Under the pieces are notes generated by a model, which saw only the letters and a list, made by a program, of their open reading frames with translations, was not told the origin of the DNA and made no database searches. Positions 1 through 64,000 of a DNA stretch of 64,000 bases are shown piece by piece; position 1 is the first letter of the stretch; every line of letters begins with the position of its first letter. Source of the DNA: Candidatus Bathyarchaeia archaeon (GTDB lineage Archaea; Thermoproteota; Bathyarchaeia; 40CM-2-53-6); the NCBI GenBank assembly GCA_050013255.1, contig JBEKFP010000001.1:192001-256000 (forward strand), in the 5' to 3' direction. The position numbers and the translations under genes are program-made.

Positions 1-410
1 GTCCACTTAGCTCGGTCCTTGGACGCCTCCTGCCCTGTTGGCACGTCGAGTATGACCGCAATATCACTGTCCAAACGTTCCTGAAAGTGGATGATCTCGT
101 TCGGTTGAACTTCCACATCGCCGTACTGAAGAATCTGGTAGGCACCAGAATCTGTCTCGACCACACCTTCGAAGTTCAGGAGTTGATGTATCTTCGGAAC
201 GTCCTTTTCTCCACGAAATTTACGCCACACAAGGTAGGAGTTTGTGATTAGGGCGTCATATCCGAAGGTGTCGTGCAAGGCTTTTGCTGGAATTATCTGA
301 GAATTTGGATTTACAACAGGCAGAAGTAACGGTGTCTGCAGCGTACCTCTTTTCGTTCGCAGTAGCCCGATTCGGCCTAGAAGGTCCTTGCTACGAATCT
401 CGAAGGCCAT
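1..410 (-). CDS. tgtA: archaeosine tRNA-guanine(15) transglycosylase, 5' part (runs off window start)
   Basis: Manual translation from ATG 410: MAFEIRSKDLLGRIGLLRTKRGTLQTPLLLPVVNP...LITNSY...ETDSGAYQ...DIAVILDVPT, typical archaeal TGT motifs. Confidence 0.9.
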   Translation of the reverse strand, partial: MAFEIRSKDLLGRIGLLRTKRGTLQTPLLLPVVNPNSQIIPAKALHDTFGYDALITNSYLVWRKFRGEKDVPKIHQLLNFEGVVETDSGAYQILQYGDVEVQPNEIIHFQERLDSDIAVILDVPTGQEASKDRAKW

Positions 411-466
411 TCAGAGTCGAGCTTCGCTCATTCAGTTGACTATCTATTTTCTTGGGGTTCGGCTGC

Positions 467-895
467 TTAGGGTTGGGTTTGGGCTTTGACGAACTCATCG
501 TAGACCTTTTGGACCCTTTCGGCTGCGGGTCCAGTGCCCTCAACTATTCCTTTTTCGGAGACTCGGATTCGATCCATTACGACTATTATTCCAGCCCCTT
601 CGTTCACTCTTACCATTCTGGGAAAGACTCGTTCTAATCTATCCGCCAAGGCTGGTAGGTTGAACGGCTTCTCGGTGCTGAAAATCTGCATCACAGAATT
701 GCCGTTGACGAAGAGTTTATTGAGAATTCGCCCCGAGTCATCTCTGGCACCACTTAGGCAGATGTTGAGGGAGTGGGGGTCAACTCCTGAAAGAACACCT
801 GTGTAGTTCTTTCCGTCCGACATTACGACGGTAATCATCTTTTGGAGCTGGGCTGTAATTTCTTCCATAAACCTGCGATCTGGTAAAGATGACAT
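467..895 (-). CDS. Lsm/Sm-like RNA-binding protein with C-terminal extension (SmAP3 type)
   Basis: Sm1 motif (ITVVMSDGKNYTGVLSGVDPHSLNICL) plus Lsm_C-like tail; ATG 895 preferred over TTG 910. Confidence 0.8.
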   Translation of the reverse strand: MSSLPDRRFMEEITAQLQKMITVVMSDGKNYTGVLSGVDPHSLNICLSGARDDSGRILNKLFVNGNSVMQIFSTEKPFNLPALADRLERVFPRMVRVNEGAGIIVVMDRIRVSEKGIVEGTGPAAERVQKVYDEFVKAQTQP

Positions 896-935
896 TGAAT
901 TTCGCCACAACTGATAGCGCGTCAGGTTAGTAACG

Positions 936-1172
936 TTATCGGCGTTCGGCGTTAGTGTTAGCCTTCGGGTGTTGCTCCTGTGTCTTCATTTCCTGTAGGA
1001 CTTGTCTTGCTTCCTTGGGGTTTTTGGAGTGAGCGATGACTCTCGCGTCCTTTAGATTGACTCGTCGCCCACAGTATGGACAGGAGCGAGTTTTCTTATC
1101 TGAAACCGCGAGCAGAAGGCGGCCGCAGTGCGTACAGACGACTACGAGGTAATCTTTCTTCGGCTTGGACAC
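936..1172 (-). CDS. small Zn-ribbon protein (DUF1922-like)
   Basis: CTHCG...CPYCG; GTG 1172 lies just after the upstream kinase stop. Confidence 0.65.
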   Translation of the reverse strand: MSKPKKDYLVVVCTHCGRLLLAVSDKKTRSCPYCGRRVNLKDARVIAHSKNPKEARQVLQEMKTQEQHPKANTNAERR

Positions 1173-1176
1173 AGGC

Positions 1177-1776
1177 CTACCACTCCAAGTATCTAGCCAA
1201 CGAGTGTTCTTTGTCCAAGGTCGCAATCCAATCAATCTTTACCCTTCTTCGCGCCGGCTGAATGAGAATTCGCTTTGCAGTAGCCACGCACTTGTTAACA
1301 CTAATGTGAGACGTATCCACCTGAACTACTCGACTCAACCCAAACCACTTCACTGCATTGATAAGGCACACGTCCAGCATTTCTGCCAACACGTTTTCTC
1401 GAATTTTACTCTGCTTCCACTTCTTCTTACTTAGACGCCCCTCGAGAATTCTCGGGTGACAACGAAGCACGAAGACGAGTTTCACTAAATCCTTCGGGAT
1501 GATTCCTTCAGGTATGTGCGTATCGACGATTGTCGGGCGCCTTGTCTGCAATAAGAGGCGGTTCAGGCTTGCGTGTACACGAGCCAAGTTGACAACTCTG
1601 GATTCTCTCTCCCGATCAAAGCCTGTGTACAGTTTGCGTTCTGAGACGAATTGTGTGAGTGCGACGTAGTCTGCGCCAATTTCTTTTGCGAGCTTCTTAG
1701 CGAAGGTTGTTTTGCCTGTTCCTGGAGTTCCAGTGACCATGATTGCTAGGCGTGCTGTCTTTCTAGGCACTTTCAT
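1177..1776 (-). CDS. adenylate kinase, AK6/Fap7 family
   Basis: GTPGTGKTT P-loop, IVDTH, VLRCHP, KIRENV motifs. Confidence 0.85.
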   Translation of the reverse strand: MKVPRKTARLAIMVTGTPGTGKTTFAKKLAKEIGADYVALTQFVSERKLYTGFDRERESRVVNLARVHASLNRLLLQTRRPTIVDTHIPEGIIPKDLVKLVFVLRCHPRILEGRLSKKKWKQSKIRENVLAEMLDVCLINAVKWFGLSRVVQVDTSHISVNKCVATAKRILIQPARRRVKIDWIATLDKEHSLARYLEW

Positions 1777-2105
1777 TTTTCTGACCGTGGCCTCGGCTCC
1801 TGTTTACGTAAATATTCCCGAATTCCTTCCTTGATGACCTTGTAAAGCTCGGAGTATGGAAGAACCTGTATGTCCTTTACGCCTTTTTCGATCATGTAAT
1901 TTGAAAGGAAGGCCTGGAACCGCTCCTCTTCCGGGTTGATATTACGAATGTACCTTTCAAACATTCGCACTATTCGTGAGCTTACTCGGGCAAGGTATTC
2001 GGAATTAGTTACGGACAATCGGGCGCACATCTTAGGTTGCGCGGAACACTGGCTCATGCGAACGAGGAATCGAGCGTAACCTGATCCTTTTGGTTTAGTT
2101 TCCAC
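1773..2105 (-). CDS. hypothetical protein (true start probably internal)
   Basis: Stop overlaps the kinase start by 4 nt; operon-like packing. Confidence 0.5.
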   Translation of the reverse strand: METKPKGSGYARFLVRMSQCSAQPKMCARLSVTNSEYLARVSSRIVRMFERYIRNINPEEERFQAFLSNYMIEKGVKDIQVLPYSELYKVIKEGIREYLRKQEPRPRSEK

Positions 2106-2899
2106 CCCGCAGCTCCAGCGTTCTCTTTGACGTGATCCAATCGACCCGCCTTAGGTATGGCTACGACAGGGTCTTTCATTATGAGCCAGTTCAATGCCAC
2201 CTGTGACCTCGTCTTCCCATATTTTGCTGCAATCCTCTCGAGCACCTGCCAGCGTTCACCACGTCCTCCTCTTGAAATTTCCCCGCGTCCGACTGGGGAG
2301 TAGGCGATTATGGTAATGCGCTCTTTTGCGGCGAAGGGAAGCAAATCTTCCTCGATCGACCTATCCAGCAAACTGTATTCGACTTGATTGGAAGCTAGCT
2401 CTGTTTTCGAAAGTGCTGCTTCGGCTTCACGGGTTTGTTGCACAGAGAAGTTGCTGACCCCAACGTGGCGCACTTTGCCCTCTGCAACGAGGCGCTCCAT
2501 CCCCCTCATGGTTTCCGCTATAGGGACGCTGGGATTGGGCCAATGCACTTGGTACAGGTCTATGTAACTTGTCTGGAGGCGTTTTAGGCTGGACTCGCAT
2601 GAACGTAGCACATGCTCATACGAGAGGTTCTCCGCTGAAACTTTAGTCGCAATGAAAACGCTCTCTCGTTCACCCGTAGTGGCTTGGGCTACAACCTCTT
2701 CAGAATGCCCCGCGGCATACACCTCTGCGGTATCAATGAATCGCATTTCCAGTTCCAAACCCAGACGCAATGCCCGCACCGCCTCCTCTTCCCCTCCGAG
2801 GTGTTTGCTGCTGAGACCCCCCATACCCCATGTTCCCAAGCCTAACACTGGGATCTTGACGCTGCTCTTCCCGAGTTGCTTGAAATCCACACCTGCCAC
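2054..2899 (-). CDS. aldo/keto reductase
   Basis: LGLGTW, IDTAEVY, IATK, DLYQVHWP, GVSNF, IAYSP, AIPK motifs. Confidence 0.92.
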   Translation of the reverse strand: MAGVDFKQLGKSSVKIPVLGLGTWGMGGLSSKHLGGEEEAVRALRLGLELEMRFIDTAEVYAAGHSEEVVAQATTGERESVFIATKVSAENLSYEHVLRSCESSLKRLQTSYIDLYQVHWPNPSVPIAETMRGMERLVAEGKVRHVGVSNFSVQQTREAEAALSKTELASNQVEYSLLDRSIEEDLLPFAAKERITIIAYSPVGRGEISRGGRGERWQVLERIAAKYGKTRSQVALNWLIMKDPVVAIPKAGRLDHVKENAGAAGWKLNQKDQVTLDSSFA

Positions 2900-2950
2900 C
2901 CCTGCTTAATTCTAATAACAACCTCCTTGATAATGGGGGGCTGATTTAGA

Positions 2951-3223
2951 TTGCGAATCGGAAGTGTGGATGACGCAAAAAGCGTCGTGAGGAAGTACAT
3001 AATTGGAACTAGGTCGCGGCACGGGAAAATTGCTTCCATAACTATTGAAGAGGAACCTAAAGGCCCAGATGACAAAGGTGTATGGGTTGTGAAGGGAACT
3101 TTCGTTACGGAAGAGGGCGAGAAAGAAGATTTTACTGCTGCTGTTACGTCCCGGGGCGAAGTAACGATGACACTACCACCCACTCCTAAGAGTGGGAAAG
3201 TCCCCTCAAAATTCGGCAGGTAA
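2951..3223 (+). CDS. hypothetical protein
   Basis: 90-aa ORF with plausible composition, divergent from the AKR. Confidence 0.55.
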   Translation: MRIGSVDDAKSVVRKYIIGTRSRHGKIASITIEEEPKGPDDKGVWVVKGTFVTEEGEKEDFTAAVTSRGEVTMTLPPTPKSGKVPSKFGR

Positions 3224-3482
3224 ACGTGGGCTCTTTCCTTAAGAGGGACCAAGCCCCTTAGCTATGATGGAGCTTTATCAATTGCCATACATGCGATCGA
3301 AACCTAAACCAAAACCGCCAGCCTATTGGACCAAGGGCACAGTCACATGGTACAGCCGTTACAACAGTGACGGCAGGCAGGAAACCTAGATTCCTCGAGT
3401 TTTCGTCGACTGCCGGAAACATTGCACACATGCTCCTTGACGATTAGAAGAACCGCGGCATACGCCGAAGTTTTCTTTGCGC

Positions 3483-3923
3483 TCAGTGTTTCTTGCTTCT
3501 TCTGTCGGACCTATAGATGATTATGAACAACACGAACAATATCAGGCCAAGTAGATGGGCTAATTCACAGTCTGAACATATGGCGTGTATTATGGCAAGT
3601 TGAATGTAGTCCAAATAGATGATCGCGGGCACGCACAACGCTCCCACGGCGAAGCCGATCGTTGACGCCCTTCGAAAGCCGTATGCCCTCATGCCAGCGA
3701 GCAAGGTTAACAACGAAAACCATCCAACCGCAAGCAGGTGAATCGGGACGCTGTAGAAATAGGAGAAGGACGTTTGAAATACAGCTGGACACTGGGAACC
3801 TAGGATGCATGCTGTTAGAGCATTAGCGGATATGTACCATTGAAGCAGGTACAAACTGACACCTGCACCGATTATCCCTACAACAATGGCTCCAATCACA
3901 GCGTGTTTCAACATTTTTCTCAC
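3483..3923 (-). CDS. vitamin K epoxide reductase (VKOR) family membrane protein
   Basis: Four TM segments, loop cysteines CILGSQC, active-site CSDC followed by AH. Confidence 0.85.
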   Translation of the reverse strand: MRKMLKHAVIGAIVVGIIGAGVSLYLLQWYISANALTACILGSQCPAVFQTSFSYFYSVPIHLLAVGWFSLLTLLAGMRAYGFRRASTIGFAVGALCVPAIIYLDYIQLAIIHAICSDCELAHLLGLILFVLFIIIYRSDRRSKKH

Positions 3924-3972
3924 TAGAATAACTGCAGGTTTGCCAACTGAGACTCTTGTCGTATTAAGTGGC

Positions 3973-4704
3973 TCAGCTGGCGTTGGTAGCGTTGGTGATG
4001 GCGGCCGCTATTGTGTCTTCGGCCTGTTCGCCCTGAAAGGTTGTGAAAACTACACCGCTCTTGCCGATGATGAAGAAAGTTGGGGTCGAATTAACTCCAT
4101 ACTCAGTATTCATAACAGTGCCCGAGGAATCGTAGACATAAGTCCACCCCGTCCCATAGGTGCTAATGAATTTTGCAGCATCATTGGCCGACGCAGGGTT
4201 CCCATCCGGGCCGTTCCATGGTCCGGCAACGGAGATGAAAACAACATTTGGGTTGTTTTGATACTTGGTGTATAAATCCTGCAGGGCCGGAGCCATATGT
4301 TGGCAGTGGGTGCACCAAGGTTCCATGAACTCGAGGAATACAACTTTGCCCCGGAATGATGATAGGCTGATACTCTGCCCGGTTAGGCCGTTCGGTCCAA
4401 CTACGGGTAGGGTGAAATCTGGGGCTAAACTAGTTGACGAGGCAGTGGCAGAAGTCACAGTGGGCTGAGGAGCCGGGACGGAGGGTTGTACGACAGAATA
4501 GACTACCCAAACGGCGACAATTAGTATGATGGGTATGGCTACTTTCTCAGCCTTACTCAAGTGCACACGGTCACTCTTTCGGTTTTCCTTTTCTGGGCGA
4601 CGGCTCAAGTTCTCTTCCCCTATGTGAGAGTACGCATTTCGCGGAGTATGATTAAGGTTTTCTCTCGAAAGCGTAGAGAGGATACTTTCACTTTGTAGAA
4701 CCAC
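3973..4704 (-). CDS. membrane-anchored TlpA/ResA-like redoxin (start probably near 4608)
   Basis: TM anchor, APDFTL, WCTHC, YGVNSTPTFFII. Confidence 0.85.
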   Translation of the reverse strand: MVLQSESILSTLSRENLNHTPRNAYSHIGEENLSRRPEKENRKSDRVHLSKAEKVAIPIILIVAVWVVYSVVQPSVPAPQPTVTSATASSTSLAPDFTLPVVGPNGLTGQSISLSSFRGKVVFLEFMEPWCTHCQHMAPALQDLYTKYQNNPNVVFISVAGPWNGPDGNPASANDAAKFISTYGTGWTYVYDSSGTVMNTEYGVNSTPTFFIIGKSGVVFTTFQGEQAEDTIAAAITNATNAS

Positions 4705-4712
4705 TAATAATA

Positions 4713-5051
4713 ATGGCTTCGCTCATTCACGACACGTCTGTCGTGACAGGATTTGGAATGATGCACATGAAACTTGAACGTTTCTCAAAGCGGGCAAGGT
4801 TCCTGACAGCCTGGAGCATAGCGTTGGGCTCCGCTCTAGCTGTAGGCAGCGTAATCTACCAGCAGTTGCAAGTACCGTTGGACACGTCCCAACAAACCAT
4901 CATAACCAGCTCGACGAAGGTTGTCGTAGTACTGATACCGGGGTTTCCGTTTGAATCAATTCTCCTCGGCTTTTTCCTTGGCATGTTGGCCCTTCTCGTG
5001 ATCAGACGAAGAGTTGGCCATAAGTTAGGATCGCACAACCGACAGAACTAG
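4713..5051 (+). CDS. small membrane protein with PGF-CTERM-like tail
   Basis: IPGFP followed by a TM helix and RRR. Confidence 0.45.
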   Translation: MASLIHDTSVVTGFGMMHMKLERFSKRARFLTAWSIALGSALAVGSVIYQQLQVPLDTSQQTIITSSTKVVVVLIPGFPFESILLGFFLGMLALLVIRRRVGHKLGSHNRQN

Positions 5052-5461
5052 GTCCTCTGGGCGCATCTTTGCGCGACCTGTGAAAAGATGGCCTAGCCTG
5101 ACTTGAATATAGCGCACGAAGATTGTGATCCCACAAAGAAGAAGCAAGAGAGGGTACGGCAGGACCTACTCGGTTGCTTGTTAAGCTATTGAGGATGCAA
5201 TGATGTAGCTGCTTGGACAAGCGCCGCCGTTGGGTGCCGCGTGATAGCCTTGCGAAAGTTGACCGGTTACTGTGACTTGTGATCCAATGGGTGGATGGGA
5301 TGACGGCATATTCGCCAGGTAGTAGTATTGTTGATTCATCCGGGTAAAGGGTACGAGCCATTGGTTGACTGGGTGCGGTTCGAGCCGAATGGGCCGGGAG
5401 GAACCGCACTAGGAGAACCGATAAAGCATTGATCGTTGATCACTGATGGCGTTGTTTAGCC

Positions 5462-5575
5462 ATGATGTCTAGGTTCGAGAAGGAAGGACAACGATTTGTG
5501 TGCGATAAGTGTGGTTTCGAAACGAACAGTTCAGAAATCTTCCCTTTACACAAGAAGAATTGTCCCAGAGTTTAG
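5462..5575 (+). CDS. 37-aa single zinc-finger microprotein (C2HC spacing)
   Basis: MMSRFEKEGQRFVCDKCGFETNSSEIFPLHKKNCPRV: F-x-C-x2-C-x12-H-x3-C; below the ORF-track cutoff. Confidence 0.5.
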   Translation: MMSRFEKEGQRFVCDKCGFETNSSEIFPLHKKNCPRV

Positions 5576-5613
5576 CTTCCTCCGCCTGGGCCATGCGAAC
5601 TACACACAAAAAC

Positions 5614-5641
5614 CCCGGTTCAATTTCAGGTGCGCGCACCA
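5614..5641 (+). repeat. degenerate tRNA 3'-end relic
   Basis: CCCGG-TTCAATT-TCAGG-TGCGCGC-ACCA: T-arm-like, acceptor strand and CCA, no 5' half. Confidence 0.45.
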
Positions 5642-6053
5642 TTAGACTCACACCTATGAAAAGTCTGGTTCTGCATGTGATTCTCGGGTGGCTCTTCTGC
5701 GTGGCGTTCAGGCCGTGCTAACCATTCTGTCCAGGAGCTTATGCTTTTCCTTGATCTTTTCCTCCATTCTCTTTTGGTTGGCCTGAACGCGGCAATCACC
5801 TATTCGCGCGCAGAGGCGCATTCAAGGGGCCGCTCCGAAGACTGCCCATTCACACACCCGACCGATATCGGTCATGTGGTTCTCGGGCTTACCAACCAAG
5901 AGAAATACTCACACCCTGGAACTTAGGACTTTTCATCCTTTCACACACGAAAAACCCTGGCCGAATTCCCTGTATCCTTCACGTTTCATCAAATAAGCAT
6001 GTTCAGCTATCTTCGCTGCGATTGCTGGCGGAATAGTTCTGGGAGCTTCAAAA

Positions 6054-6080
6054 TGGTGCGGGGGAGGGGATTCGGACCCC
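6054..6080 (-). repeat. att-like duplication of the tRNA-Leu 3' end
   Basis: tggtgcgggggaggggattcggacccc matches 19590-19616 at 26/27 nt in direct orientation. Confidence 0.85.
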
Positions 6081-6140
6081 AGTTTATTGGTACATATAAG
6101 CAGGCTATGTGCCTGCATGTTTCAAGGGTGATGACACTCG

Positions 6141-6779
6141 TTGATGGCTTCAACACACATGGCCTTCGGATTTGTGTTTAGCTTCCTTCTCGCTGTCTTC
6201 TTCGCCACACACGTTGCGAGTTACGCCTACCCGATCATAATGCCAATTACCGCTATCTTTGCCCTAGTGGGTCTTTTTGGCGGATTGTTTCCAGATTTCG
6301 ACCAACTTGAGTTTCTAGGCTTCACGCACAAGAAGACCTCCCATTTCTTGTTCGGCTATTTCATCGCTACTGTCCTCCTTATTGTTCTGGCTGCCTTTGA
6401 ATCTCAATATGTTGTGTGGCTTCTGGGACTTGCTTGCGCCAGCCTTGGAGCTGGAATTCATTCTGCTATGGACCCTTTCGATGGCTTCAGGGATTCCGAT
6501 CAGAATCAAGGTATCTATGAACATGTTTTCTTAAGACGTTGGATTCGATCCCTCAATGTTGTAAGGTTCGCCCATATGTGGGAATGGGTCATCCAAGCGT
6601 TCGCAACGATATTGTTCATCGCAATCTCAGCGAACCTATCACAGTCCATAGTGTTAGGTTGGCAGATCGCAACGTTCACTTACTTCATGATTTGGGCTGT
6701 CTCAGCAATTTTCGACGTCCATATTCGAGCCAAAAACCGTCAAACGAAAGAACTTGCCGTTTCCAATATCGCGCATTGA
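6141..6779 (+). CDS. membrane-bound metal-dependent hydrolase (YdjM-like)
   Basis: TH...PDFD...HKKTSH...IHSAMD motifs in a multi-TM protein. Confidence 0.75.
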   Translation: MMASTHMAFGFVFSFLLAVFFATHVASYAYPIIMPITAIFALVGLFGGLFPDFDQLEFLGFTHKKTSHFLFGYFIATVLLIVLAAFESQYVVWLLGLACASLGAGIHSAMDPFDGFRDSDQNQGIYEHVFLRRWIRSLNVVRFAHMWEWVIQAFATILFIAISANLSQSIVLGWQIATFTYFMIWAVSAIFDVHIRAKNRQTKELAVSNIAH

Positions 6780-7244
6780 GGAATCGGCACCCGCCACGGT
6801 GCAATGAGGGATTTGAACCTATTTGGATGCGGGTCGTCCCGTTGAGTTCTTCTGGAACTTGTACAATCCCAGCATTAGGGCTATGGATTTTCGTCGAGCC
6901 CCCCAAGACACTAGCCGAGTATGCTTTCTGCTATCGTGAGTTCTATCGAGTGCCCGGAGGCTCGATTGGAGGAGCAGAAGAACGACATCTGATGATCTCC
7001 TACGCAAGGCCGATGAAAAAACCTGAGAGAAGGTCTTGACAGACTTGAGCATATTGTAAACGAGCTGGATCTGAAGGATCGTGGTGCATCACAAAAATAC
7101 TACGCGCCACGCAAGTCAACAGAAGAATAGGTGTCACGTTGCGTTAACACCGTTCAGGCCTAGGAATAACCTACGCAATAACAGATAAGAAACTGAAGTA
7201 ATAAGTATTGAGAACGCCGCAAGGCTCATGCGAGGTGGAATTCG

Positions 7245-8540
7245 TTGATTCGTGGTCCAAGTAGAGCCACTCTGACTTATAATCGACGACTAAAGCGCAG
7301 TATCGCACCTGGCTTTGTCCTTTCACACTCGGATGCAGTATTTGTGAAGGCAAGAGGAAGCTATCTTACCGATATTGAGAGACGCGTCTTCATTGACGCA
7401 ACAAGTGGTGGATATACAGCTAATGTTGGGCATTCTCATCCCAGAATAGCCGCTGCGATAAGGTCTCAGATTTCCAAAATGTGGGGACCACATCCTCGCC
7501 CTCAGGAAGTCCACCTTGCCTTGGCTGAGAGACTCAAACAAATCGCGCCGGGAAGACTTTCTGCTGGCCTCGTGGGTTTCTGCAATTCAGGGTCTGCTTC
7601 CATAGAATTCTCCATGCAGACAGTCCGAGCGTATTCTGGGCGTCCCTTTTTCATAGCTTTCACAGGAGCATTCCATGGAACATCAGCTGCTGCTCTCTCC
7701 TTGACTACAGTTTCATCCCGTATGAGGAAGAATCTGCCACCCCACGTTTCAAATGTGGTGTTCGCTCCTTATCCAAAGAGTCTAGCTTCAGTTTCAACTC
7801 ACAATTCTGATGATGGTGGATTGGATTCCCTTGACCAGCTGAGGATGATCCTTTCCACTACCGTTGATCCCCGCCAAGTGGCTGCAATCTACACGGAGCC
7901 TATCCAAGTCCATGGAGGAGTAATAGTACCACCGGACGAGTACTTCAAGAAGTTGGCGCGACTATGTCATGAGTATGAAATCCTGTTGGTGGATGATGAA
8001 GCAATCACAGGTTTTGGAAGGACAGGTAAGATGTTTGCCTCAGAGCATTGGGGAGTAACTCCCGACGTAATGTGCCTTGCTAAACCCCTTGCGGCTGGAC
8101 TTCCACTGGGTGCTGTGCTGGGACGAAAGCACATTATGCGGTGCTATCCTGGAGGAGGAACATTTTCCGGAAGTGCAATCGCATTTGCCTGTGCAATCAC
8201 AAATATCGACATAATCTGCCAGGAACATCTCGTTGTGAACGCGGATCGAGTAGGCACATACTTCATGAATCGGCTTCGCGAACTCTCTGGAAAACATGAG
8301 AGAATTGAAGAGGTACGAGGGCGAGGTCTGTTAATCGGAGTGCAATTTAGGAGACACCACGGAAAACCAGCTGCGAAACTGGCACGTAAAGTAGCGCGCG
8401 GATGTTTCAGGAGAGGCCTTCTACTCTCAACGACCGGCATCAATGAAGATGTGCTTCGGATTACTCCACCCCTAACTTTCACCACAGCATTAGTGGACAG
8501 GAGTATTGACGTTATAGACGATTCAATGCGCCACTCTTAG
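7245..8540 (+). CDS. class III PLP aminotransferase (GABA/ornithine/diaminobutyrate type)
   Basis: GHSHP, AFHG, EPIQ, DEAITGFGRTG, LAK (PLP lysine), VRGRGL, LRITPPL. Confidence 0.92.
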   Translation: MIRGPSRATLTYNRRLKRSIAPGFVLSHSDAVFVKARGSYLTDIERRVFIDATSGGYTANVGHSHPRIAAAIRSQISKMWGPHPRPQEVHLALAERLKQIAPGRLSAGLVGFCNSGSASIEFSMQTVRAYSGRPFFIAFTGAFHGTSAAALSLTTVSSRMRKNLPPHVSNVVFAPYPKSLASVSTHNSDDGGLDSLDQLRMILSTTVDPRQVAAIYTEPIQVHGGVIVPPDEYFKKLARLCHEYEILLVDDEAITGFGRTGKMFASEHWGVTPDVMCLAKPLAAGLPLGAVLGRKHIMRCYPGGGTFSGSAIAFACAITNIDIICQEHLVVNADRVGTYFMNRLRELSGKHERIEEVRGRGLLIGVQFRRHHGKPAAKLARKVARGCFRRGLLLSTTGINEDVLRITPPLTFTTALVDRSIDVIDDSMRHS

Positions 8541-8896
8541 CGAGTCCTGGTGTATTAGGTCCCGCCAGCCAAATCTCTATTGTCGCCTCGCTTTTTTTCG
8601 TAGGATTGACAAAACTTGGGCTTACGTGGTTCCTATCATGTGGGCGGGTCGACCAGAGCGAGATTGTGCGGCGGTTGAAAACGAAACCATTTATCCTTTG
8701 AGTTGCCTGTCGTCTGCGCCAAACGCGGCTATCGGAACGTGGGGGCATTAAACCAATAGTGCGGTGGGCTTAGCTGCCAAATCAAACCTCTTAGGCATCC
8801 GTTGGCGTGCTTTTGGGACTATAGATCATCTGCGGTGCATGCGTGACTTGGCCGAGCGCCCTTTTAGTTGCCTGATTGAATCAAAAGGTGTGGGAC

Positions 8897-9865
8897 TCAA
8901 TCTATTATTCTGCGTATTCCCAAAATTCTTTCTCCTGGGTTCTTGATATGCTTGGGGAACATATAATGTATGATTCCGTCGATCGGAGCGACCACTTCTT
9001 GCAGTGTCTGTCCCTTGAGGTTTTTCACGTCGCCAAGCTTTTGCCCTTTACGTGCCATCTCGCCGCATCTGCAATTCAGATAGAGAAGCCCGCCGCGTTC
9101 GGCCCTTACTATGTGTATCTTGTATTCTTCCCTCCTCTGTTTCGCAGGTAGAGTCGGCTTTCCGTCGACCATTCGCAAATGCTTGAGAATGTTTTGAATT
9201 CCGGTTACGTTGAATTGTATGTCTTCTTCATCATATGTCGCGAGGCCCTTCGAGGCTTCGAGTATTATTGAACACACACCGATCCTACTTGCTTCGCTTA
9301 TCAAGGTGCCCTTCTGCTCGGGCATGCCTAGGTAATATTCTGTCCCTAGCGCCCTTGCAAGCTCCTCTGCTCTGGAATCAAGTTCTGTGTTTCCCATCTG
9401 GCAAGATATCGCGAATGTGATCAACTGTTCCCAAAGATCGCCTCCGCGTAGGTCAAGGTGATATTGCGACTTACGAATAACCTCGTCGAAGATGAGGTGA
9501 GCTATACGATGCGTTATCGTGCCATCGGGATCCCCCGGGAATATTCGGTTCGGGTTCAGATTATCTATGGGAGATTCATCCATGCACTTCTGGAAGCCCG
9601 TCATTTCGATGACCGGGACTGTTACCACAGTTCCTCTGAGCTTATTCGGGTCGAGTTGATCGTAGATTCTGATGCAGGCATCTATCCCCGTATAGATGGT
9701 ACCAAACATACCTCCGGTCACGCATAACACGGGACCGAATTCGGAACCCTTCACTATCCCTACGAGCAGCTTGACTATAGCAGAATCATCATCTTCTGCG
9801 ACCAGAAAACCGTATGCCTTTTCCCCCTTCTGAACTTCGATATTTCCAACTCGGAGCGAATCCAT
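8897..9865 (-). CDS. AstE/aspartoacylase-family protein with degenerate Zn site
   Basis: NPNRIFPG and C-terminal lipoyl-like barrel present, but GGMFGTI replaces HGxE and DLRGG replaces DxH. Confidence 0.8.
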   Translation of the reverse strand: MDSLRVGNIEVQKGEKAYGFLVAEDDDSAIVKLLVGIVKGSEFGPVLCVTGGMFGTIYTGIDACIRIYDQLDPNKLRGTVVTVPVIEMTGFQKCMDESPIDNLNPNRIFPGDPDGTITHRIAHLIFDEVIRKSQYHLDLRGGDLWEQLITFAISCQMGNTELDSRAEELARALGTEYYLGMPEQKGTLISEASRIGVCSIILEASKGLATYDEEDIQFNVTGIQNILKHLRMVDGKPTLPAKQRREEYKIHIVRAERGGLLYLNCRCGEMARKGQKLGDVKNLKGQTLQEVVAPIDGIIHYMFPKHIKNPGERILGIRRIID

Positions 9866-10010
9866 GAAAATTATCTACTTGACCGTTTGTTTTGCAACCG
9901 CTCATTTAAGACGACTGCAGCGGTATTAAGAACGAAAACGAGATCCAATCCAACACTTTAGCCTACAGTTTGCTGGTACCTCCCGACTTGGAACGCAGAG
10001 AATTGCCATG

Positions 10011-11027
10011 TTAGGGGTAAGGACGTGGCTTCGGTGGAGCAATATCTTCGTCAGGTATTATGCCAACTACTCTGTCGTTTGTTGATATTGGAAGCGGGCT
10101 TCTTCTGAAGCATACGTATCCATCGACGGGTGATTCTAAGGTCTCCAGGACATCCCCGAACAGACTTCGGATTTCTGCGACTTTGTCTCCCTTCTTTATC
10201 TTCGTCCCTAGCGGAGGAACATAGCAGATGCCCCCTCGTGTCGCGTAGAGAAGCCATCTTCGCCGTGTCCTCGGTTTCCTGGTGGGTAACGGTGGACCTT
10301 CAATCATATTCAGTTTCTTCATGATGTTGATGATGCCATTATTGATGAACATCACCGCTTCTTCACTCACTCTGCCAAAACCACCAGCCTCGACAGCAAT
10401 AGATGGTATCCCTATCTTGGCGGCTGCGTCGATGCTTCCGCCTCCATTTGACGTTGCATGCACATACTGGAAGTCACAATCGAAGGATGCCGCTAGCAAC
10501 TCTTGAGCGAGTTTGTCGTTTCTAACATCACCAGATTGCGCCACTACAACATGAGACGTGAGTTCTTCATTGAGATCTCCGCCGTGACAATCAACATAGT
10601 AGTCTGCTTTCGACACGATGTTCGTGAAGGCTGCCGCGATCTGGTAACTCATCGTGCCCTCTGGGTTTCCTGGAAATATGCGGTTGAGGTTTATGCAATC
10701 TATTGGGTTTTGGAATGGTGTGCTGTGGCCGCCTTGGGGACCGCGCGTTTCGAAACCAGCCATGTTCAACACAGGAATAACAATCAACTTTCCGGCTAGC
10801 CTAGACGGATCTGTCTGACTGATTACTCGAATCACAGCCTCGATACTCGAATACTCGGAACCATGCACCCCGCCACTAATGCATAGAACTGGGCCAAGCT
10901 TCGCGCCATTGATTATGGCCACTGGGATTTGCACGATCCCAACCGCCGTCTCGCCCACATTCAGATATCCGGTCTTCTTCTCGCCCATTTGCGCTTCAAG
11001 ATTACCAATCTTGACAACATCAACCAT
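10011..11027 (-). CDS. succinylglutamate desuccinylase/aspartoacylase family (M14, DoeB-like) deacylase
   Basis: GGVHGSE, NLNRIFPG, DCHGGD, VEAGG. Confidence 0.9.
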   Translation of the reverse strand: MVDVVKIGNLEAQMGEKKTGYLNVGETAVGIVQIPVAIINGAKLGPVLCISGGVHGSEYSSIEAVIRVISQTDPSRLAGKLIVIPVLNMAGFETRGPQGGHSTPFQNPIDCINLNRIFPGNPEGTMSYQIAAAFTNIVSKADYYVDCHGGDLNEELTSHVVVAQSGDVRNDKLAQELLAASFDCDFQYVHATSNGGGSIDAAAKIGIPSIAVEAGGFGRVSEEAVMFINNGIINIMKKLNMIEGPPLPTRKPRTRRRWLLYATRGGICYVPPLGTKIKKGDKVAEIRSLFGDVLETLESPVDGYVCFRRSPLPISTNDRVVGIIPDEDIAPPKPRPYP

Positions 11028-11218
11028 TTTGTGACAACTCTGGAATTACAGAATTATCCTTCGGAACTCGAAGGATCCTCAGTGCGTAAATGGTTGTTGT
11101 CCTTACTATTGAGAATTCTGTTTCAACCGATTGGGACGTATGTTCTCAAGAGTATATGTGGTATATATACAAATCTCAAATATCTAGTCAGTCAACTGAA
11201 CGAAAACGAAGATTAGCT

Positions 11219-13006
11219 ATGTCTTACCTTAAAAATAAAAGAAATATCGCGCTTGCAGTGCTAGTGCTAGCAATACTAGCGGGCTCATACCTGTACATAG
11301 CGTCAGGACCAGCACCATCAACGACAGGAGGAATGTCTACAGAGAATAGTCAACAACTCGAGTTCCAGAAGACTCTCACCTATGTCCAGTTTAGGGACCC
11401 GAACGTCTTGGGCTTTGCTTTGGCGCCGCTACCTGCCAATAGGATGGTCATCAAAGAAACATACGAGACCCTGGTAAGATACGAGGGTGATAGTCTTGAT
11501 TTCAAACCCGACTTGGCAACATCATGGGAGATGTCACCAGATGGCAGAGTGTACACGTTCCACCTACGGCAAGGCGTCAAGTTCTACCCGAGCGGTGACC
11601 CTTTCAATGCACAAGCAGTGAAGGCCAGCCTTGACTACGGCTTCACGGGTCCTGTTACATCGGTCTATAATTTCGGAGGCAAGAATTTGGTACAATACAA
11701 TAGAACTGAGATTATGGACGATTATACCGTCAGAGTATACATGAACCAACCGCTCGCGTGGTTCATGCGAATAATGGCATACGCCTCAGTCAGCGCAATT
11801 CAAAACCCGAATTTCATCGCGGCGCATGGCGGATGGCCGACCTCGGTAACCACTATCGATTCATATCTGATAGACCATCAAGACACAACGGCTGCGTACA
11901 TTGTTGACGAGTTTAAGCCAGGTGATCATGTGACATTGAAGCGAAACCCCACCTACTGGATGGGATGGAATGGGACCCTTGCTAACCGCCCGGAAAGAGT
12001 TGTAATACGGGTTATTCAGGAGCCGGCCACAAGAATGTTGCTGTTAGGACGAATGGATGCTGATATGGCCTTCATCGATACTCAATATCTGCCCGAATTG
12101 AAGAATCGCATACAGAGTGAGAACCTCCCGTTAGTCATCGATGAGTCTCCCGGTCTTACGCAAGTCAACATAGTCTTCGACCAAAAGAACGCTCCTACAA
12201 ACGATGTGCACATCAGGAAGATGCTTGACTATTCCTTCGACTACGACTCGTACATAGCGAATGTACTACACGGCTTCGGCAATCGTCTCTACAGCTTCGT
12301 GCCACAAGGAACATGGGGCTATCAACCAAATGTCCCTCACTATGACTTTGACTTAACAAAGGCTAAAGCAGAACTTGACTTGGCCGCGCCCGAAAACCAA
12401 GCCATGGTGAAGAACCAGATCAAAGTAACCTACACGCCAGGATATGGGGTTGGCAAGGAAGGCTATCTCATGTGGAAGACGGACTTGGCGAAAATAGGTG
12501 TAAACCTGGTTCTCGACGAAATATCGTACCCCGCGTATGACACCGTCGTACAGCGAGGCGGAGTGCCCATTCTTGATCGAAAATGGTCTCCGGACTTCCC
12601 CGACCCTGCAACATACTACGTCATCTTGGGATACGACTTTTATGTCGCTCCAGCTTTCGGAACTACTCCCCAATCAATCGTCGATCTGCTGTACAAAGCA
12701 GCACTGGAAACCAATCAGGATCAACGCCTTCAGATGTATGCACAAGTGGAACAATGGGCCTACGACACAGCCCCATACGTCAAGGTAGCCTCCTTAGTTG
12801 GCGGAGACGATTACAATGTTAGAGGCAGTTGGGTAAAAGGCTACACGCACTTCCCGATGTACGACCACAAGCCCTACTTCTACGAGCTATGGAAGGAACT
12901 ACCAACAACGAGCGCGACATCAAGTATCGTGAGAGAAGGACTCCTGCAAATTCCTTCAGTCAACAAGACGCCGCGGCGTCTTGTTTTCCCCTTTTTTTCG
13001 CCCTGA
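11219..13006 (+). CDS. ABC transporter substrate-binding protein, family 5 (Dpp/Opp)
   Basis: N-terminal TM anchor, YETLV, PDLATSWEMSPDGRVYTFHLRQGVKF, WSPDFPDP; ATG 11219 preferred. Confidence 0.9.
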   Translation: MSYLKNKRNIALAVLVLAILAGSYLYIASGPAPSTTGGMSTENSQQLEFQKTLTYVQFRDPNVLGFALAPLPANRMVIKETYETLVRYEGDSLDFKPDLATSWEMSPDGRVYTFHLRQGVKFYPSGDPFNAQAVKASLDYGFTGPVTSVYNFGGKNLVQYNRTEIMDDYTVRVYMNQPLAWFMRIMAYASVSAIQNPNFIAAHGGWPTSVTTIDSYLIDHQDTTAAYIVDEFKPGDHVTLKRNPTYWMGWNGTLANRPERVVIRVIQEPATRMLLLGRMDADMAFIDTQYLPELKNRIQSENLPLVIDESPGLTQVNIVFDQKNAPTNDVHIRKMLDYSFDYDSYIANVLHGFGNRLYSFVPQGTWGYQPNVPHYDFDLTKAKAELDLAAPENQAMVKNQIKVTYTPGYGVGKEGYLMWKTDLAKIGVNLVLDEISYPAYDTVVQRGGVPILDRKWSPDFPDPATYYVILGYDFYVAPAFGTTPQSIVDLLYKAALETNQDQRLQMYAQVEQWAYDTAPYVKVASLVGGDDYNVRGSWVKGYTHFPMYDHKPYFYELWKELPTTSATSSIVREGLLQIPSVNKTPRRLVFPFFSP

Positions 13007-13215
13007 TAACTCTCACGTTGCTCTCGCTACGATGTTGAATAAAGATGGACTTACTTCATTGAGCGTCTTGGTCTCAGCTTCTAACACAGTACTGATTATG
13101 TAGATAATGTCTTGAGCGTATCAAGTCCACGTCATTGATAATGCCGACTGACTTGCCGCCGCAGGTAATTATTTACCACAAATCACCTGCTCGTCGATAA
13201 GCGGGCCAGCACACC

Positions 13216-14172
13216 TTACTCATACATTATGCAATCTACGAAATGATCTGGGTTGGTCTCTATGAAGTTTGGTTCTCGCTTGGGGCACTCCGGACGGACG
13301 ACCGGGCATCTGGTACGGAATCTGCATCCCGACGGTGGGTTAATTGGGCTTGGGACATCGGTTCCTTTGATGGCGGCAGCCTGCTGGCGTATATCAGGAT
13401 CAGGAAGCAAGATCGAGGACAATAATGCTTGTGTGTATGGATGAAGAGGCTTGTTGAATACTTCACTTGTTGGACCATGCTCTACAATTCTGCCCAAGTA
13501 CATTACACCGATTCTGTCGCTCATGTGCCTGACTACGCTCAAGTCATGTGAGATGAACAAATACGTAAGGTTCATGTCAGTCTGCAAAGCTTTGAGCAGT
13601 TCAAGGATCTGAGCCTGAACTGAGACGTCCAGTGCAGATGTGGGTTCGTCGAGCACAATAAAGTGTGGTTGCAATGCGAGGGCGCGGGCAATTCCGATCC
13701 TTTGTCGTTGTCCTCCACTGAACTCGTGGGGGAGCCTATACAGGTGTTGCTTGCTGAGGCCAACTCTCTCGATAAGCTCTGATACCCTCTTGGTCACATC
13801 GTCTCCTTTCGCGACTTTGTAGATTTCGAGAGGTTCACCGACTATCCCAAGCACATTTTGGTGAGGATCAAGCGAGCCAAAAGGGTCTTGAAACACAATT
13901 TGCATTTTTGACCGAGCATTCTGCATCTGTTTTTCGTCCAGTGCAAGTAGATTCAATCCGTCAAAGATTATTTCACCGCTCGTTGGTTCAATCAGTCGGA
14001 TAAGCGCTTTTCCAAGCGTCGTTTTGCCACAACCAGATTCTCCAACGAGGCCAAAAGTTTCTCCCTTCTTTATGGCGAGGTCAACTCTGTCGACCGCTTT
14101 GTTAAATGCAATGGTCTTCGGAATGAACCCTGCTCTGACAGGGAAGTACTTAACGAGGTTCTTGCATTCCAC
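13216..14172 (-). CDS. peptide ABC transporter ATPase (DppF/OppF)
   Basis: [29 protein letters not shown]-terminal Cys cluster. Confidence 0.92.
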
Positions 14173-14180
14173 TAGAGTTT

Positions 14181-15176
14181 CTATGTGTCATCACTCACAT
14201 TTGGCTGATCCCATTTCATTGCGAAGCATTTTACTTGGTGATTAGGTTCAATTTCCTCGAGTCCGGGTTCCTTTTGGCTACACTCAGGTCTAGCGATTGG
14301 GCATCTGGGGTGAAATCTACATCCTGACGGAGGATCAATCAGGTTTGGAACCGATCCGAAAATCGGAGTAAGTTTGCCATCTTGCTTTCTGGCTTTAGGT
14401 ATTGCATTTATCAGAGCTATAGTGTACGGATGCATTGGTTTCTTGAACAAGGTACGTACGCCTGCGACTTCAACGATTTGACCCGCATACATTACGGCGA
14501 CCGTATCGCATGTGTGCGCCACCACCCCAAGATTGTGTGTTATCATCAACATGGATGCACCTAGGTTCTGCTGGAGTTCTTTGATCAACCTTAGTATCTC
14601 GGCCTGAACGGTCGCATCAAGGTACGTCGTGGGCTCGTCACAAATCAGCAGGTCCGGCTTAAGGGATAGAGCCATCGCTATCAGTACACGTTGTGCCATG
14701 CCTCCGCTGAGTTGGTGCGGGTATTGACTGATGATCTTTTGTGGATCGGGGATCCTTACCTTACGGAAGCATTCCACGGTTTGCGAAGCAGCGTCTTCCT
14801 GAGATACCTTCTGATGCTGGATTAGCACAAGTTCGAGTTGTTCCCCGACCGTAAAGGTGGGATTTAGCGCGGCCATGGGCTCTTGGAAGATCATCGATAT
14901 CTTGGCACCCCTAATGCGTCTCATTTCTGCCTCGCTCTTATCAAGTAGGTTTTCTCCTTCGAAAATCACCTCTCCTTTGTCAATCTTCCCCGGGGGCTGA
15001 ATCAACCTCAGAATTGAGTACGCAGTTACAGATTTGCCGCATCCAGTTTCCCCAACCAGTGCCATTGATTCCCTCTTTTCTATGTCGAAGCTAACGTTGT
15101 CCACCGCGTGTACCACTCCGTCATACGTGTAGAAGTTAGTATGTAGGTTGCGGACGCTGAGGAGTTGGTCTATCAA
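14181..15176 (-). CDS. peptide ABC transporter ATPase (DppD/OppD)
   Basis: [32 protein letters not shown]. Confidence 0.92.
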
Positions 15177-15503
15177 CTTTCTTTAAACTCGCTCTGGCTC
15201 GATAACATGAATCTCAAAGCAATCGAGTATCTCGTTCCGCAAAATTGCGCTATTTCCTGCTGGAACATCTTCCTCTGAATTCTCCCTGTCTGAATTTCGC
15301 TCTAGAAGAGATTCTAGAGCTATCCACCGTTGTTTCCTCGAGAGTGAAAAGCTCTGGGCCAATCTTCCCCTGGCCCATAAAAAACCATTCTCACAACATT
15401 CAGTGGCGAAAAGAATTGGCTGGTTTTATGGGCGTAAGAGCAACAAAAGCTCTTGTTTGGGATGCTGCCAACGCGCCGGAAAAAAGACTCGAGAGTGAAC
15501 TAG

Positions 15504-16532
15504 GTGGAGTTCAGGACCTACGTCCTACGACGAGTTATACTGCTTTTCTTCATACTTCTTGGAGTCTCGATACTTGTCTTCGTACTTGCGGTCATGGTTC
15601 CAAGTGATCCTGCATATCTCTGGTCAGGCTCGCAGGTGCCTAATGAGCAGGAACTAGAACAGATTAGAGAGCAGTATCATCTCAGAGACCCATGGTATGT
15701 TCAGTATTTGTGGTATCTTTGGAGAATTCTGCATGGAGATCTCGGAACATCTCCGGTAAGGAGAGTTCCGGTTGCAACAGAGTTAATGACGTACCTTCCC
15801 CCTTCGGTAGAGTTGGGAACCTTCGCACTTCTCCTGAGCATTGCTATAGGACTTCCAATAGGCATCATTTCCGCTACTCGAAAGGATACCGCCTGGGATC
15901 ATGCGGGTAGGCTACTCGCTTTGGGGCAGGTGTCATTACCTGCCTTCTGGATTGGTCTGATATTCCAGCTTGTCTTCTACTACAATCTTCGGCTGGTTGC
16001 CGATCCTGGCGGATTTGTCAGTGATGCGGTTCTGTCCGCTCATCCCTTAACTAGAATAACCGGTTTCATGACGATCGACAGCCTTCTGACTGGTAACTGG
16101 GCCGTGCTGGCTAGTGCACTGCAACACCTGGTGCTGCCTGGCCTCGTAATGTCCTTCTATTCTACAGCCTTGATAGCACGAATATCGAGAGCAAGCATGA
16201 TGGAAGCAATGAATCAGGACTATATCCGGACTGCTAGAGCATTTGGCCTTTCCGAAAGAGTAGTCATCTACAAGCTGGCACTAAAGAATGCCCTGATTCC
16301 AACAACGACAGCTATCGGACTGGCGGTGGGGTGGCTTTTGACGGGTTCTGTGGTTGTCGAAACGATTTTCTACTGGCCTGGAATTGGCAGATTTGCAGTT
16401 GACTCGATTCAGAATTTCGATTTTCCTGGGCTCATTGGTTTCGTGCTGTTGGCTGGATTAATTTATGGAGTTGCCAACGTGATTGTGGATGTTGTCTACG
16501 GCTTTCTAGATCCGAGGATAAGACAAGGGTGA
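15504..16532 (+). CDS. peptide ABC transporter permease (DppB/OppB)
   Basis: GDLGTS, DYIRTARAFG, ETIFYWPGIG, LDPRI. Confidence 0.92.
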   Translation: MEFRTYVLRRVILLFFILLGVSILVFVLAVMVPSDPAYLWSGSQVPNEQELEQIREQYHLRDPWYVQYLWYLWRILHGDLGTSPVRRVPVATELMTYLPPSVELGTFALLLSIAIGLPIGIISATRKDTAWDHAGRLLALGQVSLPAFWIGLIFQLVFYYNLRLVADPGGFVSDAVLSAHPLTRITGFMTIDSLLTGNWAVLASALQHLVLPGLVMSFYSTALIARISRASMMEAMNQDYIRTARAFGLSERVVIYKLALKNALIPTTTAIGLAVGWLLTGSVVVETIFYWPGIGRFAVDSIQNFDFPGLIGFVLLAGLIYGVANVIVDVVYGFLDPRIRQG

Positions 16533-16535
16533 CCA

Positions 16536-17450
16536 GTGACGACGCAGCAAAAGAGGAGTGAGATCAGAAGTTGGAACAGAAAGCATGAATCGCAAGTAAG
16601 GGAAATCAAATACAGCTTCCACTTGATTAAGCGAAGCCCTCTGTCCTTGCTAGGTCTTGCAATGATTGTCGCGATTGTCTTTATCTCGGTGTTTGCGCCA
16701 GTGCTGGCTCCTTACGATCCTTTGCAAGTTGACTTTAGTCAGGCTTTTCGACCACCGAGTTGGCAACATCCGTTTGGAACTGACGATCTTGGGTTGGACG
16801 TCTATAGCAGAGTACTCTATGCCGGATTATATGACCTGTCCATTGGCGTCATCGTTTTTGCAGTCGCAGCAACGGTCGGGTCAATGGTCGGCGTGCTAGC
16901 CGGATACAAAGGAGGTAAGACAGATGAACTTATGATGCGGGTCGCCGACATTTTTCTTTCAATCCCAGGGCTAGTTCTCGCGATGGCTGCTTCTGCGGCT
17001 TTTGGCACAAGGTCACTGCAGGTTCTCGTATTTGCGATCGCACTCAATCGTTGGCCATCGTATTCCAGGTTCGTTAGAGGTCAGACGCTCTCAATTAGGG
17101 AATCTCAATTCATTGAAGCTGCCCGATCGGTAGGGGCAAAAGGAAGAAGAATAATGCTCCGCCACATCCTGCCCAACGTAATATCGCCCATAATTGTAAA
17201 CGGCACGCTAGACATCGGAAACATCATATTGACCGTCGCAACCTTGAGTTTTGTCGGGTTAGGAGCACCACCAGGCAGCCCTGAATGGGGTCGAATGGTG
17301 ACCGACGGACGTATCTATATGCAGGCAGCTCCGTGGATTATGATTTTTCCGGGGCTTACTATATTCATTGCTGTCATGGGTTACAATCTTTTAGGCGACG
17401 GCCTCAGAGACATTCTTGATCCAAGGGTCCGCGCACGAATGGGAGCGTAG
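16536..17450 (+). CDS. peptide ABC transporter permease (DppC/OppC)
   Basis: HPFGTDDLG, EAARSVG, RHILPN, PEWG, GDGLRDILDPR. Confidence 0.92.
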   Translation: MTTQQKRSEIRSWNRKHESQVREIKYSFHLIKRSPLSLLGLAMIVAIVFISVFAPVLAPYDPLQVDFSQAFRPPSWQHPFGTDDLGLDVYSRVLYAGLYDLSIGVIVFAVAATVGSMVGVLAGYKGGKTDELMMRVADIFLSIPGLVLAMAASAAFGTRSLQVLVFAIALNRWPSYSRFVRGQTLSIRESQFIEAARSVGAKGRRIMLRHILPNVISPIIVNGTLDIGNIILTVATLSFVGLGAPPGSPEWGRMVTDGRIYMQAAPWIMIFPGLTIFIAVMGYNLLGDGLRDILDPRVRARMGA

Positions 17451-17552
17451 TTAGCAAATGATTTCCGTCTTTTCAAGATGAACCATAATTTGATATATCA
17501 TCCGAGGAAAGCCTCAGAATTGAGTGAATTTCCAAATTACTGAGGGTTCAGT

Positions 17553-18341
17553 ATGAGAGACAATGTCAAGATAGGCCTGATTCAAGATCAAGCAGGAATA
17601 GGCGAAACCGAAGTCAACTTGCAAAAGATTGCCAAGGCCGCAGATGATGCACGCAAGGAGGATGTGGACATAATTAGCTTCGGCGAAGGCTTTGTTCAGG
17701 GCTTCGTCTGCACGGATCAAACCAAACGTCTAGCTCAACCCATCCCAGGGCATGCAACCGAAAGACTCACGACCATCAGCAAGGATACTGGTTGCAGTAT
17801 CGTTACTGGTCTGTTGGAGAACGCGGATGGGATACTACATATCTCTACCGTATTCGTCGAGAGAAATGGAGCTTTACACGTTTATCGCAAGAGCTTTCTC
17901 GACAAACTTGAGAAGCCATTTTTCCAAAGAGGCACAAAAAGAATCGTTGTTGATACGGATTTTGGGAAGATTGGCTTAATGACATGCTATGACGCGTTCT
18001 TCCCAGAAGTCTCTAGGGAACTTGGAGAAAAGGGTGCCGAAATAGTGTTCTGCAATGCCGCAACCGCCATAAGCGAAAAAGAGTTCTCAATTTTCCTTCC
18101 TGCACGAGCAGCTGAGAACCAATTCTATGTTGCCTTCACAAATCTCGTCGGTTGGAGAGAGCAAATACGTGCACCATACTTCGGGGGAAGCCGAATTATC
18201 GGCCCTGATGGCACAACCATAATAACTGCGGAGAGGTTCATCGCGGATGCGGTCTATGCGACGATCTCCGACAAATTCTTACGTGATGCCCGCGAACGCA
18301 AACCACTACTAACTGAAGTTCGCGAGCAATATAAATCGTGA
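17553..18341 (+). CDS. carbon-nitrogen hydrolase (nitrilase superfamily)
   Basis: Glu-Lys-Cys triad: FGE, YRK, TCYDAFFPE; ARAAENQ. Confidence 0.9.
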   Translation: MRDNVKIGLIQDQAGIGETEVNLQKIAKAADDARKEDVDIISFGEGFVQGFVCTDQTKRLAQPIPGHATERLTTISKDTGCSIVTGLLENADGILHISTVFVERNGALHVYRKSFLDKLEKPFFQRGTKRIVVDTDFGKIGLMTCYDAFFPEVSRELGEKGAEIVFCNAATAISEKEFSIFLPARAAENQFYVAFTNLVGWREQIRAPYFGGSRIIGPDGTTIITAERFIADAVYATISDKFLRDARERKPLLTEVREQYKS

Positions 18342-18514
18342 TAGGTACAGGGATCGTAGACTTCGTCATTGCTGAAAGTAGTGCGGTGAGTTTCACCGAA
18401 GTAACAAGTGCAGGAATCCTCGATAATCAATAACGTTTCAAGTTGCCTTACCCAACCTTCTAATGAATTCCAGTAGTTCTATGTCTTCTTAGGCGGCACT
18501 TTCTCTGCCGGACG

Positions 18515-19450
18515 CTAAATCACTTTTCCAAAACCTAACGACACCTGTCCCTCTGTTGAGTCGCTGATGAAAGCATGTGGCGTGGCACAAGTGTTTCTGG
18601 CCATGCCGACGTTCCCTTGCCGGTCTAACACGATACCTGCTAAAAGTACATCTTCCCTCGACTCGAGACTGTTGAGGACATCTCCGATAGCACGCTCAAT
18701 CGCGACTTGAGGATGCTCGCCTCTTTCAACACGGTCGTGGATTCTTCTCGCTAGCACATGTTTCACGATTACTTCTCCATGACCCGTCAAAGATACTCCA
18801 CAGACTTTATTGTTGGCATAGGTAGAACAGTTGAGGATTGGGACATCTCCCACTCTACCTGGAAGTTTCATAGGGAATCCGCCGCTTGATGTGGCAGCAG
18901 CAATGTCTCCGTTCTCGCTTAGAGCAACAGCGCCGACAGTGTCCGCCAGCGCATACTTGGAAATTTTCGACCAGTACTTCGTCAAGCTGACATGCTCGTT
19001 GTTCCTCAGTTTGTCTCTAAGCCCAGTCCATTCCTCGCGTCTTTCTCTCGTTAAAGGTTCATAATCTGGGAATCCGAAAGACCGTGCAAACTTCGTGGCG
19101 CCTTGTCCAGCCAACAAGATATGGTCCGTCTCCTCCATCACTTTCCTAGCCACTAATACAGGATTCTTTACCCTCGATATGCAAGCTACTGCTCCAACCG
19201 AAACTTCCCTTCCATCAACTATTATTGCATCCATTTCGATCTCGCCGGCAAGATTCGGACAAGATCCCGTGCCTGCATTGAAGATAGGATTATCCTCCAT
19301 TACCCTGATTGCTTCAATCACTCCATCTAAAGCCGACCCACCCATTTTCAAAATCCCGAATCCCGTCAGAGCTGCCTCCTTTACACCATCGTTGAACTGC
19401 GAATTTAACGGATTGATGGCGCCACCGTGAACAACAATCGCGATTGTCAT
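18515..19450 (-). CDS. isoaspartyl peptidase/L-asparaginase (Ntn hydrolase, IaaA-like)
   Basis: VHGGA, FNAGTGS, EMDA, D-TVGAVA autoproteolysis site, GRVGD, TGHGE. Confidence 0.92.
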   Translation of the reverse strand: MTIAIVVHGGAINPLNSQFNDGVKEAALTGFGILKMGGSALDGVIEAIRVMEDNPIFNAGTGSCPNLAGEIEMDAIIVDGREVSVGAVACISRVKNPVLVARKVMEETDHILLAGQGATKFARSFGFPDYEPLTRERREEWTGLRDKLRNNEHVSLTKYWSKISKYALADTVGAVALSENGDIAAATSSGGFPMKLPGRVGDVPILNCSTYANNKVCGVSLTGHGEVIVKHVLARRIHDRVERGEHPQVAIERAIGDVLNSLESREDVLLAGIVLDRQGNVGMARNTCATPHAFISDSTEGQVSLGFGKVI

Positions 19451-19589
19451 CTTCGCCTCACATGCGAATAAGCTCTAGCCGTAAACCGAAGAGAAATCTA
19501 TTATGGCTTGTGGCTTTTCTGGTTTTCCTTCTGGGCAGTGTTCCGAATCTAGTGGTATGGCTGGCAGAGAAGGGGGGAGGTTGCATGTT

Positions 19590-19724
<135 letters not shown>

Positions 19725-19808
19725 GAGGCAAGCATCAATACGGAAGCAAATAGATTAGAGTATCTTAACCTCAGGACGTTTGAACTATGAGTCGGGGCAA
19801 CCCAAAGT

Positions 19809-20258
19809 TCACCTGTGCCTTCTGTAGTCCCTTTCAAGTGCGGTAGCGTACTTGTCCCAAATTCTGTGGATGTCACTGAGGTATTCTGATTTTCCCGGGT
19901 AATTTCGAATCTTCCAATACTCCACAAACGCCATGTCCAACCTGGTTTTCCGAGTCCCTAGGCTTGTTAGGCGATACTCACCGATCGTGTCGTCTTCGGC
20001 TCCTCTCGAGTCAAGGTACCAAGCCTTCGGCGGTTTCATGGTGACAATGTTCACCGCGTTCATCGTCTTGCCACCGCTCTTGTAACGAATAGTGTAAATC
20101 ACCCTCTCCTTGGTTTTCTCTAAGATCGACCTCTTGTTCTTCGAACCAGTGATTCTAGGATCGTTCTCACGGTAGTCCGTGCACCATTTGAACGCAAAAG
20201 AAAGGGGCGCATTGAGCACCTTGGAAACATGATACGTTCGAACAGTAGGCTTGGTCAC
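19809..20258 (-). CDS. hypothetical protein, possible SRPBCC/START fold
   Basis: N-terminal strand plus APLSFAF helix and amphipathic C-terminal helix. Confidence 0.55.
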   Translation of the reverse strand: MTKPTVRTYHVSKVLNAPLSFAFKWCTDYRENDPRITGSKNKRSILEKTKERVIYTIRYKSGGKTMNAVNIVTMKPPKAWYLDSRGAEDDTIGEYRLTSLGTRKTRLDMAFVEYWKIRNYPGKSEYLSDIHRIWDKYATALERDYRRHR

Positions 20259-20340
20259 AGTCAGATTCTACTCCGCTGGCCCGCGTCATGCGAATCGCCT
20301 TCATATAGGTTAGTAATCCTCGCGGACAAGTTCTGGTCGC

Positions 20341-21108
20341 CTATGCGATCACGAGGAAGAAAAACAATAGCACTATGATAATTCTGTAGATTCCAAACGG
20401 CGTGAAGCTGTGTTTCCTTATGAAATTTAGGAACAGCTTAATCACGACTAGGGCAACAAGGAAGGAGGTCACAAATCCGACCACGAGTAGATTGACTTCT
20501 CCTGGCGAGAAGGCGTTGTATGAGTTTAGGAGGTCGAATCCTGAAGCTGCAATCATCGTCGGAACAGCAAGCAAGAAGGAGAAGAGAGCAATCGTCTGCC
20601 GCTTCATGCCCAAGACCAGCCCTCCAGTAATCGTTGCTGTTGACCTCGAGACACCGGGAATCACTGAAACCGTCTGAAAGAGCCCAATCAGTAGGCAATG
20701 CCTGTAGGGCATCCTCGCAATCTCATCAATATGCGTCCTCTCTTTGTAACGCCATTCGAACAAGATGATGAATATTCCCCCAAAAAGTAGAGCCCACAAA
20801 ACAATCTGCACATTTCCGAACAACACGTCCTTGAAGAATCGGTAGATGAGGAGCCCAACGATCCCCGTCGGAATGAAAGCCACTACTAGACGTTTGAGAA
20901 TCTCTATGTTCAGGAATAATCTCCAGTACAACGCGACAACCGCTAGAATTGAACCGAACTCCAGTACCAACTCGAAACTCTTCACAAACGGCGTCTGCGC
21001 TACGTGGAGAAGTACGGCCGCCATGATCGTGTGACCCGTTGAGGAAACTGGCAGGAACTCTGTAATCCCTTCAACAACAGCCAATATGATAGCGGTCAGG
21101 TAATCCAT
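20341..21108 (-). CDS. uppP: undecaprenyl-diphosphate phosphatase (BacA family)
   Basis: VEGITEFLPVSSTGH and IPGVSRS signatures. Confidence 0.92.
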   Translation of the reverse strand: MDYLTAIILAVVEGITEFLPVSSTGHTIMAAVLLHVAQTPFVKSFELVLEFGSILAVVALYWRLFLNIEILKRLVVAFIPTGIVGLLIYRFFKDVLFGNVQIVLWALLFGGIFIILFEWRYKERTHIDEIARMPYRHCLLIGLFQTVSVIPGVSRSTATITGGLVLGMKRQTIALFSFLLAVPTMIAASGFDLLNSYNAFSPGEVNLLVVGFVTSFLVALVVIKLFLNFIRKHSFTPFGIYRIIIVLLFFFLVIA

Positions 21109-21304
21109 TCCCAGTGCACCTCAGCAAAACGGTATTACCAATTCCCAATTCTTCGGGTTCGGGCGGTTTCTCGTCTAACAGTAGATTAGGATTCCGGTTA
21201 CAGCATTTAGTTGACAAAATCAGAGCCGAGCTTGGAATTCGATGAGAAAACTTCGAAGGAACCCTTAATTTCAACGGCCTTTTCCACAAACTCCGATCGA
21301 AACA

Positions 21305-21916
21305 TTGGAAGTAGAAATCGACAAGCAAACCGCGCTGGTCGTTGTGGATATTCAAAATGACTTCTGCCCAGGCGGAGCCTTGCCCGTAAAGGATGGCGAT
21401 AAGGTGGTCCCGGTCTTGAACAAGTACATTGAGAGGTTTAGGAAGGCTGGTGCACCGATACTTTTCACTAGGGACTGGCACCCGCCAGACCACAGCTCCT
21501 TCAAGGCTCAGGGAGGGCCATGGCCTCCGCATTGCGTCCAAAACAGCGAGGGCGCAAAATTTCACCCCGACCTCCACATCCCGCCTGAGGGTGAGGTTCT
21601 TTCGAAAGCGGACAAGAAGGATGAGGCGTACTCGTTCTTCAAAGGTACCGACTTGGCCCAGAAGCTTAAGGAACGCGGAATCAAGCGGCTACTCGTAGGT
21701 GGCCTAGCCACCGACTACTGCGTGAAAGAAACCGTGTCGGATGGACTGAAGTACGGTTTCGAAGTCTTCCACCTCGACGACGCCTCAAAAGGTGTGAACG
21801 TGAACCCTGACGACTCGGAACGCGCCTTGCAGGAAATGGTTGCTAAGGGAGCGAAAAGAATTAGACTCCAAGACCTGACTCCAAACGAAGTTACCGCGCC
21901 GCGAACTCCAAAGTAA
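21305..21916 (+). CDS. pncA: nicotinamidase/pyrazinamidase
   Basis: VDIQNDFCPGGAL, RDWHP, WPPHC, GLATDYCV. Confidence 0.92.
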   Translation: MEVEIDKQTALVVVDIQNDFCPGGALPVKDGDKVVPVLNKYIERFRKAGAPILFTRDWHPPDHSSFKAQGGPWPPHCVQNSEGAKFHPDLHIPPEGEVLSKADKKDEAYSFFKGTDLAQKLKERGIKRLLVGGLATDYCVKETVSDGLKYGFEVFHLDDASKGVNVNPDDSERALQEMVAKGAKRIRLQDLTPNEVTAPRTPK

Positions 21917-21940
21917 TTAATGGCCGACCGCTGTCTCATT

Positions 21941-22267
21941 CTAGCCAGGGAAAAAGTACGGCAAGCTCTGTGCTGGCGCCGGTGCATTCCCTTCTCTTTC
22001 TGCATGCCTAGTCCTCTCTTCCACTCTAACGATTCTGATCTTCTGGTGCTCCGCCAAGACTCTGTAATCGTCGGAGAGGTGCATGTGGTGAAGTACATGC
22101 TTTACTTGCAATTTGAGGTCTTTCATTCCGATCTGCTTTCCATTGACGGCCTCGGGTACGAGCAGCGTCTTGCCTTTCACGGTAACCTCTGCTCTTAATC
22201 TCTGGCCTAGTAAATCGGCGACATCTTTTCCGACCTTCTTGAGGTCTCCCAACTCGACCTCTATCAA
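21941..22267 (-). CDS. eL22 (L22e)-like protein
   Basis: Size and pattern (LKLQVKHVLHHMHLSDDYRV) resemble the eL22 C-terminal helix and strand. Confidence 0.5.
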   Translation of the reverse strand: MIEVELGDLKKVGKDVADLLGQRLRAEVTVKGKTLLVPEAVNGKQIGMKDLKLQVKHVLHHMHLSDDYRVLAEHQKIRIVRVEERTRHAEREGNAPAPAQSLPYFFPG

Positions 22268-22336
22268 CTTTGACAGCCGAAAGAAAGTCTAGAGTGATCG
22301 GCTAATACGCCTTACCCTGACCGAGCAAGGCGACGG

Positions 22337-22480
22337 TTAGAGGGGTAAGCGGACGATTCGTCCGCAGCCCTCACACCTGAGGAATTCGAATTGGTCATCC
22401 CTGAAAAGAAAACGAACTTTCCTCAAGTGCCCACATACCTTGGCAACGTTGAATTCCTTCAAAGTATTCGCCAAACCCAC
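22337..22480 (-). CDS. 47-aa Zn-ribbon microprotein
   Basis: MGLANTLKEFNVAKVCGHLRKVRFLFRDDQFEFLRCEGCGRIVRLPL: CxH...CxxCG. Confidence 0.5.
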   Translation of the reverse strand: MGLANTLKEFNVAKVCGHLRKVRFLFRDDQFEFLRCEGCGRIVRLPL

Positions 22481-22744
22481 CTATTCTTCCCAGTTAGCGA
22501 TATTCAGGAGACATGCGTGAAAGTGCTAAACACTAGAGCAGAACCAGCCCACTTCGTTGCGCAGCCATTGAAACCCCTCTCAACCCTACAACTGGCTGCC
22601 GGTACAGTCATAACGCAACGCACCCTTGGACTGCCGTGGTCCTGTCAATGGATAACCGTGCGGCCGTAGGGCGCAATTTCTAGTCTAGAAGGCCTTTTCC
22701 ACAGTGAAAGTACTAGGGAACTATTCGAATAAAGCAACAAGGTC

Positions 22745-23656
22745 TTAGTCCGATTCCGCCCTGACCGGATTGCTCAGGGTACCAATCCGGTCGATTGACC
22801 CTTCAACGATGTCGCCATCTTTCAGGAAAGGCCCACCAGTGGCGGCTGCGACGCCCTCCGGTGTCCCGGTCGATATTACGTCCCCGGGTTGCAGAGTAAT
22901 TCCAGCTGAAATGTACTCGATGAGGGATTCGATTTTGAAAATCATATCGCTAGTGTTGGATCGCTGTTTCTTCCTGCCATTCACTGAAAGTGAAATCTCA
23001 AGCTCGTGAGGGTTAGGGATTTCATCCTTTGTCACCAGCCAAGGACCAAGCGGAAAAGATGAGTCGAGCCCCTTTCCTTTCATCCAGTTTAGTCCCAAGG
23101 TGGTCTTGCCGTCTGGCAGCTTCGTCGAGTACTGAAAATCTCTGAAGCTGACATCATTGGATATGGCGTAGCCTGCGACGTGGTTCATCGAATCCCCCCT
23201 TGCGATATACTTTCCAGCCTTGCCGATTATTACTGCAAGCTCCACCTCCCAGTCAACGTTCTTGGACACTTTGGGAATCAAAATTGGGTCGCCCGGCCCG
23301 ATGAGGGCGTTCCTGAACTTTGCGAAAACATAGGGCTCGGTCGGTGGTTCCACGTTCCGCTCCCTACTGTGGGAACGGTAGTTGAGGGCTATGAGCAGAA
23401 TTTTCTCTGGGTTCTGAATTGGGCTAAGGAGTTTCACGCTTTCAACCGGAACGCCAGACGAGGCCCCAGTAATCTTCTCTTCGACCTGTTGGAGCGAACC
23501 AATCGCCCCGACTGAAAGCAGCCGATCTATTGTAAGTAGGTCCTTGCGAATCGGTAACGCTAGTCTCTCGCTAGCTTCTCGAACATCGAAAAGTAAACCA
23601 TTTTTAGCGATACCGACTTTGGTTTCCCCATTCTTGATGTAGTGTGCAAGTTTCAA
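22745..23656 (-). CDS. fumarylacetoacetate hydrolase family protein
   Basis: LNYRSH, DWEVEL, NDVS, KG.D, TGTPEGV. Confidence 0.92.
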   Translation of the reverse strand: MKLAHYIKNGETKVGIAKNGLLFDVREASERLALPIRKDLLTIDRLLSVGAIGSLQQVEEKITGASSGVPVESVKLLSPIQNPEKILLIALNYRSHSRERNVEPPTEPYVFAKFRNALIGPGDPILIPKVSKNVDWEVELAVIIGKAGKYIARGDSMNHVAGYAISNDVSFRDFQYSTKLPDGKTTLGLNWMKGKGLDSSFPLGPWLVTKDEIPNPHELEISLSVNGRKKQRSNTSDMIFKIESLIEYISAGITLQPGDVISTGTPEGVAAATGGPFLKDGDIVEGSIDRIGTLSNPVRAESD

Positions 23657-23704
23657 TGTACTTGCCCCCTAACCCCCGATTCGTGGTGTTTCGAAGACGC
23701 GCGT

Positions 23705-25096
23705 CTATTCCACAGCCACTTTCTCGGCGCGTCGCTCGTACAGCCTAATCGTCTTGACGTTGGTGAATTCGAGAAGGCCGTACCTACCTAATTCCCTCCC
23801 AATTCCGCTCTTCTTCACTCCGCCAAATGGAACGCGTGGGTCAGATGCAACAACATTGTTTACCGTGACCACGCCGCTTTGGATCTCCCTGCACAGTTTC
23901 TCGCCCTTTGAAAGATCCTGCGTCCAGACGGAGGCGCCTAAGCCGAATTCGGTGGAATTCGCCACTTCAACTGCTTCCGCGGCATCTTTCACGACAATGA
24001 CAGGGGCCACGGGTCCGAAGACTTCCTCGCGCATCACCGGCATGTCGCGAGTTATGTTGGTCATGACGGTTGGGGCGTAGAAGAAGCCTTTACGGTCTGG
24101 GCGTTGGCCACCCACCATCACGCGTCCGCCCATCTTCACGGAATCCCTTACCTGCCTTTCTATTTCCTTGACACCACTTTCGTTAACCATGGGCCCTATG
24201 TCTGTTTCAGGGCTTAATGGGTCACCTATCTTGAGCTTCTCAACTTTCGACACAAATTGATCGATAAATTTCTCGGCGATCGGTTTTTCAACGATAAAGC
24301 GTTTCGCGGCGATACAGCTCTGGCCGCAGTTGATGAAGCGCCCTGTGATGGCGCCGCTGGATGTCAGATCCAGGTCTGCGTCTTCAAGTACGATGAATGG
24401 GTCGCTTCCCCCGAGTTCGAGCACGAATTTCTTCAGGTTCCTGCCGGCCCGTTCCCCTACCTTGCTTCCAACGCTGACGCTTCCGGTGAAAGTTATTGCG
24501 TCTGTATCGCCATCAATCATCTGGTCGGCGATTCGCGAATCACCTAAAACCGTTTTGAAGCATCCCGTTGGCAAACCAGTGTCGTTGAAAGCCGCCTCCA
24601 GGTTTACTCCGCTCTGCGGGGTTGCGCTTGCCGGTTTGAAGATCGTGGTGTTTCCTGCGGCGAGCGCAGGCGCGGCAAACCTTGCCAGCTGCCACATGGG
24701 AAAGTTCCATGGCATGATGGCGGCAACAACACCCAGGGGCTCGAAGGCCACGTAACTCTTCGCCGCATCAGTCTGTGCAGGCTCGGGAGTAAGAAAGCGC
24801 TCTGCGTTCTCAGCGTAGTAATCAAATGCCAAAGCGCATTTAGCAACCTCCGCGGTGGACTCACGAATTATTTTCCCCATCTCGTTCGTCATATCACGGG
24901 CGAATTCTTCCTTTCGCTCCTTTAGAATTGCAGCAGCTTTCGAAACATACTTGCCCCGTTCAGCGGGTGTAAGCCGCCGCCATTCATGGAAAGCTTTCCT
25001 GGCCCGCTCGATTGCACTCTTCACCTGATCGGGCGTGGCCATCTCATGCTCAGCAAGTTTCTCGCCAGTCGCAGGATTGACGGTTGCAAATTTCAT
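23705..25096 (-). CDS. NAD(P)-dependent aldehyde dehydrogenase (succinate-semialdehyde dehydrogenase-like)
   Basis: PWNFP, FTGS, LELGGSDP, GQSC, EEVFGP, PFGGVKKSG. Confidence 0.92.
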   Translation of the reverse strand: MKFATVNPATGEKLAEHEMATPDQVKSAIERARKAFHEWRRLTPAERGKYVSKAAAILKERKEEFARDMTNEMGKIIRESTAEVAKCALAFDYYAENAERFLTPEPAQTDAAKSYVAFEPLGVVAAIMPWNFPMWQLARFAAPALAAGNTTIFKPASATPQSGVNLEAAFNDTGLPTGCFKTVLGDSRIADQMIDGDTDAITFTGSVSVGSKVGERAGRNLKKFVLELGGSDPFIVLEDADLDLTSSGAITGRFINCGQSCIAAKRFIVEKPIAEKFIDQFVSKVEKLKIGDPLSPETDIGPMVNESGVKEIERQVRDSVKMGGRVMVGGQRPDRKGFFYAPTVMTNITRDMPVMREEVFGPVAPVIVVKDAAEAVEVANSTEFGLGASVWTQDLSKGEKLCREIQSGVVTVNNVVASDPRVPFGGVKKSGIGRELGRYGLLEFTNVKTIRLYERRAEKVAVE

Positions 25097-25109
25097 TTTA
25101 GGATCAACT

Positions 25110-25541
25110 CTAAGCTCTCGGTACCTGAAGTCGGGCTATTTGGGTTGAGATACGGTCAATATAGTCCTTCAAACTCGCCAGCATAGTTCTCGCCGTTATC
25201 GTCCCCAAAATCTTCCCATCCTGAATTACCAAGACCCTGCGTATTCCCTTCTCCGCCATTAACTGTGCCACTTCATCCAAACCTTGGTCCGCTTTAACGG
25301 TGACAAGGTTCACGCTCATAATTTCCTCTAACTTCACTCGCGCCGGATCCTTCTCCGTCGCTACGAGTTTTGATAAGTAATCCCATTCGGTTACAATACC
25401 CTCAGGTTTTCCGTCGGCTGTGGTCACGACAACGAAGCCGTGACGGTTGGATTGCATTTGTTTTGCGGCTTCGAGGGCTGTTGTGCCCCGTTGCATTGAG
25501 AGGAAGCCCTTCTCCACTATGTCCTTCGCAACAAGTACCAT
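25110..25541 (-). CDS. CBS-pair protein
   Basis: Two CBS motifs (GIVTEWD, GTITART). Confidence 0.85.
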   Translation of the reverse strand: MVLVAKDIVEKGFLSMQRGTTALEAAKQMQSNRHGFVVVTTADGKPEGIVTEWDYLSKLVATEKDPARVKLEEIMSVNLVTVKADQGLDEVAQLMAEKGIRRVLVIQDGKILGTITARTMLASLKDYIDRISTQIARLQVPRA

Positions 25542-25575
25542 AGTAAATGCATCTCAGGATGGATAATTAATGATT

Positions 25576-26994
25576 TCAGGCTTTGATGTGTTTCCTACCC
25601 CTCAATGAGGATGGTATGGCAGCGAATAGGCTCATTCCTGCCATGAGAAGAAACGTCTTGTGCATAGCATCCATGAACAAGCTGACGTTGAGTTCGTTCG
25701 CTGCGACAGGGAGGCCAGCGAAGATGGCCTGGAGCGTACTAAGAGGCATGCTCGTGGCCATAATCACAAATGCGACGCCCATGCTGAGAAGGAAGCCCGT
25801 TGTAATCATCGTTGCTGAGATTCCTGCTGCTATCCCCCGTCGGGCTACAGGCGAAGAATTCATAATTGAACTGATGTTTGGCGCAACGAACATTCCTCCA
25901 CCGATGCCGGCGAGAATCATGGGGAGCACGAGAATAGTATAGGGGACCGTGGCAGGCAGCAATGCGAACCACAAAAGTGCTGCAGCCGAAACAATTAGGC
26001 CTCCCGTGCTGAAACCTCTGGCTCCATACTTGTCGGAGAGAAAACCGCTCAACGGCCCGATACTTACGAACGCAACTGAAAACGGTATTAGCAGGATGCC
26101 GGCCGTGAGTGCGTCTAGGAGAAGGGCGCCCTGAAAGTAGAAGACGAGAAGTAGCAGTACCGCGCCCCTAGAGATTGACGCGAGCAGATTACTCGTCATC
26201 CCCGCCGCGAATGCTCTGATTTTGAACAGGCTCAAATCCATCATTGGGCTCAGGACCTTCGTCTCGGTGTAAACAAAGGCCACAACCATGATCACTCCGA
26301 GAAGCATCATGGCATTGTCGATTACTGTGAAACCCGATATTGCCCCGAGCGTCATACCAACAAGGAACATTGACAGGCCGACTGCGAACAACGCATTGCC
26401 AAGGGGGTCTAGTCGGTCGCGTTGGAGCGAGGCTAATTCTTTCAACCGAGCGTAAGCCCACGAAGTGGCGAAGATTCCGACTGGTATGTTGATCCAGAAT
26501 ATCGACCTCCAACCCAAGGTTGCAGTCAGGACTCCGCCAGCCACGAGCCCAATGATTGATCCGCTTACGCCGAATACAAGGTTGATTCCGATGGCCTTTC
26601 CTCGTTCGGTTGGCGGGAAAGCATCAGTCAAGATAGCTGCGTTATTGGAAAAGATGAGTGCACCACCAACTCCCTGAACAAGCCGAAAGAGGACGAGGCT
26701 AAGGCCATTTGTAGCGAGGCTGCAGAGCGCGGAGCCTATTGTGAATACGCCGAAGCCTAGGTTGTATAGTCTAACTCGTCCGTAGATGTCTGCGAGGCGC
26801 CCGAAAGTCAGCAATAGGGTTGCCGTGACGAGTATGTAGCCCATGAGCACCCAGAGCGCGTCGAAGGTCGTTGTGCCCGGTAATTCTCGGATTATTGTGG
26901 GGAGGGAGATGAGCACAATGTTGGAGTCCAGTTGGGACATGAAAGAACCGATGGTGGTGTTGGTTAACACCACGTATTTGTAATTCATTGGCAC
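25576..26994 (-). CDS. MFS transporter (DHA2/EmrB type)
   Basis: About 14 TM segments, GRLADIYGR, ERGKAIG, WRSIFWINIP. Confidence 0.9.
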   Translation of the reverse strand: MPMNYKYVVLTNTTIGSFMSQLDSNIVLISLPTIIRELPGTTTFDALWVLMGYILVTATLLLTFGRLADIYGRVRLYNLGFGVFTIGSALCSLATNGLSLVLFRLVQGVGGALIFSNNAAILTDAFPPTERGKAIGINLVFGVSGSIIGLVAGGVLTATLGWRSIFWINIPVGIFATSWAYARLKELASLQRDRLDPLGNALFAVGLSMFLVGMTLGAISGFTVIDNAMMLLGVIMVVAFVYTETKVLSPMMDLSLFKIRAFAAGMTSNLLASISRGAVLLLLVFYFQGALLLDALTAGILLIPFSVAFVSIGPLSGFLSDKYGARGFSTGGLIVSAAALLWFALLPATVPYTILVLPMILAGIGGGMFVAPNISSIMNSSPVARRGIAAGISATMITTGFLLSMGVAFVIMATSMPLSTLQAIFAGLPVAANELNVSLFMDAMHKTFLLMAGMSLFAAIPSSLRGRKHIKA

Positions 26995-27100
26995 TCAGTT
27001 GGCAGGCCGAGGTCAGGGGCTCCGCGTCATAAGCATTCGTTCGTTAGTGTTAATTTGTCGGCGAAACTTGAGAGAAAACGGGTTAGAGAAATCTTCCCTA

Positions 27101-27391
27101 TCATTTCATCGCCCATTTAACCCAGAAAACTGCGATTATGCCGCTCGCTATTGCTCCTGAGGCCAAGAACACGGCAGCCTTCTGCCAAAGGTTGAGGCCC
27201 CCAGCAAAGAACGCGAGGTAAAGCACGATGAAAGCAAACCAAAATACGCTGACGAATATGGTTACAGCGACTTTGGTTCCGACCGATTTCATGGCCACAG
27301 GTCTCACACTTCCGCGAAGTGAATATGACTCCGCAAATATAACGAGTTGGCTGATTGCCAGAGCTGAAACGGATGACGCCGTTTCGATCAT
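27101..27391 (-). CDS. small membrane protein (start probably internal)
   Basis: Two TM helices in the C-terminal ~60 aa. Confidence 0.55.
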   Translation of the reverse strand: MIETASSVSALAISQLVIFAESYSLRGSVRPVAMKSVGTKVAVTIFVSVFWFAFIVLYLAFFAGGLNLWQKAAVFLASGAIASGIIAVFWVKWAMK

Positions 27392-28395
27392 CGTGCTTTG
27401 AGGACGCTCGGGAGAGTCAGAGGCGGTAAGGCCTCCTCGATCTCTGACCGGTGTGGTTCCAGCCAGGGTGGTAGCATGAGGCGTCCGCCCAAATCTTGAA
27501 CAGGCTCATCGACTGCGAAGCCAGGCGGGTCGGTGGCAATTTCGAACAGTACACCCCCAGGTTCACGGTAATATATTGAATGGAAATATTTTCTGTCGAT
27601 GATAGGTGTCACATTCATGCCGGCTTCGATCAGATGTTCCCGCCAAGCTTTCTGCTGCTCATCCTCCGGCGTGCGCCATGCAACATGGTGTACGCTTCCT
27701 ACGCTGACAATCCCGCGGGGAGCGCCGAGCTCTGTGAGGACATCAACGATGGCACCTGCTCCACCTTCCCCAACCTCAAACCGATACCGGTTCCCAATCT
27801 GCCCAACTCGCCGAAAACCCATCGTTTCAGTTAGGAGGGACGACGTTCGTTCAGGGCCTGCCTCCAAAAGCGCAACGCTATGAAAGCCTCTCAAGCCATA
27901 CTCGGGTGGGACTGGACCATCCTTCCATACCCTATCCAACTGGCCGTCTTGAGCGGCTACAAGCTCCAGCTGGAGGCCATCAGGATCAGAGAATGATAGT
28001 ACCTGCTCATTGAAGCGTGCAACCGGGCCCTGGAATGGGACATCATAATTCTTGAAACGGTCCATCCAGAAGCTAATCGCCGTCTCTGGGATGGAGAAGG
28101 AAGTTGCCGTTAACTGGCCAGTTCCTATTCGACCGTTTGGGCCGCCCGGCCATGCGAAGAAAGTTAGGATTGTGCCTGGGTGGCCTAGCTCGTCCCCATA
28201 ATATAGGTGGTAGGTGGTAGGCTCATCGAAGTTCACTGTTACCTTTACCAATCGCAGGCCTAGAACGCCAACGTAGAAGTCCATGTTCCGTTGCGGGTCA
28301 CCTGCTATGGCGGTAACATGGTGAACCCCAAGAATCTCTTTCTCCATTTCCGGCATCCTAGCCTCATGCGTGCGCTTCCTCTGATGGCACGACAA
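27388..28395 (-). CDS. ring-cleaving dioxygenase (VOC/MhqO-like)
   Basis: GVHHVTAI, TVNFD, YHLYYGD, VHHVAWR, SIYYREPGGVLFEIATD. Confidence 0.9.
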   Translation of the reverse strand: MSCHQRKRTHEARMPEMEKEILGVHHVTAIAGDPQRNMDFYVGVLGLRLVKVTVNFDEPTTYHLYYGDELGHPGTILTFFAWPGGPNGRIGTGQLTATSFSIPETAISFWMDRFKNYDVPFQGPVARFNEQVLSFSDPDGLQLELVAAQDGQLDRVWKDGPVPPEYGLRGFHSVALLEAGPERTSSLLTETMGFRRVGQIGNRYRFEVGEGGAGAIVDVLTELGAPRGIVSVGSVHHVAWRTPEDEQQKAWREHLIEAGMNVTPIIDRKYFHSIYYREPGGVLFEIATDPPGFAVDEPVQDLGGRLMLPPWLEPHRSEIEEALPPLTLPSVLKAR

Positions 28396-28753
28396 TTAAG
28401 GCATGCCCTTTCTAATCGGTGGAAATTGGCCTAGGACTCTCCCCGCGACCTTTTCTCCACGCAGAGTTAAGTAGGTAGCAATGTGAACATCTTACATCCA
28501 AATAGGAAGCGATTCATTTGGTTAGAAAACGCAAACCGACTAAGCTGCGAGCGAGAGAAAGTGTTCCGCCTGTTGTCCCAACTCCAGAGCAAGTAGCTTG
28601 AACGCGAAATCTCAGGCTGGCGGCTTCCAGAACTTAGAACCCAAGAGACTCTTCAGGGTCTTCAGCACTCGCGGTGCTGCCATCTTCCACCGCCTGAGAA
28701 GCAAGTGCAAGTCTTTAAGCTCAATCCGCCCTCGTGGATAAGGTGAGCAGGAA

Positions 28754-29323
28754 TTGTTGATGGAGCAGACCTTGATACTTGTTGATAACAATGATAAGAT
28801 TCTGGGTTACGCGCCGAGAAGCATATGCCACACCGGCAAGGGAAAACGCCACAGGGCTTTCGTGATCGCACTCTACAACAGCAAGGGAGAGATTCTGCTC
28901 CAACGAAGGAAGCATGCGCTCTTCAGCAACCTGTGGGACCTTGCCGGAGCCAGCCACCCCTTGCGGTCGCGGGGAAAAAATGAGTCATATGGAGAAGCCG
29001 CGGCCCGGTGCATGAAAGACGAGTTCGGGCTCAGAGGAATCTCGCTTAGAAAGATAGGGGCCTTCAACTATTTCGCCCCACAAGGAAAGAAATGCGAGAA
29101 TGAACACTGCGCGCTAATAGTCGGGAAATATGATGGCAAAGTGAAGGCGAACCCGAAGGTCGCCTACGGTTTCAAATGGGCATCCCTTAAGGAAACCCTA
29201 GCAGAGATCCGAAGAAGACCAGCCTCTTTCGTGATGTGGGCCAGACTAGGAGCAAAGTTGCTCAGAAAGCACTCACTTGGAAAAAAGCTCTTGAAAACAA
29301 AATCTAAGGAGAAGAGAACTTAG
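28754..29323 (+). CDS. NUDIX protein of the type-1 IPP isomerase family
   Basis: CH...HRAF, LLQRR, SHP, ENE; catalytic Cys apparently absent. Confidence 0.75.
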   Translation: MLMEQTLILVDNNDKILGYAPRSICHTGKGKRHRAFVIALYNSKGEILLQRRKHALFSNLWDLAGASHPLRSRGKNESYGEAAARCMKDEFGLRGISLRKIGAFNYFAPQGKKCENEHCALIVGKYDGKVKANPKVAYGFKWASLKETLAEIRRRPASFVMWARLGAKLLRKHSLGKKLLKTKSKEKRT

Positions 29324-29393
29324 GCGCCGGCTTCTAGCGGTGTCGCGTTCAAGTTCGCCGCATCATTTCACGTAGGACACCCAGCGCCCAGCC

Positions 29394-29627
29394 GTGATGA
29401 GAAGCTTTAGTTTACATTTCAGCCGACGGCCGTACAAGTTCAGGAGCTTCGGCCGTAAATCCACGTTAACAACCCTGAGCCTTCCCCGTGCAATCTGCGA
29501 CTTGGTCGCCACTTATGCCGGGGAGATGAAAACTTCACGCAACGAAGCTTACTCCAAATGCTTGCAGCAAGGCCTACTCATCTATCTGAAAACACAAACA
29601 ACCACCCTGCAAGCTTCGCGGAAGTAG
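29394..29627 (+). CDS. possible ribbon-helix-helix protein
   Basis: TTLSLP strand followed by two helices; stops 3 nt from the tRNA-Glu CCA. Confidence 0.35.
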   Translation: MMRSFSLHFSRRPYKFRSFGRKSTLTTLSLPRAICDLVATYAGEMKTSRNEAYSKCLQQGLLIYLKTQTTTLQASRK

Positions 29628-29630
29628 GTT

Positions 29631-29763
29631 TGGTGCTCCGGGCGGGATTCGAACCCGCGATCAGTGACTAAGGGGAACGATTTCCCCGGCACCGAGCCTC
29701 GAAAGGCCACTATGCTCACGGTCCAGCTTTATTCGCCGGTTAACCGGGCTACACCACCGGAGC
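29631..29763 (-). tRNA. tRNA-Glu(TTC) with two introns, CCA encoded
   Basis: Removing ~29740-29717 (D-loop) and ~29699-29670 (about 37/38) gives a 79-nt cloverleaf with GTGGC-CTTTCGA-GTCAC. Confidence 0.9.
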
Positions 29764-29805
29764 GCCGCAGCAAAACAAGTACTCGAGTCTTTAAGTTCTT
29801 TCGCG

Positions 29806-30096
29806 TTAGTGGACTACTCGGAACTCTTTGAACTCTCCTCTCCACTCCTCCCATTTGACATCAAAGTCTTGAACGTGGGCACCAGGTGGACCGCGTTGAC
29901 TGAAGGCAACCGCTTCCTCGACCTTGTCTCTATCTCCTTCAAAGAGTGCTTCGACCCGCCCATCGGGCAAGTTGCGTACCCATCCCGCGAGGCCGAGGCG
30001 ATGCGCGAAGTTCGCCGTCTCGGCGCGAAAGAATACGCCTTGGACCCTACCGCCTACGTAAACATGTGCCCTTGCCTTCACAGTCCACCCGTCCAT
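29806..30096 (-). CDS. acyP: acylphosphatase
   Basis: GRVQGVFFR, GWVRNLPDGRVE. Confidence 0.92.
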   Translation of the reverse strand: MDGWTVKARAHVYVGGRVQGVFFRAETANFAHRLGLAGWVRNLPDGRVEALFEGDRDKVEEAVAFSQRGPPGAHVQDFDVKWEEWRGEFKEFRVVH

Positions 30097-30165
30097 GCAT
30101 GTCTAAATAATCGCAGCTTGAAATGTGGGTCGTAGAAGAAAAGTTTCCCGGTGTATTAAGAGGGT

Positions 30166-31299
30166 TTGCGAGCAGTAATTGTCGAGCTGAAGCTTCCAGC
30201 CTTTCCGCCTTTAGCGGAAGAAACCAGGACCATGGCTGAGAATATCGGCTACGAGGTCGGAGGGACGCTCATTCAAAGGAGAAAGAGCGTCCACCACTCA
30301 TACACAATCGGGCCGGGTAGGCTGAACGACCTTAAGCGGCTCGTAGAGGAAACGGAAGCGGACACGGTCATCTTCGCAAACCCCCTCAAAAGCAGCCACG
30401 TCTTTAAGCTAACCCAATACCTAGGCGGAGAAGTGCGCGTCATAGACCGGAACCTACTCATACTCGAGGTATTCGACAAAAGAGCATTCACGAATGAGGC
30501 GAAGCTCCAGATTCGCCTAGCCAAGCTCAAGTACACGCTATCCTGGGGCAGAGAATTCATCAAACTCCGTGGCATTATGGGCGAACAGTTAGGTTGGATG
30601 GGGCCAGGGGACTACCCATACCAAGAATACTACCGCGCGGCCAGGAACAGAATCAGCAGAATCGAAAGCGAGCTTGACGACATCTACAAGAAGAAGATGC
30701 TCAAACGGGACCGAAGGCGAGAACTTGGGTTCCCAATCGTCGCGCTCGCCGGCTACACTCAAGCCGGCAAGACAAGTTTCTTCAATTTGGTAACACACGA
30801 AGATAAGACCGTTGGCTTGGGGCCGTTCACAACACTCGGCACGTTTGCACGCAGGGTCGACATGAAAAGGGACTCTGACTCGCCGGAGTTCATTCTCATT
30901 GACTCAATCGGGTTCATAGAAGATATGCATCCCATAATTTTGAAGGCATTTCACGCTACACTTGGGGAACTAGCGACTGCAGACCTCGTCTTATTGTTCG
31001 TTGACGCGAGCGACACGGAATTCCCCTTGGAAAGAAAAATTCGGGCGTGCAGCCAAATCCTTCGTGAAATCGAAATTACTTTACCAATAATAATTTGCGC
31101 GAACAAAATGGATCTAGTTTCTAGCGAGCAACTTGAAAAATCTATTTCGATAATTCGAAGGTATTTCATTACCGAAGATATCGTCCCGGCGAGCATCAAG
31201 ACTGGCCAGAACTTGGATGAGGTCTTAAGCCTCGTTAGTTCCAAGTTACGCGCGCAGAATCTCATAGTGAATCCAGGAAAGCCTCAACCGCAGCATTGA
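30166..31299 (+). CDS. hflX: GTPase HflX
   Basis: VIDRNLLILEVF, EAKLQI, GYTQAGKT, DSIGFI, NKMD. Confidence 0.9.
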   Translation: MRAVIVELKLPAFPPLAEETRTMAENIGYEVGGTLIQRRKSVHHSYTIGPGRLNDLKRLVEETEADTVIFANPLKSSHVFKLTQYLGGEVRVIDRNLLILEVFDKRAFTNEAKLQIRLAKLKYTLSWGREFIKLRGIMGEQLGWMGPGDYPYQEYYRAARNRISRIESELDDIYKKKMLKRDRRRELGFPIVALAGYTQAGKTSFFNLVTHEDKTVGLGPFTTLGTFARRVDMKRDSDSPEFILIDSIGFIEDMHPIILKAFHATLGELATADLVLLFVDASDTEFPLERKIRACSQILREIEITLPIIICANKMDLVSSEQLEKSISIIRRYFITEDIVPASIKTGQNLDEVLSLVSSKLRAQNLIVNPGKPQPQH

Positions 31300-31942
31300 A
31301 CTCGCGATGTTTCTCGAGCATGACGTTATGCCCGGCATCTGGGATTACAACGAGGCTTGAGTTAACTATTTTTTCATGAAGATACTGCGAATATTTTACC
31401 GGTGTCATCCGATCATCTGCCCCCACCACGATTAGAGTTTTGCAAGTTATCTTCTGCACGTCGTTCATTCGGTCAAACCTGTCACATGCAATGAAATCAC
31501 CGTAAGCGACCTCAGGTTTCACCTTAAGCAAATCTTCCGCAATCCTTTCTGCAATTATGGGGTCCGAGCTTGGTGACACAGACCATTTCCCTACCAGTTT
31601 GCTGACATCCTCGTAGTTTTCCTTAATTCCAGTTAGAATATTGGGATCAACTCTAAGCCGCGCTCCAGTGCCAACCAAAACGAGCCCCGCCAAATCGGAG
31701 TTTTTCAGGGCGATTGTGATTGCGATTGCTCCACCCATCGAATGCCCGACAAGAACGGGGTACTTTAACGCCTTCTCCCTGATATGTGCCTCAACTGAGG
31801 AGGCATAGTCCTCGATCGTGTTGCACCCTGGGCCCAATGGATGTCCAGGCAGTTCCACCGCCAGGCCCCCTTTGAAATGCAGTAGCTGGAGCCGCCAAAC
31901 CATAGGGCTTGCTCCGGCACCGTGAATGAAGAGAGGCGTCAA
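31262..31942 (-). CDS. alpha/beta hydrolase
   Basis: FIHGAG, GHSMGG, acid Asp, AGH. Confidence 0.9.
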   Translation of the reverse strand: MTPLFIHGAGASPMVWRLQLLHFKGGLAVELPGHPLGPGCNTIEDYASSVEAHIREKALKYPVLVGHSMGGAIAITIALKNSDLAGLVLVGTGARLRVDPNILTGIKENYEDVSKLVGKWSVSPSSDPIIAERIAEDLLKVKPEVAYGDFIACDRFDRMNDVQKITCKTLIVVGADDRMTPVKYSQYLHEKIVNSSLVVIPDAGHNVMLEKHREFNAAVEAFLDSL

Positions 31943-32009
31943 CCCGACCTGCTCCGGTACTCATGGTTGAGGCTGGAAACAATATAGAATAAGCGCAGAT
32001 AACTGGAAT

Positions 32010-32990
32010 ATGAAACTGAGGCCAAGAGCTTTGCGCACTACCAATCTTCACCTCGCGCTCATTACTCTCTTGCTCATGGCCGCGGCATCTCCACTTCCAG
32101 TTTTCGCAGCGAGAAAAATGCTCATGCAGGCAACCCTCAACCCCACCCAAATCGACCAAGGGGTCACCGTCGCAATCACCGGCCGGGTATTTGACACCGT
32201 CAACTCCTCAATCCCAAACGCTGTAATTTCAATTCAAGTCAATAACCCTCAAGGAACAAGTGTTCACCTCGCCATCGCCTACACCGACCTTGGTGGCTCC
32301 TTCCAAGATACGTTTTTTATCGGAACTAATTCCCCTGGCGGGAATTACACAGCCTTCTTGGTGGCGGATAAGCCAGGTTACGATGCAGCCCGTGTTACAC
32401 TAATCTTCACATACTCTTCGCCCGACTTCGCACTCCAAACCTCCGTTTCCGCATTGTCGCTCCGTCAGGGCGGAACGGGGACGGTGAGCGTCACAGTCCT
32501 CGGTCTTCGTGGCTTTCACGCCCCAGTGAACCTAACTGCGCTTGAACTCCCGGCAGGCGTTAGCCTTCAATTCAGTCCCACTTCAATTGCTCCCGGCGGA
32601 ACCGTAACTGTCAACGTGGCACTGTCCATTTTCGCTGCCACCGGCAACTACACCATAACAATTCTTGGCGTATCTGGGGCCGTGAGCCACAAAGTTTCAT
32701 TCCAGCTCAAGATTGCTCCCGGACTTATTCAAGCAGTTTACCTGTTCATTGCATTCATTGCGATTCTTCTACTCGCTTTATTCCTTCTCCTGAGGCGCCG
32801 TGGTAAGCAGAAGCGCAGGGAAGCTGCGGTAGAAGAGTTGATCAAACAATCATCCGCCGACAAGGGCTATGTCGCAACTGCTAGAGCGATCGCTCGACTT
32901 GAAGAACTGCGCGCGATGGAAAAAGTGGACGAATCGACGTATCAACGACTGAGGAAGGAGTATGAGAAGCGGCTCGAGAAATCTAAGTGA
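32010..32990 (+). CDS. secreted, membrane-anchored Ig-like protein with SHOCT-like cytoplasmic tail
   Basis: Signal peptide, two beta-rich domains, TM plus RRR, LEELRAMEKVDESTYQRLRKEY. Confidence 0.7.
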   Translation: MKLRPRALRTTNLHLALITLLLMAAASPLPVFAARKMLMQATLNPTQIDQGVTVAITGRVFDTVNSSIPNAVISIQVNNPQGTSVHLAIAYTDLGGSFQDTFFIGTNSPGGNYTAFLVADKPGYDAARVTLIFTYSSPDFALQTSVSALSLRQGGTGTVSVTVLGLRGFHAPVNLTALELPAGVSLQFSPTSIAPGGTVTVNVALSIFAATGNYTITILGVSGAVSHKVSFQLKIAPGLIQAVYLFIAFIAILLLALFLLLRRRGKQKRREAAVEELIKQSSADKGYVATARAIARLEELRAMEKVDESTYQRLRKEYEKRLEKSK

Positions 32991-33765
32991 CTGTCATTTT
33001 CTTGAGCGTTTCACCAATCTCGCTTAGGGATTTTGTGAAGGTGTGTTCGGGCTTCTCTATCGTGTATATGATTTTGCCGCCGTACGCCATTAATTCGCAC
33101 ATGCAAGGTATCATTCCGACCAATGGGAGTCCCATATCCGACTCGATCTGTTTTCCGAACTTCTCTCTGCCGCCACCTGCAGCTATTTGCTCTATCGGAA
33201 TCTTGTTCAAGACAATACCGGACTTTCTTCCGAGGGCTTCATAGACACCTTTCGAAAGTTCTTTCGTTCCCTCCAAGTCAAATTCGTCAGCCTTCATTAC
33301 TAGCGAAATCAAGTCGGCTCCAGCTAGAGCGTTTATGGATGAGTATTGTGCGCCTGGGCTCGTGTCGAATAGCAGGTAGTCGACCTTCTTCTGTTCGAAG
33401 ATTTCTTTCTTACTTGCGAGCGTTTTGGTTAGAGCTTTCACTTCCCATTTTCTATCCTTGCTCATTATATCCGTCAAAGCTTCGAGCGAGGGATTTGCGA
33501 AACCAACCCAAAGTTTGCCTCGTAAGTTTAGCCGGTCCGACTCGTCAACAAGGGTATCTATGATTCCGCACTTGTCCTCAAGGTAATCGTTTAACCAGAA
33601 TTTTGGCTTCGCTTTGAATAGAACATTCAAGCTGGGAGCGCGAAAGTCATAGTCTAACAGGCACACGTTTGCCCCTTGCTTCGCAAATAGTGCACCGAGG
33701 TTTACCACGAGGGAAGTCTTTCCCGTTCCACCCTTGTAGGAATGAAAAGCTAAACTCTTGCCCAT
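32983..33765 (-). CDS. MinD/ParA family ATPase
   Basis: KGGTGKT deviant Walker A, LDYD, FDTSPG, VLNK. Confidence 0.88.
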   Translation of the reverse strand: MGKSLAFHSYKGGTGKTSLVVNLGALFAKQGANVCLLDYDFRAPSLNVLFKAKPKFWLNDYLEDKCGIIDTLVDESDRLNLRGKLWVGFANPSLEALTDIMSKDRKWEVKALTKTLASKKEIFEQKKVDYLLFDTSPGAQYSSINALAGADLISLVMKADEFDLEGTKELSKGVYEALGRKSGIVLNKIPIEQIAAGGGREKFGKQIESDMGLPLVGMIPCMCELMAYGGKIIYTIEKPEHTFTKSLSEIGETLKKMTVT

Positions 33766-33777
33766 TCGCGCCGCTTC

Positions 33778-34167
33778 CTAAGCCTCCACGTAGAAGTACA
33801 CATCTCTACCCTTACGTTTCTTCTTCACTAGCCCCATGGACACAAGCTGGTTTAGGTAATCGCTTTCCACGGCTCTAACCCTGCCCGTCTCCTTTGAAAG
33901 GTCAGTTGCCGTAGCCTCCCTCAGCGTAGCCAGACCCAAGGCCGACTTACGTAGGTGATCTGGAAGAGAGAGCAGAGTAGTTACGTCAAGGGGCATGTCT
34001 TCGGGGAGGGAGACATTTGGGCGTGCTCCTTGTCCACCACTGGACCGCTGAAGTTCTATTAACCTGTCCAGTTTCTTCGAAATCGCTTCCATATTTCTAT
34101 TCATCTTCTTTAGCAAATCAACTAGGACGGAGTCTGCACCCCTAGAGTTCACCGGAAACCCACACAC
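33778..34167 (-). CDS. winged-helix DNA-binding protein with N-terminal coiled coil
   Basis: ATATDLSKETGRVRAVESDYLNQLVSMGLVKKKRKGRDVYF. Confidence 0.8.
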   Translation of the reverse strand: MCGFPVNSRGADSVLVDLLKKMNRNMEAISKKLDRLIELQRSSGGQGARPNVSLPEDMPLDVTTLLSLPDHLRKSALGLATLREATATDLSKETGRVRAVESDYLNQLVSMGLVKKKRKGRDVYFYVEA

Positions 34168-34302
34168 ACGAACCGTGAGTTGTCAGGATATATGAAGTAT
34201 GTTAGCGCCACACGTAGACAGCATATCTAAGTGTAGTTGTGTGGCACGTGAAAACACTTAAATACGGAGCCTTGCGGTATACGAAGTCCAAGAGGAAATT
34301 AG

Positions 34303-35847
34303 ATGTCCCTCCGATTTCGGGCCAGCAGCATTGCAATTTTCCTGTGCACTATGGCGGCTTTTGCAGCGGCCCAAGCAAGTGGAATCGGACCCGTGGTAGT
34401 TTCAGCTGATAATACCCTATCAATGGATCTTCTCCGAGCACCTACAAGTACGGAACCACTAGCGGCGAATGGAAGGGTACGGCTGAACCTGGATAATGGC
34501 CAGGTGGCCGTAGAACTTCATCAGGCGACACCTGAATCAAATTACACTGTCCTCTTCGTCTCCGCTTCAGCTTCAGCAAGTGTTCAGGTTGCAACAATTG
34601 TAACTGATCAAGGTGGAGAGGGCATTGCTCAAGGAATGTTGAGTTCCGGAGCATATGTCGGGATTTTCCAAGTGTTACGAGCCGACCTCATACAATTCAC
34701 AACGGCAACCGCCTCATTCAATCTTGGGGTGACCGTTTCCGCGTCTACGACCGTTTCATCTGAATCTACAACCCTAAGCACGTCAACCGAATCTGAAAGC
34801 AATGTCTCAACCAGCAACTCTGCGAAATTCGTGCTTGGAGTGGAACCAGTTTCTAACTCCATTTCAGCAGGCGACTTTGCGAAATTCAACATCCGAATCG
34901 CACGGGGACCTAACGCTGATGCTTCAGCCGTGATTTTTCTGGTGGCTAGGGGAGTCCCACCCCGTAGCGTCGCGATCTTCACACCTAACGGAGGCGTGGC
35001 AGACCCTGAATTTGACTCCACCTTAACTATTGTAACTTCGCCTAACACACCCGCTGACAATTACGAGGTCACAGTCGTAGCTCGGGTCGATGGGCAGGAA
35101 TTCTCTACGCAAGTCGCCCTAGAGATAACGGCGACCACAAGTGCAACCGCCACTATGACCGTGTCTACTGCTGCGAACTTATTCATGACCGTTACCACAG
35201 ACCAAACTCAGTACCAGCCAAACGCAACGGTGACCGTGCAAGGTCAAGTTACCGATGCCACGGGAAGTGCGATAGCGAACGCGGCTGTATCAACCCAAGT
35301 TGATTCACCAACCGGGGCGGAGGTCTTCTTCGAGAACAACATTCAGACGGACTCGGCGGGAACATTCCAAGCACAAGTCACGCTCACGGCCAACGCAGCG
35401 CTCGGCACATACACTGTCTTCGCCACTGCGAGCCAAATAGGTTACTTGAGCATCGCCGGCCGTGCGACATTCGTAGTCGGCGCCTCAACCACCCCGAGCG
35501 TCAGCATTAGCGCCGTCTACGCCGGAGACAGCTCAGGCAACCCAGTGCCAACAGTCCCTGCTGGCCAAACGGTATGGATTTGGGTCGTCGTCCACAACAA
35601 TGGCGCCACCTTCCAAGGAGTGGTCTGGGTTCAAGTTCATGATCCAAATGGTGTGCCGGTTCAAATTGGAATTCACATTGAAACACTTAATTCAGGTGAA
35701 ACTATCAAAGATGGCCTAGGGTTCACTCTTCCGGGCAACGCAGCCCACGGTGTTTACCGTGTCGACGCCCTAGTTTCTGACAAAATGATCTCCCAAGGCG
35801 GCACGTTCCTGGCAGACGCGCAAACCCAATTTGCTTTGACGGATTGA
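34303..35847 (+). CDS. secreted multi-Ig/MG2-like domain protein
   Basis: Signal peptide, Thr/Ser linkers, TDQTQYQPNATVTVQG MG2-like start. Confidence 0.7.
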   Translation: MSLRFRASSIAIFLCTMAAFAAAQASGIGPVVVSADNTLSMDLLRAPTSTEPLAANGRVRLNLDNGQVAVELHQATPESNYTVLFVSASASASVQVATIVTDQGGEGIAQGMLSSGAYVGIFQVLRADLIQFTTATASFNLGVTVSASTTVSSESTTLSTSTESESNVSTSNSAKFVLGVEPVSNSISAGDFAKFNIRIARGPNADASAVIFLVARGVPPRSVAIFTPNGGVADPEFDSTLTIVTSPNTPADNYEVTVVARVDGQEFSTQVALEITATTSATATMTVSTAANLFMTVTTDQTQYQPNATVTVQGQVTDATGSAIANAAVSTQVDSPTGAEVFFENNIQTDSAGTFQAQVTLTANAALGTYTVFATASQIGYLSIAGRATFVVGASTTPSVSISAVYAGDSSGNPVPTVPAGQTVWIWVVVHNNGATFQGVVWVQVHDPNGVPVQIGIHIETLNSGETIKDGLGFTLPGNAAHGVYRVDALVSDKMISQGGTFLADAQTQFALTD

Positions 35848-35851
35848 GAAA

Positions 35852-36889
35852 ATGTCGGACCCGAAACATTACGATCTAGATGACATCATTTCAAACCTGA
35901 ATAGCATACGCGAGGAACTGGGCGAGACGGTGACAGCGTCATCTCCAAATGGGGTGGACGCTTCAAAGGAAAACTTGAGGCCTGAGGAAGAACAATCCTC
36001 ACCTGCCCTCGAAGAATACTTAGCCAGTCGCTTACAACAAATTGGGGAAGTTACCGCAGAAAAGAAAGAAATCAAGGGTTTGAAAACAGGGAATGGTTGG
36101 GATGCCAACCAAGTCGTAGAACTCGTCTTCAAAATCGATCCCATATCGATTAGACGTGCAGTGGAGATCGCTGTCTCCTCGGATCGAAAAGTGAAAGAAC
36201 GCCTTTCAAACTTTTTCAAACGCCCCAAAGATGAAGTGAGAATAGTTGGAACGCCGACCGTTGAATATGTCCCAATTTGGAAAGTGAAAGGCTTCCACGA
36301 GTGCTACTACGTTAGGACCAATTCCTACAGGGTGAACGTCAAGGAGGACGTTGTCGCCGTCGAGGTCGAAGGCCAAAGCAGGGATTTGATACTCGAACGG
36401 AAGCACAGCCGGCTGATCCCCGCAGCCATCCTAGAACGACTCCAGAAATTAGGCTCATTCCTTTCAAACGAATCAAAGTACTTCGTGGTGGCCGACGCTC
36501 TCGAACTAGCTACAAAGAGGTCAGAGTCTGAACTGGTCGTAACCAATACAGGTCGTTCTCTATCCCAGGATGAAGAAACTGAGCTAACCTCCTGGCGAAC
36601 CAAACGTATCTTCGACATAGAAGACCTGAAGGTTCGAGGCATGAAAGTAAGTGTTCGTGACTCGATTTCAAAAGAAGCGCTCCTGACTAGATTCAGAGAA
36701 AACGTGGTTCGTATGCCCGAACGCTTCAAACAAGTCCTCAGTAACAAGCTGCAAATAACAGAGTTGAAGCGAATCTATGTCCCAATAATAAGGGTTCCAA
36801 TGCAAAAAGGACTCGTCCCCAGAGAAGTAATAGTAAATGGGACGAGTGGAGAAATCGCAGACGCGAAACTTCTTGGTCTATTAGACTAA
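35852..36889 (+). CDS. hypothetical protein
   Basis: 345-aa ORF 4 nt downstream of the previous gene; paired YVP motifs. Confidence 0.7.
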   Translation: MSDPKHYDLDDIISNLNSIREELGETVTASSPNGVDASKENLRPEEEQSSPALEEYLASRLQQIGEVTAEKKEIKGLKTGNGWDANQVVELVFKIDPISIRRAVEIAVSSDRKVKERLSNFFKRPKDEVRIVGTPTVEYVPIWKVKGFHECYYVRTNSYRVNVKEDVVAVEVEGQSRDLILERKHSRLIPAAILERLQKLGSFLSNESKYFVVADALELATKRSESELVVTNTGRSLSQDEETELTSWRTKRIFDIEDLKVRGMKVSVRDSISKEALLTRFRENVVRMPERFKQVLSNKLQITELKRIYVPIIRVPMQKGLVPREVIVNGTSGEIADAKLLGLLD

Positions 36890-36966
36890 ATCCCGACGGG
36901 CTGGAAGAACATAAACTAAATCTTTAGCCGACACTTCTGAAAGCTTCAAGGGAACAGGTGAACTAG

Positions 36967-38019
36967 TTGTCATCCTTGCAAAAGCTGCTTCCATTGCTTC
37001 TCCTCGTCTCCCTTCTACTGGCCGTCCCTCTGGTCTTTTCGCAAGGATCCTTGACGGTTACCGTTTCCACAGATAGGCCTCAATACCTACAAGGTGGAAC
37101 TGTCAATATTTCGGGAAAGGTTCTGGATTCACAAAACAACCCGGTCGCTGGTGCAACCGTTTCCATACAAGTGGGCGACCCGCCGATGCACATAGATCTG
37201 GTCTACTCGGATAATTCAGGGGCCTACCTAGATTCGTTTATTCTACCAACAAGCGCAGCTCCAGGCCCATACACGGTCTATGCTTCAGTTGGCAAAGCCG
37301 GCTACTCATCGTCACAAGGACAAACTCAATTCACAATCCTGCCACAAACCACCGTAACTCCAACCTCTTCATCATCTTCGTCGACATCTTCATCGTCGTC
37401 TTCTTCTCAACCGAGCGGCCCACCGAGCCAATGCTTCATCGCAACTGCAACCTATGGGTCCGAAATTGCGCCTGAAGTTGCCCTACTACGCTACTTCAGG
37501 GACGCCCAGGTGCTCCGGACATCGGCGGGTAGAAGTTTCATGCAAGCCTTCAACGCCTTCTACTATAGCTTCAGCCCCCAAGTCGCATCCTTCATCTCCG
37601 CTAATGGAATAGTAAGGTCATCCATGAAGGTCATTCTCTACCCGTTGATCGGAATCCTCTTTTTTTCAAGCAAAATCTTTCAAGTCTTATCGTTCAACGC
37701 GGAACTCTCAATCACGATCTCCGGAATCATTGCGGCTCTTGGAATTGGGGTTGTCTATATCGGGCCAATAGCCGTCATTTGCAGCCGGCTTGGCAGACCT
37801 AAAGTTAGTTCACTATGGTCAACTGTGAGACAGCTGAACCTAGTCAGCTGCATAATCTCAACCTTCGCAATCATTGTGGGAGAAGAAATCTCCTCGCCGT
37901 TGCTGCTTACCTCAGCCACAGTCGCGACTGTGCTGAGCTTCCTGTTGCTCGGTGCTTTATCGGGTCAAGTTTTCGCATCGCTGGTAAGTGTGAGCGAGAA
38001 GAAAGTCGGAGAGAGCTAA
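36967..38019 (+). CDS. CFI-box-CTERM domain surface protein
   Basis: Signal peptide, Ig-like domain, poly-Ser linker, CFIATATYGSEIAPEVALLRYFRD. Confidence 0.85.
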   Translation: MSSLQKLLPLLLLVSLLLAVPLVFSQGSLTVTVSTDRPQYLQGGTVNISGKVLDSQNNPVAGATVSIQVGDPPMHIDLVYSDNSGAYLDSFILPTSAAPGPYTVYASVGKAGYSSSQGQTQFTILPQTTVTPTSSSSSSTSSSSSSSQPSGPPSQCFIATATYGSEIAPEVALLRYFRDAQVLRTSAGRSFMQAFNAFYYSFSPQVASFISANGIVRSSMKVILYPLIGILFFSSKIFQVLSFNAELSITISGIIAALGIGVVYIGPIAVICSRLGRPKVSSLWSTVRQLNLVSCIISTFAIIVGEEISSPLLLTSATVATVLSFLLLGALSGQVFASLVSVSEKKVGES

Positions 38020-38049
38020 TTTAGCCTCTAAGACTGGCAAAGGGTAGGC

Positions 38050-38487
38050 TTAGCGCCTAGGTTTCTCTTTCTTCCCCTTCATCAGAGCGTCTAGAGAAAC
38101 TGAGTTAATTCCATAGACCTTGTAGCGTATGCCAGGAATATCGCCCATCGCTTTACCTTCAGCGCCGCCGATCCCTTCAATCAACACCTCGTCATGTTCA
38201 TCGATGAAATTTAGAGCTCCATCACCCGGAACGAAAGCAGTGATGACCTTCCCATTCTTGATCAATTGAACTCGAACTGCCTTGCGAACCGCGCTGTTGG
38301 GTTGGCGTGATTCAACACCCACTTTCTCAAGAACGATGCCGCGGCCCTGCGGCGCTCCCTGCAATGGGTCGGCTTTAGAGTCCAGCCCTAACATACGACG
38401 CTTGTACGGTCTATAGTGCCACCTGAAACGGCTTCGGTCCCTCGTTGTCTTTCGGGCGGCAAACAAGCCCATGGCGCCATTGGTCAC
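38050..38487 (-). CDS. rps12: 30S ribosomal protein uS12
   Basis: [37 protein letters not shown]. Confidence 0.95.
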
Positions 38488-38836
38488 AAGGTGTCACTTC
38501 TCAGGTTAGCGATAGTCAACCTTTGGCTTGCTCTATTTGTGCTTATCGTCGCCCGAGAAAACCGATTAGCCAGATGAAACATAGCAGTTGGAACATAGTC
38601 GAGTCTATTACACCCTGACCTACAATTCTGGGTCAATATATCCACACAGTTCCTTCGAGGATCTTGGTTCTCTGACGATACTGAAATACGTCCGTTGGAA
38701 ATCTCTAGGGATACTGCCATTCCACAGTTAAGGTGAACGCTTTGAGCGATGAAGTCGTTACTCCAATCTATCCGCCACCCACAAGACGCAAGCGTCCGAA
38801 GCGACCCAAAGCCAAGAGTCGAAGGCGGGCAGCTTC

Positions 38837-39580
38837 TTGAAGCTCACATTCTTGGGCTCTGGTGGTTCCTCGGTTAGTGCAAAACGAGCATGTCCTTCGA
38901 TCGTGGTGGACGACGAATTATTGTTCGACTTGGGTCCCGGTTCGTTGAGAAACCTAAGAATTTCTGGTCTCAACCCAGAAAGCTTGTCCACGGTTTTCAT
39001 CTCCCATTGTCACGCCGACCATATCTCAGACTTGGTTCCGTTCTTGTGGGCAATTCAAATAGATGGCCGGAAGAACCCCTTGCAGGTTTATGGCCCCCAG
39101 GGTTTCAGATGGATATTTCAGAAGTTACTGGAATGTACATGCACCCCGAATGATTTTTTCAAGTTTCCCCTAACGATCTCCGAATTGGATTTCGGGCAAA
39201 GGGCGGAGAAAGTTCAGACTTGTGGCACGGTTCATGCCGTTCCTACCCTAGCCTTCAGAATCGAATCATTAGGGAAGTCGATTTGCTATAGCGCCGACAC
39301 AACTTATTGCCCATCGGTCGTTGAACTCGCCAGAAACGTGGACCTCCTAGTCCACGAAGCGACATTCCTAGAAGACCAGTTGAACATCGCACAATTAACG
39401 AAACATTCTACTGCACGTATGGCGGGGCGTGCGGGGAAGGAAGCCCATGCGAAGCGTTTGGCCCTGTTCCATATCCCCCCTCCAAACGAACACAGGGAAA
39501 ACGAATTCCACAGCGAAGCCAAGGACGCTTACGGTAGCGAAATTCAAATCGGAACAGACCTGGCCACGATCGAATTCTAG
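38837..39580 (+). CDS. RNase Z-like metallo-beta-lactamase
   Basis: LTFLGSGG, SHCHADH, YSADT, HEATF, KHST. Confidence 0.85.
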   Translation: MKLTFLGSGGSSVSAKRACPSIVVDDELLFDLGPGSLRNLRISGLNPESLSTVFISHCHADHISDLVPFLWAIQIDGRKNPLQVYGPQGFRWIFQKLLECTCTPNDFFKFPLTISELDFGQRAEKVQTCGTVHAVPTLAFRIESLGKSICYSADTTYCPSVVELARNVDLLVHEATFLEDQLNIAQLTKHSTARMAGRAGKEAHAKRLALFHIPPPNEHRENEFHSEAKDAYGSEIQIGTDLATIEF

Positions 39581-39632
39581 TTCACCCCACCCGAACTAGA
39601 GCTTAAATTCTCAACGCTGCTATCTCCTTTGA

Positions 39633-41123
39633 TTGCAGGTTCCTTTGTTGAAAACTGAGGAAGGATTGAGGCATTCATTTCGCGCGAAATTCGAAGGGAT
39701 ACAGGTTGCCCTTACCTTCCGGGATGTCATGATTCTTCCAGGGCGCGCAGAAGTTGAACCGAGTGAGGTTGATGTAAGGACACGCGTAACGAAAAATCAT
39801 GCCTTGAATGTTCCCTTCGTCTCGTCACCGATGGACACAGTGACGGAGAGTGACATGGCAATCGCTGTTGCGAGACAGGGTGGCTTAGGCGTCGTTCACC
39901 GGAACTGCGCGGTGGAAGAACAAGTTGAGATGGTGAAGCGCGTTAAGAGAGCTGAAGCACTCATAATCCGAGATGTCATAACTGTGACGCCGGAAGATAG
40001 TGTTGGCGAAGCCTTAGCGTTGATGGAAAAACACAACATTTCGGGGCTACCAGTAGTTGATGGAACAAGGCTTGTCGGCATTGTGACAGGGCGGGACGTT
40101 AGGTTCGCCCAACCGAGCCTCTCCGTGAGACAGGTAATGACGAAAGAAGTTGTGAAGGCTGAAGAAGGAATCAGCATCGACGAAGCCCAAAGGTTGCTTC
40201 GAGATCACAAAATCGAGAAGCTCCCGATTGTGAAAAAAACCGGAGAACTGACAGGGCTCATAACATTCAAGGACATACTACTCAGGGGGAAATACCCAGA
40301 CGCCGGTCGGGACGAGAATGGGCAACTACTTTGTGCCGCGGCGGTGTCACCGTACGACCTAGATAGGGCGAAGAAGCTCGACGAGTACGCCGACATTCTA
40401 GTCACTGACGTTTCACATTTTCACAATGAAAACGTCTTCACCGCAACCAAGAAACTGATGTCCGAAGTCTCCGCGGATGTAGTTGTCGGCAACATCGGGA
40501 CGTACGAAGCAGCTGAAGACGTGATTACCGAGCTTGAACAGGTCGGTGGCTTCAGAGTGGGGATTGGTTCTGGCTCAATCTGCACAACGACCGAAGTAAC
40601 CAAGGCAGGGTCCCCGACTTTGTTCGCAACTGCACAAGTTTCAGATGCCGTCACGAAATATGGCGTAAGAATACCCATCATCGCTGATGGTGGAATTCGT
40701 ACGCCTGGAGATGTTGCCCTTGCACTGACTGCAGGCGCGTCGGCAGTTATGGTTGGGAACCTCTTCGCGCGCTGCCAGGAATCCCCTGGGACATTGATTA
40801 CGATAGGTGGACGATACTACAAGCAATACAGAGGGATGGGAAGCCCAACTGCGCGCGCGAAACGTTACTCGCTTGACCGCTACAGCATGCCATCCAAAGG
40901 CGTTCCCGAAGGCGTTGAAGGTTGGGTTCCATACAAAGGTGAAGTGAGCATAGCCCTGGACGAACTCGTTTCAGGATTGAAGGCCTCAATGGGGTACGCC
41001 GGTGCAAAAAACATACAGGAACTATGGTCGAAAGCAAAACTTGCAGCTCTCAGCCCCTCAGGTGCTGAGGAGGCGCGGCCGCACGATATTCTTCTACCGA
41101 GCGAGACGCAAGAAAGAGTCTGA
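39633..41123 (+). CDS. guaB: IMP dehydrogenase
   Basis: SSPMDTVT, CBS pair, GIGSGSICTT, IADGGI, YRGMGS. Confidence 0.95.
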   Translation: MQVPLLKTEEGLRHSFRAKFEGIQVALTFRDVMILPGRAEVEPSEVDVRTRVTKNHALNVPFVSSPMDTVTESDMAIAVARQGGLGVVHRNCAVEEQVEMVKRVKRAEALIIRDVITVTPEDSVGEALALMEKHNISGLPVVDGTRLVGIVTGRDVRFAQPSLSVRQVMTKEVVKAEEGISIDEAQRLLRDHKIEKLPIVKKTGELTGLITFKDILLRGKYPDAGRDENGQLLCAAAVSPYDLDRAKKLDEYADILVTDVSHFHNENVFTATKKLMSEVSADVVVGNIGTYEAAEDVITELEQVGGFRVGIGSGSICTTTEVTKAGSPTLFATAQVSDAVTKYGVRIPIIADGGIRTPGDVALALTAGASAVMVGNLFARCQESPGTLITIGGRYYKQYRGMGSPTARAKRYSLDRYSMPSKGVPEGVEGWVPYKGEVSIALDELVSGLKASMGYAGAKNIQELWSKAKLAALSPSGAEEARPHDILLPSETQERV

Positions 41124-41148
41124 GTACGAAAAGGGCCATAGCACGTTT

Positions 41149-41166
41149 ATATAACCTCCGTCATAC
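41149..41166. promoter_or_regulatory. palindromic operator candidate TATnAC-N4-GTCATA, overlapping the TATA box of the HTH gene
   Basis: ATATAAC-CTCC-GTCATAC; same motif at 46118 and 46997. Confidence 0.55.
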
Positions 41167-41174
41167 TCGGAGTA

Positions 41175-41570
41175 GTGAATTTCAAAATGCCTATGATACT
41201 CCCCGAAGAGTTAGCTTCGAAATCCGTCATCCCAGCCATTAGAGCGCTCATCGTCAAGAGGCTGGTTGAAGATCACGGGATGACACAACAACAAGCGGCT
41301 AAACTTCTAGGAGTTACGCAACCCGCAGTGAGTAAATACCTCCATGAGAAACGAGGTGCCGCGATAAGGCTCACTGGCATAAGGCAAATCGACCAAGCAA
41401 CCACGGAAATCGCCGAATTGGTCTCCACCCAGAAAGCACAACCGATCGAAGTCATGAGCAGAATCGAGGCTGCGTGCGAATACGTTCGCAGAAATAGATA
41501 CATGTGTGACCTTCACAAGAAGTTGGAACCAGGCATGGACATAGATTCCTGCCACGTATGTGAACAATAG
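41175..41570 (+). CDS. XRE-type HTH regulator with C-terminal Cys/His cluster (COG2522-like)
   Basis: MTQQQAAKLLGVTQPAVSKYL; C...CDLH...CHVC. Confidence 0.8.
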   Translation: MNFKMPMILPEELASKSVIPAIRALIVKRLVEDHGMTQQQAAKLLGVTQPAVSKYLHEKRGAAIRLTGIRQIDQATTEIAELVSTQKAQPIEVMSRIEAACEYVRRNRYMCDLHKKLEPGMDIDSCHVCEQ

Positions 41571-41612
41571 TCTCAACCCAAACAAGTCTAAGATTCGGAA
41601 GTGTATCATTGA

Positions 41613-42071
41613 ATGGAAATTAAGGTCAAAGCAGGAGACAAAGCTCCCGACTTCGAAGGGCCAACCTCGGACGGCAGCCGATTAGGACTCAAGAATTTTG
41701 CTGGAAAGAAGAACGTCGTGCTCTACTTTTACCCCAAGGACGATGCGCCAGGCTGCACGAGGGAAGCTTGCAGCTTCAGGGACAATATACAACCAATTAG
41801 AGACATGGGCGCAGAAATAGTAGGCGTCAGCCTTGACAGCATTCAGTCCCACGACAGCTTCGCAAAGAAATACCAATTACCGTTCCCATTGATTAGCGAC
41901 AAAGACAAGCGCGTTGCTATGGCCTACGGTGTCCTCAGGGATATCGGGTTGTCCGCGAACCGAATAACCTTCATCATTGACAAGAATGGAGTGGTGGCAA
42001 AAGTTTTCCCTAAAGTTGACGTGTCCAAACACACCGAGGAAGTCGTAGCAGCCCTAAAGGAACTAGCCTGA
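41613..42071 (+). CDS. bcp: peroxiredoxin Bcp/PrxQ
   Basis: YFYPKDDAPGCTREAC. Confidence 0.9.
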   Translation: MEIKVKAGDKAPDFEGPTSDGSRLGLKNFAGKKNVVLYFYPKDDAPGCTREACSFRDNIQPIRDMGAEIVGVSLDSIQSHDSFAKKYQLPFPLISDKDKRVAMAYGVLRDIGLSANRITFIIDKNGVVAKVFPKVDVSKHTEEVVAALKELA

Positions 42072-42189
42072 AGCCCAATTCCTGTCTGTCGTTGAAGCGA
42101 CACGCCCATCAAGAATCTGACAAACTTTTTCAATGCTTACAGACTCCCGCGTGCGTAATTATCACTCGATAGGGGCAGTGGAATAACAG

Positions 42190-42708
42190 GTGAGTCAAGA
42201 AACACTGCAGGACTTCGCTGGGATTTGGATTGGAAAGATCAGCGAAGTCGTTAGAACGATAGTTGGTTCAGGCCCGATCAAGTACTTGATCAACTGGAGC
42301 CGAATGTATGCGCTGTGGCCAGTGCACATTACCACAGCTTGTTGCAGCGCAGAGTTTGGCGCAATGATGGGCCCTCGGCTCGACCCTGAAAGGTTTGGTT
42401 TACAGGCGGTTGCGGGAGGCCTTCGGCAATGCGACCTGATCATTGTGGAAGGTACCGTTACAAAGAAAATGGCCAAGCGCCTCAAAATTGTTTACGAGCA
42501 GATGGCCAAGCCAAGGTATGTAATTGCAATGGGGGACTGCGCTTGTTCTGGGGGCCTCTTTCATGATTCATACAGCATCGTAAATGACGTGCACAAACTA
42601 TTCCCAGTAGATGTGTACGTGCCGGGATGCCCACCTAGGCCCGAAGCACTCCTCAGCGCTATCGTGAAACTACGGGAGAAAATACGGAGAGAAGAGGTCT
42701 TCGCCTAG
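42190..42708 (+). CDS. nuoB: NADH-quinone oxidoreductase subunit B
   Basis: TACCSAE, GDCACSGG, VDVYVPGCPPRPE. Confidence 0.92.
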   Translation: MSQETLQDFAGIWIGKISEVVRTIVGSGPIKYLINWSRMYALWPVHITTACCSAEFGAMMGPRLDPERFGLQAVAGGLRQCDLIIVEGTVTKKMAKRLKIVYEQMAKPRYVIAMGDCACSGGLFHDSYSIVNDVHKLFPVDVYVPGCPPRPEALLSAIVKLREKIRREEVFA

Positions 42709-43202
42709 TGGCCCAAGTCGCGCTTCCCCGAGAGGAAGAAATAATCAATCAACTGAAAAGCCAATTTCCGGAAGCGATCAAAGAAACCAAGGTCGACCGA
42801 GCGCGGCGCGTAACCATCACCTTTGACAAGGACCATCTCCTGGAAATTGCAACATTCATGCGCGACCAAGCTGGCTTCGACCACGTAAAAGGAATTGCAG
42901 GCATCGACTACCCACCCCACAAGAAGATAGAGGTCCTATATTTCACGGCCTCATTCTCGAAACCAGACATTCAAGATCTTGTCGTTATTCTGAAAACAGA
43001 ATTACCCCGGGATAACCCATCGATCGCCTCCGTCGTTTCTGTGTGGCAAAGCGCGCATTTCCACGAACGGGAAACATTCGAAATGTTCGGGGTAAAATTC
43101 GAGGGGCACCCTGACCTAAGAAAACTACTCACGTTGGACAATTGGGATGGACCACCCCCGATGTTAAAGGATATTAAATTCCCTGAGATGGGCCAACGAT
43201 GA
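42708..43202 (+). CDS. nuoC: NADH-quinone oxidoreductase subunit C
   Basis: HERETFEMFGVKFEGHPDLR. Confidence 0.92.
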   Translation: MAQVALPREEEIINQLKSQFPEAIKETKVDRARRVTITFDKDHLLEIATFMRDQAGFDHVKGIAGIDYPPHKKIEVLYFTASFSKPDIQDLVVILKTELPRDNPSIASVVSVWQSAHFHERETFEMFGVKFEGHPDLRKLLTLDNWDGPPPMLKDIKFPEMGQR

Positions 43203-44347
43203 CAACACCCCCAGCTGAGACAAAGCCTCCAGCCCCTCCCATCACGATCACTAAGACTGCAGAACCGTCAACCCTGGACGTATCCGTTGGGCCCCAACAC
43301 CCAGGATCCGGACATTTACGAATGCTCATCCGAGTCGACGGCGACTACATCGTATCCGTAGACCTCGACATAGGCTATGTTCACCGAGGCTGCGAGAAAA
43401 TCGCCGAGTATCGAAATTACGTGAGTAACATCCCGCATCTTGAGAGACCATGCATCATAGACGCCATCCACCTAAACTGGGGCTACGTGCTCCCCGTTGA
43501 AGAACTCCAAGGCGTCGAAGTCCCCCCTCGTGGCCAATATATCTCAACCATCGCGGCTGAAATGAACCGCATAATGAGCCACCTTTATTGGCTGGCAATC
43601 AACGCCGGAGTCTTCTCTGGGCACACAACAATTTTCATGTGGGCCTTCGGCGACCGGGACCTATTCATAGAACTCGCAGAGATGCTGACAGGTGCACGCT
43701 TAACGTACTCGTTTCTTCCGCCAGGCGGCCCCAGGCGAGATTTGCCCTTTGGATTTGAAGACAAACTCACCAAACTACTCGATTACTTTGAGAAGAGGCT
43801 TGTCGAGTACGACCGAATCTTCTTCAGTAATCCACTCGTCGTCGCCCGCGCTAAGGGAATTGGTGTCCTCAAGCGGCAGGAAGCAATAGAGTTAGGTGTA
43901 GCAGGCCCAGTGCTCCGAGGGTCAGGCGTTAAGTACGATGTTCGAAAGGTCGAACCGTACGGAGCGTACGCGGATCTCGATTTTGAAATTCCGACTTACC
44001 AAGAAGGCGACTCCTATGCTAGGTTCATGGTAAGATTTGACGAGATGAAACAGAGTATCAAGATCCTTCGACAAGCGCTCGAGAAAATTCCGAAAGGGCC
44101 CATCGCTCGAAAAGCTCCGCTTGTCGCGCCTGAAGGTGAAGCAACTGGCCGCGTTGAATCTTCCCGCGGAGAATATGCGGTGATGGTTATGGGCGACAAT
44201 AGCGACAAGCCGTACCGAGTCAAAATCATGAACGCCTCCTTCCGAAACTTAATCGCACTACCCTACCTCATCCGCAACGTGCATGTTGCTGATATGCCAA
44301 TCATCTATGGAAGCTTAGACTACTGGCCCGTCGAGGCGGACAGGTAA
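43199..44347 (+). CDS. nuoD: NADH-quinone oxidoreductase subunit D
   Basis: GPQHP, GYVHRGCEK, LRGSG, GDSYAR; no complete NiFe CxxC motifs. Confidence 0.92.
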   Translation: MTTPPAETKPPAPPITITKTAEPSTLDVSVGPQHPGSGHLRMLIRVDGDYIVSVDLDIGYVHRGCEKIAEYRNYVSNIPHLERPCIIDAIHLNWGYVLPVEELQGVEVPPRGQYISTIAAEMNRIMSHLYWLAINAGVFSGHTTIFMWAFGDRDLFIELAEMLTGARLTYSFLPPGGPRRDLPFGFEDKLTKLLDYFEKRLVEYDRIFFSNPLVVARAKGIGVLKRQEAIELGVAGPVLRGSGVKYDVRKVEPYGAYADLDFEIPTYQEGDSYARFMVRFDEMKQSIKILRQALEKIPKGPIARKAPLVAPEGEATGRVESSRGEYAVMVMGDNSDKPYRVKIMNASFRNLIALPYLIRNVHVADMPIIYGSLDYWPVEADR

Positions 44348-44364
44348 CTGGAGGCACAATCGGC

Positions 44365-45960
44365 ATGGTATTCGAGGCAATGTACGAAGGAATCAAACAC
44401 ATCTTCAAACGAACATTCACCTTGAAGTACCCCTACCAGAAAGTTTTGCTCCCGAAAGGGTTCAGAGGCCGACACCAGCTTTACATGGAGAAGTGCACAG
44501 GCTGCGGAATCTGCGCGTGGATCTGCCCCGAGAGATGCATAAGCATGGTCCCAGTCACTGACCAAAAGGAATATCCACAAAACCCCGAGAAAAGATTCCC
44601 ACAGTACTGGTACGCCCGCTGCTGTTTTTGCCATTTCTGCGTGGCCCCGGACACACTGGTCACCACCAACCCATCTGTTAAGCCGATCAGTGAAATCCAA
44701 GTAGGCGACCGCGTCTTAACGCACACTGGCTTGCATCGTAAGGTGCGCCAAGTCTACAAACATGACTACTCGGGAAGACTATACACGATAAGGCCTTTGG
44801 GCGCTCCCTTCCCGCTCAAGGTAACAGAAGACCACCCACTTCTTGTTTCAACCAGAAACGTCGTAAAGAAGGGACGACTTGAGAAACAAGTTCGAGAACC
44901 TTCTTGGAAGACACCGAAGGAGTTGAAAGCTGGAGATTACTTGACCCTCCCGATTATGAAGGAAACTCGAGACATCGACTTCTTCGAGCAGCGGGTTACA
45001 GTCGGACAACCGAGCACCGGCAAACGACTACCTCGGCAACTAAAGCTTCCAGCAAGTCCTGAGCTATTCAGGTTAGTTGGCTACTATCTCGCTGAGGGCT
45101 ATGCTGTAAGAAGAACAGTTGGCTTCTCCTTCGGAGAACATGAAACCGAATACATCAACGACACGATCCGGCTGCTCAAGAAGCTGTTCAATGGTAAGCC
45201 GAAGACGCAGACCATTCACCACTCAACGCATGTTCTACTGCACTCCGTTGTAGCCCTCCAATTCTTCGAGACATTTGGACGCAGCTCAGACGGAAAGAAA
45301 GTACCAGATTGGATGATGTTCGCGCCGGTTAAGAAACAAAGAGAATTGGTGCTAGGCGCATGGCGCGGCGATGGATATCTCCATGAACCAACTAAGGGCA
45401 ATAAATCAACGTTCTTTGAATATGTCACCGTCTCTCGAACCCTAGCATTCCAGCTGCAGCAACTGCTTATGAGAATGAATCTAGTCGGGGAATTGGCAAG
45501 CCCTCAACACAAGAACAGGAAGCGCTCCTATGTCCTCGCAGTTCGTGGCAAGTTCGTCCCGCGGATGGCAGAGCTCATGGGCATCAAGTTCAGAGATGTT
45601 CGCGAAAAGACATTTACTAGATTTGAACTAGATGACAACTACGTGTATGCACCAATTCTAAGAATCTCATCAACCGACGTTACGAACCAGCCTGTGGTCA
45701 ACCTCTCGGTTGAAGGGGACGAATCTTACGTTGCAGGAAATGTCACAGCGCACAATTGTACCGATTATTGTCCGACTGGGGCGTTGGATTATACGCCTGA
45801 TTATGAGTTGGCTGAGTATGATCGTGAGTTACTTCTCTGGAGCCCGGAACGACTCTCGAGGCCGGCAACCAACATTGGCGAGTACCAGTCGGTCTTGCAT
45901 GGCAACAAGGGCAGCATGGGCGTCACGTTTGAGCTCGTAAACAAGCGGAAATCAGGCTGA
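44365..45960 (+). CDS. nuoI: NADH-quinone oxidoreductase subunit I containing an intein
   Basis: CTGCGICAWICP and CCFCHF/CTDYCP; 158 aa after intein removal. Confidence 0.9.
   Translation: MVFEAMYEGIKHIFKRTFTLKYPYQKVLLPKGFRGRHQLYMEKCTGCGICAWICPERCISMVPVTDQKEYPQNPEKRFPQYWYARCCFCHFCVAPDTLVTTNPSVKPISEIQVGDRVLTHTGLHRKVRQVYKHDYSGRLYTIRPLGAPFPLKVTEDHPLLVSTRNVVKKGRLEKQVREPSWKTPKELKAGDYLTLPIMKETRDIDFFEQRVTVGQPSTGKRLPRQLKLPASPELFRLVGYYLAEGYAVRRTVGFSFGEHETEYINDTIRLLKKLFNGKPKTQTIHHSTHVLLHSVVALQFFETFGRSSDGKKVPDWMMFAPVKKQRELVLGAWRGDGYLHEPTKGNKSTFFEYVTVSRTLAFQLQQLLMRMNLVGELASPQHKNRKRSYVLAVRGKFVPRMAELMGIKFRDVREKTFTRFELDDNYVYAPILRISSTDVTNQPVVNLSVEGDESYVAGNVTAHNCTDYCPTGALDYTPDYELAEYDRELLLWSPERLSRPATNIGEYQSVLHGNKGSMGVTFELVNKRKSG
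44638..45756 (+). mobile_element. 373-aa intein with LAGLIDADG homing endonuclease
   Basis: Block A CVAPDTLV, block B TEDHP, LAGLIDADG GYYLAEG and GAWRGDG, block F VVNLSVEGDESYVA, block G HN followed by extein Cys. Confidence 0.93.
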
Positions 45961-46010
45961 GCCTGTGCTAAGACTGAAATTCTAGTCCGCAGTTCTGTAG
46001 TGAGAGAACA

Positions 46011-46115
46011 ATGTCAGACGTCACCGATGATATAGAGCGGAAGAGGGAGAAGAGAACTAAGGCACGCAAGCGTACGCGTGGTCCTTACAGGAAGTCGTCG
46101 CCGCTTCCATTCTGA
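46011..46115 (+). CDS. 34-aa basic microprotein
   Basis: MSDVTDDIERKREKRTKARKRTRGPYRKSSPLPF, between nuoI and sufC. Confidence 0.55.
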   Translation: MSDVTDDIERKREKRTKARKRTRGPYRKSSPLPF

Positions 46116-46117
46116 TT

Positions 46118-46135
46118 TTATTACGTACGTCATAC
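46118..46135. promoter_or_regulatory. palindromic operator candidate upstream of sufC
   Basis: TTATTAC-GTAC-GTCATAC. Confidence 0.6.
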
Positions 46136-46189
46136 TTAATAGCGAGAGCTAAGTTCTAGCGGAATTAGACAAATCACATGTGACGCATA

Positions 46190-46987
46190 ATGCCAACTAC
46201 GCTTGAAATCAAAGACCTCCACGTAAGCATCGAGGGCAAACAGATTCTGAAAGGGGTCAACCTGAAAGTCACACAAGGTGAAATTCACGCGGTCATGGGG
46301 CCAAACGGGTCTGGTAAGAGCACACTGGCGAACACGCTCATGGGCCACCCCAAATACAAGGTGGAGAGCGGCGACATCCTCGTTAATGGAGAGAGCATCC
46401 TTGGCCTACCCCCCGACGCCCGAGCCAAGAAAGGGCTCTTCTTAGCTTTCCAGTACCCTCTTGAAATCTCAGGCGTCCCACTTGCGCAGTTCCTACGCGC
46501 CGCCTACAGATCATTGAGGGGCGAGACGCCAAAGAACGCTGACTCGAAAGGTGTCGGCGGCGAGATGATCTCCGCCCTCGCATTCAAGAAGAAGCTTGAG
46601 GAGAAGTTGAAGGAGGTTGACATGGATCCTGCCTTCGCGAAACGCTACTTGAACGAAGGATTCTCCGGCGGAGAGAAGAAGCGTGCCGAAGTCCTCCAGA
46701 TGGCAATTCTTCAACCGGCAATCGCGATTATGGATGAAACTGATTCCGGGTTGGATATTGACGCAGTCAGGAAGGTGGCTGAGGTTGTTGCCCACATGGC
46801 TGGGCCGGAAATGGGCGTGCTTCTAATAACGCATTACCAGCGGATTCTGGACTACATAAAACCCCAATTCGTCCACGTTATGGTGAATGGCCGCATATTC
46901 CGCTCCGGAGGACCGGAATTAGCTAAAATGCTAGAAGAACGGGGTTACTCGTGGGTGGAGCAAGAGGCTGCAGCTACCGCTACTTGA
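46190..46987 (+). CDS. sufC: Fe-S cluster assembly ATPase SufC
   Basis: GPNGSGKST, FQYP, FSGGEKKR, DETDSGLD, THYQR. Confidence 0.95.
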   Translation: MPTTLEIKDLHVSIEGKQILKGVNLKVTQGEIHAVMGPNGSGKSTLANTLMGHPKYKVESGDILVNGESILGLPPDARAKKGLFLAFQYPLEISGVPLAQFLRAAYRSLRGETPKNADSKGVGGEMISALAFKKKLEEKLKEVDMDPAFAKRYLNEGFSGGEKKRAEVLQMAILQPAIAIMDETDSGLDIDAVRKVAEVVAHMAGPEMGVLLITHYQRILDYIKPQFVHVMVNGRIFRSGGPELAKMLEERGYSWVEQEAAATAT

Positions 46988-46996
46988 AAGGAACAC

Positions 46997-47014
46997 TTAT
47001 TACGTATGTCATAA
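46997..47014. promoter_or_regulatory. palindromic operator candidate upstream of sufB
   Basis: TTATTAC-GTAT-GTCATAA. Confidence 0.6.
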
Positions 47015-47033
47015 GAGAGGTTGTTGATTCGCT

Positions 47034-48437
47034 TTGGCAACTAAGCAAACCCTAGACATCGACTATACCAAGTATAACTTCAGAGACTCCACCGAAGATT
47101 ACGAGTACAAGTTTCCGAAGGGCCTCACACGAGAGGTTGTCGAGAAGATCTCTGCGATAAAGAAGGAACCTGACTGGATGCTCCAGTTTAGGCTGCGTGC
47201 TTACGACCATTTCGTCAAGAGACCGTTGCCCATGTGGGGTGGCGACTTGACCACTCTCAAATTCGATGATATGTTGTATTACGCCAGCCCAACTGAAAAG
47301 AAGAGCCGTTCATGGGAAGACGTGCCTGCGTACATTAAGGATACATTCGATAAGCTGGGCATTCCTGAAGCTGAGAGAAAATTCCTCGGCGGCGTGGGCG
47401 CCCAGTATGAATCCGAAGTTGTATACCACAGCCTTAGAGAAGACCTGGCGAAGAAGGGCATCATTTTCACAGACACCGACACCGCACTCCGAGAGTACCC
47501 GGAAATTTTCAAGAAATATTTCGGAACCGTAATCCCGCCGGAAGATAACAAGTTCGCGGCGTTGAACAGTGCGGTGTGGAGTGGTGGGAGTTTTATCTAC
47601 GTGCCGCCGGGCGTTAACGTCGATGTACCCCTTCAGGCGTACTTTAGAATTAACACGCAAAACATGGGGCAATTCGAGCGAACACTCATCATTGCCGATG
47701 AGAATAGCCGGTTGCATTACATAGAAGGCTGTACGGCCCCAATCTATTCTACCGATTCACTGCACTCAGCCGTGGTCGAGATCATAGCAAGACCAGGCGC
47801 GCACGTACGCTACACGACAATCCAGAATTGGTCTAATGACGTCTACAACCTAGTTACGAAGCGAGCATACGCATATGCTAACGCAACTGTTGAATGGGTT
47901 GACGGAAACCTCGGCAGCAAACTCACAATGAAGTACCCGTCCATCTACCTGCTCGGCCCAGGAGCGAAGGGCGAAATTCTATCAGTAGCCTTCGCCGGCA
48001 AAGGCCAACACCAAGACGCCGGCGGCAAAGTTGTACACCTCGCCCCACACACGACTTCCAGAATCACTTCCAAGTCCGTTTCCAAAGATGGCGGAAGAAC
48101 AACTTACCGAGGCCTACTACACGTCGCTAAGGGAGCTAAGGGGGTCAAGTCGACCGTACGATGCGACGCCCTACTACTTGACGAGTACTCAAGGACCGAC
48201 ACTTACCCATACAACGAGATCAACGAAGACGACGCGACGACAAGCCACGAGGCAACGGTTGGCAAGATCGGAGACGACCAGCTCTTCTATTTAATGTCCC
48301 GCGGACTTTCGGAGCAAGAGGCTCTCAGCATGATCGTCATGGGCTTCATGGAACCATTCACCAAGGAACTGCCGATGGAATATGCCATCGAATTGAACAG
48401 GCTCATCCAAATGGAAATGGCCGGCTCCGTCGGCTAG
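47034..48437 (+). CDS. sufB: Fe-S cluster assembly protein SufB
   Basis: [42 protein letters not shown]. Confidence 0.95.
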
Positions 48438-48499
48438 ACACCTCTTTTTTACCCACGTAACCCGTACCGGTACCCGTAACCTGAGAACGTGTTCCAGCA

Positions 48500-49915
48500 A
48501 TGTCAGAGTTGACATTAACAAAAGCAAGCGAACAGCACATCCGATCCTTAGCGGAATCCAGGCATGAACCCGAATGGTTACGGGAATTTCGCATCAAATC
48601 ACTCAACCTGTTTCGCAAGCTTCCCGTCGAACTCTCAAATTTGTATACGAAGTACGTGGACCTTGCAGGCGTCGACTTCGAATCAGTCAGCTTAGCCCCT
48701 TCAGAGCCGTCCGAGTCTCAAATTGAGGACGTTATGGCTAAGCTGAAGTCTGACAAGGCGATCACGATTTTTCAAATTGAATCGAAAACTTTCCCAGCCG
48801 AGATGCCCGAAGCTCTCCGAAAGGAAGGCGTAGTCTTTGCGGATATCGGGACTGCGATTCGAAGCGAACCAGAATTATTCCGTCGCTATTTCCTGGAGAA
48901 AGCAATTCTTCCTGAGGATGATAAGTTCGCGGCATTGAACAACGCGCTCTTCACTTCAGGGTTCTACTTACATGTCCCGAAGGGACTTGAAGTAATCGTC
49001 CCATTCAGGGTCGTAACCATACTCGACTCGGAGGGGCACGGAGTTTTCGCCCAGAACCTTGTAATGGCGGACAATCGGAGTAAGTTTACGATCCTTGAAG
49101 AGTTGTATTCGACTCGCTCAACAGGCCAGTCGAAGTCTACGTACAGTGGGCTATCTGAAGTCTACTTGCACGAAGGCGCAGAAGTTACGTACGGAAGCAT
49201 AAACAACCTATCCCAAAACGTGAACATATTTTCGAACAAGAAATCAATAGGGGAACGGGATAGCAAGATCGTTTGGTCCACAGGATTGCTCGGGGGCGCC
49301 TATACAAGGTCCCGGCTAGAGAGCGTCATGAAGGAATCCGGTGCGTCTTCTGAGAACGTGGAGGTTGTTTTTGGGGCTGGGACGCAACGCTTCGACACTG
49401 TCTCGAACATTACTCATAGCGGGCCAAATACTAGCGGCCACGCTATTTCAAAAGGAGTAGTCAAAGATAAGGCAAAGGCAATCTTCAAGGGTATGATCAG
49501 AATCGAAGCGAACGCTAAGAACTCGCGGGCCTACCTCGCAGAACACGCCATGATACTCAGCAAAGACGCCCTAGCCGACGCAATCCCCGGCCTCGAGATC
49601 GAAACGAACGATGTGAAGGCCACGCATTCGGCGTCGGTCGCGCAAATCGATGAGGAAGAAATCTTCTACCTAATGGCCAGAGGCCTCTCGAAAGATGAAG
49701 CGAAGAAACTCATCATCGTCGGATTCTTCGAACCACTCGTGGAACGCATTCCAGTTCCCGAAGTTGCAAGACGCATTCGAAGAATCATAGACCTGAAATG
49801 GTCAGGCATCTACGACTTCGCCTCCAGCCTCACGATCCCAGCCTTTGACGACGAGTACTACGAAGAGGGACAGAAGACCCGCGACATATTCGAAGGACAC
49901 TACAAGTACCGTTAG
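48500..49915 (+). CDS. sufD: Fe-S cluster assembly protein SufD
   Basis: DKFAALN, IPGLEIETNDVKATHSASV, FYLMARG. Confidence 0.9.
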   Translation: MSELTLTKASEQHIRSLAESRHEPEWLREFRIKSLNLFRKLPVELSNLYTKYVDLAGVDFESVSLAPSEPSESQIEDVMAKLKSDKAITIFQIESKTFPAEMPEALRKEGVVFADIGTAIRSEPELFRRYFLEKAILPEDDKFAALNNALFTSGFYLHVPKGLEVIVPFRVVTILDSEGHGVFAQNLVMADNRSKFTILEELYSTRSTGQSKSTYSGLSEVYLHEGAEVTYGSINNLSQNVNIFSNKKSIGERDSKIVWSTGLLGGAYTRSRLESVMKESGASSENVEVVFGAGTQRFDTVSNITHSGPNTSGHAISKGVVKDKAKAIFKGMIRIEANAKNSRAYLAEHAMILSKDALADAIPGLEIETNDVKATHSASVAQIDEEEIFYLMARGLSKDEAKKLIIVGFFEPLVERIPVPEVARRIRRIIDLKWSGIYDFASSLTIPAFDDEYYEEGQKTRDIFEGHYKYR

Positions 49916-50013
49916 CGCTAATATGATTGAGAGGCCTCTGGTTGAATCGGGCTTCTATGGTGATACACTGAAGCGTATCGCCAAACAAGATACCAAGTGC
50001 ATGTCTCTAACAG

Positions 50014-50982
50014 TCAATCTTCAAGCTGTGCCCGCAGCAATGATCGCAGTTCGATAGCCTTCGCATTTGGGTTTAGTGTTCGATCCAACACTATTATTCG
50101 GTTGCGGTCGTAGCGACCATTCGCGAGTCTCCTAAAAATAATTGACTCAGCCTTGCCACGACCAATGTAGGTCCCGGCAGAGTAATGCAGACTAAACCCG
50201 ACAAGGACTATGAGAGCATAATGGTAAGAAGTAGGTGCCCCTGCCCAGAGAACGTTGTAGAAAATTCCTAGCAGACTGACCAGTATGTTGAGACCGATAA
50301 TCGATCCCAATACACCGGTTAGAAGAGTTGAGTGAAATGGTCCTGAATTGATGCCGATAATCTTGAATCGCCTGAAATATGGAAGGGCGATCGAAGGGAC
50401 CAGGCCCGAGATCATGGTGATCACAATCAACCCCGGTGTCAGCCGAAGCGAAAATAGAACACCGCTCGCACGCTGAGGAGTAGCCAAGAAGTTCAATGAA
50501 TGCAGTACCAACCGTAGCACACCGGGCCTTGTACTTGCCGTCCTTGACGGGTCAGCACTGTAGATGTCCCATCCTATGGCAATCGACGTGAAGAACAATA
50601 CTAATGGCAGGTAGACTAAGTGAGATTTCGCGATGAGGGCCTTTCCGAGGTGCAAGAATTTTTCATCCTTAGGTCTGATCACCTGCTTCGTCTTAGTGAG
50701 CCTCGCAATCAATCCAGCTATGTTCAACGAGCACATGCCTCCGAGGAGTATGATTGATCCATAACCCAGGCCTACGACCAGAAGCCCTACTATTGACGTA
50801 AAGACTGCGACTGCAAATGGATCGAGACCAACATGGGTAAGCTGGGGGATTGAGAACGTTGAAACCGCAGCGACAGAATACGCAACGAATCCTAGGATCA
50901 GCGGTCCGGCCGCATCGATAACCGCGCCACGTTCGGTGAATTTCCTCATTCCACCAGGATCTCTGACCATCCTTAACCCCAT
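50014..50982 (-). CDS. hypothetical multi-pass membrane protein
   Basis: About 6 hydrophobic segments. Confidence 0.65.
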   Translation of the reverse strand: MGLRMVRDPGGMRKFTERGAVIDAAGPLILGFVAYSVAAVSTFSIPQLTHVGLDPFAVAVFTSIVGLLVVGLGYGSIILLGGMCSLNIAGLIARLTKTKQVIRPKDEKFLHLGKALIAKSHLVYLPLVLFFTSIAIGWDIYSADPSRTASTRPGVLRLVLHSLNFLATPQRASGVLFSLRLTPGLIVITMISGLVPSIALPYFRRFKIIGINSGPFHSTLLTGVLGSIIGLNILVSLLGIFYNVLWAGAPTSYHYALIVLVGFSLHYSAGTYIGRGKAESIIFRRLANGRYDRNRIIVLDRTLNPNAKAIELRSLLRAQLED

Positions 50983-51044
50983 ACTCTTGCTAGGAAACTG
51001 AAGGTGAACTAAAAGCAGGACTATTTACGTACATACTCTGGCTT

Positions 51045-51096
51045 GCTATCAATTCAATCAATTGGCAGAGATTCTATAAGGAGGGGAGCAACTGCT
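51045..51096 (+). repeat. ~52-bp direct repeat, copy A
   Basis: gctatcaattcaatcaattggcagagattctataaggaggggagcaactgct; 3 substitutions and 1 indel versus 62675-62727. Confidence 0.85.
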
Positions 51097-51179
51097 GATA
51101 TTTGTTACTGGGGAAAACCCATTCGACGGTTTCTTACAGCCCTACCCGTCCGACATCAACTTTACAGGGCCTCACAAGG

Positions 51180-51779
51180 TCAGAACACTCGGGTAATAGG
51201 CTTGAATGCGGGGACCGGCCGCGTCCTCGTCGCGAACATGGCCAACGCGATGCCCCAAGCACGGTCATCATGCGTCCCATCTGGGTGGCTGAATTGAATT
51301 TGACCGGCCTTGGTGAGCTGGAATCGTTCGATGTTCAACTCGTTGGCTAACTCAAGTTGGTAGGGGATCAGGAATCGGTTCTGCTGCATCATCATCTTGA
51401 GGTAGTTCATCACGTCCTGTTTGACCGGTGCGGAGAGGACGATGCCTTCCGCGTTATGGAGCGACTTCCTCGCCTCTTCTACGACGCTCTCTCCGACGCC
51501 CGTTTGGTCGATTAGAATTCTATGAACCGTTTGCAACTTCGCCGTGAGGACTCGAACGAAGCCGACAACGCCCGCCTCACCAGTGTACTCCGTTCCTAGC
51601 GGGAAGACCTTGAGGCCCACTAGGCGGAAGGTGTCCCCGTCTTTTCGGACGAGGGCTAGGACGCTGTAGTCCTGTTTCTTGCCGAGGTCGAGGCCGGCCC
51701 AGTAGTCAGCGCGGGAGGTCTGCTGCAAGTTCCGTCGCCCAGAAGCTTCGCAATTCTCCGCCGAACTCTCGGATTTCAA
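51180..51779 (-). CDS. terminase large subunit, C-terminal nuclease domain (out of frame with the ATPase half)
   Basis: AGLDLG, IDQTGVG, HDDRAW acidic triad. Confidence 0.8.
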   Translation of the reverse strand: MKSESSAENCEASGRRNLQQTSRADYWAGLDLGKKQDYSVLALVRKDGDTFRLVGLKVFPLGTEYTGEAGVVGFVRVLTAKLQTVHRILIDQTGVGESVVEEARKSLHNAEGIVLSAPVKQDVMNYLKMMMQQNRFLIPYQLELANELNIERFQLTKAGQIQFSHPDGTHDDRAWGIALAMFATRTRPVPAFKPITRVF

Positions 51780-52653
51780 GCTCCGCGTCGGTGCATTCCG
51801 TGATTAGCGAGGTGGGGAGCCAGCAATCGTCGTCCTCGCTCCACTCCGCCTCCATCTCACGCCGCCAACGCCAAGGATCGTTCGCCAACTGCTTCCGTAT
51901 CTTCTCCAGGATACCCTTCTTCAGGGGGCCGTTCGGTTCAAGCGCCTGTTCCCACGTGACGTGGTCGCGGCTGAAATCTTCAAACTCCTTATCCTTACAG
52001 ATCCTGTAGAAAACGTGGTCGCGGGACCAGGGTGTCGAGTTGGCTATGAAGAACCCGTTCGTCGTGCCCAACGTGAAAAGAATCGCATCGTAGAGCTCCT
52101 CGTCATCCCGCACGAAGTTGAACTCGGTCGCAAGTACGCCATGCAGTGTCGGGCCCCGTATCGTGTCGGGGTTGCAAGGATAGGCTTCAATGTTAGAACC
52201 GTTAGTTAGCGACACTTTCGTTTTGAGCGGTTTCCGACCGACTAGGATTTCGCGGTAAGGGACACTCCTAGGTAGACGCTGAATGAACGCGTTGATCTTT
52301 CGGATTACGAGTTTGCTTTGGCGAAAGCTTGGACCCACAACTCCTAGTTGGACGCCGTCGTTTTTGACTGCGTACCAGAGCAATTTGCTAGACGCCGAGT
52401 GGTCTTTTCCACTCTGGCGACACCATAGCTGCGCAATGAAATGGGCCGGGTCGTTGAGGAACTTGGCTTGGTAGTTGGTCGGTTCGAAGCCTAGGGCTTC
52501 TTTGCAGAAGGCTACGGGGCCTTTCCCGGCGAATTCCTTGAGCCGTTGGAAGGCGCCTAGGCTTCCCGCTTCAGCTTCCCGCTTGCTTCTGAGCTTCCTT
52601 TGTTCCTCTCTGGCTTGCTGCAATCTCCGCTCTGAATTGCTCATTCGTCTCAC
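51706..52653 (-). CDS. terminase large subunit, N-terminal ATPase domain
   Basis: PTNYQ adenine motif, CRQSGKD Walker A, TIRG, VLATEFN Walker B variant, NSTP coupling motif, REMEAEW. Confidence 0.85.
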   Translation of the reverse strand: MRRMSNSERRLQQAREEQRKLRSKREAEAGSLGAFQRLKEFAGKGPVAFCKEALGFEPTNYQAKFLNDPAHFIAQLWCRQSGKDHSASSKLLWYAVKNDGVQLGVVGPSFRQSKLVIRKINAFIQRLPRSVPYREILVGRKPLKTKVSLTNGSNIEAYPCNPDTIRGPTLHGVLATEFNFVRDDEELYDAILFTLGTTNGFFIANSTPWSRDHVFYRICKDKEFEDFSRDHVTWEQALEPNGPLKKGILEKIRKQLANDPWRWRREMEAEWSEDDDCWLPTSLITECTDAELEIREFGGELRSFWATELAADLPR

Positions 52654-53203
52654 GAACCTCGTCTAGGAGAACTTGGATGTCGCGGCGGTCGTAACCCTGC
52701 AGAAGCGCCATGTCGGTTCGGACAGTAGTGTTAGCCAAGCGCATCGCTTCCATACGCGCCTTCGCATTCCTAGCTGCCTCCTCACTCTCGCAGAGCTTGA
52801 TAACCGTCTTCAGAATGGCGTCCACAGTGTCGTGAAGATCCAACCGACCCTGCTGTGTATCTTTGCTGGCCTTCAACGGTTGTTTCGTTGGACCAGGCGC
52901 TTCGACCGCTGGCAGTGTCAGGGCAATAGCTTGGAGTTGCAACGTGCGGACGAGGGTGTCTAGGTGGCGGAGGAGGGCTGGGGTGCCTTCCTTTGCTTCA
53001 ACGGACTGTTTCACGTATTCGACTAGCACGAACTTTGCCAACTCGTTGAGGGAAACCCCCCTCGACATGGCCCGGGCTTGTAAACCGCTTCGTATGAGGG
53101 GATCGAGGCGCAAAATGAGGCGAGGGTTACCTTCGTTTGGCACCGTTTGGCACCACCCCTCGAGGGGTGGATCCACCCTCTTAATTGCGAACGGTAGTAG
53201 CAA
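52571..53203 (-). CDS. RHH plus helical protein, putative terminase small subunit (start probably GTG 53143)
   Basis: RLILRLDP...RGVSLNELAKFVL RHH pattern; overlaps the TerL start. Confidence 0.5.
   Translation of the reverse strand: MLLPFAIKRVDPPLEGWCQTVPNEGNPRLILRLDPLIRSGLQARAMSRGVSLNELAKFVLVEYVKQSVEAKEGTPALLRHLDTLVRTLQLQAIALTLPAVEAPGPTKQPLKASKDTQQGRLDLHDTVDAILKTVIKLCESEEAARNAKARMEAMRLANTTVRTDMALLQGYDRRDIQVLLDEVRETNEQFRAEIAASQRGTKEAQKQAGS
53134..53178. repeat. tandem repeat plus two overlapping perfect palindromes
   Basis: (cgtttggcac)x2; CCACCCCTCGAGGGGTGG at 53153-53170; GGGTGGATCCACCC at 53165-53178. Confidence 0.8.
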
Positions 53204-53335
53204 CGTTACAGGTTAGAACATGTAATAGGACATCATAGCTGGCAACAGAGAGTTATGAATTGAGCGAGGGGCCTCTAATCTTCGTTCGATGTGACTAAGT
53301 TGATTTATCTGCACGCCGAAGAAAGAGTCAAGAAT

Positions 53336-53704
53336 CTATGGTCGTCGAGTGACCCTTGAACGTCGAAGCGGCAACAGTGTCTTGAGATCTTCTCCATAGG
53401 GCTGGAGACCCGCGGATTTCCTGTATCCATTCATTAACGCTCTCATCTTTGGGATCATATGAGGAACAAGGCTTACGTGCGCGGAAGTGTCCCGGCCCGT
53501 TCTCTCGCCCTCAACATGCAACGAGGAAGGATTCTCGGTCCTGAGTAATTCATACGCTTCTCGGATCAAGGATCGGTGCTTTGGGGGGTAGCCATGAGGG
53601 AGTAGTTCCATCGGTAGGTGCTTGCCCCCGATGCGATGGTCTTCGAAGAGCTTGTTTATGATGTACCCTTTTGCGTGATTGAGCGTCCCTAGTTTGAACA
53701 CCAT
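53336..53704 (-). CDS. hypothetical winged-helix-like protein (IGGKH motif)
   Basis: IINKLFEDHRIGGKHLP...HGYP...HVSL pattern. Confidence 0.6.
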   Translation of the reverse strand: MVFKLGTLNHAKGYIINKLFEDHRIGGKHLPMELLPHGYPPKHRSLIREAYELLRTENPSSLHVEGERTGRDTSAHVSLVPHMIPKMRALMNGYRKSAGLQPYGEDLKTLLPLRRSRVTRRP

Positions 53705-53766
53705 TGGAATTTATTCCACTATCTTTGGAATTAGCCGCAACGATTATAAAGGGTGACGAAAGATGA

Positions 53767-53787
53767 TTATCATCATGATGACGATAA
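53767..53787. promoter_or_regulatory. 21-bp palindrome in the divergent promoter
   Basis: TTATCATCAT-G-ATGACGATAA, arms match at 9/10. Confidence 0.55.
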
Positions 53788-53805
53788 CGTACAGGAGGTA
53801 CACAA

Positions 53806-54105
53806 TTGAAGAGAATTAGTGAAGGTCCTCTTGGAATAGTGTTTGGTGGCCCTGTGGCCCGGGTTCTCGACCAGGCTAGGATTGTAGGCAACATGGAGCA
53901 GACGATTCCTATGCTGGCTCAGTCAACCGGCTTGACATTTAAGACTGTCCAGAAAGCGGTCCTGAGACTGAATCAAATCGGATTGGTGAAGCGCTCAAGA
54001 AAGATCGCAAACGCCCAGACCTACAGATTCGATGTGGAGAACGAGCTGCATGAGCTGCTGGTTTGGACTGAACAGCTTCCCGTCAAACGACTTCGACACC
54101 GATAG
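53806..54105 (+). CDS. winged-helix transcriptional regulator
   Basis: VFGGPVARVLD...LAQSTGLTFKTVQKAVLRLNQIGLVKRSRKIANAQTYRF. Confidence 0.75.
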   Translation: MKRISEGPLGIVFGGPVARVLDQARIVGNMEQTIPMLAQSTGLTFKTVQKAVLRLNQIGLVKRSRKIANAQTYRFDVENELHELLVWTEQLPVKRLRHR

Positions 54106-54260
54106 GACGACGACTGATGCGAGCGCAATGCGCCAGCTAGGCCACGAACCAAGCCAAAACATCTCGAAAACCGCGCCATAGACCAGGCTAGACTAGGTTC
54201 TAATCCCGTATCCAAAGTATGTTTCGGCAGCACGTCCAGTTTTGCCTTCCGCTATGTTCG

Positions 54261-54346
54261 AACGCAGGTGCACTTCTGCGAGAAAACAGGGTTTTTCCGC
54301 CAGACCGTTTAACCCCCCCCAATAGAACACTAACAATACCGCAACC
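54261..54346 (-). pseudogene. relic 1 of unannotated gene X
   Basis: About 85% identical to 56503-56585; minus strand reads VAVLLVFYWGGLNGLAEKPCFLAEVHLR. Confidence 0.6.
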
Positions 54347-54470
54347 AGTATTCATTGAGCGGTTGTCCTAAGCAACTGCTTGCCTCTGACGTTTCCTTCT
54401 TGGAAACACGAACATCCGGCGGCATGCTTAATTGAAGACTCCGCTGGAGTTTGAAATCAGTGATTGACCT

Positions 54471-54749
54471 TTGCCAAATCAGGTTCACTGCGCTCATATC
54501 CTCGTGAAGACGGAGAAGGAGGCACAGATGGTCCTGGGTCGGCTGAGTAAGGGAGAGAAGTTCTCCAATATTGCGAAAGAGGTCTCCCGCGACCCGGGTT
54601 CGGGCAAACGTGGAGGAGACCTCGGCTGGTTCACGCGCGGAAAGATGGTGAAGGAGTTCGAGCAGACCGCGTTTGCGCTCCAGAAAGGACAGACCTCACC
54701 CATCGTGAAAACACCATTTGGATACCACATCATTCGCAGACTAGAATAG
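54471..54749 (+). CDS. parvulin-type peptidyl-prolyl isomerase
   Basis: CAHILV, GGDLGWF, MVKEFE, TPFGYHII. Confidence 0.93.
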   Translation: MPNQVHCAHILVKTEKEAQMVLGRLSKGEKFSNIAKEVSRDPGSGKRGGDLGWFTRGKMVKEFEQTAFALQKGQTSPIVKTPFGYHIIRRLE

Positions 54750-54862
54750 CTCTCACGCCGTTAGGGTTGTTTAGAGCGTTCACCTAGAAGCATGGCGTCT
54801 CATTGGTTCTCTGTCATATTCCCCTTAGGAGGTTATGTTAATGAGTAACCTCTGTATCATTA

Positions 54863-55654
54863 ATGATACAGGCGTTACTTGTGCCAAGAACCCTTGATGC
54901 AGTAAAGGCAGAAAAAGTTGCAAGTGTGGTCAAAAAACTCGGCCGCAGCGCTTCATTTCGAAACATATGGAAGGAAGTTGCGCGTGCAGGGATTTTGACG
55001 CATAACACAACGTTGCGGACGTATCTAGACCTGTTGGTGAAGAGCGACGTACTGAGTGTGCGAAAACAGGACGTAGGATCAGTATACTCAAAGGAGACAT
55101 ACTTTGTCAAGTCGGAAAAACCAAAGGTGTGCGTTGGCCTCGTTATCCTGCAGAAGCACGGCCTCAACTGGGATGTACCCGAAACGGACATCCGCACCAT
55201 TCTCACTGATTTCATCGGCCTAGCACGTTCCAAACCTTTCGAACATGGTTTGATGGCGTCCTTAGAGGACTGCCTGGTGAATGAAGCCTATGCGGATGCA
55301 AAAAAGCAGACGGGAACATTTTCTCTTGTTGCTGCGATGATCTCTACAAGGAAATTGGACCTTCCTTATTTCTTACAGCGGGCTGACGAAAATCACCTAG
55401 GAAGGGCCTTTCGGCTGCTCTTTAGCCGAATACTAGAAACAACATCCTCGAATGTCACCAGCGTCGATGCACCTGCGTTCTTAGCGGTTCGCGAGCGATT
55501 TCTTGGCATCACCAGACAATATTCGCGCTCTGGGTTTTGGAAGCTCGTCGATGGTGAGAAAGGGGTTGGAGTGATTGGACTCAATCTCGTAGAGGATTTG
55601 AGCGAAAGCGACTTGATCCTCACCGCGGCAAAACAGCTTGGAGTAGTGGGTTAA
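54863..55654 (+). CDS. wHTH protein, putative AbiEi-like antitoxin
   Basis: N-terminal wHTH (TLRTYLDLLVKSDVL); stop overlaps the nucleotidyltransferase start. Confidence 0.55.
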   Translation: MIQALLVPRTLDAVKAEKVASVVKKLGRSASFRNIWKEVARAGILTHNTTLRTYLDLLVKSDVLSVRKQDVGSVYSKETYFVKSEKPKVCVGLVILQKHGLNWDVPETDIRTILTDFIGLARSKPFEHGLMASLEDCLVNEAYADAKKQTGTFSLVAAMISTRKLDLPYFLQRADENHLGRAFRLLFSRILETTSSNVTSVDAPAFLAVRERFLGITRQYSRSGFWKLVDGEKGVGVIGLNLVEDLSESDLILTAAKQLGVVG

Positions 55655-56340
55655 TGAAAAGGCCTAAAGACATACGCGTTGCACCCATAGAGTGGGTCGA
55701 AATTCTCAAGGTTGCTTATCCGTTTCTTCATGAAAAGGCGGGCGATCTAGTAATCTTCGGATCCCAAGCTCTATCCATTCACATGAAGAACCCGCTGCGA
55801 AGCAAAGATCTAGACATGCTCTCTGCCCAAGTCGGCCCTCTTCAAATGGAGCAGTTGTCAACAAAACTCTCGGATCTTACGAACGTGGAATTGAGGTCAA
55901 TTTCAGTTCAAAGTAGAATGTTTGGCCCAAGGAAGATGACTACATATGCGATTGAGCTTCGGATCAAGGAAAGGCCCTTCTTCGTAGAGGTGTTCGATCG
56001 CATATTGGATGGACGGGCGCCCTCTACCCTGCAGCCCTATGTTGAGCCCGTAAAGCGTTGGAAGTTGGAGGTCTGGGCTCCCGACAGAGAAGCGACCGTC
56101 GCACTTCGTATGGCGTTCAGACAGCCCGAGGGAATAAGTAGGTTCAATGCAACACGCCTAAACGCTTTCATTGACGAGAACCGACGTTCGATACGATTTA
56201 AGCGGGTAAGGTCCATTCTCAAGAACTGGAATATTGAGGACTGGGTAGAGAAGAATCTCATTGATCTGTACCGTAGAAATAGGTTGCGAATAATCGGGGA
56301 CAGCAAAATCATTCCGGGTATTGAGAGGAAACTCGGGTGA
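55654..56340 (+). CDS. Pol-beta-type nucleotidyltransferase, putative AbiEii-like toxin
   Basis: VIFGSQAL...RSKDLD and downstream VEVF. Confidence 0.65.
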   Translation: MKRPKDIRVAPIEWVEILKVAYPFLHEKAGDLVIFGSQALSIHMKNPLRSKDLDMLSAQVGPLQMEQLSTKLSDLTNVELRSISVQSRMFGPRKMTTYAIELRIKERPFFVEVFDRILDGRAPSTLQPYVEPVKRWKLEVWAPDREATVALRMAFRQPEGISRFNATRLNAFIDENRRSIRFKRVRSILKNWNIEDWVEKNLIDLYRRNRLRIIGDSKIIPGIERKLG

Positions 56341-56485
56341 CATCAAAGGGAGGTGGGCGCATTATTGTTCGATACCGTTGAAGAAAGAACAATCGCACTG
56401 ACTGTGATTATGGGTTAGAGTAGGCAATAGGAAATCCGGTCCCGTGAGGGCGGCAGAAACAAGCATTCGACGAGGCTTCGGGTAT

Positions 56486-56653
56486 TTATGTGGTTGTGCG
56501 GAAACGCAGGTGCACTTCCGCTAGAAAACGGGCCTTTTCCGCCAGACCGTTCAACTCCCCATAGAACCATAACAATACCACAACCGCACGACTAACCAAC
56601 AAACCCGAATCCTTAGCCACACGCTTTTTCTTCTGTGTGAGTCTGTTGTTCAC
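56486..56653 (-). pseudogene. relic 2 of unannotated gene X (55-aa open frame)
   Basis: MNNRLTQKKKRVAKDSGLLVSRAVVVLLWFYGELNGLAEKARFLAEVHLRFRTTT. Confidence 0.55.
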
Positions 56654-56763
56654 CAATAAAGCGAGGCATGGACTAGCCTTGAACCGATCTCAGCTCTGGA
56701 AATCTGGCGTTGTAGCTGCGATCTTCCTGACTACACAATGAAATTTAAACGCAGACGCTCATC

Positions 56764-57834
56764 ATGAATGATGATGCTGAAAGGATGCTAACTCCACTTG
56801 GGGTCAACACTATGGATGAAAGTGAAGTGAAGATTGTGATTGGACAGGCTGTGGGAAGAGCCTACAACTTAGACCGCGCTGAAAAGAGTATTCCTATGCT
56901 TCAACGCCTATTCGAAGAGCCTCAGAGAACCGAATTGGAACGGGCGAGTAGTGAACTGCTTGCTTCGGATAACTTTGATGAGCATACTGTAGCGTTCATA
57001 CTTCAGGCCTCCCTGCAAACCGACCTTCCGAATCCAGCTCCTATCGATTGGCGTGATCTAGCATTGGATATCCGTGAATTGGAAAACACAGTCGCGGATT
57101 ACATGTATCGCCTGGAACGGGAGATGGAAAACAAAGATAAAGTGACTGAATCAGATAAGCCAGCGATGGCCGAAATGCACGATGCCCTGCGTGAATGGGC
57201 CAACTCTCTCGGCAGCGTTGTGTCTCATATGCGCGAGGAGAACTGGATTGAGGCGAAAGTTGAGGTTGACAAAGCATTCTATGCTTCGCAGTCACAAGCA
57301 ATCGACGCATTGAAAACATTCTACGAGAATCCCATTCTAGCGGAAGTTATTGATAGATTTCGTGACAAGACAAAACAATTCCACGAGACAATACTTCGTT
57401 ACCCATCACGAATGATTATTCCCAAAGATCGAGTGAAAACTATCCTTGATGTTCAAGCCGTGTACCTGCGTCTACAGCAACTCTACTTCGAGGATCGAAA
57501 CCGCGAAGCGAACCAAGTTATCGGTTACCCTATAGAGAAACTCGGAGATGCTATTGATTTCCTACTTCAAACTAGCAAGCGTTTAGAGACCGCGAATTAT
57601 GAGATTGGGCTCGGGGTAGGCAATCTAAGAAGGGGGCTACCCAAGATTAACGACCCTGCTCTTAGGAGAGTGTTAGTCGATTTGGCTGATAGGTTGGATA
57701 CAATCTTCTCAAGCCTGCCTGCAGAACCTTGGCCAATGAAGGATTATGGCCATCCTGATGTTGAATCGCGATTTGACTCAGATCCGTATGGCCCGACATA
57801 CAACCATGGAGAACAAACCAAAGACGAAACCTAG
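56764..57834 (+). CDS. hypothetical all-helical protein
   Basis: 356-aa acidic, helical ORF with an upstream TTTAAA box. Confidence 0.7.
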   Translation: MNDDAERMLTPLGVNTMDESEVKIVIGQAVGRAYNLDRAEKSIPMLQRLFEEPQRTELERASSELLASDNFDEHTVAFILQASLQTDLPNPAPIDWRDLALDIRELENTVADYMYRLEREMENKDKVTESDKPAMAEMHDALREWANSLGSVVSHMREENWIEAKVEVDKAFYASQSQAIDALKTFYENPILAEVIDRFRDKTKQFHETILRYPSRMIIPKDRVKTILDVQAVYLRLQQLYFEDRNREANQVIGYPIEKLGDAIDFLLQTSKRLETANYEIGLGVGNLRRGLPKINDPALRRVLVDLADRLDTIFSSLPAEPWPMKDYGHPDVESRFDSDPYGPTYNHGEQTKDET

Positions 57835-58054
57835 GTCTAGGGAGGGGATGCGGTTGGCTAATGTTCGCTTTCATCTTCAGCACTGTGGTCATGAATGAAA
57901 GTCGAAGAAGGTTTTTCCTAGAAGCACGAGATGCCCAGATTGCAAATCACGCGAGGTCATTAAGCGGCTTCGGTAGAAAGCACTGTTGCTCTCGCAAAAT
58001 TCGAGATGAAGATTGGCTTTCTGAAAAAAGACTGTTACTGTATGGTGAGACAAG

Positions 58055-61000
58055 TTGCTAGATTGGTCGAAGCTGAAACCATATCACAACAATAAGCATC
58101 TGAGCTTTGAGGAACTCTGTTATCAGACAGCCAAATGTCTTTTTCAGGATCATTTCACTCGCATTGATGATACCGGAGGAGGGGACGGTGTAGAGTTTTA
58201 CAGGGTTCTACCTGAAGGTGATGAATGGGGATGGCAAGCAAAGTTCTACTATCCTCAAGCTCGTCTAAACCTGAGCAATCGCAAAGCTTCCATCGAAGAA
58301 TCCCTAATTTCCTCGTGTAAGAAACATCCACGTCTCAAGAAGTGGATCTTGTGTACGCCGACAAACCTGACTCCTGAAGAGAGCACGTGGTTCAGCCAAG
58401 AACTCAAGAAGAAGATTCCGACCAATATGACGGTCGAACTCGAACATTGGGGTGACGGCGAGTTCAATGACTGGACAAGACATCCGCATTTTGGCGGAAT
58501 TAGGCACTATTTCTTCGGCGAGTTGGAGTTCACAATGGATTGGTTCAAGAAACGCTTCGAAGAGATCTCTCCGATCTACAAAGATAAGTTCAATCCAGCG
58601 TTGCACACACCGACTATTTTCGATAGCCATATTCAGAATACCCTCTGTGAGTTAACTCTTACACAGGAATTGCATGAAATAGTGGAATATATTCGCACTA
58701 AAATCCAAGAGTATGTGAAGACGGTTGACGATCTGAAAAAACCCTTACCTATGCACATTGACTGGGGAACAGTCAAGAGTGTCCTAATCGCTGCTCTCGA
58801 ACCAAATGCGAGTGTTGCCAAAGATGCCTTGGCTAGGCTCAAGAAGGTCTGTGAATTCTTGGACCAGGGTTTGATTGACGAGATAAGGTCCTGGAATCTA
58901 AATGAAACTGAGGATTTTCTAAAGGTGATTGTTCAATCGAGCGAGTCGTGTGAGAAGGCGTGTTCTGGGTTTGACGAAAATGCCCTTACGTACACAGGAG
59001 AGGAAAGAGAAAGAGTCAGAGCTCTTGGCGAAGCATCTCAGATGGTGCGTCAACCGATCAGACTTGCAGCCGTACTCGCCGACAGTTTTTCTGATTTTAC
59101 TCGTGTTCTAAGAGCTGTAACCCGTTCGAACCTGAACATACTCGGAGGTCCAGGAGTTGGCAAAACACACCTTGTTAGTCACGTTGTCGATGAAAGAATA
59201 AGAAGAGAACTGCCGGCTATCTTGGTGCCCGGCAGTAGGTTCATGAGTCAACAACCGATTTCGCAGCAACTACTTCAAATGCTCGACATCCCGGCAAATT
59301 ACAGTTGGGACGATTTCCTTTCTGCTCTAGATTGCTCTGCTCAGGCATACGGAACCAGAGTTCCACTCGTCATAGACGGTCTAAATGAGGCGATAGCTAG
59401 CGGGACTCTGTCAGAGATATGGAAACGCGAATTACCGGTCCTGATCAACCAAATCAAGCAACTCAAGAATATCGTGCTCATAACAACCTGTCGAACGAGT
59501 TATGAGAAAGGCGTATGGCCTGATGATGCTCTTCCAAACAGGCTTTACTTGCGCGGATGGTCTCCAGAAAATCTCGAAGCAGCAATTCACAAGTACTTCG
59601 ATTGGTACAAAATAAGTGGCGACCTGACAACTTCATCTCTTCGTCAGTTTCAGAATCCCATATACCTGAAGATCTTCTGTGAGGCTAACAACGCTGAACG
59701 TCGACAGGAGAAAGAGGTCTATGTCGGAGAAGAGACGCTTTTTGAGGTTTTCAAGGTTTGGTTGAACCAGTGCAGCCAAAGCATATGTGACAGGCTCAAC
59801 TTGCACACCAGCGTCTCAGTGGCTCAAGATTCCATCAGAAAGATCGCCCTTCGAATCTGGGAAAAGCATGTTAGAGAACTCCCCATTGCGGAATTAGCCG
59901 AGATCGTAGACAATACACCTCTGAAGGAGCTGCAGTGGAACCAGTCCTGGACAAAAGCAGTCCTCGACGAGGGGTTACTGGTGTGTCGTGATCTACGTGA
60001 CCAGGGGGAAGTCGCATACTTCACGTATGATTTACTTGGCGGATACGTGATCGCACACAGTCTTGTCGAGAAAGAGAAAAACAGCTTGGACAGTTTCCTG
60101 AAATCTAATGAGGTGACGAACAAACTCTTCTCGGACGACTACAGAAATCTGCATCCCCTGTATGAAGACATTTCGCGATCTCTTGCTGTAGTCTTGCCAG
60201 TAACAACCGGTCGATTTCTGCATCAGGTGAGGGAAGATGAGAAACCATTCAACTTCTCAATCGCGGCTATTTTCGAACTTCCACCAAGCGTTGTTTCGAA
60301 TGGTTGTGTTGAGCTCATCGCGAAGTTGTTCGATGACGAACGGAACAGGAAATATCTAATCAGTCTGGCGGCGTCTACGATGACACAGACGCAACACCCA
60401 CTTAATGCGGTTTTCTGGTCCAAGCGACTGTTGGAACTTCCGATGGCGGAACGCGACACTTGTTGGACGGAATATGTGCGAGAGAACGAGGAACAGCTCC
60501 AAAGTACTGTGGTCCGGTTCGAAAGACTTTGCATGGATAGAGACGCCTCTTCCCCCGTTGCTAAAGAAAGATGTCATCTGATGGCCCAACAGCTAATGTG
60601 GACGTTAACTTCAACGGCGCGAACGCTCCGGGATAAGACGACTCGAGCGCTGTACTGGTATGGACGATGGATGCCTGACCGTTTCTTTGACCTGGTGCTA
60701 TCATCTCTAGAAGTCAATGATCCGTACATCTCTGAGAGAATGCTCGCTGCAACCTATGGTGTGGCTATGGCTCGACAGATCGAGTTTACAGACAATACTT
60801 TCACTACGGTAACATTGCCCAGATATGGGAAAGAGTTGTATGAGGTAATGTTCGGAGAGAAGGCGCCTCATAGAACAACCCACATTCTCATGCGAGACTA
60901 TGCTCGACGCACAATTGAGCTGGCGTTGATTCATCATCCGGACTTGCTAAGCTCAGAACAGCAACAAAGGATTAGACCGCCGTTCTCAGAAGAGGGGATC

Positions 61001-62278
61001 AGAAAGTGGGGAGAAAGAGAAGACAAGAATGACCGAGAATACAGAGACGGAAATGCCCCAATTCATATGGATTTTGGCAATTACACGATGGGGCGTCTGG
61101 TCAAGGACAGAAGTAACTACGACTTTGACAATACTGAGTACAAGACCGTACGCGGAAACATATTTTGGCGAATCTACGATCTTGGATACTCGCTTGAGAG
61201 ATTTGGGGAAGTCGACAGACTCATTAATCGAATGAATTGGGGATACGGTAGAGGCGAGAACGGCGGGAAAATAGATCGCTACGGAAAGAAATACTCATGG
61301 ATAGCATTTTTCGAACTTGCCGGATTGAGGCAGGACAGAAAACTCCTACCGGACGATTATGGTTTTCCACGAATTTCTAGTTGCGATATCGATCCGAGCT
61401 TTCCTAAAGATATCCAACAATATCAAGTTCCGCTAGACGACTTCTTGGAAATCACGTCCATTTCATCTCAGGAATGGATAGAGAAAACAACCGCGCCTAA
61501 CATAAGCTCCGCCCTCATAATCCCGAAGATTCTCGGAAATGATGGTCCATGGGTTTTGCTAGACGGTTTTATCGTGCAAGAGGATTTGGAGGCAAATCGA
61601 GACTGCTTTTTGCACCCGCGATGTTTTCTGATTCAGAATTCCGATTTAGAGGAATTTGTGACTCTGCTCAAGAGAAACTCCCAAGCTTGGATTCCAGACA
61701 TACCAAAAGACTACTACACATATGCAGGCGAAATTCCATGGTGCGACACATTTCCCAACAATGGTCAAGATGAGATGGAACTCACGGTCAAGACAAAGAA
61801 AGAAGTTCGCCCAATGGCGTCGCGTGTAGAATCAGGATTTGTAATCAAAGAACAGGAAGTTGAAGTCCCAAGCGAAGTTCGGAAATTTGCTGTGTTTCTT
61901 CCAGTTAGATACAATTGCTATGAATCTTACCACAGCGAAGTCAATCCCAGTCGTTCCGTACTAGTTCCTGCAAAGGAGATCTCTCAAATCTTTAAGGTAT
62001 GTTCTCAGGCCCAAACTTTCGATATGCATGAGAAAAAAGGAAAAAAAGCGTCGATCACCGTCAGTTGGGGTAAGGAATATCACGATTCCCAGCTAGTCTT
62101 TTTGCGCCAAGATCTGCTGGACGGATATCTGGGAGGATGGAGTATGTCACTAGTATGGGTAATTAGTGGCGAAAGACGACTTTGGTCAGAAGAAAAAGAT
62201 ACTATTGGACTTGGAAGGTCGATCGAGAAGTATGCCCCATTTTTCCATGTCTTGAGCTACACGCCCAAGAAGACGTGA
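58055..62278 (+). CDS. nuclease-STAND NTPase antiviral protein (AVAST/Avs, Avs2-like sensor)
   Basis: N-terminal FEELC...GDGVE...WGWQAKF nuclease; GGPGVGKT Walker A; VIDGLNE Walker B; C-terminal LRDKTTRAL, NDPYISER, HILMRDYAR, RYGKKYSWIA. Confidence 0.8.
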   Translation: MLDWSKLKPYHNNKHLSFEELCYQTAKCLFQDHFTRIDDTGGGDGVEFYRVLPEGDEWGWQAKFYYPQARLNLSNRKASIEESLISSCKKHPRLKKWILCTPTNLTPEESTWFSQELKKKIPTNMTVELEHWGDGEFNDWTRHPHFGGIRHYFFGELEFTMDWFKKRFEEISPIYKDKFNPALHTPTIFDSHIQNTLCELTLTQELHEIVEYIRTKIQEYVKTVDDLKKPLPMHIDWGTVKSVLIAALEPNASVAKDALARLKKVCEFLDQGLIDEIRSWNLNETEDFLKVIVQSSESCEKACSGFDENALTYTGEERERVRALGEASQMVRQPIRLAAVLADSFSDFTRVLRAVTRSNLNILGGPGVGKTHLVSHVVDERIRRELPAILVPGSRFMSQQPISQQLLQMLDIPANYSWDDFLSALDCSAQAYGTRVPLVIDGLNEAIASGTLSEIWKRELPVLINQIKQLKNIVLITTCRTSYEKGVWPDDALPNRLYLRGWSPENLEAAIHKYFDWYKISGDLTTSSLRQFQNPIYLKIFCEANNAERRQEKEVYVGEETLFEVFKVWLNQCSQSICDRLNLHTSVSVAQDSIRKIALRIWEKHVRELPIAELAEIVDNTPLKELQWNQSWTKAVLDEGLLVCRDLRDQGEVAYFTYDLLGGYVIAHSLVEKEKNSLDSFLKSNEVTNKLFSDDYRNLHPLYEDISRSLAVVLPVTTGRFLHQVREDEKPFNFSIAAIFELPPSVVSNGCVELIAKLFDDERNRKYLISLAASTMTQTQHPLNAVFWSKRLLELPMAERDTCWTEYVRENEEQLQSTVVRFERLCMDRDASSPVAKERCHLMAQQLMWTLTSTARTLRDKTTRALYWYGRWMPDRFFDLVLSSLEVNDPYISERMLAATYGVAMARQIEFTDNTFTTVTLPRYGKELYEVMFGEKAPHRTTHILMRDYARRTIELALIHHPDLLSSEQQQRIRPPFSEEGIRKWGEREDKNDREYRDGNAPIHMDFGNYTMGRLVKDRSNYDFDNTEYKTVRGNIFWRIYDLGYSLERFGEVDRLINRMNWGYGRGENGGKIDRYGKKYSWIAFFELAGLRQDRKLLPDDYGFPRISSCDIDPSFPKDIQQYQVPLDDFLEITSISSQEWIEKTTAPNISSALIIPKILGNDGPWVLLDGFIVQEDLEANRDCFLHPRCFLIQNSDLEEFVTLLKRNSQAWIPDIPKDYYTYAGEIPWCDTFPNNGQDEMELTVKTKKEVRPMASRVESGFVIKEQEVEVPSEVRKFAVFLPVRYNCYESYHSEVNPSRSVLVPAKEISQIFKVCSQAQTFDMHEKKGKKASITVSWGKEYHDSQLVFLRQDLLDGYLGGWSMSLVWVISGERRLWSEEKDTIGLGRSIEKYAPFFHVLSYTPKKT

Positions 62279-62590
62279 TTGAATTCCAAGGGACACTGGG
62301 TTCTGCTAGGAATACGCGAAATATTCCTTGGACAGAACCTATGATGCCTGCACGTGGACTTCCACGTCTAAACCATCGATTACACGTGGCCATCAGAAAA
62401 TGAGCCTTATGTAATATCCCCAGTCAGCTGGTGCGGGCAATGGAAATTGAACTTAGCCCATCAGTCCTACTGACAGGAGAAGTTTAGTCTAAGATATGCG
62501 CTATGTAAGTTCATGAGCCATTTGTCTGATTAGAGGAGCTCGCGAGAAGGCGAACATCCTGTGTTCGCGGAGCCGAGCACAACAGCTATG

Positions 62591-62615
62591 GAGGGTTCGA
62601 ATCCCACCCATCGCA
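62591..62615 (+). repeat. degenerate tRNA 3'-end relic
   Basis: GAGGG-TTCGAAT-CCCAC-CCATCGC-A. Confidence 0.5.
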
Positions 62616-62674
62616 AGAACGATGCGTCCCCCCTTGTAGGGGGGCGGTGCTAGAAAAATAGGAACCACGTAGGC

Positions 62675-62727
62675 GCTATCAATTCAATCAGTTGGCAGAG
62701 ATTCTATAAGGAAGGGGAGCGACCGCT
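62675..62727 (+). repeat. ~52-bp direct repeat, copy B (promoter region of the DZR gene)
   Basis: Matches 51045-51096. Confidence 0.85.
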
Positions 62728-62735
62728 ATCATTGA

Positions 62736-62930
62736 ATGGTCATGCAAGCTGGTCCGCAAAGGCCGGGCATTGTGTTTTGCAGCAACTGTGGAATGAACAA
62801 TCCGACGGGGAACAAGTACTGTTACGGTTGCGGTAAGTCCCTTTTCAGCATAACCTGTTCCTACTGCAGTACCATCAATCCCCAGTACGCCCACTTCTGT
62901 GGGTCGTGTGGTCGAGCCCTAGCCCGCTAG
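62736..62930 (+). CDS. double zinc ribbon protein
   Basis: Four CxxC pairs: CSNC, CYGC, CSYC, CGSC. Confidence 0.85.
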   Translation: MVMQAGPQRPGIVFCSNCGMNNPTGNKYCYGCGKSLFSITCSYCSTINPQYAHFCGSCGRALAR

Positions 62931-62935
62931 ATTGA

Positions 62936-63070
62936 TCAAGCGCCCCCTTTCAACCGGTCTCGATAATGTTCCCGAAACTTCCTTACCGACGAACCCGAAT
63001 CCTCAGCCACACGCTCTAGAGCATTGAAATCGGGCCCAATGGCTTCGGAGTAGCCTCGGCGAGTGTTCAA
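62936..63070 (-). pseudogene. relic 3 of gene X (internally deleted, 44 aa)
   Basis: ...ALERVAEDSGSSVRKFREHYRDRLKGGA*; 62985-63015 matches 56595-56625 and 62930-62977 matches 63953-64000. Confidence 0.55.
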
Positions 63071-63110
63071 CTCCCCACACCAATAATCCTGAACGAGCAA
63101 CGCTTATAGG

Positions 63111-63132
63111 GCGTAAACAAGATCGTTTACGC
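63111..63132. promoter_or_regulatory. TA operator palindrome
   Basis: GCGTAAAC-AAGATC-GTTTACGC between a TTATA box and the antitoxin ATG. Confidence 0.7.
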
Positions 63133-63135
63133 GTC

Positions 63136-63363
63136 ATGACAACAGTTCAGGTTCAGGTCAGGGTGCCGAGGAAAGTGGTCCAAGAAATAGATAGGTGGAT
63201 AGCAGAAGGTCGGTTTGCTAACAGAAGCGAGGCCATCAAGACGGTCCTAACACTTTACGAGGAAAGAGAGAACACGAGAAAGTTCTACCAGACCATCCTC
63301 AAGCGCAGTGAGCAAGCGAAGAAGAAACCTGACTCACTAATTCCCCTCGAAGAGATTTCTTGA
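63136..63363 (+). CDS. RHH (CopG/Arc/MetJ) antitoxin
   Basis: VQVQVRVP...GRFANRSEAIK; 4-nt overlap with the toxin. Confidence 0.85.
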   Translation: MTTVQVQVRVPRKVVQEIDRWIAEGRFANRSEAIKTVLTLYEERENTRKFYQTILKRSEQAKKKPDSLIPLEEIS

Positions 63364-63629
63364 CCTATCAGGTCCTCCTTCACCCCAAATCAGCCAAGTT
63401 CCTCTCGGGATTGGCGGAACCTTTGCGAACGAGAATCAAAGACGCGTTGAGAGAATTGCGGGATTCTCCTGAAACGAAGGGTGAACGCCTATCTCCCTCT
63501 GCGTTCTGGCGAATCAGAGTCGGCGACTACAGAGGGATCTATGAGATAGATAGAAAAGACAAGAGAGTAATTGTCCTGCACATTGGACACAGAGGCAGGG
63601 TATACGATGACTTCAGTCGTCTCCTCTGA
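63360..63629 (+). CDS. RelE/ParE family toxin
   Basis: YQVLLHPKSAKFL...WRIRVGDYRGIYEID...IGHRGRVY. Confidence 0.9.
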   Translation: MTYQVLLHPKSAKFLSGLAEPLRTRIKDALRELRDSPETKGERLSPSAFWRIRVGDYRGIYEIDRKDKRVIVLHIGHRGRVYDDFSRLL

Positions 63630-63675
63630 TCTGTTCGGAAGTTCGGGAGTGCGATAAGATGAGCTCAGATGGTTC

Positions 63676-63696
63676 GTGGGTTCGAATCCCAACCGG
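63676..63696 (+). repeat. degenerate tRNA T-arm relic
   Basis: GTGGG-TTCGAAT-CCCAA-CCGG. Confidence 0.4.
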
Positions 63697-63746
63697 AAAC
63701 TCTCACCAGAACAGTATCGAATCTCGACTTCCCATGAAAGTGAAAT

Positions 63747-63989
63747 GTGGCCAGGCGAGTTGAGTTGAAGAAGAAGCGGTTCTTCGTTGCAATCGATTTC
63801 TCGAGGTACAAGGGCAGATACGTTGCCGTGGTCGGAAAGAGAGTCGTTGCAAGCGGAACCAACGCGAAACAAGTGTGGTTAGAGGCCAAAAGGAAGAATC
63901 CTAAAGCTCGACCCGAGCTTCACAAGGTCCCGAAGGACGAGACGCTCGTGTTGATTGATCAATTGCCTACTTTCAACCGTTCTCGGTAA
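63747..63989 (+). CDS. DUF5678-like small protein
   Basis: YKGRYVAVVGKRVVASG...AKRKNP...KVP. Confidence 0.75.
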   Translation: MARRVELKKKRFFVAIDFSRYKGRYVAVVGKRVVASGTNAKQVWLEAKRKNPKARPELHKVPKDETLVLIDQLPTFNRSR

Positions 63990-64000
63990 TGTTCCCGAAA
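63959..64000 (-). other. 3' end of copy 4 of gene X (continues beyond the window)
   Basis: FREHYRERLKVGN*; 63953-64000 is 42/48 identical to 62930-62977. Confidence 0.55.

Follow-up and report, generated by a model that had tools for sequence, protein, structure and literature searches.

Head-tailed viruses of Bathyarchaeia belong to the Caudoviricetes, with the proposed families Fuxiviridae and Kunpengviridae; split terminases and capsid-less cassettes are not mentioned in the paper that describes them (ISME Commun 2024, PMC10848311). Among bacteria, the satellites PICI, cf-PICI, P4-like and PLE (Nucleic Acids Res 2023, PMC10085698) are capsid-less or capsid-poor elements with packaging components and, in many cases, defence cargo; they need a helper virion. 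In archaea, satellites have been described from haloarchaea and nanohaloarchaea (bioRxiv 10.1101/2025.02.15.638363) and putatively from Asgard archaea (bioRxiv 10.64898/2026.08.12.739948); these small elements are proposed to use a helper capsid and carry an Arc-like (RHH) regulator. Bacterial Avs2 senses the large terminase (Nat Commun 2024, PMC11564622; bioRxiv 10.64898/2026.04.30.721860). Domesticated defective prophages and gene transfer agents keep viral genes under purifying selection in cellular genomes. In ICE/CIME accretion (streptococci) and in the tycheposons of Prochlorococcus, cargo arrays are bounded by direct repeats and partial copies of tRNAs or gene ends, and identifiable tyrosine recombinases are present.

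Organization of the terminase cassette

The window, the whole 64,000-nucleotide stretch of a Bathyarchaeia genome (G000, 2.46 Mb) analysed here, contained a 2-kb viral packaging gene set inside a patchwork island of defence genes. This minus-strand unit very probably began as the packaging module of a head-tailed virus of Bathyarchaeia and now stands alone, without capsid genes, as a cassette of ~2.1-2.3 kb. Its parts are as follows:

51180-51779 (-): TerL-C, RNase H-like nuclease half (Pfam Terminase_6C, 37.1 bits, above cut-off; PHROG terminase families)
51706-52653 (-): TerL-N, ATPase half (Pfam Terminase_6N, 31.1 bits, above the Pfam cut-off)
52571-53143 (-): partner, N-terminal RHH-like segment plus long helical part (gene order conserved in the virus family, alignment)
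53137-53178 (-): dispersed repeat core, 22-mer plus palindrome, overlapping the start codon of the partner
56413-56625 (-): gene X C-terminal relic, small RHH (CopG-like) gene (intact homologue in contig L272; weak RHH_5 match)

The earlier note, made from the letters of the DNA, reported a single TerL gene; a terminase is indeed present, encoded by two ORFs in different frames that overlap by ~70 nt. TerL-C keeps the acidic motifs GLDLGKKQD and HPDGTHDD in the alignment and ends in FKPITRVF. In TerL-N, Walker A is GKD and Walker B is ATE, a paired swap also seen in complete viruses: GKD occurred with xTE in nine of nine sequences, portal-carrying contigs included, and all others had GK[ST] with xDE. 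The split is the normal state for one clade of Bathyarchaeia tailed-virus terminases, in which G039 and L055 show an ATGA stop/start overlap and another subgroup conserves a TTG start; in the subgroup of the window, no start codon of the nuclease ORF was conserved in position. The split and the GKD/TE pair are thus an inheritance from working viruses and not a sign of decay.

The partner ORF lies upstream of TerL-N and overlaps it; it is open to 53203, and its true start is likely the GTG at 53143. The overlapping RHH-helical partner was correctly described, but its likeness to TerS is one of position only. Its structure model had a pLDDT of 73; a HicB/RHH match was weak, and no TerS fold match was obtained. 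It was 26-44% identical to virus partners in the alignment.

Gene X forms the upstream end of the unit, and a further C-terminal relic of it was found at 54261-54346. The intact homologue (L272:7573-7860) showed it to be a real RHH gene, and its linkage to the cassette, the absence of which had been named as grounds for refutation, was found in G013, G004, L268, L269, L272, L275 and L276. The dispersed repeat core consists of the 22-mer GGGTGGTGCCAAACGGTGCCAA at 53137-53158 (-) and, beside it, the palindrome GGGTGGATCCACCC at 53165-53178 (-). It had 16 copies in G000, occurred in 7 of the 23 genomes of the genus, and was absent from the complete viruses.

Portal and capsid relatives, said to be missing from the window, were likewise absent from the whole genome (BLAST with virus gene clusters, and profiles). 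No tyrosine integrase was found in the window or elsewhere on its contig (C1), in line with the earlier reading, and family and NCBIfam searches identified no integrase, excisionase, replication gene or pac site for the cassette. The proposed inspection beyond position 64000 revealed host genes only (MsrA, DoxX, CBS, MFS, HpaB and others).

Viral relatives

Relatives were encoded on 332 IMG/VR contigs and 49 genome contigs, nearly all from Bathyarchaeia. Viruses of the split clade had the order methylase, partner, TerL-N, TerL-C, portal, protease-like, scaffold and HK97 MCP. TerL-N was 78-85% identical to those encoded together with portal and HK97-type capsid genes in complete virus modules, among them modules on IMG/VR contigs and a provirus in another species of this genus. 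These close homologues indicated that the cassette is virus-derived and not a separate invention. Its origin as a remnant is certain; such an origin requires no function of the remnant's own. Among the 23 genomes of the genus, portal and MCP profiles matched only G014 and G021, whose complete proviruses are possible helpers.

Cargo and repeats of the island

The remaining features of the island were the following:

51045-51096 (no strand): 53-bp direct repeat, left copy (92% identical to 62675-62727)
53231-56412 (no strand): 3.2-kb insertion between partner and gene X (~24-bp direct repeat on both sides)
53336-53894 (-): ORF in the 3.2-kb insertion, no family assignment
53806-54105 (+): wHTH ORF in the 3.2-kb insertion
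54179-54195 (-): tRNA 5'-half-like piece, 17 nt (blastn-short against tRNAs of G000)
54471-54749 (+): parvulin (family profile match)
54863-55654 and 55654-56340 (+): two ORFs of the former "AbiE-like" pair, unassigned
56764-57834 (+): ORF of 356 aa just upstream of Avs2 (no matches in Pfam, PADLOC or NCBIfam)
58055-62278 (+): Avs2-type antiviral STAND NTPase, 1407 aa (PADLOC Avs2, E 2.6e-179; weak AAA/NACHT matches)
62591-62610 (+): tRNA T-arm-like relic (blastn-short against tRNAs of G000)
62675-62727 (no strand): 53-bp direct repeat, right copy, in the promoter/5' region of the zinc-ribbon gene
62736-62930 (+): double zinc-ribbon-type small protein (Cys pattern; weak NCBIfam matches)
62930-62986 (no strand): msrA 3'-end duplicate (88% identical to 63953-64009)
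63136-63363 (+): ParD-like RHH antitoxin (Pfam RHH_1/ParD_antitoxin)
63360-63629 (+): ParE toxin (Pfam ParE_toxin)
63674-63691 (+): second tRNA T-arm-like relic (blastn-short against tRNAs of G000)
63747-63989 (+): DUF5678 protein (Pfam, E 3.2e-11)

Most of the cargo named in the earlier note was recovered. The parvulin and the DUF5678 protein were found, the Avs-like STAND protein is Avs2, the DZR assignment is plausible, and the toxin-antitoxin pair called RelBE-like was assigned to ParD/ParE by Pfam. The AbiE-like reading of the pair at 54863-56340 found no support in Pfam, PADLOC or NCBIfam.

The island is a variable region of repeat-bounded insertions, namely the Avs2 unit, the ParDE-DUF5678 unit and the 3.2-kb unit. 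A 6.4-kb segment (56626-62981) that includes the 356-aa ORF was missing from a near-identical strain (contig L266), and Avs2 was cargo of the window strain only, being absent from L266, G004 and G013. The ~24-bp repeat lies at 53207-53230 and 56413-56436; in G013 and G004, the gene X relic directly adjoins the partner without the 3.2-kb insertion. The 53-bp pair, both copies of which also occur in G004, brackets the 11.6-kb terminase-to-Avs2 segment, and the msrA 3'-end pair brackets the ParDE-DUF5678 unit. All of these duplicated pieces, the gene X relics included, were well beyond chance. What had been read as repeated relics of one backbone gene includes true gene X relics, but also msrA ends and the 53-bp and ~24-bp repeats. 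Of the supposed tRNA 3'-end relics, short T-loop-like stretches at 62591-62610 and 63674-63691 were seen, but they span only 13-18 nt, the third piece resembles a 5' half, and ARAGORN and Rfam reported nothing. Separately, insertions at both ends of the cassette could account for some changed contexts without movement of the cassette.

Recurrence and selection of the cassette

The 2.06-kb cassette recurred with the same ends in two other species and on about nine metagenome contigs, in each case without virion genes, and its ends were identical in ~12 independent contexts. Ten metagenome contigs held both the cassette and the 22-mer, and none carried a virion-gene relative; five of them hold all three genes, and the rest are rearranged or ended by the contig end. 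The unit recurs without capsid genes, as had been asked for in support, and the cargo around it is variable, bounded by repeats and different even between near-identical strains.

The similarity of the cassettes contradicts the relatedness of the hosts. The cassette was 90.6% identical to that of G013, where host flanks were 67-78% identical and the flanks map to another place in G000, and 91.2% identical to that of G004 (host flanks 73-86%). In the nearest relative, G014, host flanks were 90-92% identical, the cassette was missing from the locus, and the TerL of the provirus was 76% identical; in L272, the host flanks were 90.6% identical and the cassette just 83.7%. The three ORFs were intact in nearly all copies, the single broken copy being L267, with a stop in TerL-N. 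Over many pairs with dS up to ~1.1, dN/dS was 0.07-0.23 for the partner and both halves (TerL-N 0.07-0.16 among intact copies, TerL-C 0.08-0.22). The cassette has very probably passed from species to species as one unit whose ends are fixed, persisting and diversifying without virion genes.

A second cassette family, U-P-TerL (A/B type), behaved like the split type. It has three genes with an unsplit TerL and forms a 2.39-kb unit whose ends were identical in three contexts; no virion genes were found nearby. Seven copies were intact (TerL dN/dS 0.11-0.23), and two copies occurred in G000. On one metagenome contig, a copy was inserted within a split-type cassette.

These data bear on ordinary prophage decay, in which the cassette would be all that is left, without function, of an integrated tailed virus, and the island would be a normal integration hotspot. 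The homologues in complete proviruses that the earlier note had named as its refutation do exist, which refutes it in part; in L116, the nuclease half is truncated and the gene downstream is in fragments, L267 carries its stop, and direct repeats and tRNA-like scars are present. However, decay was not borne out: identical ends in ~12 contexts, intact ORFs under purifying selection at dS up to ~1, cassette identity exceeding host identity and the same pattern in a second terminase lineage make it very improbable.

The RNase H-like fold of the TerL nuclease is also that of DDE transposases. A self-mobilising element, in which the terminase nuclease and ATPase together with the RHH proteins would excise and insert the cassette like a transposase, would fit the sharp ends on a contig without integrase and the insertion of one cassette in another. 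However, neither terminal inverted repeats nor target-site duplications mark the unit, a genome has few copies of it (one or two of each family), and strand transfer by a terminase is, to our knowledge, without precedent. We regard this as extremely improbable.

Sharp-ended, module-sized units are typical of mosaic virus genomes. Infecting viruses might repeatedly take up and re-deposit the cassette by homologous exchange of packaging modules, so that selection would act in the virus phase and chromosomal copies would be short-lived snapshots. The cassette is indeed mosaic, its partner nearest one virus group (42-44%) and its TerL nearest another (78-85%), and dS against L272 was 0.26 for the partner and 1.0 for TerL. 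Yet among 129 loci there was no virus contig with the 22-mer or with a partner more than 45% identical. The closest viral TerL-N was 85% identical, whereas most cassettes were 92-98% identical to each other (L272 86%), so the cassettes look like a lineage of their own. Such a reservoir is rather improbable.

Possible function of the cassette

The earlier proposal of a satellite-like or domesticated element with a backbone of gene X, partner and TerL stood in so far as the cassette is a discrete, selected, capsid-less and host-incongruent unit; its homologues, on the other hand, are viral, and the satellite character, the landing and the deposit of cargo in this proposal are putative. The roles considered for it include, first, a selfish packaging hijack and, second, an antiviral module domesticated by the host.

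In the first, which seems the likeliest mechanism and which we put forward tentatively, a related virus would infect the cell and supply procapsids, and the DNA-binding RHH proteins and the terminase of the cassette would initiate packaging from chromosomal DNA in or next to the cassette. Together with its neighbours, the cassette could then exit inside capsids of the helper and recombine into new genomes. This would explain why selection keeps the ATPase and the nuclease active, why integrase and replication genes are absent, why neighbouring cargo travels along, and why the TerL C-terminal tail, putatively the portal-docking end, is conserved across both cassette families. We infer expression, helper dependence and packaging in situ; the identity of the cassette and a helper-dependent mechanism, taken together, have somewhat less than an even chance.

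In the second, the resident partner and terminase halves would disturb the packaging of related viruses that infect the cell, for instance by forming mixed, inactive motors or by cutting concatemers too early, or would modulate a neighbouring terminase sensor. Purifying selection despite the capsid-less state and the surrounding defence genes, Avs2 among them, are consistent with this, and bacterial satellites and islands are known to disturb helper packaging. Against this, Avs2 is confined to the window strain, the catalytic motifs resemble those of working viruses, no cassette protein matches any defence family in PADLOC, and horizontal spread with fixed ends would be expected of a selfish unit more than of a host gene. 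We therefore consider this role unlikely.

Comparison with known systems

The packaging hijack would place the cassette close to satellites, with differences from each described system. The head-tailed viruses of Bathyarchaeia are the source of its genes and carry portal and HK97-type capsid genes in standard order, whereas the cassette keeps the packaging genes only. Bacterial satellites share with it the packaging components, the lack or scarcity of capsid genes and, often, defence cargo nearby, and its need of a helper would be a further common feature. They encode an integrase and regulators as well as a replication module, and the small terminase is typically the only one in PICIs; the unit of the window is archaeal, with a large terminase and without integrase or replication gene. 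The archaeal satellites described so far are plasmid-derived replicons with a helicase-primase and no terminase, whereas the cassette is chromosomal and has terminase genes only. The island resembles the ICE/CIME and tycheposon systems in its repeat-bounded cargo units, but the contig of the window carries no tyrosine recombinase. Gene transfer agents retain capsid, portal and tail genes, in contrast to the cassette, which has no virion genes. The Avs2-type protein, predicted from its sequence, matches Avs2 models over its full length; unlike bacterial Avs2, it is encoded by an archaeon whose own genome also carries a terminase ATPase. Finally, vertical inheritance at a single locus is usual for domesticated remnants, whereas this cassette occurs with fixed ends in unrelated contexts and is incongruent with its hosts.

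Terminase Genes of the Window

The genome holding the window (G000) is 2.46 Mb in size and comprises three contigs, of which C1 carries the window (192001-256000). Three overlapping ORFs were located on the minus strand at 51180-53203. They belong to a split-type cassette of ~2.1-2.3 kb (gene X, partner, TerL-N, and TerL-C):

52571-53203, minus strand: partner, a 210-aa ORF of no family
51706-52653, minus strand: TerL-N (ATPase part of the large terminase), 315 aa, Pfam Terminase_6N at 31.1 bits (cut-off 22)
51180-51779, minus strand: TerL-C (RNase H-like nuclease part), 199 aa, Pfam Terminase_6C at 37.1 bits (cut-off 22.6)

Both TerL-N and TerL-C also matched PHROG terminase families. The earlier note had claimed a single TerL gene here; the two parts lie in different frames and overlap by ~70 nt, and therefore this gene is two ORFs. 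The two domains were encoded by separate ORFs in the window and throughout a whole virus clade. The acidic nuclease motifs of TerL-C (GLDLGKKQD and HPDGTHDD) aligned with those of intact paralogues, and the C-terminal tail FKPITRxF was conserved and common to the split-type cassettes and a second, unsplit family (A/B type).

The ATPase motifs of TerL-N (codons at 52300-52420) were GKD for Walker A and ATE for Walker B instead of the canonical GK[ST] and hhhhDE. GKD was accompanied by xTE in nine of nine sequences (L030-L033, L038, and L110-L113), some of which possessed a full head module including the portal, and GK[ST] was paired with xDE in all remaining members. A degenerate ATPase was rejected as the meaning of GKD/ATE, since the pair co-varies and was found in contigs with full head modules. 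The pattern resembles a reciprocal exchange of the two Mg-binding residues, in a virus subclade whose head modules are still complete.

Division of TerL

The same division point, after the motif LPTSLIT.CTD, was shared by genomes G013, G004, G014, G021, and G039 and by ~20 IMG/VR and genome contigs; more distant relatives (≤57% identity) had both parts in one frame. The division is native; an assembly error or a fresh pseudogene was rejected as its cause, because it appears again in numerous separate assemblies and in divergent relatives.

Three types of junction were observed. In the first (G039 and L055), the stop codon of the first ORF overlaps the ATG of the second (ATGA), which is the classic layout of coupled genes. 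The second (L032, L038, L113, and L039) has a conserved TTG start. The third belongs to the subgroup of the window (window 51700-51712, L110, L111, L112, L030, L031, L034, L037, L272, and L276), and in every member TerL-N ends at a stop (UGA or UAA) that precedes the nuclease GxDxGK codon by exactly 13 nt. Because of this fixed distance, the +1 position of the second frame, a nuclease ORF with no positionally conserved start codon, and an overlap region conserved in the first frame only, a +1 shift that skips the U of the stop codon is possible and would fuse the TerL halves in this subgroup. The region 3′ of the TerL-N stop showed just a weak consensus RNA fold (-8.9 kcal/mol) with little covariation, which was not convincing support for such a shift. 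The provirus of G021 contained an extra ORF of ~103 aa and no known family between TerL-N and TerL-C (L028:10826-11137 region).

Virus Origin of the Cassette Genes

The gene order in the split clade was adenine methylase, small ORFs, partner, TerL-N, and TerL-C, followed by further virus genes:

3′ of TerL-C: portal candidate, 415-550 aa, with sub-threshold portal matches in both Pfam and PHROGs
after the portal candidate: protease-like protein
after the protease-like protein: scaffold- or cement-like protein
further on: capsid protein, ~330 aa, with HK97 capsid matches
after the HK97 capsid gene: conserved genes, presumably for the tail

Such a provirus occurs in genome G014, a congeneric species, and its TerL-N was 78% identical to that of the window; the corresponding identity reached 85% in an IMG/VR contig with a portal gene. 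These similarities indicate that the cassette genes derive from ordinary tailed viruses. Such viruses have been described for this class, Bathyarchaeia (PMC10848311). The earlier note had considered that close homologs might lie in complete proviruses, which would make the locus ordinary prophage decay. The first half was borne out for the origin, since relatives with 78-85% identical TerL-N sit in viruses with head genes (G014 and IMG/VR); ordinary decay was not supported. The virus contigs showed no CRISPR-like matches to G000 besides the terminase itself and host repeats.

A Capsid-less Unit Under Selection

The region from 51174/51178 to 53230/53233 was 91% identical in G004 and G013, two genomes of other species, and the similarity ended at these positions; a gene-X relic adjoined the upstream end of the cassette in both. 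Ten metagenome contigs carried the cassette with the same upstream 22-mer, with all three genes present in five of the ten and the cassette rearranged or cut off by the contig end in the other five. No relatives of virion genes were found on any of the ten, and one cassette copy lay amid host genes on a 131-kb contig. Terminal inverted repeats or target duplications were not found at the unit ends, except for one 13-nt inverted pair in G013, which was not conserved and was judged to be chance.

The structural gene clusters of the viruses had no relative in G000. Portal and HK97-type capsid genes were absent from the window, the next 12 kb, and the genome, and among 23 genomes of the genus their profiles matched in just G014 and G021 (completeness was 87% for G013 and 75% for G004). 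The lack of portal and capsid noted earlier for the window thus extends, by BLAST with the clusters and by profiles, to the 12 kb beyond it and the whole of G000.

The partner had dN/dS values of 0.13-0.23; TerL-N gave 0.07-0.16 among intact copies and TerL-C 0.08-0.22, with dS between 0.2 and 1.1. The cassette did not follow its hosts. Chromosomal DNA beside the island shared 90-92% identity with G014, 73-86% with G004, and 67-78% with G013; despite the lower host-flank identity, the cassette was 91% identical in G013 and G004, and G014 had no cassette at the corresponding place. The opposite was seen in contig L272, where host genes were 90.6% identical and the cassette merely 83.7%. The flanks of the G013 cassette mapped to other parts of G000.

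Cassette loss does occur, because TerL-N of L267 is interrupted by a stop codon. Plain decay of a former virus is a very improbable account of the cassette in view of the shared ends, the lack of virion genes, the purifying selection, and the incongruence with hosts.

Second Family of Unsplit Cassettes

Two further terminase loci, both unsplit, were found in G000:

C1:1298353-1299642: terminase locus A, in unit C1:1297500-1299660 (L009:8473-10658)
C1:398464-399816: terminase locus B, in unit C1:398450-400840 (L010:9447-11838)

The TerL proteins of A and B were 78% identical to each other and each ~35% identical to that of the window. Each was preceded by a partner of ~148 aa and by gene U (~130-140 aa, with weak RHH signals). 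Cellular genes flanked both units: A lay between a PIN/Nramp region and unknown ORFs, and B had a MarR/TrmB-type regulator on one side and an S15 peptidase/peptide ABC transporter on the other. U, partner, and TerL recurred together in five or more other species, where the flanks were unrelated and virion genes were lacking. All A/B-type copies were intact, and the dN/dS of TerL was 0.11-0.23. The B-type unit was 2.39 kb long with identical ends in three contexts, starting with ACTCAAYTCA and stopping 10-20 nt past the TerL stop.

The nearest IMG/VR relatives of the B type were just 40-43% identical. In four of these contigs (L164, L171, L172, and L173), genes lying nearby belong to clusters c3, c14, and c17, whose members come after TerL in related viruses. 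Cluster c3, the gene after unsplit terminases, was dropped as a portal marker, because several host ATPase-like ORFs weakly resemble the N-terminal part of its product.

The two families met in one contig (L275:7900-11850, Ga0208039_1000009), where a complete B-type cassette, inverted, replaces the middle of a split-type cassette; its TerL had 89% amino acid identity to B of G000. Three tandem relics of gene X, 22-mer, and partner 5′ end were found near this insert. A 101-aa ORF just 3′ of TerL B (L010:9240-9545) matched the C-terminal 63 residues of the unassigned 228-aa ORF at 55654-56340 of the window with 60% identity, and so similar cargo is found beside two different terminase cassettes.

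Gene X, Partner, and Dispersed Repeat

Gene X, intact in L272, is a small CopG-like RHH gene (weak RHH_5 match), and the window contained two C-terminal relics of it. A structured RNA was not found in the gene-X element (one sequence was analyzed on the wrong strand), and the element turned out to be what remains of a protein-coding gene.

The partner had been described as an RHH-helical, TerS-like protein. It has an RHH-like N-terminus (weak profile matches), a long helical body, and a place directly upstream of TerL that is conserved in the virus family. For a TerS fold, Foldseek against the PDB gave generic helical bundles alone (best E 0.09), and the partner is therefore TerS-like by position only. 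Its start is likely a GTG inside the 22-mer.

This 22-mer, with a 14-bp palindrome, forms a dispersed repeat at 53137-53178 that occurs at 16 sites of G000 (e.g., C2:692415, C1:1228610, and C2:730280) with the 22-mer perfectly conserved at 15 of them. Seven of 23 genus genomes contained it (25 copies in G013), and it was absent from the other 16 and from complete viruses. Three copies adjoin tRNA-like 3′ ends, one being an ARAGORN-called tRNA-Met, and five include the initial 100-150 nt of a gene resembling the partner. No recurrent neighbor gene was found at the 16 copies. Another dispersed repeat of ~50 nt, at 19590-19640 of the window, has many copies with 89-96% identity in G004, G013, G014, and G018.

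Island and Cargo

The island, from 51045 to ~64009, has a patchwork structure. Copies of a 53-bp repeat enclose 51097-62674, a ~24-bp repeat flanks the 3.2-kb insert that parts the partner from a gene-X relic, and the ParDE-DUF5678 unit is enclosed by a duplicated msrA 3′ end. Among the cargo was:

58055-62278: Avs2, a STAND protein, PADLOC PDLC02164 at E 2.6e-179 and PDLC02162 over residues 2-1382, with weak AAA_22/NACHT matches

The Avs-like STAND protein recognized from the sequence is thus an Avs2 with a full-length model match. The presumed RelBE-like pair is ParD/ParE by Pfam (RHH_1/ParD_antitoxin and ParE_toxin, with a 4-nt overlap between the two ORFs), and the parvulin and DUF5678 cargo was confirmed as well. 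The pair called AbiE-like (54863-55654 and 55654-56340) had no match in Pfam, PADLOC, or NCBIfam. As for the reported tRNA 3′-end relics, short tRNA-like pieces are present, and no tRNA genes or fragments were detected by Rfam or ARAGORN. The absence of an integrase holds for the entire contig C1: the three tyrosine recombinases of G000 are all on contigs C2 and C3. The direct repeats of the island were not tied to any recombinase, and the DNA beyond 64000 contained host genes only.

A near-identical strain was represented by L266 (Ga0187850_10008839), with 97% identity over the stretch shared with 51920-54755. It lacked 56626-62981 (a 356-aa ORF, Avs2, and a zinc-ribbon gene), and other DNA replaced 54756-56004, part of the unassigned ORF pair. 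The comparison shows cargo turnover between strains. In G004 and L272, inserts directly adjoin the 3′ end of TerL-C, and 34-51 bp of this end are duplicated. Other units thus appear to insert preferentially at either end of the cassette.

An empty site for the island was not found in the relatives. The membrane-protein gene at 50014-50982 was conserved, and its neighbors differed in every genome examined. This multi-pass membrane protein gene of no family was 95% identical to its G004 counterpart, at ~86% identity of the neighboring host genes, and in G014 its orientation with respect to the conserved flank is reversed. Exchange of this gene along with the island is possible.

Possible Function and Implications

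The data establish a discrete capsid-less unit of virus origin that is under selection, has been transferred between species, and is surrounded by variable, repeat-bounded cargo. For its function, which we infer, we tentatively favor helper-dependent hijacking of packaging. This would account for the selection on an active motor and nuclease, for the FKPITRxF tail conserved in both cassette families, for the absence of any integrase or replication gene, and for the movement of neighboring DNA. Other explanations of the cassette are its antiviral domestication, which we consider unlikely, and a role as a recombination reservoir for viruses, which seems a little less likely still; self-mobilization by the terminase is scarcely credible.

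A fuller account of the packaging hijack, proposed with slightly greater doubt, is that two independent Bathyarchaeia virus terminase lineages each became a minimal mobile unit. The unit would comprise TerL and one or two RHH proteins, measure 2.1-2.4 kb, have sharp ends, and lack both integrase and capsid. DNA packaging would begin in place on the chromosome, and the packaged DNA, neighboring defense cargo included, would exit in the capsids of a helper virus and spread between species. In the subgroup of the window, the TerL halves may additionally be joined via the +1 shift at the stop codon. Such a unit would be a terminase-only archaeal satellite, akin to a built-in origin of lateral transduction.

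Bathyarchaeia are an abundant, largely uncultured lineage of sediment and peat with few described viruses. Should the cassette prove to be a helper-dependent packaging unit, it would rank as the smallest satellite-like element so far known and, in archaea, as the first built on a terminase, and it would offer a concrete route for gene flow and defense-island shuffling in this class. Even on a conservative reading, a working large terminase can consist of two gene products, Walker A and Walker B can exchange their Mg-binding residues, and packaging genes by themselves can persist long in cellular genomes.

The Avs2 terminase sensor adjoining a host-borne terminase also provides a natural setting in which to test how such sensors tell self from non-self. 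Bacterial Avs2 recognizes the terminase ATPase domain, and ATP bridges to the terminase Mg site (bioRxiv 10.64898/2026.04.30.721860). We speculate that the GKD/TE swap might affect sensing by Avs2.

Comparison with Known Classes

A complete tailed provirus has portal and HK97 capsid genes beside the terminase, as well as an integrase and att sites, and the cassette possesses neither set. A gene transfer agent has host-encoded capsid, portal, and tail genes, which are absent here. PICI-like satellites carry an integrase, a regulatory switch, and a replication module, and none of these families was found in any ORF of the island. However, the cassette resembles PICI-like satellites in having its own packaging specificity gene without virion genes: partner and TerL are present, and portal and major capsid protein are absent.
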